Source of the DNA: Candidatus Harpocratesius repetitus | GTDB taxonomy: Archaea > Asgardarchaeota > Lokiarchaeia > Sigyniarchaeales > Promethearchaeaceae | DNA length: 32,000 bases | Assembly (NCBI GenBank): GCA_021498095.1 | Contig: JAIZWK010000001.1 | Location: 1,140,001-1,172,000 of the forward strand | Direction: 5' to 3' | Shown: in pieces, positions 1 to 32,000 of the stretch | Numbering within the stretch: the stretch's first letter is position 1 | Layout of the letters: each line of letters starts with the position of its first letter | Notes under the pieces: generated by a model | Databases searched by the model: none | What the model saw: the letters and a program-made list of their open reading frames with translations, nothing else | Told to the model about the DNA's origin: nothing | Translations under genes and position numbers: made by a program

Positions 1-562
1 TTCCCATAAAAATGTTATATCTATTTTCAGGTGAGTCGTTAATAAAAGCTAAGAAATCTTCAGCTGGAACAAAAACTAATTCATCATTTGCATCAATTCC
101 AACATTAGAATATGCTTCAAGAAGATCCTTCACATCTGCTCCAGACAATTTATCGAACTTTCGATTATCTGGATTATAAATATAAAAAGTTGTCCGACCT
201 GCTGGATGGATTTTTCTTCTTATTTTTACTTCTTCATTCCACAGATATTTCTTATTAAATTTGAGATTTTTTGAATGCAAGATACGTTGTTTCTCATCAA
301 TCCCTTGAGGATTTCGCAATGATATTTCAATTGTTGCTTCTTTTTCTTTATTTCTAAGATAATCAGTCAAACGTTCCATTCGAATTGTGCGAGATCTTAA
401 TCCAAATATTAATCGTAAAGCGTCTAAGAACAAGCTTTTTCCAGATCCATTTTTTCCTGTTAAAACTGTGATTCCATCGGGTAACGAAACTGAAACATTG
501 TCATATAGTAAGAAATTATCAATTTTTATATTTTTAATTAGTCCTAATGCATTTGTTACCAT
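1..562 (-). CDS. SMC-family (SMC/ClsN/SMC5-6/JetC-like) ATPase, N-terminal head; 3' part runs off the window start
   Basis: Not in the ORF track. Manual translation from ATG at 562: MVTNALGLIKNIKIDNFLLYDNVSVSLPDGITVLTGKNGSGKSLFLDALRLIFGLRSRTIRMERLTDYLRNKEKEATIEISLRN...NVGIDANDELVFVPAEDFLAFINDSPENRYNIFMG. It shows the I-x-I-x-NF start, Walker A GKNGSGKS (434-457), an R-loop-like RSRTIRMERLTDYL, and stays open to base 1. A purine-rich GGAAGGAAG lies upstream. Confidence 0.88.
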   Translation of the reverse strand, partial: MVTNALGLIKNIKIDNFLLYDNVSVSLPDGITVLTGKNGSGKSLFLDALRLIFGLRSRTIRMERLTDYLRNKEKEATIEISLRNPQGIDEKQRILHSKNLKFNKKYLWNEEVKIRRKIHPAGRTTFYIYNPDNRKFDKLSGADVKDLLEAYSNVGIDANDELVFVPAEDFLAFINDSPENRYNIFMG

Positions 563-641
563 TTATACTTCCTTCCTGTTTTTTTTTTGATTCTTTTCTT
601 AATTTATATTTGTTTTTATTTTATTGTTAATAGACAAAAAA

Positions 642-1625
642 CTAAGATTCACCTGATAAAACATCGTAATCAGCATTGAAGTTATAATTTTCTTTATTCT
701 CTGATTCAGAATCGATAGAAGAATCTTCTTTATTATTGATTTTTGAAATTGATTTTATTGCTTCCATTAAAATTTTGAGGGAGAATTCAATTTTTTCATG
801 TTTATCTTTTCTATTTGCATAACTTCGTAAAACTGCAATTTGAAAGACACGTTCGATATCAGCTCCAGTCATTGAAGTTGATGCCCTAAGTACTCCTGAT
901 TTATTTTCATCATCATTTAAATTAATATTCACATCAAAATTATCATTTTCACGCAATTTTTGAAGGAAATGTTCGATTAATTGAAAACGCATTTCATCAG
1001 ATGGAGGTGGGAAATCAATTTTAAATGTAAAACGCCTCCACACCGCTTTATCTAGTTGATTTGGATGATTTGTAGCTCCAATAATTCCCAAAGGAAGTTT
1101 TTTTTCTAAAACCAAATCCAATTCTTGTAAAAATGAAATTACCATCCTTTTGATTTCTCCGACATCGCTTTTATTTGCCCGTTCACTTGAAATAGCATCT
1201 ATTTCATCAAAGAAAAGAATAATCGGATTTTTTGTTCGAGCATACATTTCTGCTTGTCGTAAAAGATTTTTTACGCGATTAAGAGATTCTCCTAAAAGTG
1301 AACCAATCAAAGCATTCGAAAAAACAACAATAATTGGGATTTTGTATTCCTTTGCAAATGCTTTTGCTAAAGTGGTTTTTCCTGTTCCAGGAGGCCCAAC
1401 TAGTAATGCAGAAAAAATTATTGGAATAGGGAATTCAATAAAGGTTGAATCTTTTGAATAATCGTTTAACGCCTTAAAAAAAGAATTCAAATAGGTTTTT
1501 TGTTCATCTAAACCTAATAATTCGTCTTTTTTAATTTTAATATCATTTGGCATATATATTTCCCCAAACTGCCCTAAATATTGTTCTATTTTTGCTTTAA
1601 TGCTAGTATAATCTTCTGGTTTCAT
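642..1625 (-). CDS. Single-domain classical-clade AAA+ ATPase (327 aa)
   Basis: Walker A GPPGTGKT, Walker B ILFFDEID, sensor-1 IGATN, second region of homology LDKAVWRRF. Only a short N-terminal segment and an acidic C-terminal tail flank the ATPase module. Confidence 0.93.
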   Translation of the reverse strand: MKPEDYTSIKAKIEQYLGQFGEIYMPNDIKIKKDELLGLDEQKTYLNSFFKALNDYSKDSTFIEFPIPIIFSALLVGPPGTGKTTLAKAFAKEYKIPIIVVFSNALIGSLLGESLNRVKNLLRQAEMYARTKNPIILFFDEIDAISSERANKSDVGEIKRMVISFLQELDLVLEKKLPLGIIGATNHPNQLDKAVWRRFTFKIDFPPPSDEMRFQLIEHFLQKLRENDNFDVNINLNDDENKSGVLRASTSMTGADIERVFQIAVLRSYANRKDKHEKIEFSLKILMEAIKSISKINNKEDSSIDSESENKENYNFNADYDVLSGES

Positions 1626-1959
1626 TCTGATTTCTCTCTAATGCGTTGTTTCAAAGGATGATTTTAAACAAAAATCGAAAATGGTAAAGAAATAGAGTGT
1701 GATCGAACTCTTGAAATAAAAAATACACCATTTGATAAAAAATTTTCGCTAAGTTTAGAAAGAATGTATGGTATTGTGAGATGTAATAATAATAGACAAC
1801 CTTTTGCTTATAAAATGAAAAAATTTAAGAAGCTGGATAAGATCTCGAATATATTTTCATATTTACTAATTGACCTTAATATTTTTGCAGATTGATAATA
1901 ATATTTTAAAGTTTTTTTCCTAATGTCATCTTTGAAAAAAAAGAAAATTATTAATGAAA

Positions 1960-3645
1960 TTACAAATCGATTTCTTGAGCTAATTTGATAAGTAAATTAT
2001 TAATAATTTCGTTTTCGCTACCTATATATTCAAAAATGTCTCGTCCCTCTTTAAGTCCGCTTTTAACAACACTTTTTTTAAGATTTAGAAATATAGGATA
2101 AGATAATATTCGTTTCAAACGCGCGATCAATCTCATTTTAAGTTCCATTTGATTAAAAAATTTAAATAATTGGTTGTGCTCTATTAAAGAATCAAATTCT
2201 TCTATTGATTCTGAAGATAATCCTATAGTCATCGATTTTATTGCAAATATTTTATAAATAATATAGCTGAAAAAACCTGCGATTTTGTTTGTCAGACTAG
2301 TCGAAAGGTTGTCTTTTCTTTCAAAAGAGATTTTTGCCAAATATAATTGGTATAATGTTTCTGAGTTAAGTAGTGGTATATATTTAATACCATTTTTATC
2401 ATTAAGACTTTCATACATTAGTCCTTTTTCCTTTAATATAACAGCAAGTTGAGGACCTATAATATAAAAATCATAATCTTGATTTTCATATGGTTCATCT
2501 AATAAAGAATTTATTTCTTCAATTTCGTGTGGATTTTGATTTTCAATTAATTGTCCGGCAGGAATAAAACCAATTGCTTCAAGAATATAATTACTTCTTG
2601 CTCGAATACTTTTAGCAATATTTGAAATGAATATTTCATTAACTAAACGAAGAAATACTCCCGGATATTCGTTATTTCCAAAGTGAACAAATCGTGGATG
2701 AGTATTTAATGCTTGAGTTACACGTTCAAAGAATTCTCTCAAATTGTGGGTAATTATTGTTAGTTTTTTTGTGATTCTTGAATCATCTTGAGTATTAGGG
2801 CTGCTGATCATCTCAAGTTGAAGAGGAAAAAACTCTGATTCAAGTAATAATTTCTCAAAATTCTCTTTTTGTGAACCTAGATTTGGAAAAAGATGGTCTG
2901 TTAATTTTTTAACAATATCTGTTAATTTATGTTTATTGGATGAAGCTAATTCTGTACTTTCAAGAATGTGAATATAATAATCAAGAAATTTCAAAATTTC
3001 GCGAATATTGCGTAACTCTATATCATAATCAAAGTTTTGTTGATATAATTGAGAAATACAAACACGATAATATTCTTTTAAAAATAATCTCATGAATTCA
3101 GCACTTTTTGATATATGACCAACCCTGAAATTTTCAATATTTTTCTCAATGATCTTTAAATAATATGTATATAAACACTCATTGAAATATCCATTAATTG
3201 TATCTTTAATTTGGTTCTGTGTTAAATGAGAACTTGAAGTTCCTTGAATTAATTCTGAAATGTACATTTTTATGGAAACAAAAAATGAGTTTAAGGTTAT
3301 TTTTACATGTTCAGTTTGTAAAATTTTATCTGAATTAAGATTTTTTGATTGATATTCATTTTTTCTCTTCAAATTTATGTTTCGATCAAGTCGTAATAAT
3401 AAATTTTTTTGTAATTTTTCAATTTGTTCCAATGTAGCAGTAAAATTATCATTATTTGAATTTGTAGAACTAATGATTTGAACAATTTTTTTTCTAAGAT
3501 TTGGATTTACTTCGAGGATTAAAGTCAAGTCTCGCAAAAATGAATTGAATACTGATTTAATCATTTCAGGTATTTCAAGAAATCTATTAATATCATAAAA
3601 CCATCTATCATTATCATTTCTTCCATTATAATTTTGGCTTAGCAT
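1960..3645 (-). CDS. Uncharacterised helical protein (561 aa), candidate non-SMC subunit
   Basis: Long ORF with a GGAGG RBS at 3653-3657 and a 23-nt gap to the upstream gene. It has a coiled-coil-like segment (LEQIEKLQKNLLLRLDRN). No family motif recognised. Confidence 0.8.
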   Translation of the reverse strand: MLSQNYNGRNDNDRWFYDINRFLEIPEMIKSVFNSFLRDLTLILEVNPNLRKKIVQIISSTNSNNDNFTATLEQIEKLQKNLLLRLDRNINLKRKNEYQSKNLNSDKILQTEHVKITLNSFFVSIKMYISELIQGTSSSHLTQNQIKDTINGYFNECLYTYYLKIIEKNIENFRVGHISKSAEFMRLFLKEYYRVCISQLYQQNFDYDIELRNIREILKFLDYYIHILESTELASSNKHKLTDIVKKLTDHLFPNLGSQKENFEKLLLESEFFPLQLEMISSPNTQDDSRITKKLTIITHNLREFFERVTQALNTHPRFVHFGNNEYPGVFLRLVNEIFISNIAKSIRARSNYILEAIGFIPAGQLIENQNPHEIEEINSLLDEPYENQDYDFYIIGPQLAVILKEKGLMYESLNDKNGIKYIPLLNSETLYQLYLAKISFERKDNLSTSLTNKIAGFFSYIIYKIFAIKSMTIGLSSESIEEFDSLIEHNQLFKFFNQMELKMRLIARLKRILSYPIFLNLKKSVVKSGLKEGRDIFEYIGSENEIINNLLIKLAQEIDL

Positions 3646-3652
3646 TTATATT

Positions 3653-3657
3653 CCTCC
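3653..3657 (-). promoter_or_regulatory. Shine-Dalgarno motif GGAGG for the 561-aa ORF
   Basis: The minus strand reads GGAGGAATATAAATG, so GGAGG ends 7 nt before the ATG at 3645. Confidence 0.7.
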
Positions 3658-3668
3658 ATACTGTTTTA

Positions 3669-4940
3669 CTAAGATTCTTTCTCAACTCCAGCAGTAAGAT
3701 CTGCTAAAAGATTTTCCACATCTACTAAGATTGGTATGTTAATTCTTATTTTTTCACCCAATTTCCATTGATTTACAGATGGAATTCGAGTTGCTAGTTG
3801 TTTTAATAACTTTCGAATATTAATTTCATCTGCTGGATTAATTACACTTTTCTTTTCTTGATTCTCTATTTGAGAATCTATCTCAGCAGAAATATATTTC
3901 ATCCAAGCAGGTCCTCCAACCACATATGATACACATTTAACCAAAGGTATTGCATAAATTTCGATTATTTCATCAAATACCCATGATTTTGGAATAATTT
4001 GCATAGTAGAATCAAAACCTTGATTTTCCATAAGTTCACGATTATTTCCATAACGCTCAAATGGTTCTGTTATGGAAACTTGGGATGCTAACAAGAATAA
4101 TAACGCAATTTGTGTTGTTATACCGATAATCAAATTTTTATTTAGACGCTCTCTTTCATAAGAGCAAAAATGAGCTAGAATTATCGCCGAAAATAAATTA
4201 ATATCAAATATAACATCATTTTCAAATTCATATCTCCCCTCGTCATTTTTATAAAGAATATTATATGCTTTTAATAACTCCATTATATCAGATGGAAATT
4301 GATAATATATTTTCGTTATTCTATTTCCCGTTTTTGGATCTATCTCAGATTTCTTAATTTCTTGTAGATGTAAATATTTAATCAATCTTTGTACTTTGTT
4401 ATCCAGTTTTGTTGCTGAACTCTGAAATAAATTCTGAAGAGTGGATTCAGACACAACTAAATACTTCGAAGATTTAAAAGCTAAGATAATTTTACTAAGA
4501 AGTTGCTCTTCTTCTTGTTTCATAACAGCTTTTGTAGAAGGTGAAACTAAAAAAAGAATAAATTCTCGAATAGTTGCTCTTTGAATTCGAAGTAAGCGAA
4601 TATTATTGGAAAAATCATCAATTAAAAAAAGGGATTCAATTAGGTGTTTAATTGTTGAAATAAAGTCTTCTTTTAAAGGAAAAAACCGATCAGCTAAAGT
4701 TTCAATGATTTTAATAAAACCTTGACCATTCTGATTTAAAAGAGCAGGAAGTGTTGTGTCCCAAAATCTCAATTCAACATTATTTACATTGTTCGGTCTG
4801 AGTGGCGAAGTATTTATAAAATAATTATTTGATTTTAGTTTTTCTAGCACTTTTTGAGAAGCTTGATTTAAGTTTTGAAGTAATTCATTCCATTCTTGTG
4901 TTGTAAAAATATCTTTAAAATTAATGCCCATATTAATCAC
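3669..4940 (-). CDS. Uncharacterised protein (423 aa) with a winged-helix-like segment
   Basis: The GTG start overlaps the upstream stop (GTGA); an alternative ATG lies at 4931. The segment LLSKIILAFKSSKYLVVSESTLQNLF...KVQRLIKYLHLQEIKKSEIDPKTGNRITKIYYQFP reads like helix-helix-helix-wing. Confidence 0.78.
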   Translation of the reverse strand: MINMGINFKDIFTTQEWNELLQNLNQASQKVLEKLKSNNYFINTSPLRPNNVNNVELRFWDTTLPALLNQNGQGFIKIIETLADRFFPLKEDFISTIKHLIESLFLIDDFSNNIRLLRIQRATIREFILFLVSPSTKAVMKQEEEQLLSKIILAFKSSKYLVVSESTLQNLFQSSATKLDNKVQRLIKYLHLQEIKKSEIDPKTGNRITKIYYQFPSDIMELLKAYNILYKNDEGRYEFENDVIFDINLFSAIILAHFCSYERERLNKNLIIGITTQIALLFLLASQVSITEPFERYGNNRELMENQGFDSTMQIIPKSWVFDEIIEIYAIPLVKCVSYVVGGPAWMKYISAEIDSQIENQEKKSVINPADEINIRKLLKQLATRIPSVNQWKLGEKIRINIPILVDVENLLADLTAGVEKES

Positions 4941-6136
4941 TCTTCTGATGTTTCTGAATCGCTAAAATCTTCATTCGATTCTGATCTATTTTTTTTAAGT
5001 AATCGTTCTAAGGAAAATTGATGATAAACAATTTCGATTTTATTTAAATCCAATTCTTTATAAATTTCTTTGTTTGTTATGTATTCTCCCAATAGATCTC
5101 TTGTAAGTTTTAAATAATTTCTTGGACCATTTACTCCTAATTGATTCACAAAGTCTGTAAATTCTTTCTTAGAATTATCAGAAAAATATGCTTGATATTC
5201 TCTTTCGGCTTTTTCTTTTATTTTCTTAAATTCCCAGTTCAATTTTAGAATTTTATCTAAAGCTAATATATATTCTTGATGATTATCGGAATAAGTATCA
5301 GAAGAGATTAATTCAACCAAATCTTCATTAAAATCATCGTTATTATCAATAATATATTGGATTATATTTTCGTTTCTTTTTTCTTTTAAAATTGATTTTA
5401 CAATTCCATCCACTTTACGAGAGTTTTCGAAATAATAGGGAAAAATCTTTACTAACAGATTTTTAATGGAATTTAAATACTCATCGATATAATCTTTTAT
5501 TTTATGAATATTATATTCTGCGAAGAATAGTGGTTCAAGAATTAAATTCATTTCACGAATTACTTCAAAAGTTTCTTTAGGAAAAAGTAGAAGATCATCT
5601 CCATCAATATTGTGGATATTTAAAATATTATGTATTACTGGATATTTCCTGCACCGGACATTTTCTAGTTCAAATGTTTGCTGTTTTATTAATAATTTTT
5701 TTCTTTTCCATTCTTTGAAAAAAGAACCTAAAGCATTAGCAAGATCTTCAGGATAATAATAATATCTTAGGAGGTTATTATTTCCATCTTTAAAAAACAT
5801 GAACAAATTCCGAAGATATTTTAAACTTTTGGAATCTAAGTATATATCTAATGATTCTTTTTTATTATCCGCAAAAAGATGATATTTCCATAAAATTTCT
5901 AAAATTGGGCGATCTATTAAAATTAATTCATCAGATTGATCCGTTTTTTCAAGTTCATAAATATCTATCAAATTACTGATTATTTTCTTTCGATCTTTTA
6001 AATTGTTTACCTGGTCAAAAAGTTCATCATGGATTAAAAAAAGATAGCTGAGCAATTGTCGCTTTTGTTCTGAATTTAAAAGATTTTTTATCAAAGTTGC
6101 ATCAATTATAGGATCTAAAGTATTGTGTGGTTGCAT
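4937..6136 (-). CDS. Uncharacterised helical protein (399 aa) with an acidic C-terminal tail
   Basis: Long ORF and first gene of the cluster. Its stop overlaps the next start by 4 nt. No family motif recognised. Confidence 0.78.
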   Translation of the reverse strand: MQPHNTLDPIIDATLIKNLLNSEQKRQLLSYLFLIHDELFDQVNNLKDRKKIISNLIDIYELEKTDQSDELILIDRPILEILWKYHLFADNKKESLDIYLDSKSLKYLRNLFMFFKDGNNNLLRYYYYPEDLANALGSFFKEWKRKKLLIKQQTFELENVRCRKYPVIHNILNIHNIDGDDLLLFPKETFEVIREMNLILEPLFFAEYNIHKIKDYIDEYLNSIKNLLVKIFPYYFENSRKVDGIVKSILKEKRNENIIQYIIDNNDDFNEDLVELISSDTYSDNHQEYILALDKILKLNWEFKKIKEKAEREYQAYFSDNSKKEFTDFVNQLGVNGPRNYLKLTRDLLGEYITNKEIYKELDLNKIEIVYHQFSLERLLKKNRSESNEDFSDSETSEE

Positions 6137-6658
6137 TTAAATCACAAATTTTTCAATTATTAATTAATTTTTAAATAACAATTATTTAAAAGATAGTTGT
6201 ATTGATTTCTGGAAGAAGCTTCTAAAAATTGGTTAGCATTTGATATTTGAATACTAGATGAATTAACTAAGCTAGTAATATTCAAAATTAATGATCTCAT
6301 AAAAATTTTTCGTTTTTCTAAAATCTGCAGAAATCCCAATTTATTATTTGTTTATCGTCGAATTCTTATACAATAGAAAAATTGAAAATAAAAACATAAA
6401 AAAAAGTATAATCAATAAAAGATAACATCTAAATGACTTTTACACCTTCATGGGAGAAAAATTCATAAATATATGGGCAATATTCATGATTATTTTCACA
6501 ATCTTGTAATTTAATCTTGTATCCTTTATGTATTATATTTAGTAATAATTATTTGCCAATCTTTTGAAATTTGATCATCTCTTTGTAATTCTATGCTTTT
6601 TTTGTTTGTACAAGCTTTTTAGGAGAAAAATAGTATATTCTTATTTCACCCAGAAAAG

Positions 6659-6847
6659 ATGAAGAATTTCACCAAGAATGTTTTGAATGAATGCTCTTTA
6701 CTTATTGAATACAAGTATTTAGAAATACATGAACAAGAAGGAATAAAAAAAGTGCTTATTACACCAATAGGAAAAGCAGTTTGTAAAGATATTGTTAATA
6801 AGGTTGATTTGCATGAAATTCTTTCATTTTTAGAAAAAAAAGAATAA
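6659..6847 (+). CDS. Small protein (62 aa), possible winged-helix fragment
   Basis: YLEIHEQEGIKKVLITPIGKAV resembles the wing ('iT..G') of wHTH proteins. It is short and the start is uncertain. Confidence 0.35.
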   Translation: MKNFTKNVLNECSLLIEYKYLEIHEQEGIKKVLITPIGKAVCKDIVNKVDLHEILSFLEKKE

Positions 6848-6867
6848 CAATATAGATCTTTTGAAAT

Positions 6868-8031
6868 TTATAGGCAATGTACTCCTTCAGAAGGCGTTGA
6901 TTCATAAATTACAGCACGATAGCCAAATATTTCTTCATATTCTCCTAGTTTTTTCTTATATTCGCTTAATGCTTCATCTGTGAATAAACCAATCGTACAC
7001 CCTCCAAATCCTGCTCCGATCATACGGGATCCCAGGCAGCCTTTTATTGAGATGGCAGTTTCAACCAACCAATCAAGTTCCTTGCAACTTACTTCATAAT
7101 CGTCCCTTAAACTTGCATGAGATTCATTTAAAAGTTTTCCAAATGATTCAAAATCATTGGAAGTGAGGAATTCTTTTGCTTTTTTCACTCTTTCATTTTC
7201 CAAAATGACATGTCTTGCTCGTTTTTTGATATTTTCTGGAATTAATGCCTTCATTTTTTCAAGATCTTCTAATGAGAAATCTCTTAATGATTTTTTCTGA
7301 TCTGATGAATTAAGTATTTTTACTGCCTCAGCACATTCATTAACACGTTCATTGTATTTTGATTGACTTAATTTATGAAGCACATTTGAATTCGTAATAA
7401 TCAAATGGTAAGGTGCAAAATTGCATGGAATTAATTCATATTTGAGTGAGCGACAATCCAAAAACATGCATGTGTTTTTTTGAGCTAAAAGTGAAATATA
7501 TTGATCCATGATTCCACATTGAACTTCTACAACTTCATGTTCTGCTTGTTGGCAAACTTTTGCAAGTTCTGTATTTGAAATGTTAAGTGAATATAGTTCT
7601 TTTATCGCAAATGCAACCGCAACTTCTAATGCTGCTGAAGAAGATAATCCAACTCCTTGAGGAATATTCCCAGCGAAGGTGATTCGAATTCCACCAATAT
7701 TATATCCTTTTTTATGTAAAATTTTTGCAACTCCCATTGGATAATTAAACCAATTATCTTTACTTCTTCCAAAATCACTATAAAGTGCAACCATTTTTTG
7801 ATCGAAATCAATAGAAAATACTGCAATTACTGAAGAGTCTGGAATTTTTGAGACAGCAACAGTTATTCCCATATCAATGGCCATTGGTAATACAAAACCT
7901 TCGGAATAATCTGTATGTTCTCCAATCAAATTTATTCTTCCAGGAGCAAAAACAATAATTTCTGGATCGCAACCAAATATTTCTTGATGTTTTTTTCTTA
8001 CTATTTCTGTTTCCATATATCTTTTCCCCAC
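6868..8031 (-). CDS. galK: Galactokinase (GHMP kinase family)
   Basis: APGRINLIGEHTDYSEG galactokinase signature, PQGVGLSSSAALEV GHMP ATP-binding loop, CGIMDQ, and GSRMIGAGFGGC. The real start may be the ATG at 8016. Confidence 0.95.
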   Translation of the reverse strand: MGKRYMETEIVRKKHQEIFGCDPEIIVFAPGRINLIGEHTDYSEGFVLPMAIDMGITVAVSKIPDSSVIAVFSIDFDQKMVALYSDFGRSKDNWFNYPMGVAKILHKKGYNIGGIRITFAGNIPQGVGLSSSAALEVAVAFAIKELYSLNISNTELAKVCQQAEHEVVEVQCGIMDQYISLLAQKNTCMFLDCRSLKYELIPCNFAPYHLIITNSNVLHKLSQSKYNERVNECAEAVKILNSSDQKKSLRDFSLEDLEKMKALIPENIKKRARHVILENERVKKAKEFLTSNDFESFGKLLNESHASLRDDYEVSCKELDWLVETAISIKGCLGSRMIGAGFGGCTIGLFTDEALSEYKKKLGEYEEIFGYRAVIYESTPSEGVHCL

Positions 8032-8135
8032 ATAATCTTTATTTTAAATGATTAAATAGTTTTCTTCTTTAAATATTGTAGGAAAATTAGATTTAACTAA
8101 AAAGAGAAAGAATAAAAAAGAAATTGAGCTAGAAT

Positions 8136-8570
8136 TTAATGATTCATATCAGCAACAAATGAATCAAATACTTTTTGAATGCGATCGGCTGTTGGTCCTC
8201 GACCTTCTACACCTTTTTCTGTAATAATTACTTTTCCACCTAGGATACTAATTGAATTATCATCACTTATTTTAATTGTCTCTCCTGGTAATACTTTTCG
8301 TAAACGTGCTGCCAATTCTTCCATTGGAAATGGTTCTCCTTCAATTGTAAAAGAAACCCACTTATTTCCATGAATAAAAATTGTTCCTAGTTTTCTTTTC
8401 TTTTCATTTCGAGCGTTTTCAAGACAAATCGTATGCGTCATATCAATTCCTATTAACCTTCCAGTGTAAAAATGGGCTGGGTATTCATGTTCAAGAATTA
8501 CTTTAACCATTGATTGCAAGGCATTAGCGATTTGTTTATTGAATTCCCGCGCTGCCGTTGAACTGCTCAT
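8136..8570 (-). CDS. Sm-like archaeal protein 3 (SmAP3): Sm fold plus C-terminal Lsm-C domain
   Basis: Sm1/Sm2-like YTGRLIGID...ICLENA...IFIHG, followed by a C-terminal domain ending KVIITEKGVEGRGPTADRIQKVF as in crenarchaeal SmAP3. Confidence 0.85.
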   Translation of the reverse strand: MSSSTAAREFNKQIANALQSMVKVILEHEYPAHFYTGRLIGIDMTHTICLENARNEKKRKLGTIFIHGNKWVSFTIEGEPFPMEELAARLRKVLPGETIKISDDNSISILGGKVIITEKGVEGRGPTADRIQKVFDSFVADMNH

Positions 8571-8663
8571 AGATTATTCTAAGTCAAACTAAATGAAAAA
8601 CTTTTTGATTCTCCAATTCCTATAATTTTACGCATTACGCATTAGAGATGGAGTTATTTTTCA

Positions 8664-10715
8664 GTGAAAATAGAAAATTCAAGCGATTCGAGTTCAAAAT
8701 TAGATCTTGACTATGTAGTTATCCCAAAGACACACTCATCCATGTATTTAATGCATAAATATTGGGCTCGTAAGCCAGCAAATATTGTTAGCGAGTATAT
8801 TAATCGTTATACCAAACCTGGAGAAATAGTACTCGATCCATTCATGGGTTCAGGGGTAACTATCCTTGAAGCTGTGTTTAGTAATCGTAGAGCAATTGGA
8901 ATTGATATCAACCCTATTTCTTCTTTTATTTGCAAGAATACAGGAGTTCCTATTAATTTGGAGTTGTTAAAAGAAGGATTTTTTTTTCTTGAAAAATTAA
9001 TTCAACAACCATCTTCTCTTTATTCAGAACTTTATCATTTGCCCTGTCCATTTTGTCATCAATCTGCTGAAATAACTCATTTAATTTGGAAAAGTACCTT
9101 AAAAAAAATGTCTAATTCGTCAATTCCATTTGAGAGATTTATTGATAAGCTAATTGAGATTCGATTTTTTTGTTCAACTTGCGGCTCTTTGAAATTGAAA
9201 CCAAAAGATGAATTCTTTTCTCAATATGCTCTTTTTATCTCCAATTTAGAACACTCATTATCTGAAAAAATTAAAAAAAATAAGGAATTTCAAAAATTGA
9301 GTGAATTATTCTTAAATTTTAAATTTCAGTATCAAAATCAAATAAACTTTCTTCAATTACGTCATTCTCTTCGACAGAATCCAGAATTATCTAGTTTATT
9401 TTCAATGCGTGCTCTTCTATTTCTCGCTTGGCTCCGTGATAGAATTGAAAAATTACCAGTAAAATTCAATTCAATAAAAAAAATTCTATTATTTACTCTT
9501 ACAGCTGCAGTAGCTCAAGCTAGTAAAATGGTTTGGGTAATTGATAAACGTAATGGTAAAAATCTCTCAAATATGCAAGTTGGTTCATGGACCCATCATT
9601 TTTTTTGGAATCCTAGTAAATATTTTGAAGTGAATGCATGGAATTGTTTTAAAACCCGTTTTACAAAAATTCTTCGTGGAAAACAAGAATCAAATCAACG
9701 GAATAATAATTGTGAAGTTCCATTTAATTTAGCTCCAAATTTAGAATTGTTCTCCAAAGATACTAGTTATAGTGCGATCTTAATTAACCGTTCCATAATA
9801 CATCTTGATCTTCCAAAAAACTCCGTTGACTTCATTTTTACAGATCCACCTTATGGAGATTCCATTCAGTATGGTGAATTGAGTTCACTATGGGTAAAAT
9901 GGATCGGTTTGGATATGGAACAATATATTTCAATGATTCAAAAAGAAGAAATTGTGATTAATTCCAAACAGCAGAAAAATTTACAATTTTATCAATCCAA
10001 ATTATGTAAAGCTTTCAAGATTCTATATCAAGTTTTAAAACCAGGTAAGTTTATGGTTATTACTTTTCATAACACTTCAATGGCTATTCGTAATGCTTTA
10101 ATCACCTCCGTTTTGGATGCAGGATTTGAATTAAGACAGATTTTGTTTCAACTTCCACCCAGAGTATCAATAAAATCTATGCTTCATCACAGTGGAACTC
10201 CCATTGGTGATTATTATATAAGATTTCAAAAATTAGTATCAAAATCCTTCCATCCATATCTTCAAAAATATAAGGAAACAATAAATAATACTTCATACTC
10301 TGAAAAAAAGGAGATAGTTAAGCAAATAATAGTTAGTATTTTACAAAAAAGGGGCGAACCTACCTTTTTTATTTGGATAATGAATTTAATTGACGAATTC
10401 CTCTATCAAAAATTTTTATTTCCATTATCAAATTTTGATGATATTATTAAGAATTTAAGTAAGGATTCCGATTTTGTTATAACAAAAGATCAAAAGTGGT
10501 GGTTATCCAATCCCATTCATCTTTCAAAAGCAGATTCTCCTTTAATCAATCGAATAGCAGAATTTTTACAATATTTAATTGAAAATGAGAAAAAACCATC
10601 TTCATCAGAAAGTATCAAGCAATTTTATTTTAATAAAATATATGAAAGATTTCGCGGTGTCCTCACGCCCGATAAATATATAATTAATTCTCTTATTCAA
10701 CAAAATACTAAATAA
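8664..10715 (+). CDS. Amino (N6-A/N4-C) DNA methyltransferase with inserted Zn ribbon, archaeal type
   Basis: HKYWARKP N-terminal motif, motif I VLDPFMGSG, CPFC...CSTC cysteine pairs, motif IV FTDPPY, and LKPGKFMVITFH. Confidence 0.88.
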   Translation: MKIENSSDSSSKLDLDYVVIPKTHSSMYLMHKYWARKPANIVSEYINRYTKPGEIVLDPFMGSGVTILEAVFSNRRAIGIDINPISSFICKNTGVPINLELLKEGFFFLEKLIQQPSSLYSELYHLPCPFCHQSAEITHLIWKSTLKKMSNSSIPFERFIDKLIEIRFFCSTCGSLKLKPKDEFFSQYALFISNLEHSLSEKIKKNKEFQKLSELFLNFKFQYQNQINFLQLRHSLRQNPELSSLFSMRALLFLAWLRDRIEKLPVKFNSIKKILLFTLTAAVAQASKMVWVIDKRNGKNLSNMQVGSWTHHFFWNPSKYFEVNAWNCFKTRFTKILRGKQESNQRNNNCEVPFNLAPNLELFSKDTSYSAILINRSIIHLDLPKNSVDFIFTDPPYGDSIQYGELSSLWVKWIGLDMEQYISMIQKEEIVINSKQQKNLQFYQSKLCKAFKILYQVLKPGKFMVITFHNTSMAIRNALITSVLDAGFELRQILFQLPPRVSIKSMLHHSGTPIGDYYIRFQKLVSKSFHPYLQKYKETINNTSYSEKKEIVKQIIVSILQKRGEPTFFIWIMNLIDEFLYQKFLFPLSNFDDIIKNLSKDSDFVITKDQKWWLSNPIHLSKADSPLINRIAEFLQYLIENEKKPSSSESIKQFYFNKIYERFRGVLTPDKYIINSLIQQNTK

Positions 10716-10789
10716 AGAGAGATTATCAGTGATCATTATATTATTATATCCCAACAAATAAAGAAGATGGTTACTTATATATTTTTGAA

Positions 10790-11806
10790 ATGGTTAAGTG
10801 TGACGTTCCCGATTGCGATGAAATTTTGGATTATTTACCTTTTAAATGTAGATATTGTGGAGGAACATTCTGCAAGAAACACCGCCTCCCCGAAAATCAC
10901 AACTGTTCTTTTAAAATGACTGATAAACCAGAAGCTTCTTATGTTTCGTCTTCAATTTCAAGTCAAAAAAAGACACATAATATGAATGAAGTTGAGACTC
11001 CCTTTGAATTTGATGAAAGTCAGTTAGATCGAGAGATGAGGGATTATATTAGAAATCAGGAACGTTCTTCCATGCCTCCTCCTCCAACACGTGATTCTCG
11101 AAGAGTACGTAGTTTTTCCAGACCCCTATTTGGTGTTTCTCAAAGTACCAAAGGAACTTATTGGTTAATGGGATTAAATGGTGTTTTTTCTCTTATTGCT
11201 TTATTTATTAAAATTCTTACATCAAATGGGGAATACCTATTATTAAATTTTAAAACTCTTTTTGGTAATTTTTGGATTTGGAGTATTTTCACATCAATGT
11301 TCACAACTATGAGCATTTTTTCTTTGTTATTTGTAATGATCATCTTGTATGGCACAGGAAGGATGCTAGAAAAACAATTTGGTACCCGCTTTATTCTCTA
11401 TCTTTATATTGGATGTGGTCTTTTTGGAATAGTTGGAGGAATTCTTTTTCAATTGATATTTTCTTTTATCCCTTTATTATCACCAACTGTTTCACAAGCA
11501 TTTCAACTAAGTTTCTTCTCAGTTCAATGGGCTGCATTAATTGGAATGATCAGTTTTATTCTATACTTAGCAGGATTAAATAGGGAAATGCGCATGTATT
11601 TATATTTTATTCCTGTTAAAATGAAAGGAAAGTATCTTTTATATTTTCTAATTGGAATGAATCTGCTAATAATAATTATTGGATTCTTTAATCCATCCTT
11701 TTCTAGATCTGCTATTGAATCATTTGCCCAAATTTCTTCTTTGGGCGGTGGATATTATTTTTATAAAAAATTTGGAAGCCAATTTGCTATTTCCAGATTT
11801 ATTTAA
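10790..11806 (+). CDS. AN1-type zinc finger fused to a rhomboid-fold membrane domain lacking the catalytic dyad
   Basis: N-terminal CDVPDC...[22 protein letters not shown] (AN1) and a Pro/Arg-rich linker. About six TM segments follow, including [10 protein letters not shown]...[13 protein letters not shown] and LYFIPVKMK, which are typical of rhomboid/Derlin folds. Confidence 0.82.
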
Positions 11807-12272
11807 TTTTTTCAATTAATTTTAATTATAAGAGCTTTTATCAACATTTGATAGATTAATAAAAAAATAAAAATCCTGCATAATTTACGCATTTATCAAT
11901 ATTCCATCCTAATTTGAAATTTGTCGATCAGAAATTTAGAACTTTTTTTATCAAGTTCAACTATAATTTGATTAAAAATAGTCAAAAATCGACCCATAAT
12001 TATATTTTCTAAAGTTCATTTTTGCCGACTGAAATAATTCTTGGATAGAATTAATTATTGTCGGAAAACTAAAGATGAAAATGGTAATTCAGTCAAAAAT
12101 AAAGATGCTACTAGAACCTCATAAATAATGAGAATTTTAAAAATTCACTGATGAAATTTAATTAAATTGTGTCTAAAGTAAAAAGGATAGCAAAAGCAAA
12201 TATTTCTGATGTTTTATCATTGAAATTGTCACGTTCTAGCACAAATTTTTTTACGAAGAAAAGAATTTGTAA

Positions 12273-13673
12273 GTGTTAATGAAAAATGCTTTTCTTCTCA
12301 TTCCAGAAATTAAAGGTAAAATTATTTTATCTCAAAATGAAGTAAATCATATTGGTAAACGAGAAATTGTTAATTGCGCAACAGCTCCAATTAATCCTAA
12401 AGAATTTTCCACACTTTCTTCTGTTCATCAAGATCAATTTGGAGAGGTAATAAAAGAACAATTTAATATCCGATTTGATTCTGATTCTAATCAATATCTT
12501 ATTGAAGACAGAAATTCAACAAATGGCACATATCTTGGGAATATTAATTTGAAGCAAACTCCCGCTCAGATTTTAAAAAATGGAGATGAAATTATCGTTC
12601 CTATTGAAAAGAATGGGAAATTAATGCAATTGAAAATACTTTTTCAAGAATCAACAGGGAACCAGATTATTAAAGATAAAAATCTTACTGTTTCTCCTGA
12701 AGAAAATATTGATTCACTCTCAAATCTCCCCAATCAACCAATACAACCTAAAAAGAATAATAAAAACTTTGTATCACCGACAGGTGGAGAATATTTCGAT
12801 CCTACCTTTACACCAACAGTTAATCCACCAACAATGATCAACCAGTCAAAAAAATCACAGAATAATGCTCTTGTATCTTACCAAGGTTATGATCCTGCTG
12901 ATACATCTGCGAGTTTTATACTCGTTCGACAGAAATTACAAATTCCTAAAAATTGTTTTGAACCACAAGTGGCTCAAAACCTCGGTTTAGATTTTTCTAT
13001 GATTTTTAAATTAGAATGGGCGGAAATTTGGCATATTTCAGTTGCTTTTCTCCTATTATTTGTGATGATATACCACACATACGTTAATGTTCTCGGAATT
13101 ATTTCTCTTATATATTTTGTTCAATATGGGGTTGGTTTGACTATATCTGATGTTTTTCTCACACCCTTACCGACTGCTCTCGTTTTTTGTATTACCTTTA
13201 TTTGTCATGAACTAGGTCATCTTTATACTGGTAAAGAATTGCAATTTCCTTCACGATTCTGTCTTGTAAAGAAAGGTGTTCGATTAACTTTAATTTCAGC
13301 AATTGTAGGAATTCCATTCGGTCTTCCTGGTGCGTCAATTTCAGTGGGAGTAGATCCTCAAACTGATCGGAATAAAATGGGTGCAATTAAAATGGCAGGT
13401 CCGACTGTAAATCTCGTAATTGGCTTGATTAGCACAATTATTGTTGTTATAATTCCTTCATCATCAACAATGCTAAAAACTATTTTTCTTCAAAGTGCAG
13501 GCATCAATTTTATGTTAGGTGGATTTAATATGATTCCAAAAGAATTTCAAGGATTTGCAATGGACGGAAATTACATTATATCCTGGCGAAAATCTCTATA
13601 TTTTTTCTTGGTATCCGCTTTTATTCTCGGGTATGCAGGAGTAATTGTGTTGGCCAGTACGGTCATCATTTAG
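12273..13673 (+). CDS. FHA domain fused to an M50 (site-2 protease) intramembrane metalloprotease
   Basis: FHA motifs IGKR, SSVH and EDRNSTNGT, then a Pro/Asn-rich linker. The TM region carries HELGH, AGPTVN and FNMIP...MDG (third Zn ligand). Confidence 0.85.
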   Translation: MLMKNAFLLIPEIKGKIILSQNEVNHIGKREIVNCATAPINPKEFSTLSSVHQDQFGEVIKEQFNIRFDSDSNQYLIEDRNSTNGTYLGNINLKQTPAQILKNGDEIIVPIEKNGKLMQLKILFQESTGNQIIKDKNLTVSPEENIDSLSNLPNQPIQPKKNNKNFVSPTGGEYFDPTFTPTVNPPTMINQSKKSQNNALVSYQGYDPADTSASFILVRQKLQIPKNCFEPQVAQNLGLDFSMIFKLEWAEIWHISVAFLLLFVMIYHTYVNVLGIISLIYFVQYGVGLTISDVFLTPLPTALVFCITFICHELGHLYTGKELQFPSRFCLVKKGVRLTLISAIVGIPFGLPGASISVGVDPQTDRNKMGAIKMAGPTVNLVIGLISTIIVVIIPSSSTMLKTIFLQSAGINFMLGGFNMIPKEFQGFAMDGNYIISWRKSLYFFLVSAFILGYAGVIVLASTVII

Positions 13674-14062
13674 TAAAAAATAGCATTATAATTGAGGGTA
13701 TTTTAAATTTCAAAGATTCGAAGTTTCTCATTTCATCATCTTAATTCTTCCGATTCAAATCTAAAATATTCTTTCTTATTTTTTGTCGATTTTATCGACG
13801 TACCAAATTCAAGGTATGAAAATCAATAATTATAATAAAATCGACTTCAAATTGAAGAATTTATAAACAGGATGGTATATTTTTAACAAATTCTTTGAAA
13901 AAATCGAGTTCGACAAAAAAAGAATTGCGATATTTCAGATTTAAGTCGGATATATGTAAATGATATTCAAAAAAGCGTTTAAATTAAAAAAGATAAAACA
14001 TCCTCAATTATTGATACAACTTTCAATAATAATTATAAAAAAGAAGAAAATTCGGATATTTT

Positions 14063-14935
14063 TTAGATTTTTATTTCTTTCGAAATTATTTTAATTTGGT
14101 GCTTTTGAGCAATTGTATATATTTCGCTATAGCATTCTTTGGAAATTTCGAGAGCACAGAAATATCTTCGAGCTGATTTTTTGAATATCTCATTTTCCAT
14201 GAATTCAATTTTTCGAATAAATTTTTTCATCTTTGAAGGATCGAATATTTTATATGTTACCTCTCCGATTATTGGGGGTTCAGGACAAAATAGGTCAATT
14301 TCAACATCTGTAGTATCTTTAAATACTTGATGTTTAGGATCAGAGAAATGACGACCTGATTCTATAAATGGGATATCAATATTCTCTGCTTTAAGTAGAG
14401 ATTTAATCACATTTTTACAAAATAATTCAAAAGAAACATCTGCCCCAATGCTAATTTCATCTAATCGACGAAACACCAATGTAAAATTATTATTAACATC
14501 TGTAAATCTATCATTCATTTGTTTCTGCACAGCTTCAAATCTTTTATCAATAACATCAAATTTTTTGTCCATTTGTTTCTGCATAGCTTCAAATCTTTTA
14601 TCAATAACATCAAATTTTTTATCCATTTGTTTCTGCATAGCTTCAAATCTTTTATCAATAACATCAAATTTTTTGTCCATTTGTTTCTGCATGGCTTCAA
14701 ATCTTTTATCCATGGCTTCAAATCTTTTATCCATGGCTTCAAATCTTTTATCCATTTGTTTCTGCATAGCTTCAAATCTTTTATCCATTTCCTTTATTAA
14801 TTCTTTGATGTCTTCCCGTGTTGCAACTACTCCAGATAGTGCTGTAATTATTGCTCCTTTTATTTCATCATTTTCCCTAATTAATTTTGGAAGGATTTTA
14901 ATCAAGTGTTTGATATCGAACTCAGCCATCTCCAT
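14063..14935 (-). CDS. Heptad-repeat coiled-coil protein with a C-terminal PD-(D/E)xK-like domain (DUF3782-like)
   Basis: Repeated DKRFEAM / KQMDKKFDVI units, then EIDLF...IIGEVT, matching the PD-(D/E)xK pattern, at the C-terminus. Confidence 0.8.
   Translation of the reverse strand: MEMAEFDIKHLIKILPKLIRENDEIKGAIITALSGVVATREDIKELIKEMDKRFEAMQKQMDKRFEAMDKRFEAMDKRFEAMQKQMDKKFDVIDKRFEAMQKQMDKKFDVIDKRFEAMQKQMDKKFDVIDKRFEAVQKQMNDRFTDVNNNFTLVFRRLDEISIGADVSFELFCKNVIKSLLKAENIDIPFIESGRHFSDPKHQVFKDTTDVEIDLFCPEPPIIGEVTYKIFDPSKMKKFIRKIEFMENEIFKKSARRYFCALEISKECYSEIYTIAQKHQIKIISKEIKI
14516..14790. repeat. In-frame coding tandem repeat with 54-, 33- and 21-bp units
   Basis: Three near-identical 54-bp units (14516-14677), a 33-bp unit (14678-14710), two 21-bp units CATGGCTTCAAATCTTTTATC (14711-14752) and another 33-bp unit (14753-14785). 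All lengths are multiples of 3. Confidence 0.95.
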
Positions 14936-15035
14936 AATAATTAACTTAATTAAACTTTAAAAAATTATAGAAAAAATAGCATTCTATCCAATTTGTTGAA
15001 GAAATGGAATAATAGTGTAAAATTTAATTCAAAAA

Positions 15036-16295
15036 TTATTCTATTATTTTCAAATGTTCAATAAGTAAACTTTTAGCCTTTTGTAAAAGACTTTCAGGTA
15101 ACTTGCCCGAACCTCCCCCTTGTGCAAAATTGGGTTTTCCACCGCCCTTCCCCTTAATTAAAGGTAAAACCTCTTTAAGAACTTTCCCAATATGGAGATC
15201 TCCTTTCTCTTTATCCACAGAATGGGCAAAAAACAGAAGAATTTTATCTTCTTTAGGCATAACATTTGCAAATAAACAAACGATATTTGAATTTTTTAAA
15301 AATTGGTTAAGGATAAGTTTCATTTCTTTGGGTTCTTTCTCTTCAAAAATTTGGGAAATAATTTTGATTCCATTAATATTTGTAGCAGATTGAAGCATTT
15401 CAGGGATTTGGTATTCAATTAATTGAGCATTTATTTGTTTTAATTTTTTCGATAATTTTTGAAGATCTTCTTGATAAGAAATAAGTTTATCTTCTAATTC
15501 TAAGTCTTGACAAGTTAATGCATTGGTTAATCTATAAATAATTTCATTCTTTCTTTCATAATCATAAACAGCGCGCATACCAAAAAGGAATTCAACTTGA
15601 ACCCCTTCTTTAATTTTTGTCCACTTTGGAATTTTAACAATACCAATTTCGCCCAATTTTCGAATATGCATTCCACCACAAGCAGAATAATCGTATTCAT
15701 CTATTTCAACAATGCGGGCTCCCTTCTCAGACATCTTTTTAATAGGTCGTCTTAAAGGAATTTGTTGTAATTTGTCTTTATCTCTAGTCCAGTAGGTTTT
15801 TACTGGAAGATTTTGTTGAATAAGGGAATTTGCTTTTAATTCTACTTGATTAATCATTTCCCAATTTAATTCTGGTAGATCTAAGTCAATATGTGCTGAT
15901 TTTTCACTCATATGAACCGAAAGTGTTTGTCCTTGGAAAATATGCCAGAATACACTGGAAAGAAGATGTTGTGCTGTATGAGACTGCATAAAATCAAATC
16001 GAAATTTCCAATCTAGTTGAACTTTAACCGTTGTATTTTCTGGAATAGGCTTTTCAGTCAAATGATATATTTTTCCTTCTTTTTTGATGGTATCAAGTAC
16101 CTTATATTGATTTATCATTCCACGATCCCCTGGTTCTCCACCACCTTCAGGATATAAAATTGTTTGATCTAAACAGATGCCGAATTTATCTTTCATGGGA
16201 ATGCAGGAAAGCACACGACTTTCACACTCTTTTTGATAAGCATCATCATAAAATAACTCTATAGTTTTAGCAGGTGAATACGTTTCAGGTGTCAT
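15036..16295 (-). CDS. alaX: Alanyl-tRNA editing protein AlaX (long form with a C-terminal DHHA1 domain)
   Basis: LDQTILYPEGGGEPGDRG, Zn-binding HTAQH and CGGMH, and a C-terminal GKGGGKPNFAQGGG. Confidence 0.9.
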   Translation of the reverse strand: MTPETYSPAKTIELFYDDAYQKECESRVLSCIPMKDKFGICLDQTILYPEGGGEPGDRGMINQYKVLDTIKKEGKIYHLTEKPIPENTTVKVQLDWKFRFDFMQSHTAQHLLSSVFWHIFQGQTLSVHMSEKSAHIDLDLPELNWEMINQVELKANSLIQQNLPVKTYWTRDKDKLQQIPLRRPIKKMSEKGARIVEIDEYDYSACGGMHIRKLGEIGIVKIPKWTKIKEGVQVEFLFGMRAVYDYERKNEIIYRLTNALTCQDLELEDKLISYQEDLQKLSKKLKQINAQLIEYQIPEMLQSATNINGIKIISQIFEEKEPKEMKLILNQFLKNSNIVCLFANVMPKEDKILLFFAHSVDKEKGDLHIGKVLKEVLPLIKGKGGGKPNFAQGGGSGKLPESLLQKAKSLLIEHLKIIE

Positions 16296-16371
16296 TATCT
16301 TATGAATTCAAATGTATCATCTCTAAAAAAAGCGCTTCCTAACAAATAAAAAAGAAGATGGTTTAATTGAA

Positions 16372-17445
16372 GTGATCTTTGTGTTGTGGAATAAAGTTGA
16401 TAAGTTTATTACCTCATTACCTTCGCTAAATCGAATTCTGGAAAAAAAATCTCTATTTTCTTACATCGAACGACCCGAAATGAATATTGGTCAAGGAGAT
16501 AACAAACATTCCTTATTTATTGGAAATAATTTGGAAGTTCTTAGATATCTTTTAAATCAAGAAATAGTTAAGAAATATGATTTAATTTTTGTCGATCCTC
16601 CATATAATAGCCATTTAGATGTAATTATAAACGATTTTTCATCCAAATTTCCACAAATTTGGTATTCTGGTTGTTCACACCTCCAGTGGTTAAAAATGAT
16701 GTATCTTCGGTTGCGTTTGAGTTTGGATCTTCTTCATGATAACCGCGGGATAATCCAAATTTGCTGTGATGACAAAGAATATTCCTATATTCGATTATTG
16801 ATGGATGATTTGTTAGGAGAACATAACTTTATAGGTACTCACATTTGGAAATCTTTCTCTGGAGCCAAATCAAATACTTTTTTCACCCAAAACCATACTT
16901 ATATTATCATTTATGCAAAAAATCGCAAAAAATTCCACCAATTTTTGAATAAATCCTATACAATTAATCCACCTGAATCTATATTGGATAAATTTCCTAC
17001 TTCCATAGAAAGCCGCGCTGAACTGCAACATTCACTATCGAATATCATAACTGAGCCCTTTCTTCGGTATTTAAACCCGAAACCTGTTTTATTACTTGAA
17101 TACTTAATTAACACTTATGCTCCGAATTCTGAAGCACGCATTCTTGATTTATTCAGCGGTACAGGTACTATGTTCTTAGCAGCAATTCACAATAATCTCA
17201 AAAAAGGTTTGAATGTTAGTGTTAGTGGAATTCAATATCCATTTTCTTTGAAAAACTTTTTTCGAGTCGATTTTACTCTAAGTATGAAAAAAAATCTTCA
17301 TCTTTCACAATTAAAGCACAAGACATTTATCGATCTTACATTACAACGCATTTTCTATGAAATGAAAAGGAATTCATGGAATAATTCTTCACAGATAAAA
17401 GTATATAAACAAATTTTAAAGCCAAATAAGAATTCTTCTCAATAA
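16372..17445 (+). CDS. Beta-class amino DNA methyltransferase resembling a compact Type III Mod subunit
   Basis: LFIGNNLEVL, motif IV VDPPYN, WLKMMYLRL, KPVLLLEYLI and motif I ILDLFSGTGT (IV precedes I). The start codon is uncertain. Confidence 0.8.
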   Translation: MIFVLWNKVDKFITSLPSLNRILEKKSLFSYIERPEMNIGQGDNKHSLFIGNNLEVLRYLLNQEIVKKYDLIFVDPPYNSHLDVIINDFSSKFPQIWYSGCSHLQWLKMMYLRLRLSLDLLHDNRGIIQICCDDKEYSYIRLLMDDLLGEHNFIGTHIWKSFSGAKSNTFFTQNHTYIIIYAKNRKKFHQFLNKSYTINPPESILDKFPTSIESRAELQHSLSNIITEPFLRYLNPKPVLLLEYLINTYAPNSEARILDLFSGTGTMFLAAIHNNLKKGLNVSVSGIQYPFSLKNFFRVDFTLSMKKNLHLSQLKHKTFIDLTLQRIFYEMKRNSWNNSSQIKVYKQILKPNKNSSQ

Positions 17446-18107
17446 TGATGAGAAGATTTCGGGGAGTAATTTTTGATTGCGATGGTGTCTTGGTTAATTC
17501 TGAGCCTTGGAGCTGTGGTGCTTGGAATGTAGTATTTCAAAGAGAATATAGAATTGATATCGGAACTAATTATGATGCACTGCTAGGCAAAACTACACAA
17601 GAAGTGGTGGAATTCTTTTTTCACAAATTTAATCTTAATTATTCTCCAAAAGTTTTACGAAAAATCTCCACATATAAAGAACAAGTCTTTCAAGAAATTG
17701 CACATGGAAAGATAGATGCAATTCCAGGTGTGAAAAAATTACTCGAATACTTAAAAGCACAATCCATTCCAATAATCCTCGCTTCTTCAGGAATACGTTC
17801 CAAGGTTGAATTTAATTTAACAGAATCAGGATTATCTTCTTATTTTACCTCAAGTCAGATAATTAGTGCTGATGACATAAAAATGGGAAAACCTGACCCC
17901 GAAATCTTTCTAGTAGCTGCTGAACGACTGAAAATACCAATTTATGAATGTATTGTAATCGAAGATTCACAAACTGGAGTTTCAGCAGGAAAGGATAGCG
18001 GGGCATTCACAATTGCAATTACCACTAGTTTTCCTCGAGATAGGCTTTCACAAGCGGATTTAATTATAGATTCCTTTAGTGATCTTGATTTCCGTTCCTT
18101 ATTCTAA
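17445..18107 (+). CDS. HAD-superfamily phosphatase (beta-phosphoglucomutase-like)
   Basis: Motif I FDCDGVL, motif II ASS, motif III KPDPEIF, motif IV IEDS. The start overlaps the methyltransferase stop (TAATG). Confidence 0.92.
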   Translation: MMRRFRGVIFDCDGVLVNSEPWSCGAWNVVFQREYRIDIGTNYDALLGKTTQEVVEFFFHKFNLNYSPKVLRKISTYKEQVFQEIAHGKIDAIPGVKKLLEYLKAQSIPIILASSGIRSKVEFNLTESGLSSYFTSSQIISADDIKMGKPDPEIFLVAAERLKIPIYECIVIEDSQTGVSAGKDSGAFTIAITTSFPRDRLSQADLIIDSFSDLDFRSLF

Positions 18108-18177
18108 TTACTTGATAAGAAAAATAGGAAATTAAGAGCTTAAAAAAAAACTAGAAAATAAATCAAAAAGAAAAAAA

Positions 18178-19329
18178 TTAAGGATTCCTAAGTGCAGAAT
18201 TAGATTTGACTGCTTTTCGAAGCAATTCAAAAGCTTTTGATGAAGTTGAAAACGTTTTTACATTATATTGGGCAAAAATAGGGATTGTCTCTTCATCAAA
18301 GATTCTCACATATATTTCTATTTCAGGAAATTCTTTTGAAATTCCCATAACCAGCAAAATTGCCTCTGAAAAATGCGTTTCACTTTTCCAACATATAAAT
18401 AATTGGGAAATTTGCGTCAGATCGCATATATCTTTCAAACCTTTCAATGTTGTATAAGATTCTTGAAAAATTTTTATCTTGGGGTCATCAATATAAATTT
18501 CTTCATCAATTTTTGGATCAATTAGGATGACATTTCTGCCCTGTTCATGGGCGAGATGATCAGAAACCAACTGGGATATATGGTTAAAACCAAGTACAAT
18601 AGAAGTGCCCGTTTTCCCTAGCGTCCATTTCTTGATATATTCTAAACTCCATTGAGAAGTAGAGAAAGTAAAAGCATTCCACGGTTCTTTTTCCAAATAA
18701 TTCTGTAATTGTTCTTCGAAAACACGCAGATAAAGATTACATTTTTTGTTAATTTCTCGAATTTTACTAATACTTACTATTGCTTTACGAAAATCATTTG
18801 TAACAAAGAAAACTTCTCTGCATTTATCCGCTCCAGCATCCAATAATGTTGCTTTCTCAGTAAAATCACCAACAACAACCGGTTCACCATTATCTATTAA
18901 ATCTAAAACTTTAGATTTATCCATTTCAATTAAAGAATATGGTTTTTTCTTCTCTTGTAAGTATTCAACAATTCTTTCACCTAGATGGTGATATCCCAAA
19001 ACTATCGTGTGATTACTTTGATGTGCCGCAATAATCTTGCTTGTAACAACAGGATTATATCGCTCCAATAAAGCACCAATTAAAAAGCCAAACACCACCA
19101 CTTCTAAGAAAATAGGGAATACTAGTTGGTATAATGCAGATAAATCATTTGTAATGGTGGGTTGATGTACGCATAGAGCTATTAGTAAAATTTGTCCAAG
19201 ACTTGCGCTTTGTTCATGAATGCCGTAATAAACTGCTCCAAGTAAATAGAAAAGGAAGAAAATTACAAAAGGCCAGCGATTCTGTTTTATTTTTAAAGTT
19301 AAATCGATCCAAAATCGTTGAAGCGACAT
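18178..19329 (-). CDS. Membrane protein with two TrkA-N/RCK-like domains
   Basis: Two N-terminal hydrophobic segments, then HTIVLGYHHLGERIV...VVVGDFT..TLLDAG and a second SIVLGFNHIS Rossmann-like repeat. Confidence 0.75.
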   Translation of the reverse strand: MSLQRFWIDLTLKIKQNRWPFVIFFLFYLLGAVYYGIHEQSASLGQILLIALCVHQPTITNDLSALYQLVFPIFLEVVVFGFLIGALLERYNPVVTSKIIAAHQSNHTIVLGYHHLGERIVEYLQEKKKPYSLIEMDKSKVLDLIDNGEPVVVGDFTEKATLLDAGADKCREVFFVTNDFRKAIVSISKIREINKKCNLYLRVFEEQLQNYLEKEPWNAFTFSTSQWSLEYIKKWTLGKTGTSIVLGFNHISQLVSDHLAHEQGRNVILIDPKIDEEIYIDDPKIKIFQESYTTLKGLKDICDLTQISQLFICWKSETHFSEAILLVMGISKEFPEIEIYVRIFDEETIPIFAQYNVKTFSTSSKAFELLRKAVKSNSALRNP

Positions 19330-19911
19330 GATTAGTCTTTGTTATGAATCTTATATTAAAAAACATTTGTAGTCGAGTGAAAGTTAAAAATTCTTTTATC
19401 ATTTGGATTTGGGAAAAATTTTATCTTTGTTATTCATCCAAAGAATCTTGTTAATAATAATTAGCATCACTATAGATATTTCAAAAATAAATGTTCGAAG
19501 TTTTTTATATATAATATACTAGAAAATAGAAATTTATGAAGGAAATATAGGAGGCTCTAGCAATTTTTTTTATCTTAATCAAATTCTATCTTTTGGGCCA
19601 ATATTTTCGACAATACTCCTGCGCATCCAATTACTATTTGAGTCGGCACTTTTAAACCCTTAAATGCGGTCAAGAATTTCACATTTCCATCATTTTTCTT
19701 TGAATTATTGACTTAATTATATATTTTTTTCTTAAACGATGTTTCGACAAATTTAAAATTGGGATAGATTTGGGTGGGTTTTGTGGATAGTAGATGCAAG
19801 ATTTTCGGATTTCCTTCAATTTTTTGAATTCTGCTATAACCTCATAGAATGAAATTAATTTTTGAATCATTAACAAAGAACTTTTATAAAGAAATAGAAT
19901 AATTTTTTTTT

Positions 19912-21355
19912 ATGAATAAGAATAAAAAGAAGATCAAAAAAATAATTTATCTATTACTACTCGGAATTTTTTGTGTTGGAATTCAGAATTCACCCTTTGT
20001 TTATGGTGATGAAAAAATTCAATCCATCCATCTTTCCGAAAAATTAAATCAATTTTCAGAAGATTATGAAAGACAAAAATCCGTTGATCCTATTCATATA
20101 AGTTGTCCTGATGATTGGAAGAATTATGATTTTATTACGGGTTCAGGAGCAGTAAATGATCCATATATCATTGAAAATGTTGAGATTATAGGTCCAGAGT
20201 TAAATATTGAAGAAAATGAAACTACTTTAGTAGCAACAGGAATATTTATAACTGATTCGTCCTCATCATATATTATTCGAAATTGCATCATTGCAGAATG
20301 TGGAAATGGGATTTACATCGATGATTTGCAAGGATTATATCCTAAAGAAATATCAAATAATCAAATAGAAAATTGTATTCGGGGAATATCTTTTGTTGGA
20401 GATAATATGAAAATTATTAATAATAATATTTCTGAATGTAGAGCATTACCTGAAGATAGAATTAAATTGATTGAGCGAGATTCTTATATGAGGGAATATG
20501 GTGGGACTAAAAATATCAGGAAATACTGTGAATGGGGAACCTCTTGGATTTTTTGTTAATACTGATTATGATCTTTCTATTATTGATGGCGAAAAAACAA
20601 AATATGGGCAATTAATTCTTATTGGATGCAAAAATGTGCTTATTAGAAATTTCGATATAGAAGACACTACATTAGCATATACTTTTATTTATAACACAAA
20701 TATTACTATAGAAAATGTCAAAGCAAGAAATTGTTTGCAAGGTATGGTTATAATAGATCAATTGATGATTGGTAGTAATCAACAATATCTTTCAGTACAA
20801 AATCTCGGATTTTATAACAATTTGGTTGGAATTCATATAAGTATTCAATCAAGATCAGACAATTCTTTTAATATTGAATATAAATTGGATTTTAGCATCC
20901 AGGAGTTTTTTGAAAATGAATATGATGTTCGATTTGATATGGATAGTTTTTCTAATCATACGTTCACATTTCCAGTTGGAACTAAAATTAACATAGATGA
21001 TTATATTCCATTTGAAGTATCTATTAAACTTAATGGAGAACAATACACAGAAACTATAAATTCATCTTCGAGATTTTCTGGTTCTTCTAACTATAACTAT
21101 TCTCAAATAGATTTTACATTAAACGAAGAAGGAACTTATTTTCTAAAGGGAAGAACTTATAATAACTATGCAGGTTCAGATGAAATTATTTATTCGCCAT
21201 TTGGTAACTTGACAATTATTGCAAAAAAACCAGAATTCTTTGCATTGGATATACCTGGTTTTTCAGTTGTTGGGATTGTTTTTTGGTCGCTCAATTCAAT
21301 TGGAATTATAATTGTGATCAATACTCTACAACAAAGAAAAGTAAATAGAAAATAG
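19912..21355 (+). pseudogene. NosD/pectin-lyase-like parallel beta-helix surface protein with a Loki-CTERM-type tail, split by one frameshift near 20503-20513
   Basis: ORF 19912-20559 has a signal peptide, GSGAVNDPYIIENVEI and IIRNCII..GIYI. ORF 20498-21355 continues with NTVNGEP..GQLILIGC and ends DIPGF + TM + RKVNRK. Removing one base gives a single 480-aa ORF. Confidence 0.75.
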
Positions 21356-21408
21356 AAATCCTTTTTCTTTTTTTGCTTAACACATTTTTCTTTGCTTTAT
21401 CAAATAAA

Positions 21409-22539
21409 TTATCGAATTATCTGCTTTTCATAAGGAACAAGCTCGTTAGGATAACCAGTACTTGAAAGTGTAAATGCAAATTCAATACCAATCAAACCGA
21501 TTAATCGTTCCCGTAGATCTTCAGGGACTTTCATATAAAAAAAATGGCTATTGGGAATTTCTTGGGCTATTAATGCATATTTTCGTTGATCATGAATAAC
21601 ATCAGTAGTTGCATTAAATATAAATACTTCTTCTTGAATTTGCCCTACTTTGCCAATTAATTCGAAATTTCTTGCTTGAAAAGCTGCTTTTTTCCATTTC
21701 CATAGATCAGCATGATGAATAAATTCAATAATCCTTTTTCTTTGAGTAGGCAGAGAGTGATTTCGGAGTTTTAAATAGGCTAACAAGGGTTTCAACAACC
21801 ATAACAACCAAACTGGAATAAATGGTGCCATATTCAAAAACCAGTGAGGATACTGCAGACGATGCATAGGATCCACTAAAACATAAGTAGGGGCTTGTAG
21901 AATATGGTTAATTAATCCATACAGTATAATGGATGCTCCCCAACACGTACCCATTAACACAAAATCGCGTTCATTTATATTAAAATATTCCAAAACAGTT
22001 TGAATGTCAACAGCATTTTGTTCCAGTGAAAAAGAACCATGTTGATGGTTAATTCGACTGCTTTTCTTCTCTCGAGTTTCTACATAATAAAATTCGATAT
22101 AATTATAGAATATTTCGAACATATCACGAAATCCTGTGGGAGTAACCCCCCATCCCGGAACGACCACAACCGGTCTTTTTGAAATTAAATATTGCGGTCG
22201 ATAATGGATAACTCGGATGGTTCCACTATTTACAGGGACATTAACAACTTTAGAAATGGTTGGGTCCCAAAAATTAGGAAGCATTTTTGGATATGGATGA
22301 ACCATTTTCATTATTCGTTCATGGAGTTGGGCTTCTAATATTGGATCCATATGAAATATTGAAGAAAAGTTCAAAAGAGGGAGGTTATTAATATCCAAAT
22401 TATCGCACCGAATAGTTGAAATTAAGATTATTAAATTACGCTTGAAAATATATCCTTCAACATAAACGTTTGGAAATGATCTATAATTTACTAAACAATT
22501 ATCCAGAGGATGATTTAGTTGGTAATATTCTATTTTCAC
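21409..22539 (-). CDS. Alpha/beta hydrolase with Cys at the nucleophile elbow
   Basis: VVVVPGWG oxyanion-strand motif, elbow VLMGTCWGASI and later IFNATTDVIH. The real start is probably the ATG at 22350 (MDPILEAQ). Confidence 0.75.
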   Translation of the reverse strand: MKIEYYQLNHPLDNCLVNYRSFPNVYVEGYIFKRNLIILISTIRCDNLDINNLPLLNFSSIFHMDPILEAQLHERIMKMVHPYPKMLPNFWDPTISKVVNVPVNSGTIRVIHYRPQYLISKRPVVVVPGWGVTPTGFRDMFEIFYNYIEFYYVETREKKSSRINHQHGSFSLEQNAVDIQTVLEYFNINERDFVLMGTCWGASIILYGLINHILQAPTYVLVDPMHRLQYPHWFLNMAPFIPVWLLWLLKPLLAYLKLRNHSLPTQRKRIIEFIHHADLWKWKKAAFQARNFELIGKVGQIQEEVFIFNATTDVIHDQRKYALIAQEIPNSHFFYMKVPEDLRERLIGLIGIEFAFTLSSTGYPNELVPYEKQIIR

Positions 22540-22558
22540 TTATACCCAGTTATGATTT

Positions 22559-22792
22559 TTGGGAGAAGGCGTAAGATGTATTATGAAATGTGAATTTTGT
22601 CAGCGTAAAGCTACTACAGTTATTCCCAACTTCGATGGGAGTGAATATTTTAATGTTTGTGATTTTTGTGAAGAAGAGATCCTGCTTGAAGAGATTAAAG
22701 GATTTCGCCAAGATCAACAATATAGCGAAAATGAGCAAAAAATTCAAAAATATCTTTACAAAATTCATCGTGGTTCCATGTCATTCATCTAA
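22559..22792 (+). CDS. Small CxxC...CxxC zinc-binding protein
   Basis: MKCEFCQRKA...FNVCDFCEEE. The likely start is the ATG at 22583. Confidence 0.55.
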   Translation: MGEGVRCIMKCEFCQRKATTVIPNFDGSEYFNVCDFCEEEILLEEIKGFRQDQQYSENEQKIQKYLYKIHRGSMSFI

Positions 22793-22928
22793 ATATCTAA
22801 TTATCTCAATTTCTGGTCGTCATCATTCCCTTTAAAGTTTGCGGGAACTTTCCAAAAAATTTTTATTCAGTTCACAACTACATCTCTTGTTAGATTGTCT
22901 TTTTCAAATGAAAAGGATTAACTAATAC

Positions 22929-23059
22929 GGGCTATTGACGCAGCCAGGTGACCGGAAATTGATTTTTCGGATTGGTACTAGCGTGTCGGGCTTTTAACTG
23001 CTTATTATCTTAGGCAGAGCGAAACCCGCAAGCCGGGGGTTCGAATCCCTCATAGCCCG
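22929..23059 (+). tRNA. tRNA-Lys(UUU) with two introns (D-loop 22950-22977; canonical 37/38 at 22997-23023); CCA not encoded
   Basis: Acceptor GGGCTAT/ATAGCCC plus discriminator G. D stem ACGC/GCGT. Anticodon arm TCGGG-CT TTT AA-CCCGC after splicing. T arm GGGGG-TTCGAAT-CCCTC. Both introns fold into hairpins flanked by relaxed bulge-helix-bulge motifs. Confidence 0.88.
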
Positions 23060-23139
23060 CTATCTTTTTCTGAAAACTAGTTTTTCTGCGAAATAAATGT
23101 AACTTTTATTCTTTTTTCCCAGATATTTATAGATATTTC

Positions 23140-24219
23140 GTAGAATCTAAGTTTTTTGATCGATTTTTATTTTAAAAAATTATCTTGTAAAAATCAATAA
23201 ACCGAAATTTTAAAATAAAATAAACAATTTGAGAAACAAGATTCACTAATTTTATTAATTCGTAGATTTTCCGAACAAAAATTCTCTTAAATCCACTAAA
23301 TTTCCGCTTAGAAGGTCATGAAGCAATATGTGAAAATCTCGTCCATTTGCTTCACATGTCATATATAAAGAAAGATATTCTACTAAATGCTTCGTAACTT
23401 CAATACTTTTGAAATCTTGAGATCTTTCACGTTGTTTAGCATATTTTTGCAAATCTTGTTCCGCCAAGTTGTTATCGGGTGGCATTCCTTCATGATTTAA
23501 GTAGACAAACAACGAAGGTAAGAATTTTTCACACCGCTTTAGGATCCGCTGCAGATCCTCATCGGATACCCCATCAGATTGAATGCTTGCGATTAGAATT
23601 CTCTCATATATTAAGTGAGCCTTCTGATCTTCTAATGAAGTATTACAACCTGGACAGAATTGAGGAAATAAATCATTTACTTGATGAATCTTCTCAGGAT
23701 GTTTCCTTCCTCCACCGTTTGCACCTTTTGGTTTTCCGATTTCATGTGATTTTAGTTCTTTACAAGAGTGTAGAAGCCATTTCGGTCCTTTTCCAATGAT
23801 ATCTTCTGCTTGTTTTTTGACAGAACGTGTATCTTTTTTCTTCTGACGATATTTAGCCAGATTCTTTTTTTTAACTTCAGCTGCTTTCAGTTTTTTTTGA
23901 TATTTGGCTTCGATCACGCTTTTTTCAAAATTTAATTGCTGGTTTCGTGCTTTTTCTTGCGAGATTTGAATATCTTTAGCTTCTAACTCAACACTTTTCT
24001 TGGTAATAACAATTTCTTTTTCAGCAATAAATAGGGCGTGTATTTTTAATTGATTTTTGAGGATCTGTTTTTTTTTCCAATAATAATATGAGATCATCCC
24101 CTCAATGACTAAAAAAGAGAAAGAATGATCCATACCCACATAATTAAGCAAAGAATAGTGGAGATTTAAGTGTTTCAGTTTTACCACATAAGTGTGTGAT
24201 CAAAAAACTTAGGTTCTAC
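23140..24219 (-). mobile_element. IS66-family (single-ORF type) insertion sequence, internally deleted, 1080 bp
   Basis: 22-bp TIRs GTAGAATCTAAGTTTTTTGATC (23140-23161) and GTAGAACCTAAGTTTTTTGATC (reverse complement of 24198-24219), 21/22 identical. 8-bp direct repeat GATATTTC on both flanks (23132-23139, 24220-24227). Confidence 0.88.
23255..24187 (-). pseudogene. IS66-family transposase lacking its central catalytic region
   Basis: Coiled-coil N-terminus, KPKGANGGGRK, Zn motif CPGC and C-terminal PPDNNLAEQDL (cf. TNNxAER). The Zn motif joins the C-terminal part directly near 23570-23590. The likely start is the ATG at 24097 after GAGGGG. Confidence 0.8.
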
Positions 24220-24435
24220 GATATTTCTTATAATATTAATCAAAATTAAGCATAACTCGACTATTTTTAAGAATGAAGGATCAATTAAGAGAAGCCTTAT
24301 TTTTTAAATTATTTCAATATTATCGTTCAAAAAAATCTCATTGACAATTTCATTGAAGTTTTAGAGCATAACATACACTATATTAAAGCTTATGGCAAAG
24401 AAAAGCAGGGATATGCATAAATTGATATTTTTATA

Positions 24436-24777
24436 AAGCTCTCAAACTGGCAAAAATATGCTTTCCGCAGTTACAGTTGCTATAAAGGAAATACAAGACT
24501 ATTTGTGAATAAAGTTTTATTAAATAATCTGGCTGAGAATATTAATAGTAGGATTAAGATTCGTGTGCATTAAACTGGGCCTAAAACATCTGAGGGTTTA
24601 GAACAGCGACTTCAGGCATAAATTACAATCACAAATTAACATGAAATCTTAGGAAATACCATTGTTCCACACCGATTTAGCCCAAAAATTCTCTTTAATG
24701 AGTGGAATAATTCAGAAATTAAACGATTATTTCAATTAAACGAAAAATGGGGGAAAAAATTCAAACCGAGGTGTTAG
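24436..24777 (+). pseudogene. Degraded transposase-like C-terminal remnant
   Basis: One frame reads ...LLNNLAENINSRIKIRVH*TGPKTSEGLEQRLQA*ITITN*HEILG...KPRC*. NNxxExxNSxIK is typical of DDE transposase C-termini. Three in-frame TAA stops are present. Confidence 0.4.
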
Positions 24778-24866
24778 TGAATTGATCCTTCGTAATTAAA
24801 AATAGCCCATAACTCATCTTAGTATTATTAAAATTTTTATCCATTTTTAGTGAATATTTCACCAAA

Positions 24867-25766
24867 ATGTTAAAAGGAATAAGCTTAGTAACATATACCA
24901 AGATGGAAACAACAAAAATACAAAATACCTTGCGTTGGATGATTAGGGGCATTGCAGCAGCCCTTGTTATATGTATTGCGATTTGTTGGGTGGTATATGA
25001 ACAAGTTCGTCATTATTTCGGATTTTATCAGACAATTAGTGATTTAGGTGCAATTTATATTTATGTATTTCCAAGAATTGGTGCCTATGAGATTGAATTT
25101 GTGAATCCTTCACGATGGATATTTGCAATTGGATTCTGGATAATTAGTTTGCCTATTTTGGCGACTTCAATAATGTATTTTCGACATTCGTCTTTGAAAT
25201 TTTATAAAACGAAAGCAATTATTTTGATATTCTTTTTTTTAGGAGCAATTGGGATTGGGCTTTCATGGGATTATCCAAATGCTAATATAAATCGGTTTTA
25301 TGCCGTTGCTTGGCTTCATATGGTAGGAACATTGTTTTTTGTTCTTGGGTTTGCCATTTTTAATTATGTATGTCAATTGGCGCGATTTGTTCGAAAGTAC
25401 AGAAAGATGAAGCGAGAAAAATCTGGGCATGAAAATGAAGATGAAGTAAAAGAAGACTCAATCATAGAAAGCAACAAAGAATTAAATAATGAAAATGAAT
25501 CGCCAGATGAAACATCAGATGAAACGCCAAATGAATCTAAGCAAGATTCAAAGTCAAAGTCACACAATTGGGATTATTATTTAGATTTGGTATTTGTGAT
25601 TATTGTATTTGTTTTAATGGTTTGGTATTTAATTTCGGGGTTGCTGGGTATAATTGATGTTGAGAAAATTGGTTGGCTAAGTATTTTCAGTACCGCCATA
25701 TCTCAAAAATCTTTATTGAGTGCTTCGGTGATTGCTGCTTTCCTTCTTGATAAGGATGATATGTAA
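24867..25766 (+). CDS. Multi-pass membrane protein, DUF998/Frag1-like, with an acidic cytoplasmic insert
   Basis: About six hydrophobic segments, TISDLG after TM1 and WLHMVG. An E/D/N-rich loop (ENEDEVKEDS...DETSDETPNES) sits between TM segments. Confidence 0.6.
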   Translation: MLKGISLVTYTKMETTKIQNTLRWMIRGIAAALVICIAICWVVYEQVRHYFGFYQTISDLGAIYIYVFPRIGAYEIEFVNPSRWIFAIGFWIISLPILATSIMYFRHSSLKFYKTKAIILIFFFLGAIGIGLSWDYPNANINRFYAVAWLHMVGTLFFVLGFAIFNYVCQLARFVRKYRKMKREKSGHENEDEVKEDSIIESNKELNNENESPDETSDETPNESKQDSKSKSHNWDYYLDLVFVIIVFVLMVWYLISGLLGIIDVEKIGWLSIFSTAISQKSLLSASVIAAFLLDKDDM

Positions 25767-25796
25767 CTTTATGTAATTGAAAAAATAGAATTTTCA

Positions 25797-26777
25797 TCAT
25801 ATGTAGATACTTAATGCTTGAGTTATTGCAAGATTAATATCAGGCATACCATATCCCACTTCTGGATTCCACCCTGTCGGCCAATTTGTAGAATTTGTAA
25901 AATGGCTATTCGTGTAGTTATAGAGAGAAGGAGTAATCTGAATTGCAGTTGAAATTAATAAAATGCGAACATCAGATGGAGTTAATAGAGAATTACTATA
26001 AATTAAAGCTGCTGCCATACCCGCTATTTGAGGTATAGCCCAAGAAACACCGTAGTAATCAGAAAATGCAATGTGACGCTTGCAATCTGTAACCAATTCA
26101 ACAGCGCTATAATAATTTGAATTATTATAATTCACGACTCCTCTTCCCCAATTAGAACCTGGATTTCCTGGGCCTTCATTCCAGTGTTTCCATTGTGAAG
26201 GATTTACATGTGTATTTTGGATAATTCCTCCAACTACCAGTGTATCTGGATGAGTGGCGGGATATCGTAAATTATTTGTTGCATTCAATACTGGATCACC
26301 TCGATTATCATTTCCAGTTCCTGCAGAGAATATAATATGATATTTTTCTATACATTCAGAGATTTCATCAAAGAAAGGAGTGGAACCATAAGTAGAAACT
26401 TGTGATAAAGATATTACATCTACTCCTTGAGCGATGGCATATTGAAAAGCCGTGCCCCATGATCGGTTATTCTCTGAAACAAAATAGGAAAGAATGAGAA
26501 AATTTTGAGTAGTTTCATCAGTTCCGAAAATTGTACTTAGGGTTTCTTTACAGATAGTTACACATGTATTTCCATGGATTCTTTCAGCATAATCTGTGCT
26601 GTTAAAATTGTCGATAACTAAGATACGGATTGGTGAAATTCGTTCAATGGCAGAAATGTAAAAAATTTTAGAATTATTGTTCCCAGTAGATGAATTAAAT
26701 GATTGATAAGAAAAGTCTGAAATATTTAATCTATCATATCTAATTCGCTCAGTTATATTAGTTATATTAACTTTACC
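25797..26777 (-). pseudogene. S8 subtilisin-like protease domain with no start codon (5' end disrupted)
   Basis: The frame of track ORF 25797-26288 stays open back to 26777 (TAA at 26778-26780). It contains ILVID (Asp, 26610-26612), IHGNTC (His, 26574-26576), SAGTGND (oxyanion Asn), YPA, GVSWAIPQIAG (Ser) and GYGMPD. Confidence 0.8.
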
Positions 26778-26831
26778 TTATATCTAATATTCTTCTATAT
26801 AATATGCCTAAGTGATAGATTATATGAAAAA

Positions 26832-28269
26832 CAGTTCTCAACTATTCGACAAAAAAAATAAATAACAAATAACTCATATTGTCTAGTATTTGAATCAACG
26901 AGAATAAAAGAAATGGATAATTGGATAATTTAATGAACCAAAAAACCCAAGCCGTGTATCGAATTCCACAATTCGGTCCATATTATCCAATTTTCAATAG
27001 GATTTCCTTCTTCAAAAATCTTGCGAAATCTGTTTGCAAAGCTGTTAACATTCCTATTACCCGACAAGGTCGAAAATGGTATTTAGATGATATTTTGGCA
27101 GTGTTATGTTATTGTTGGATCCGTGGTGTCTCAGTACACCACGCTTGTGAAAAGTTAAATAGGTGGGCACAGAAATTTTTAGGATTTCAACCTCGTGAAT
27201 ATCATGATGGTCGTAAATCCTGTGCTTTTCCACACCAAACTACAATAAACGATTGGTTACGGACACAGACGCTTTTCAATGTAGAAGATATCTACCGAAT
27301 TATATTTGAAAAAATGATTCGATTGGTTTTCCTTAAAAATCGGAGAACCCATCCTGTCATGTTAGAATTTGACCTTACTTATCTCGGTTATTGGGGAAAA
27401 CGTAGAGATTTAAAGATAAAAGGCAGTAGAATGGTAAAAAGAACCAGAATGATCCGTCATTATCATGAAGCGATGATTCATGAACTGCATAAATCTTTTT
27501 TGTAGGATGTCATCATGTGGCAAAAGAAGAATCAAAAATTCCATATATGCTTGATACTGCTGATTGGTTATTAAACTTGGGACTAGAAATCAAAGTTTGT
27601 GTGATTGATCGTGAATATTACCGTCAAAGTATTTTAAAATCATTCAAAAATCGGGGAATTCCTGTAATCACACCTGTAAAAAACTACAAACAACTTAAAA
27701 AAGCAAAAAAGAGTATATTTTAGGAAATAAAGAGAGGATTCAAGCCTTCACAATAAGAACTAAGAAGAAAACGAACCAAAAGCGAAAATTTACACGTTGC
27801 TGGGTTCATTTATTTCTTCGAGGAAAACAGCATTTAAGTGATTTGAAATACGCCTATCGACAAGGACGACTAAGTTTAAATGAAACGTGTGAACAATTAT
27901 ATGGTTTAATTACGACTATTGCACCACAATATCGCTCAAAGTCTTTCGTGTATCTAGTCAAGCGATATTACAAAAGGAGATGGCAAATTGAGACAGCGTT
28001 TCGTGATGTAAACATTCACAAAGGACTTTGGCGGTCAAATAGAGATGGAACTCGACTCTTTGGTGAAATGGGCAAATATTTATTGTTCAATTATTGGCAG
28101 ATTGAGAGAGATCAAATCTTCTCTAATCACCAAATGACGTTCCAAGAATATCGAGATTGGCTTATGGATGAATTTTCTCAGACTATTAACTTGTAACGTG
28201 CATACAATATACCAAAACCAGATGGTGGATGAGAAAAATGTAAAAAAAGTTATTTCATTGAGAATTCTG
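26832..28269 (+). mobile_element. IS4-superfamily (ISH3-like) insertion sequence; ends tentative
   Basis: Contains a DDE transposase. Candidate imperfect TIRs CAGTTCTCAA (26832) and CAGAATTCTCAA (reverse complement ending 28269). A-tracts on both flanks are compatible with a 5-bp AAAAA TSD. Length 1438 bp. Confidence 0.55.
26921..28196 (+). pseudogene. IS4/ISH3-like DDE transposase in three frames (two single-base homopolymer frameshifts)
   Basis: LEFDLTY (D1), VIDREYY (D2) and YYKRRWQIETAFRD (E, YREK-like). Adding one T to the T6 run at 27496-27501 and one A to the A6 run at 27705-27710 restores a single ORF of about 425 aa. Confidence 0.85.
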
Positions 28270-28348
28270 AAAAAAAAAGAGGATGTGTTGAATAATTGAT
28301 TTCTGATGTTAAAATGATAAGTAGTAAAAATTAATAAAAAAGAATCAA

Positions 28349-29122
28349 TCAAATGCTTAAATTGTATTTCCATGGTATCGAAATTTGGTTTTGTTTTTGC
28401 AGAATTTCTAAAACAATTACTATTACTACAATCAAAGTTAAGCAACTTAGTACTAACCAATCTTTTCTTTTCATTTGCAGTTTTCGATAAAAAGTGGGCT
28501 TTTTTAAAACACCAAAACCTCGTGTTTCTAATGCTTCTGCTACATGAAACGCTCGACGAATGGAACCAATAATAAGAGGAATTAATAAAGGAAAGAAATT
28601 GCGCGCCTGTTGGAATAATCCACCTTTATTGAATTGATGTCCTCGACTTTTTTGTGCTTCAATTATATTTTCAGTTTCTTGAGCCATAGTGGGAATAAAA
28701 CGAAAAGCTAAAGAGAGAGTAAAAGCCATATTATACGGTATATGGATTTGAATCAAACTCTGAGAGAGATCTTCAGGCATTGTCGTTTGAAAAAACACTG
28801 CAAATACCATCATGAAGTTAAAAAAACGCAAAATTAGAATAAAAGCTAAATTTAAACTCTGCATATAGGAATTGATAATAAAAATTAGTAAATAAATCAG
28901 CCATAAAGACTGAATACCCTCAATTAATTTCGTTCCTAAACCAGATAAAATCATTATACTTATTGCAAACATAGTAACCATTAGTAATGATAACAAATCA
29001 CCAACAACCATTACGAGAGTTCCATATAGAAGAATGATAAGCCCCTTTGTTCGCGGATCTAAACTATGGAAAAAGGTAGTTTTCTTCATAAAGTTAAATG
29101 TTTGGGTAATTTTCAGCGACAT
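28349..29122 (-). CDS. ecfT: Energy-coupling factor transporter transmembrane component
   Basis: LDPRTK N-terminus, LAFRFIP, AQKSRG and AEALETRGF conserved Arg motifs. Confidence 0.92.
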   Translation of the reverse strand: MSLKITQTFNFMKKTTFFHSLDPRTKGLIILLYGTLVMVVGDLLSLLMVTMFAISIMILSGLGTKLIEGIQSLWLIYLLIFIINSYMQSLNLAFILILRFFNFMMVFAVFFQTTMPEDLSQSLIQIHIPYNMAFTLSLAFRFIPTMAQETENIIEAQKSRGHQFNKGGLFQQARNFFPLLIPLIIGSIRRAFHVAEALETRGFGVLKKPTFYRKLQMKRKDWLVLSCLTLIVVIVIVLEILQKQNQISIPWKYNLSI

Positions 29123-31062
29123 GATTTGAAAAACCTCTCTAATTGTTCGATTGACAAAATATTAGATGGAAGTTGGGGAAATTCTTGACGTAATTGAGCA
29201 TAAAGTGATGAGAAGGCAGGAGGTTTAAGATGACATTTTTTTAAAAGATAATGATCTTGAAAAATAAAATTTGGATGATCATCAGCAATAATTTGACCTT
29301 GATCGAACACAATTATTCTTGTTGCAATTTGAATGAGAAATTCAAGATCATGAGAAATTACAATAATCGTTTTATCTTTTGAGCAAGCGTCAATAATAAT
29401 ATCTTGCAATTTTTGTTTTTCTTTCGCATCTTGACCGATTGTAGGTTCGTCAAAAATAATGATATCTGGATTTCGACAAAGAATTGAAGCTAAAGCAATT
29501 TTCTTTTTTTGACCTCCTGATAAACTAAATGGCGACATATTTTTGAATTGGTCGATTTCAAGCAATTTTAAGGTTTCATCAATTCTCTTTTCTCGTTCAG
29601 CAGTTGAAAGGGGAAGATTTTTTAAAGAAAATTGAAGTTCGGCTTCTACTGTGTTTGAAAAAAGTTGATGATCGGGATTTTGAAAAATTAAACCAATTTT
29701 TTGAGTAATTTGGTGTATTTCAAGATACTTTGTATTTTTTCCATCTAAATAGATATTTCCAGAAAAATTCGATAGAAGATTGGTTATACATCGCACAAAA
29801 GTGCTTTTTCCTGCTCCATTTTTACCGACAATTCCTACAATTTCACCTGTGAAAAATTGGGTGGAATTATTTTGAAGAACAGGTAAATCAATTGAATTTA
29901 TGTTATTGAAAGATTTTAAAGAATTCTTTTTTTTCTTTTTGTCTTTCAATTTTTTGATAATATCAGTTAAGAAAAAGCCTTTATCTGATTTTTTTATTGA
30001 ACCTTCATAAGAGAACGATAAATTTTCAATAGATAAGATCGGTTCAGTTCTACTAAAAGAGTTTTTCCTTATATTTTGTCCCCGTTCTTCAATTTTTGAA
30101 GGTAATTCATTAATTAAAAATTGATTTTGCTTTTCAATCACTTGGTCATTTAATAATTTTAATTGATTTTGGCAGTATTTCCTTAAATACTCGAGCTGCT
30201 CCGTCTGAGTTATGGGTATTGCTGATATTTTTTGTTGTTCTTCTTTTTTATTCTCTTTTTCATTATTATCAGTATCTTGATGAGAGTAAAACCAATGTAA
30301 AAGTACCGGAATATCTATTCCTAATCGATATAAGACATCTTGTTTAAGTAGAGTAAAAGTTGGTTCTTTTGATTGGAGTTTGCCTTCATTAATAACGATG
30401 ATTTCATCCACCGCGTTTAAAACATATTCCAAACGATGCTCCGAAATAATAATCGTTTTTCCTTCATCTTGCTGTAACTGAACTAATAAATGCATGATAT
30501 CTGAAGCTGTGAGAGGATCTAAGCTGGATAAAGGTTCATCGAGTACAATTATTTCTGGATTTAATGCTAAAATGGAAGCAATTGCCACTCTTTGCTGTTC
30601 TCCTCCACTTAATTCATAAGGAGAACGATTAAGTAAATTCTCAATTTTAGTTAATTTAATTGCTTTATTAATTTGTGCTGAAATATGTTGTCTTGAATAT
30701 CCTAAATTTTCAAGAGCAAATGTTAATTCCCTTTCAACAGACATGGAAAAAAGTTGATTTTCGGGATTTTGAAAAACAGTACCCACGTGTTTAGATAATT
30801 GTGCTGGTGAAGAATCTATTGAATCAATACCTTTGATTTTCACATATCCAAAAAACCTACCATGATAAAAATGAGGAATAAGACCATTAATAGCACGAAT
30901 TAATGATGTTTTTCCAGATCCTGTTGGACCGGCTAATAAATAGAATTTTTTAGGTTCAATGATTATATTTATTTTGTTTAATGCTAATTGTTTGCTTGTT
31001 TTATATATAAATGAAAAATCTTGACATTCTATCGGATTTAAAATTGTTGATGTTGAGATCAT
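29113..31062 (-). CDS. ecfA: Fused tandem ECF-type ABC ATPase (EcfA-EcfA')
   Basis: Two NBDs: GPTGSGKT/VFQNPENQ/LSGGEQQR/VLDEP and GKNGAGKS/IFQNPDHQ/LSGGQKKK/IFDEPT. Confidence 0.92.
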   Translation of the reverse strand: MISTSTILNPIECQDFSFIYKTSKQLALNKINIIIEPKKFYLLAGPTGSGKTSLIRAINGLIPHFYHGRFFGYVKIKGIDSIDSSPAQLSKHVGTVFQNPENQLFSMSVERELTFALENLGYSRQHISAQINKAIKLTKIENLLNRSPYELSGGEQQRVAIASILALNPEIIVLDEPLSSLDPLTASDIMHLLVQLQQDEGKTIIISEHRLEYVLNAVDEIIVINEGKLQSKEPTFTLLKQDVLYRLGIDIPVLLHWFYSHQDTDNNEKENKKEEQQKISAIPITQTEQLEYLRKYCQNQLKLLNDQVIEKQNQFLINELPSKIEERGQNIRKNSFSRTEPILSIENLSFSYEGSIKKSDKGFFLTDIIKKLKDKKKKKNSLKSFNNINSIDLPVLQNNSTQFFTGEIVGIVGKNGAGKSTFVRCITNLLSNFSGNIYLDGKNTKYLEIHQITQKIGLIFQNPDHQLFSNTVEAELQFSLKNLPLSTAEREKRIDETLKLLEIDQFKNMSPFSLSGGQKKKIALASILCRNPDIIIFDEPTIGQDAKEKQKLQDIIIDACSKDKTIIVISHDLEFLIQIATRIIVFDQGQIIADDHPNFIFQDHYLLKKCHLKPPAFSSLYAQLRQEFPQLPSNILSIEQLERFFKSCR

Positions 31063-31071
31063 TGAAGTTAC

Positions 31072-32000
31072 CTACAGTAGAAATTCGCGAAGTAGTTTTA
31101 AGAGTTTGGATTCAATAATTGGAAAGAAAAAAGCATCGAATTCTTGTTTGTTTGGTCGTTTTGCTTGCTTATCAAAAAGATTTGAGTTTTGTTTAATTGA
31201 TTCTAATGTTCCATAAGCACCAGCTGCACCATCATGCCCTCCTCCTGAACCTTGCCATTGATTTCCAAATTTAGTCATGAATTTTCCAAGGTGAAAATCA
31301 AAATTTTGTATGACTTCTTCGCGTACTCTTCCAGAGATTCGGAAAAGTAACTTTTTTCGCTCAAATGCAACAACAAAAGCAATATCTGCTCCTAAATCTA
31401 TTAATGCTTTGCATGCAGATGCTTCATAGCTACTAACATGACTAATTGCAACAATCATCCTATTTACATAATGAAGGTCTGATAGTCGTTTTGCTGCTTT
31501 CAATCGAGCTATTTTTTCAGGACGAGCCATTTTATTTGTCAAAGCAACATTTATTTCAGAAATCTTTATTTCTCTATCTAATAAAATCTTTGCGTTATCA
31601 AGTGTTCGTGCATTAGCATAGCGAAAATGACCTGTATCGGTAATAATACCTGCTAAAAGAAATTTTGCAATATTAATATCTGGTTCATATTGTAAAGTAC
31701 GGTAAAATTCAATAATAATTTCAGTTGCTGATGAGTAATCGGGGAGAATATGCATGTAATCATAACGTATTGATGCATTAAGATCAATATGATGATGATC
31801 AATAACCACAATATGATCAATTTCAATGATTTTTTTTGTAGAGTCGATAGAATATGGTGCACCTACCATTTCATAATCAGAAGTATCCACCATAATCATA
31901 AGTTCTATATGTTGAGGCCACTCCTTTTCAATAATACTTAAAGGAGAATCAAAATTGAAATGCTGAAATATATTTGCAGCTGTTTTATTTAGTTCAGGAA
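31072..32000 (-). CDS. DHH-family phosphoesterase (DHH + DHHA1); 5' end lies beyond the window
   Basis: MVDT, VIDHHH, AGIITDTGHF and GSGGGHDGAAG. The frame stays open from 31899 to the window end (PELNKTAANIFQHF...), so the track start is internal. Confidence 0.88.
   Translation of the reverse strand, partial: PELNKTAANIFQHFNFDSPLSIIEKEWPQHIELMIMVDTSDYEMVGAPYSIDSTKKIIEIDHIVVIDHHHIDLNASIRYDYMHILPDYSSATEIIIEFYRTLQYEPDINIAKFLLAGIITDTGHFRYANARTLDNAKILLDREIKISEINVALTNKMARPEKIARLKAAKRLSDLHYVNRMIVAISHVSSYEASACKALIDLGADIAFVVAFERKKLLFRISGRVREEVIQNFDFHLGKFMTKFGNQWQGSGGGHDGAAGAYGTLESIKQNSNLFDKQAKRPNKQEFDAFFFPIIESKLLKLLREFLL

Follow-up and report, generated by a model that had tools for sequence, protein, structure and literature searches.

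The five genes at the start of the window, by which is meant the whole 32,000-nucleotide stretch of DNA that was analysed (positions 1140001-1172000 of contig C1 of genome G000, which consists of a single contig of 4.36 Mb), make up the upstream two-thirds of a cluster of eight genes. The order of the cluster is A-B-C-AAA+-SMC-F-G-H, in which the AAA+ gene is D and the SMC gene is E, and it is adjoined by a Zn-ribbon gene, Z. It appears to correspond to an operon widespread among Lokiarchaea, here called the standard operon, but with a working SMC in the place that is taken there by a coiled-coil protein devoid of ATPase motifs. G000 is assigned to the family that contains Promethearchaeum syntrophicum MK-D1, and the earlier note's attribution of the DNA to an Asgard archaeon therefore holds. 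The features are the following.

4937-6136, minus strand: gene A, ORF of 399 aa, orphan, helical
3669-4940, minus strand: gene B, ORF of 423 aa with a GTG start
1960-3645, minus strand: gene C, ORF of 561 aa
1734-1748, minus strand: BRE/TATA-like motif, CGAAAA followed by a T-rich TATA-like stretch
642-1625, minus strand: gene D, ORF of a 327-aa AAA+ ATPase
1-562 (ORF 2-562), minus strand: N-terminal head of gene E, 187 aa, open-ended past the window start
to G000:C1:1137389, beyond the window start, minus strand: full extent of gene E, 1057 aa
G000:C1:1136355-1137323, outside the window, minus strand: gene F, 322 aa
G000:C1:1135394-1136335, outside the window, minus strand: gene G, 313 aa
G000:C1:1134823-1135353, outside the window, minus strand: gene H, 176 aa
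G000:C1:1133482-1134459, outside the window, plus strand: Zn-ribbon gene Z

The five minus-strand ORFs of the window, with the gaps and overlaps reported for them earlier, all agree with the ORF coordinates. A and B have 4 nt in common (GTGA), an overlap that would be abolished if translation of B began at residue 4, an alternative ATG 9 nt further downstream. Between B and C lie 23 nt, in which GGAGG precedes the ATG of C by seven bases, and the AAA+ and SMC genes are separated by 79 nt (563-641). The gap between C and the AAA+ gene is 334 nt long (1626-1959) and contains, some 110 nt ahead of the start of the AAA+ gene, the BRE/TATA-like motif. The motif block is conserved in the C-to-AAA+ gaps of three genomes (G000, G013 and L071) and is, judged by its sequence, a candidate internal promoter of AAA+-SMC-F-G-H, which lends support to the suggestion of the earlier note that the gap divides two transcription units.

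The SMC gene was recovered complete from the genome. Its product of 1057 aa has the five-domain layout of SMC proteins, with head segments at residues 1-200 and 901-1057, charged arms at 201-450 and 651-900, and a globular centre, the hinge; no CxxC hook was found in it. The head matches Pfam SMC_N at 1.9e-14 and the full-length protein matches TIGR02169 at 1e-31. Its best sequence matches in the PDB are Smc5 (5.3e-9) and Smc6 (3.5e-8), both above Smc, Smc1A and Rad50. E is thus identified, by sequence search, as a complete ATPase of the SMC family and of its SMC5/6-related archaeal type. As the single SMC gene of the cluster, E presumably forms a homodimer. The host genome also encodes a canonical Smc. 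A profile of the E family matches SMCs of about 1000 aa in seven other Asgard families with 140-400 bits.

The probable partners of E are encoded downstream of it. G matches Pfam Nse4_C at E 1.3e-3, below the Pfam cut-off, a match made by two of the four members of its family. A model of the E-G complex scored 0.61, versus 0.33 for the best control, and reached the mark of the method, which is attained by 58 of 80 solved complexes and by 2 of 110 mismatched pairs; the runs agreed in at least 63% of the contacts, with a partner pLDDT of at least 62. In the model, the N-terminal helices of G (residues 41-91) lie on the neck helices of the SMC (189-222 and 876-908) and the C-terminal part (residues 230-311) on the head cap. 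The alignments behind the model were custom-made and shallow (4-5 rows), and the pairing, a textbook one, may have passed because it is like solved complexes. On these grounds G looks like the kleisin of E and is taken as a candidate for it. Three winged-helix-like stretches make F a triple winged-helix protein. H is a member of the s170 family, to which the last gene of the standard operon also belongs (hhalign 96.4%, E 1.3e-9; 2.3e-12 for the H protein of L076). It has weak matches, at about 1e-4, to the genes that close SMC operons in other Asgard families and is likely a winged-helix KITE. With F, G and H downstream of E, there is no need for A, B and C to act as kleisin or KITE, roles that the earlier note had considered for them, and that idea is not supported; moreover, the families of A, B and C also occur in about 130 genomes without an ATPase-bearing SMC.

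None of A, B and C has a match in Pfam, and A has none in PADLOC or NCBIfam either. Profile comparison assigns A, as a divergent member, to the s383 family, which is encoded by the first gene of the standard operon (DSAG12_00345 in MK-D1; hhalign probability 98.2%, E 2.9e-14, 314 columns); its orthologues are 38% identical in G013 and 30% in L071. B consists of a helical N-terminal part, a winged helix at about 138-226 and a helical/beta C-terminal part, and is a divergent homologue (24-27% identity) of the gene of about 380 aa in the standard operon (DSAG12_00347). Its profile matched only 40 clusters among 1.84 billion representatives, and its AlphaFold model (pLDDT 71.7, pTM 0.76) retrieved only generic winged-helix matches in a structural search (Z about 7). 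Residues 174-560 of C are homologous (21-23% identity) to the gene of about 415 aa (DSAG12_00348), relative to which C carries a 170-aa N-terminal extension that forms a helical bundle. The model of C (pLDDT 76.8, pTM 0.75) has no match in the PDB, but residues 155-560 match the AFDB model A0A5C9F0P1 (E 1.2e-15, TM 0.54/0.70), as, more weakly, does the model of B (E 7e-5, TM 0.40). The two models also resemble each other, and B and C may share a fold.

The AAA+ protein D matches Pfam AAA (PF00004) at 8.9e-30, and its best solved relatives are NVL, Afg2, Rix7 and p97. It is a single-domain classical AAA+ with an N-terminal domain that is almost absent. It retains intact Walker A and Walker B motifs, an intact sensor 1 and intact Arg fingers, and the aromatic position of pore loop 1 is mostly Leu. 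That D is catalytically intact is well supported by these motifs.

The standard operon, likewise of eight genes, is present in 12/13 and 117/135 genomes of two Lokiarchaeal families. In MK-D1 it comprises DSAG12_00345-00352, all annotated as hypothetical except the AAA ATPase. Sequence comparison gives good support for A, B, C, D and H as divergent counterparts of its genes, D being 35-43% identical to its AAA+. The Zn-ribbon gene, the gene order and the chromosomal neighbourhood are also shared: the genes that flank the G000 cluster are orthologous (50-71% identity) to those that flank the standard operon, which places the SMC version at the same chromosomal site. The two differ in the centre, where the standard operon has s350 and s540, the coiled-coil protein without Walker A, and G000 has E, F and G. 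The E family matches s540 with 95% and E 4e-8, carried mostly by the coiled coil, and the heads alone give no significant match (E 0.04). In the single contig of G000 no copy of the standard operon and no s350, s540 or s170 was found.

The genes follow the order (A)-B-C-AAA+-SMC in seven independent contigs whose SMC proteins are down to about 25% identical, which shows a conserved unit rather than a chance neighbourhood, the part of the earlier note's proposal that stands. The linkage recurs in G013, L071/L072, L073, L075, L076 and L077. In a rooted AAA+ tree, D and the AAA+ of the standard operon form one clade (100/100), inside which the standard sequences are a nested group next to the SMC-linked L075 (85/97); the SMC-linked forms are monophyletic in only 16% of the bootstrap trees. 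The tree suggests, through that one 85/97 node with its long branches, an ancestral form with a working SMC, from which the operon without ATPase motifs was derived.

It might be argued that two independent neighbours merely share an ancestral locus, namely a self-sufficient AAA+-SMC-F-G-H unit and an unrelated A-B-C (plus Z) operon. The 334-nt gap with its conserved promoter-like motif is consistent with this reading, and in G263 and G307 the AAA+ gene directly precedes an E-family SMC with no A-B-C alongside; G263 holds a complete standard operon elsewhere in the genome. A-B-C may thus be separable, and the SMC and standard forms are not strictly exclusive. In addition, first-look HMMs found no A, B or C near the related SMCs of about 1000 aa in other Asgard families. 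However, the corresponding spacing in the standard operon is only about 20 nt and its gene order recurs unchanged in 24 loci and about 130 genomes, B-C-AAA+ precedes a working SMC in seven of the nine loci with readable upstream sequence, and the AAA+ proteins of both forms belong to one clade. Two unrelated systems are therefore considered unlikely.

In the model that best explains the data, to which we give about an even chance of being right, the AAA+ and its adaptors act on the SMC ring. E, G and H, probably with F, would make up a ring that entraps DNA or forms loops in it, with the cell's own chromosome as its substrate. A, B and C would be the adaptors that direct an AAA+ hexamer, which would remodel the ring, for example in loading, unloading or recycling, via the kleisin or winged-helix subunits. 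The cluster would probably be read as two units, A-B-C and AAA+-SMC-F-G-H. The tie of A, B, C and the AAA+ to the ring is one that we infer from gene order.

SMC5/6-related SMC-kleisin-kite operons have been described in TACK and Asgard archaea (bioRxiv 10.1101/2024.01.07.573240; Yoshinaga and Inagaki 2021, PMC8665677), and extra copies of Asgard SMC complexes were already noted by van Hooff et al. (bioRxiv 10.1101/2024.01.07.573240), who do not mention an AAA+ ATPase. With these operons the G000 cluster shares an SMC gene followed by those of an Nse4-like kleisin and small winged-helix partner(s), and Smc5 and Smc6 as best solved relatives. It differs in the active AAA+ upstream, the orphans A, B and C, the triple winged-helix protein F, and the loss of the Q-loop Gln in most E-family members. 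In the literature no paper was found that describes an active AAA+ beside an archaeal SMC operon.

The eukaryotic Smc5/6 holo-complex consists of Smc5, Smc6, the Nse4 kleisin, the Nse1/Nse3 KITEs and the Nse5/Nse6 loader (PDB 7QCD, 7YLM); no AAA+ subunit is known from it. E resembles it in its best solved matches and its His-less switch, and the weak Nse4_C match of G and the winged-helix partners are further likenesses. The G000 cluster has a single SMC gene and lacks RING or SUMO-ligase parts. Regulation of the ring in Smc5/6 involves additional helical subunits of low conservation, Nse5/6 (PMC8327961), and A, B and C have no detectable similarity to them.

A further related system is IetAS, a pair of an AAA+ ATPase (IetA) and a subtilisin-like protease (IetS), and the earlier note offered an anti-plasmid or anti-virus machine as one possible function. 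On that reading the cluster would be a mobile SMC system like Wadjet (JetABCD) or Lamassu (LmuB plus an effector), which also cluster an SMC-family ATPase with accessory genes, and sensor or effector roles would fall to the IetA-like AAA+ and to A, B and C. D matches the PADLOC IetA models at 2.7e-56 (189.6 bits), the N-terminus of E matches the mad3, LmuB and JetC models, and the close E subfamily is patchy, being present in 3/148 genomes of the two Lokiarchaeal families and absent from the congeners of G000. Eukaryotic Smc5/6 is known to restrict extrachromosomal DNA (PMC9458440). Yet D reaches only 163 bits with the NCBIfam IteA model, whose equivalog cut-off is 510, and no protease gene was found in the cluster. 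The matches to JetC and LmuB are weak, short and of the generic ABC-ATPase head type, and PADLOC gives no match whatever for A, B, C, F, G or H, the last three of which do not match JetA or JetB. None of the eight proteins has a nuclease, protease or other effector domain in Pfam or PADLOC, such as a JetD-like Toprim nuclease or an LmuA-type effector. Furthermore, the locus is chromosomal, syntenic and vertically conserved, at the place of a near-universal operon with orthologous flanks. With no nuclease and no defence family matched as a whole, the cluster is read as chromosomal rather than anti-plasmid, and the defence proposal, which thus finds no specific support, is judged distinctly unlikely.

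The motifs of E argue for a working ATPase. Walker A, Walker B (IDEFD) and the His-less switch (PQFILVAPD) are present, the signature motif reads HSSGQ where LSGGE/Q is usual, and the Q-loop Gln is replaced by Ala in four of the five E-family members, so that the ATPase may be weak or unusually regulated. That E is decaying, or a regulatory protein poor in ATPase activity, on its way to the motif-less state of s540, a static scaffold with the AAA+ as the sole motor, would fit these substitutions and the existence of the Walker-A-less protein in the standard operon but is very improbable, given that Walker A, Walker B and the D-loop do not vary among family members only 23-47% identical, which speaks for selection on nucleotide binding and hydrolysis, and that the most divergent member retains the Q-loop Gln.

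The five minus-strand open reading frames at the start of the window lie exactly where the earlier note had placed them, as the ORF listing confirmed, and the spacing described there (a GTGA overlap, a 23-nt gap with GGAGG, a 334-nt gap and a 79-nt gap) was recovered in the sequence. The source genome, Candidatus Harpocratesius repetitus (G000), is a single contig of 4.36 Mb, and the part of the cluster beyond the window was read from the same contig. The genes are:

2-562, minus strand: SMC head, an open-ended ORF of 187 aa; Pfam SMC/RecF/RecN head (SMC_N), 1.9e-14
642-1625, minus strand: AAA+ gene D, 327 aa; Pfam classical AAA domain, 8.9e-30
1960-3645, minus strand: gene C, 561 aa (ORF listing)
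3669-4940, minus strand: gene B, 423 aa (ORF listing)
4937-6136, minus strand: gene A, 399 aa (ORF listing)
past the window start, minus strand: the complete SMC gene E, 1057 aa (read from the genome)
after E, same strand: F (322 aa), G (313 aa) and H (176 aa) (read from the genome)
next after H, opposite strand: Zn-ribbon gene, 325 aa (read from the genome)

The A/B start-stop overlap is real or absent depending on the start chosen for B, which was called from GTG (window 4929-4940, minus strand); an ATG in the same frame follows 9 nt further on, at residue 4. An Rfam search of window positions 1-7000 gave no match.

Sequence composition divides E into two head portions (residues 1-200 and 901-1057) and charged arms (201-450 and 651-900) that flank a globular region (451-650). 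The arms are rich in E, K and Q and poor in Pro and Gly, and the whole protein contains one Cys and no CxxC hook, consistent with an SMC protein that has two long coiled-coil arms and a globular hinge and lacks the zinc hook of Rad50. Pfam SMC_N and AAA_23 both match E. The motifs GKNGSGKS (Walker A), IDEFD (Walker B) and GLD (D-loop) are invariant or nearly so in five E-family members and indicate a split ABC-type head, with Walker A in the N-terminal part and Walker B and the D-loop in the C-terminal part. In the PDB ranking Smc5 (5.3e-9) and Smc6 (3.5e-8) came first, followed by Smc (4.4e-7), with Smc1A and Rad50 also lower. Rad50 was ruled out by the missing zinc hook and the higher rank of Smc5/6, and a housekeeping Smc was ruled out because the canonical Smc of this genome (828 bits, above the TIGR02169 cut-off) is located elsewhere, at C1:1712182. 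Besides E, the genome contains three further SMC-family genes (1206 aa, ~1490 aa and 1188 aa), and each is followed by small genes of its own. They lie outside the window, at these contig coordinates:

G000:C1:1237557-1243949: 475-aa gene, 1188-aa SMC, then 268-aa and 186-aa genes
G000:C1:569140-575777: 1487-aa SMC with 366-aa and 331-aa genes
G000:C1:1712176-1716392: canonical Smc of 1206 aa with a 196-aa gene

Altogether, four SMC-type loci are present in one archaeon.

A word-based homologue search yielded five relatives of E. A later genome profile search uncovered a wider class of ~1000-aa proteins, after which the label 'extremely rare' for the E family was dropped. The E profile matches ~1000-aa SMCs from seven other Asgard families with 140-400 bits, within SMC-kleisin-kite-like operons, and the last genes of two such operons weakly match H and s170, a gene family of the standard operon described below (E ~1e-4). 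By these profile matches, E would fall into the published 'SMC5/6-related' class of archaeal SMCs.

The genes that follow E encode candidate ring partners. G matches Pfam Nse4_C with an E value of 1.3e-3 and 19.3 bits, below the cut-off of 26, in two of four family members, and its profile had no match among PDB sequences. For the SMC head and neck (residues 1-235 plus 855-1057) paired with G, complex prediction gave a score of 0.61, the best control 0.33; because the pairing is textbook, this pass may mirror likeness to solved complexes and not binding. Of 80 solved complexes 58 came up to the score mark, as did 2 of 110 mismatched pairs. Contact agreement between runs was at least 63% and the pLDDT of the partner at least 62. 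Residues 41-91 of G were modelled on the neck helices (189-222 and 876-908) and residues 230-311 on the head cap; the predicted topology is that of a kleisin, with N-terminal helices on the neck and the C-terminal part on the cap. F has three winged-helix-like stretches, and its profile found nothing among PDB sequences beyond weak wHTH regulators. H alone matched neither Pfam nor PDB sequences; hhalign grouped it with s170 (probability 96.4%, E 1.3e-9; 2.3e-12 for the H protein of metagenome contig L076). E, G, H and probably F would form an SMC5/6-related ring that acts on the cell's own DNA.

In the AAA+ protein D, GPPGTGKT, FFDEID, GATNH and WRRF are conserved across 15 aligned members. 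D thus has the Walker A, Walker B and sensor 1 motifs of the classical AAA+ clade, as well as its second region of homology with the Arg fingers. Pore loop 1 mostly has Leu at its aromatic position, with Tyr or Phe in three members. The closest PDB relatives are NVL, Afg2, Rix7 and p97, at ~1e-38 to 1e-40. D would act as a remodeller of the ring, and A, B and C would help to target it.

Pfam, PADLOC and NCBIfam gave no match for A, B or C. B and C were modelled with AlphaFold (pLDDT 72 and pTM 0.76 for B; pLDDT 77 and pTM 0.75 for C), and neither model had a global match in PDB, AFDB clusters or Atlas, bar one unnamed 421-aa AFDB entry (A0A5C9F0P1), to which C has a clear resemblance (E 1.2e-15, TM 0.54/0.70) and B a weak one (E 7e-5, TM 0.40). 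Because both match this one entry, B and C may share a fold. Foldseek searches of both models against PDB gave none at E <= 0.001, the Atlas shape search reached TM <= 0.27 at best, and ESM Atlas feature searches, run with A, with B and with the protein homologous to A in MK-D1, gave no usable match. The VIA-align wide search returned generic winged-helix matches alone for the B model (Z ~7) and helical-bundle matches alone for the C model, with Z up to 9.7 on its N-terminal extension. Residues 138-226 of B, its winged helix, resemble Nse3 (7qcd_E, Z 6.6) and ScpA C-WHD (4i99_C, Z 5.7), matches that do not exceed those to dozens of unrelated winged-helix proteins (Z 6-7); this predicted generic winged helix is the one recognisable element of the B and C models. 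Searching 1.84 billion representatives with a profile assigned only 40 clusters to the B family. The earlier note had read the three orphans as divergent non-SMC subunits, to be compared with kleisins and KITEs. Kleisin and KITE roles for them are unsupported, and they are unneeded because the candidate kleisin G and the winged-helix protein F lie downstream of E.

With the B profile, homologues of ~380 aa turned up in two families that belong to one and the same order (12 of 13 genomes in one, 117 of 135 in the other), and none in the other families searched with it. In 24 loci they are part of a fixed eight-gene operon, the standard operon of Lokiarchaeia, with the order s383 (~370 aa), Zn-ribbon (~320 aa), B' (~380 aa), C' (~420 aa), AAA+ (~360 aa), s350, s540 and s170. 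In MK-D1 (Promethearchaeum syntrophicum) it comprises DSAG12_00345-00352, annotated as 'hypothetical' except for the AAA ATPase. Profile comparison relates A to s383 (probability 98.2%, E 2.9e-14); B is 24-27% identical to B', residues 174-560 of C are 21-23% identical to C', and D is 35-43% identical to the standard-operon AAA+. For F and G no counterpart was detected in the standard operon, and hhalign of both against s350 was not significant. The s540 genes, taken from L036, L037 and 22 other loci, encode a coiled-coil protein without Walker A. hhalign matched s540 (LTTpEK; e.g. L037:14263-15891) to the C-terminal arm and signature region of the SMC family (HSSGQK) at 95% probability, a full-length match that is not counted as homology because it is mostly coiled coil; comparisons of the SMC head or hinge with s350 and s540 were not significant. 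That s540 might be a degenerate SMC is an idea.

Both sides of the cluster in G000 are orthologous (50-71% identity) to the flanks that the standard operon has in MK-D1 and its relatives, which marks the locus as conserved in position. On one side is the Zn-ribbon gene; beyond A are three genes that are 50-63% identical to the corresponding flanks in MK-D1 and the 6.0-Mb relative G010:

6868-8031, minus strand: 387 aa, orthologue of a standard-operon flank gene
8136-8570, minus strand: 144 aa, orthologue of a standard-operon flank gene
8664-10715, plus strand: 683 aa, orthologue of a standard-operon flank gene

In G000 each of A, B, C, F, G and H occurs only once, and s350, s540 and s170 are missing. 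Since the flanks are orthologous and the standard genes are absent, the SMC version takes the place that the standard operon has elsewhere, but inverted.

The SMC version recurs. In G013, which belongs to another genus, the same seven genes occur in the same order on a contig of 10,990 bases. B-C-AAA+-SMC was found in the metagenome contigs L071/L072, L073, L075, L076 and L077, followed by F, G and H as far as each contig reaches. The genomes G263 and G307 have AAA+-SMC without adjoining A-B-C; in G263 (locus L079, G263:C11:13000-32999) the genes at 7223-13559, minus strand, encode an AAA+ protein of 326 aa, an SMC of 1015 aa, F and two small proteins. G263, from the sister family, also has the standard operon in full on a different contig (C32), so that the two forms can coexist. 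An AAA+ tree was rooted on seven further AAA domains from G000. The AAA+ proteins of the operons form one clade in it (100/100), in which the standard clade stands beside the SMC-linked L075 (85/97); the SMC-linked forms were monophyletic in only 16% of the bootstrap trees. This topology suggests, without proving, that the arrangement with a working SMC is the older one.

That the genes form a single functional system, an SMC5/6-related ring coupled to an AAA+ remodeller, is the likeliest reading and has in our judgement about an even chance of being right. It is gene order that suggests contact between the ring half and the half made up of the AAA+ protein and A, B and C. The C-to-AAA+ gap contains a BRE/TATA-like block, conserved in three genomes, that suggests an internal promoter. 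Two separable units sharing one locus are, on balance, unlikely.

The earlier note had also considered an anti-plasmid or anti-virus machine. D is IetA-like (2.7e-56 and 189.6 bits with the PADLOC IetA models, under the NCBIfam cut-off), but no product of a neighbouring gene has a protease domain, and so the IetS serine protease that would make an IetAS system is lacking. The JetD Toprim nuclease of Wadjet (JetABCD) and its JetA and JetB partners were not matched in the cluster, and the JetC model matches the SMC at 41.5 bits only, on the Walker A region. PADLOC likewise gave no match for F, G and H. With effector and mobile context absent, a defence system is distinctly improbable.

The Q-loop Gln together with the LSGG(E/Q) signature of the SMC family is not found in the five E-family members: four have Ala in place of the Gln, in FVPAE(D/E), L074 alone retaining Q, and HSSGQ takes the place of the signature, with LSAGQ in the case of L074; the switch region of E is PQFILVAPD, without His. 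Judged from the sequence, the Q-loop and signature deviation is a motif detail that leaves the architecture unaffected, and an ATPase-poor scaffold is very improbable.

Asgard SMC5/6-related complexes are proposed ancestors of eukaryotic Smc5/6, and how Nse5/6 loads and regulates Smc5/6 is so far little understood. If such a ring is genetically coupled, in a conserved way, to an active Cdc48-like AAA+ protein and three orphan partners, this would point to a new control of SMC rings. Tentatively, and with considerable doubt, the coupled ring can be taken further: A, B, C and the AAA+ protein might be a dedicated machine that uses ATP to load, unload or recycle an SMC5/6-type ring in these archaeal relatives of eukaryotes. 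The ring would then be the first SMC complex with its own AAA+ remodeller, and the locus might retain, with its working SMC, the ancestral form of an operon in which almost all Lokiarchaeia have a coiled-coil protein lacking ATPase motifs. The partner genes here accompany an SMC with ATPase motifs and a candidate kleisin, and the locus provides a readable anchor for the widespread orphan standard operon, which is present also in the cultured MK-D1.

The SMC-kleisin-kite part of the cluster is of a published kind (10.1101/2024.01.07.573240; PMC8665677). The literature search found no paper with the MK-D1 locus tags of the standard operon and none in which an AAA+ ATPase accompanies an SMC operon of archaea. 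New with respect to the literature searched are the motif-bearing SMC and candidate kleisin at the standard locus and the recurrent adjacency of AAA+ and SMC genes.

Some details concern single contigs. In L075 (4439-8038, plus strand) the SMC is represented by two ORFs separated by 24 nt, one of 506 aa that contains the N-terminal head and one of 684 aa; the split could be real, a frameshift or an assembly error. P0087 of L078 is doubtful as a B-family member, its match being marginal and an AAA+ neighbour absent. In L077 a Prok-JAB (JAMM deubiquitinase-like) gene (1111-1560, plus strand) lies two genes upstream of B-C-AAA+-SMC, a single occurrence.
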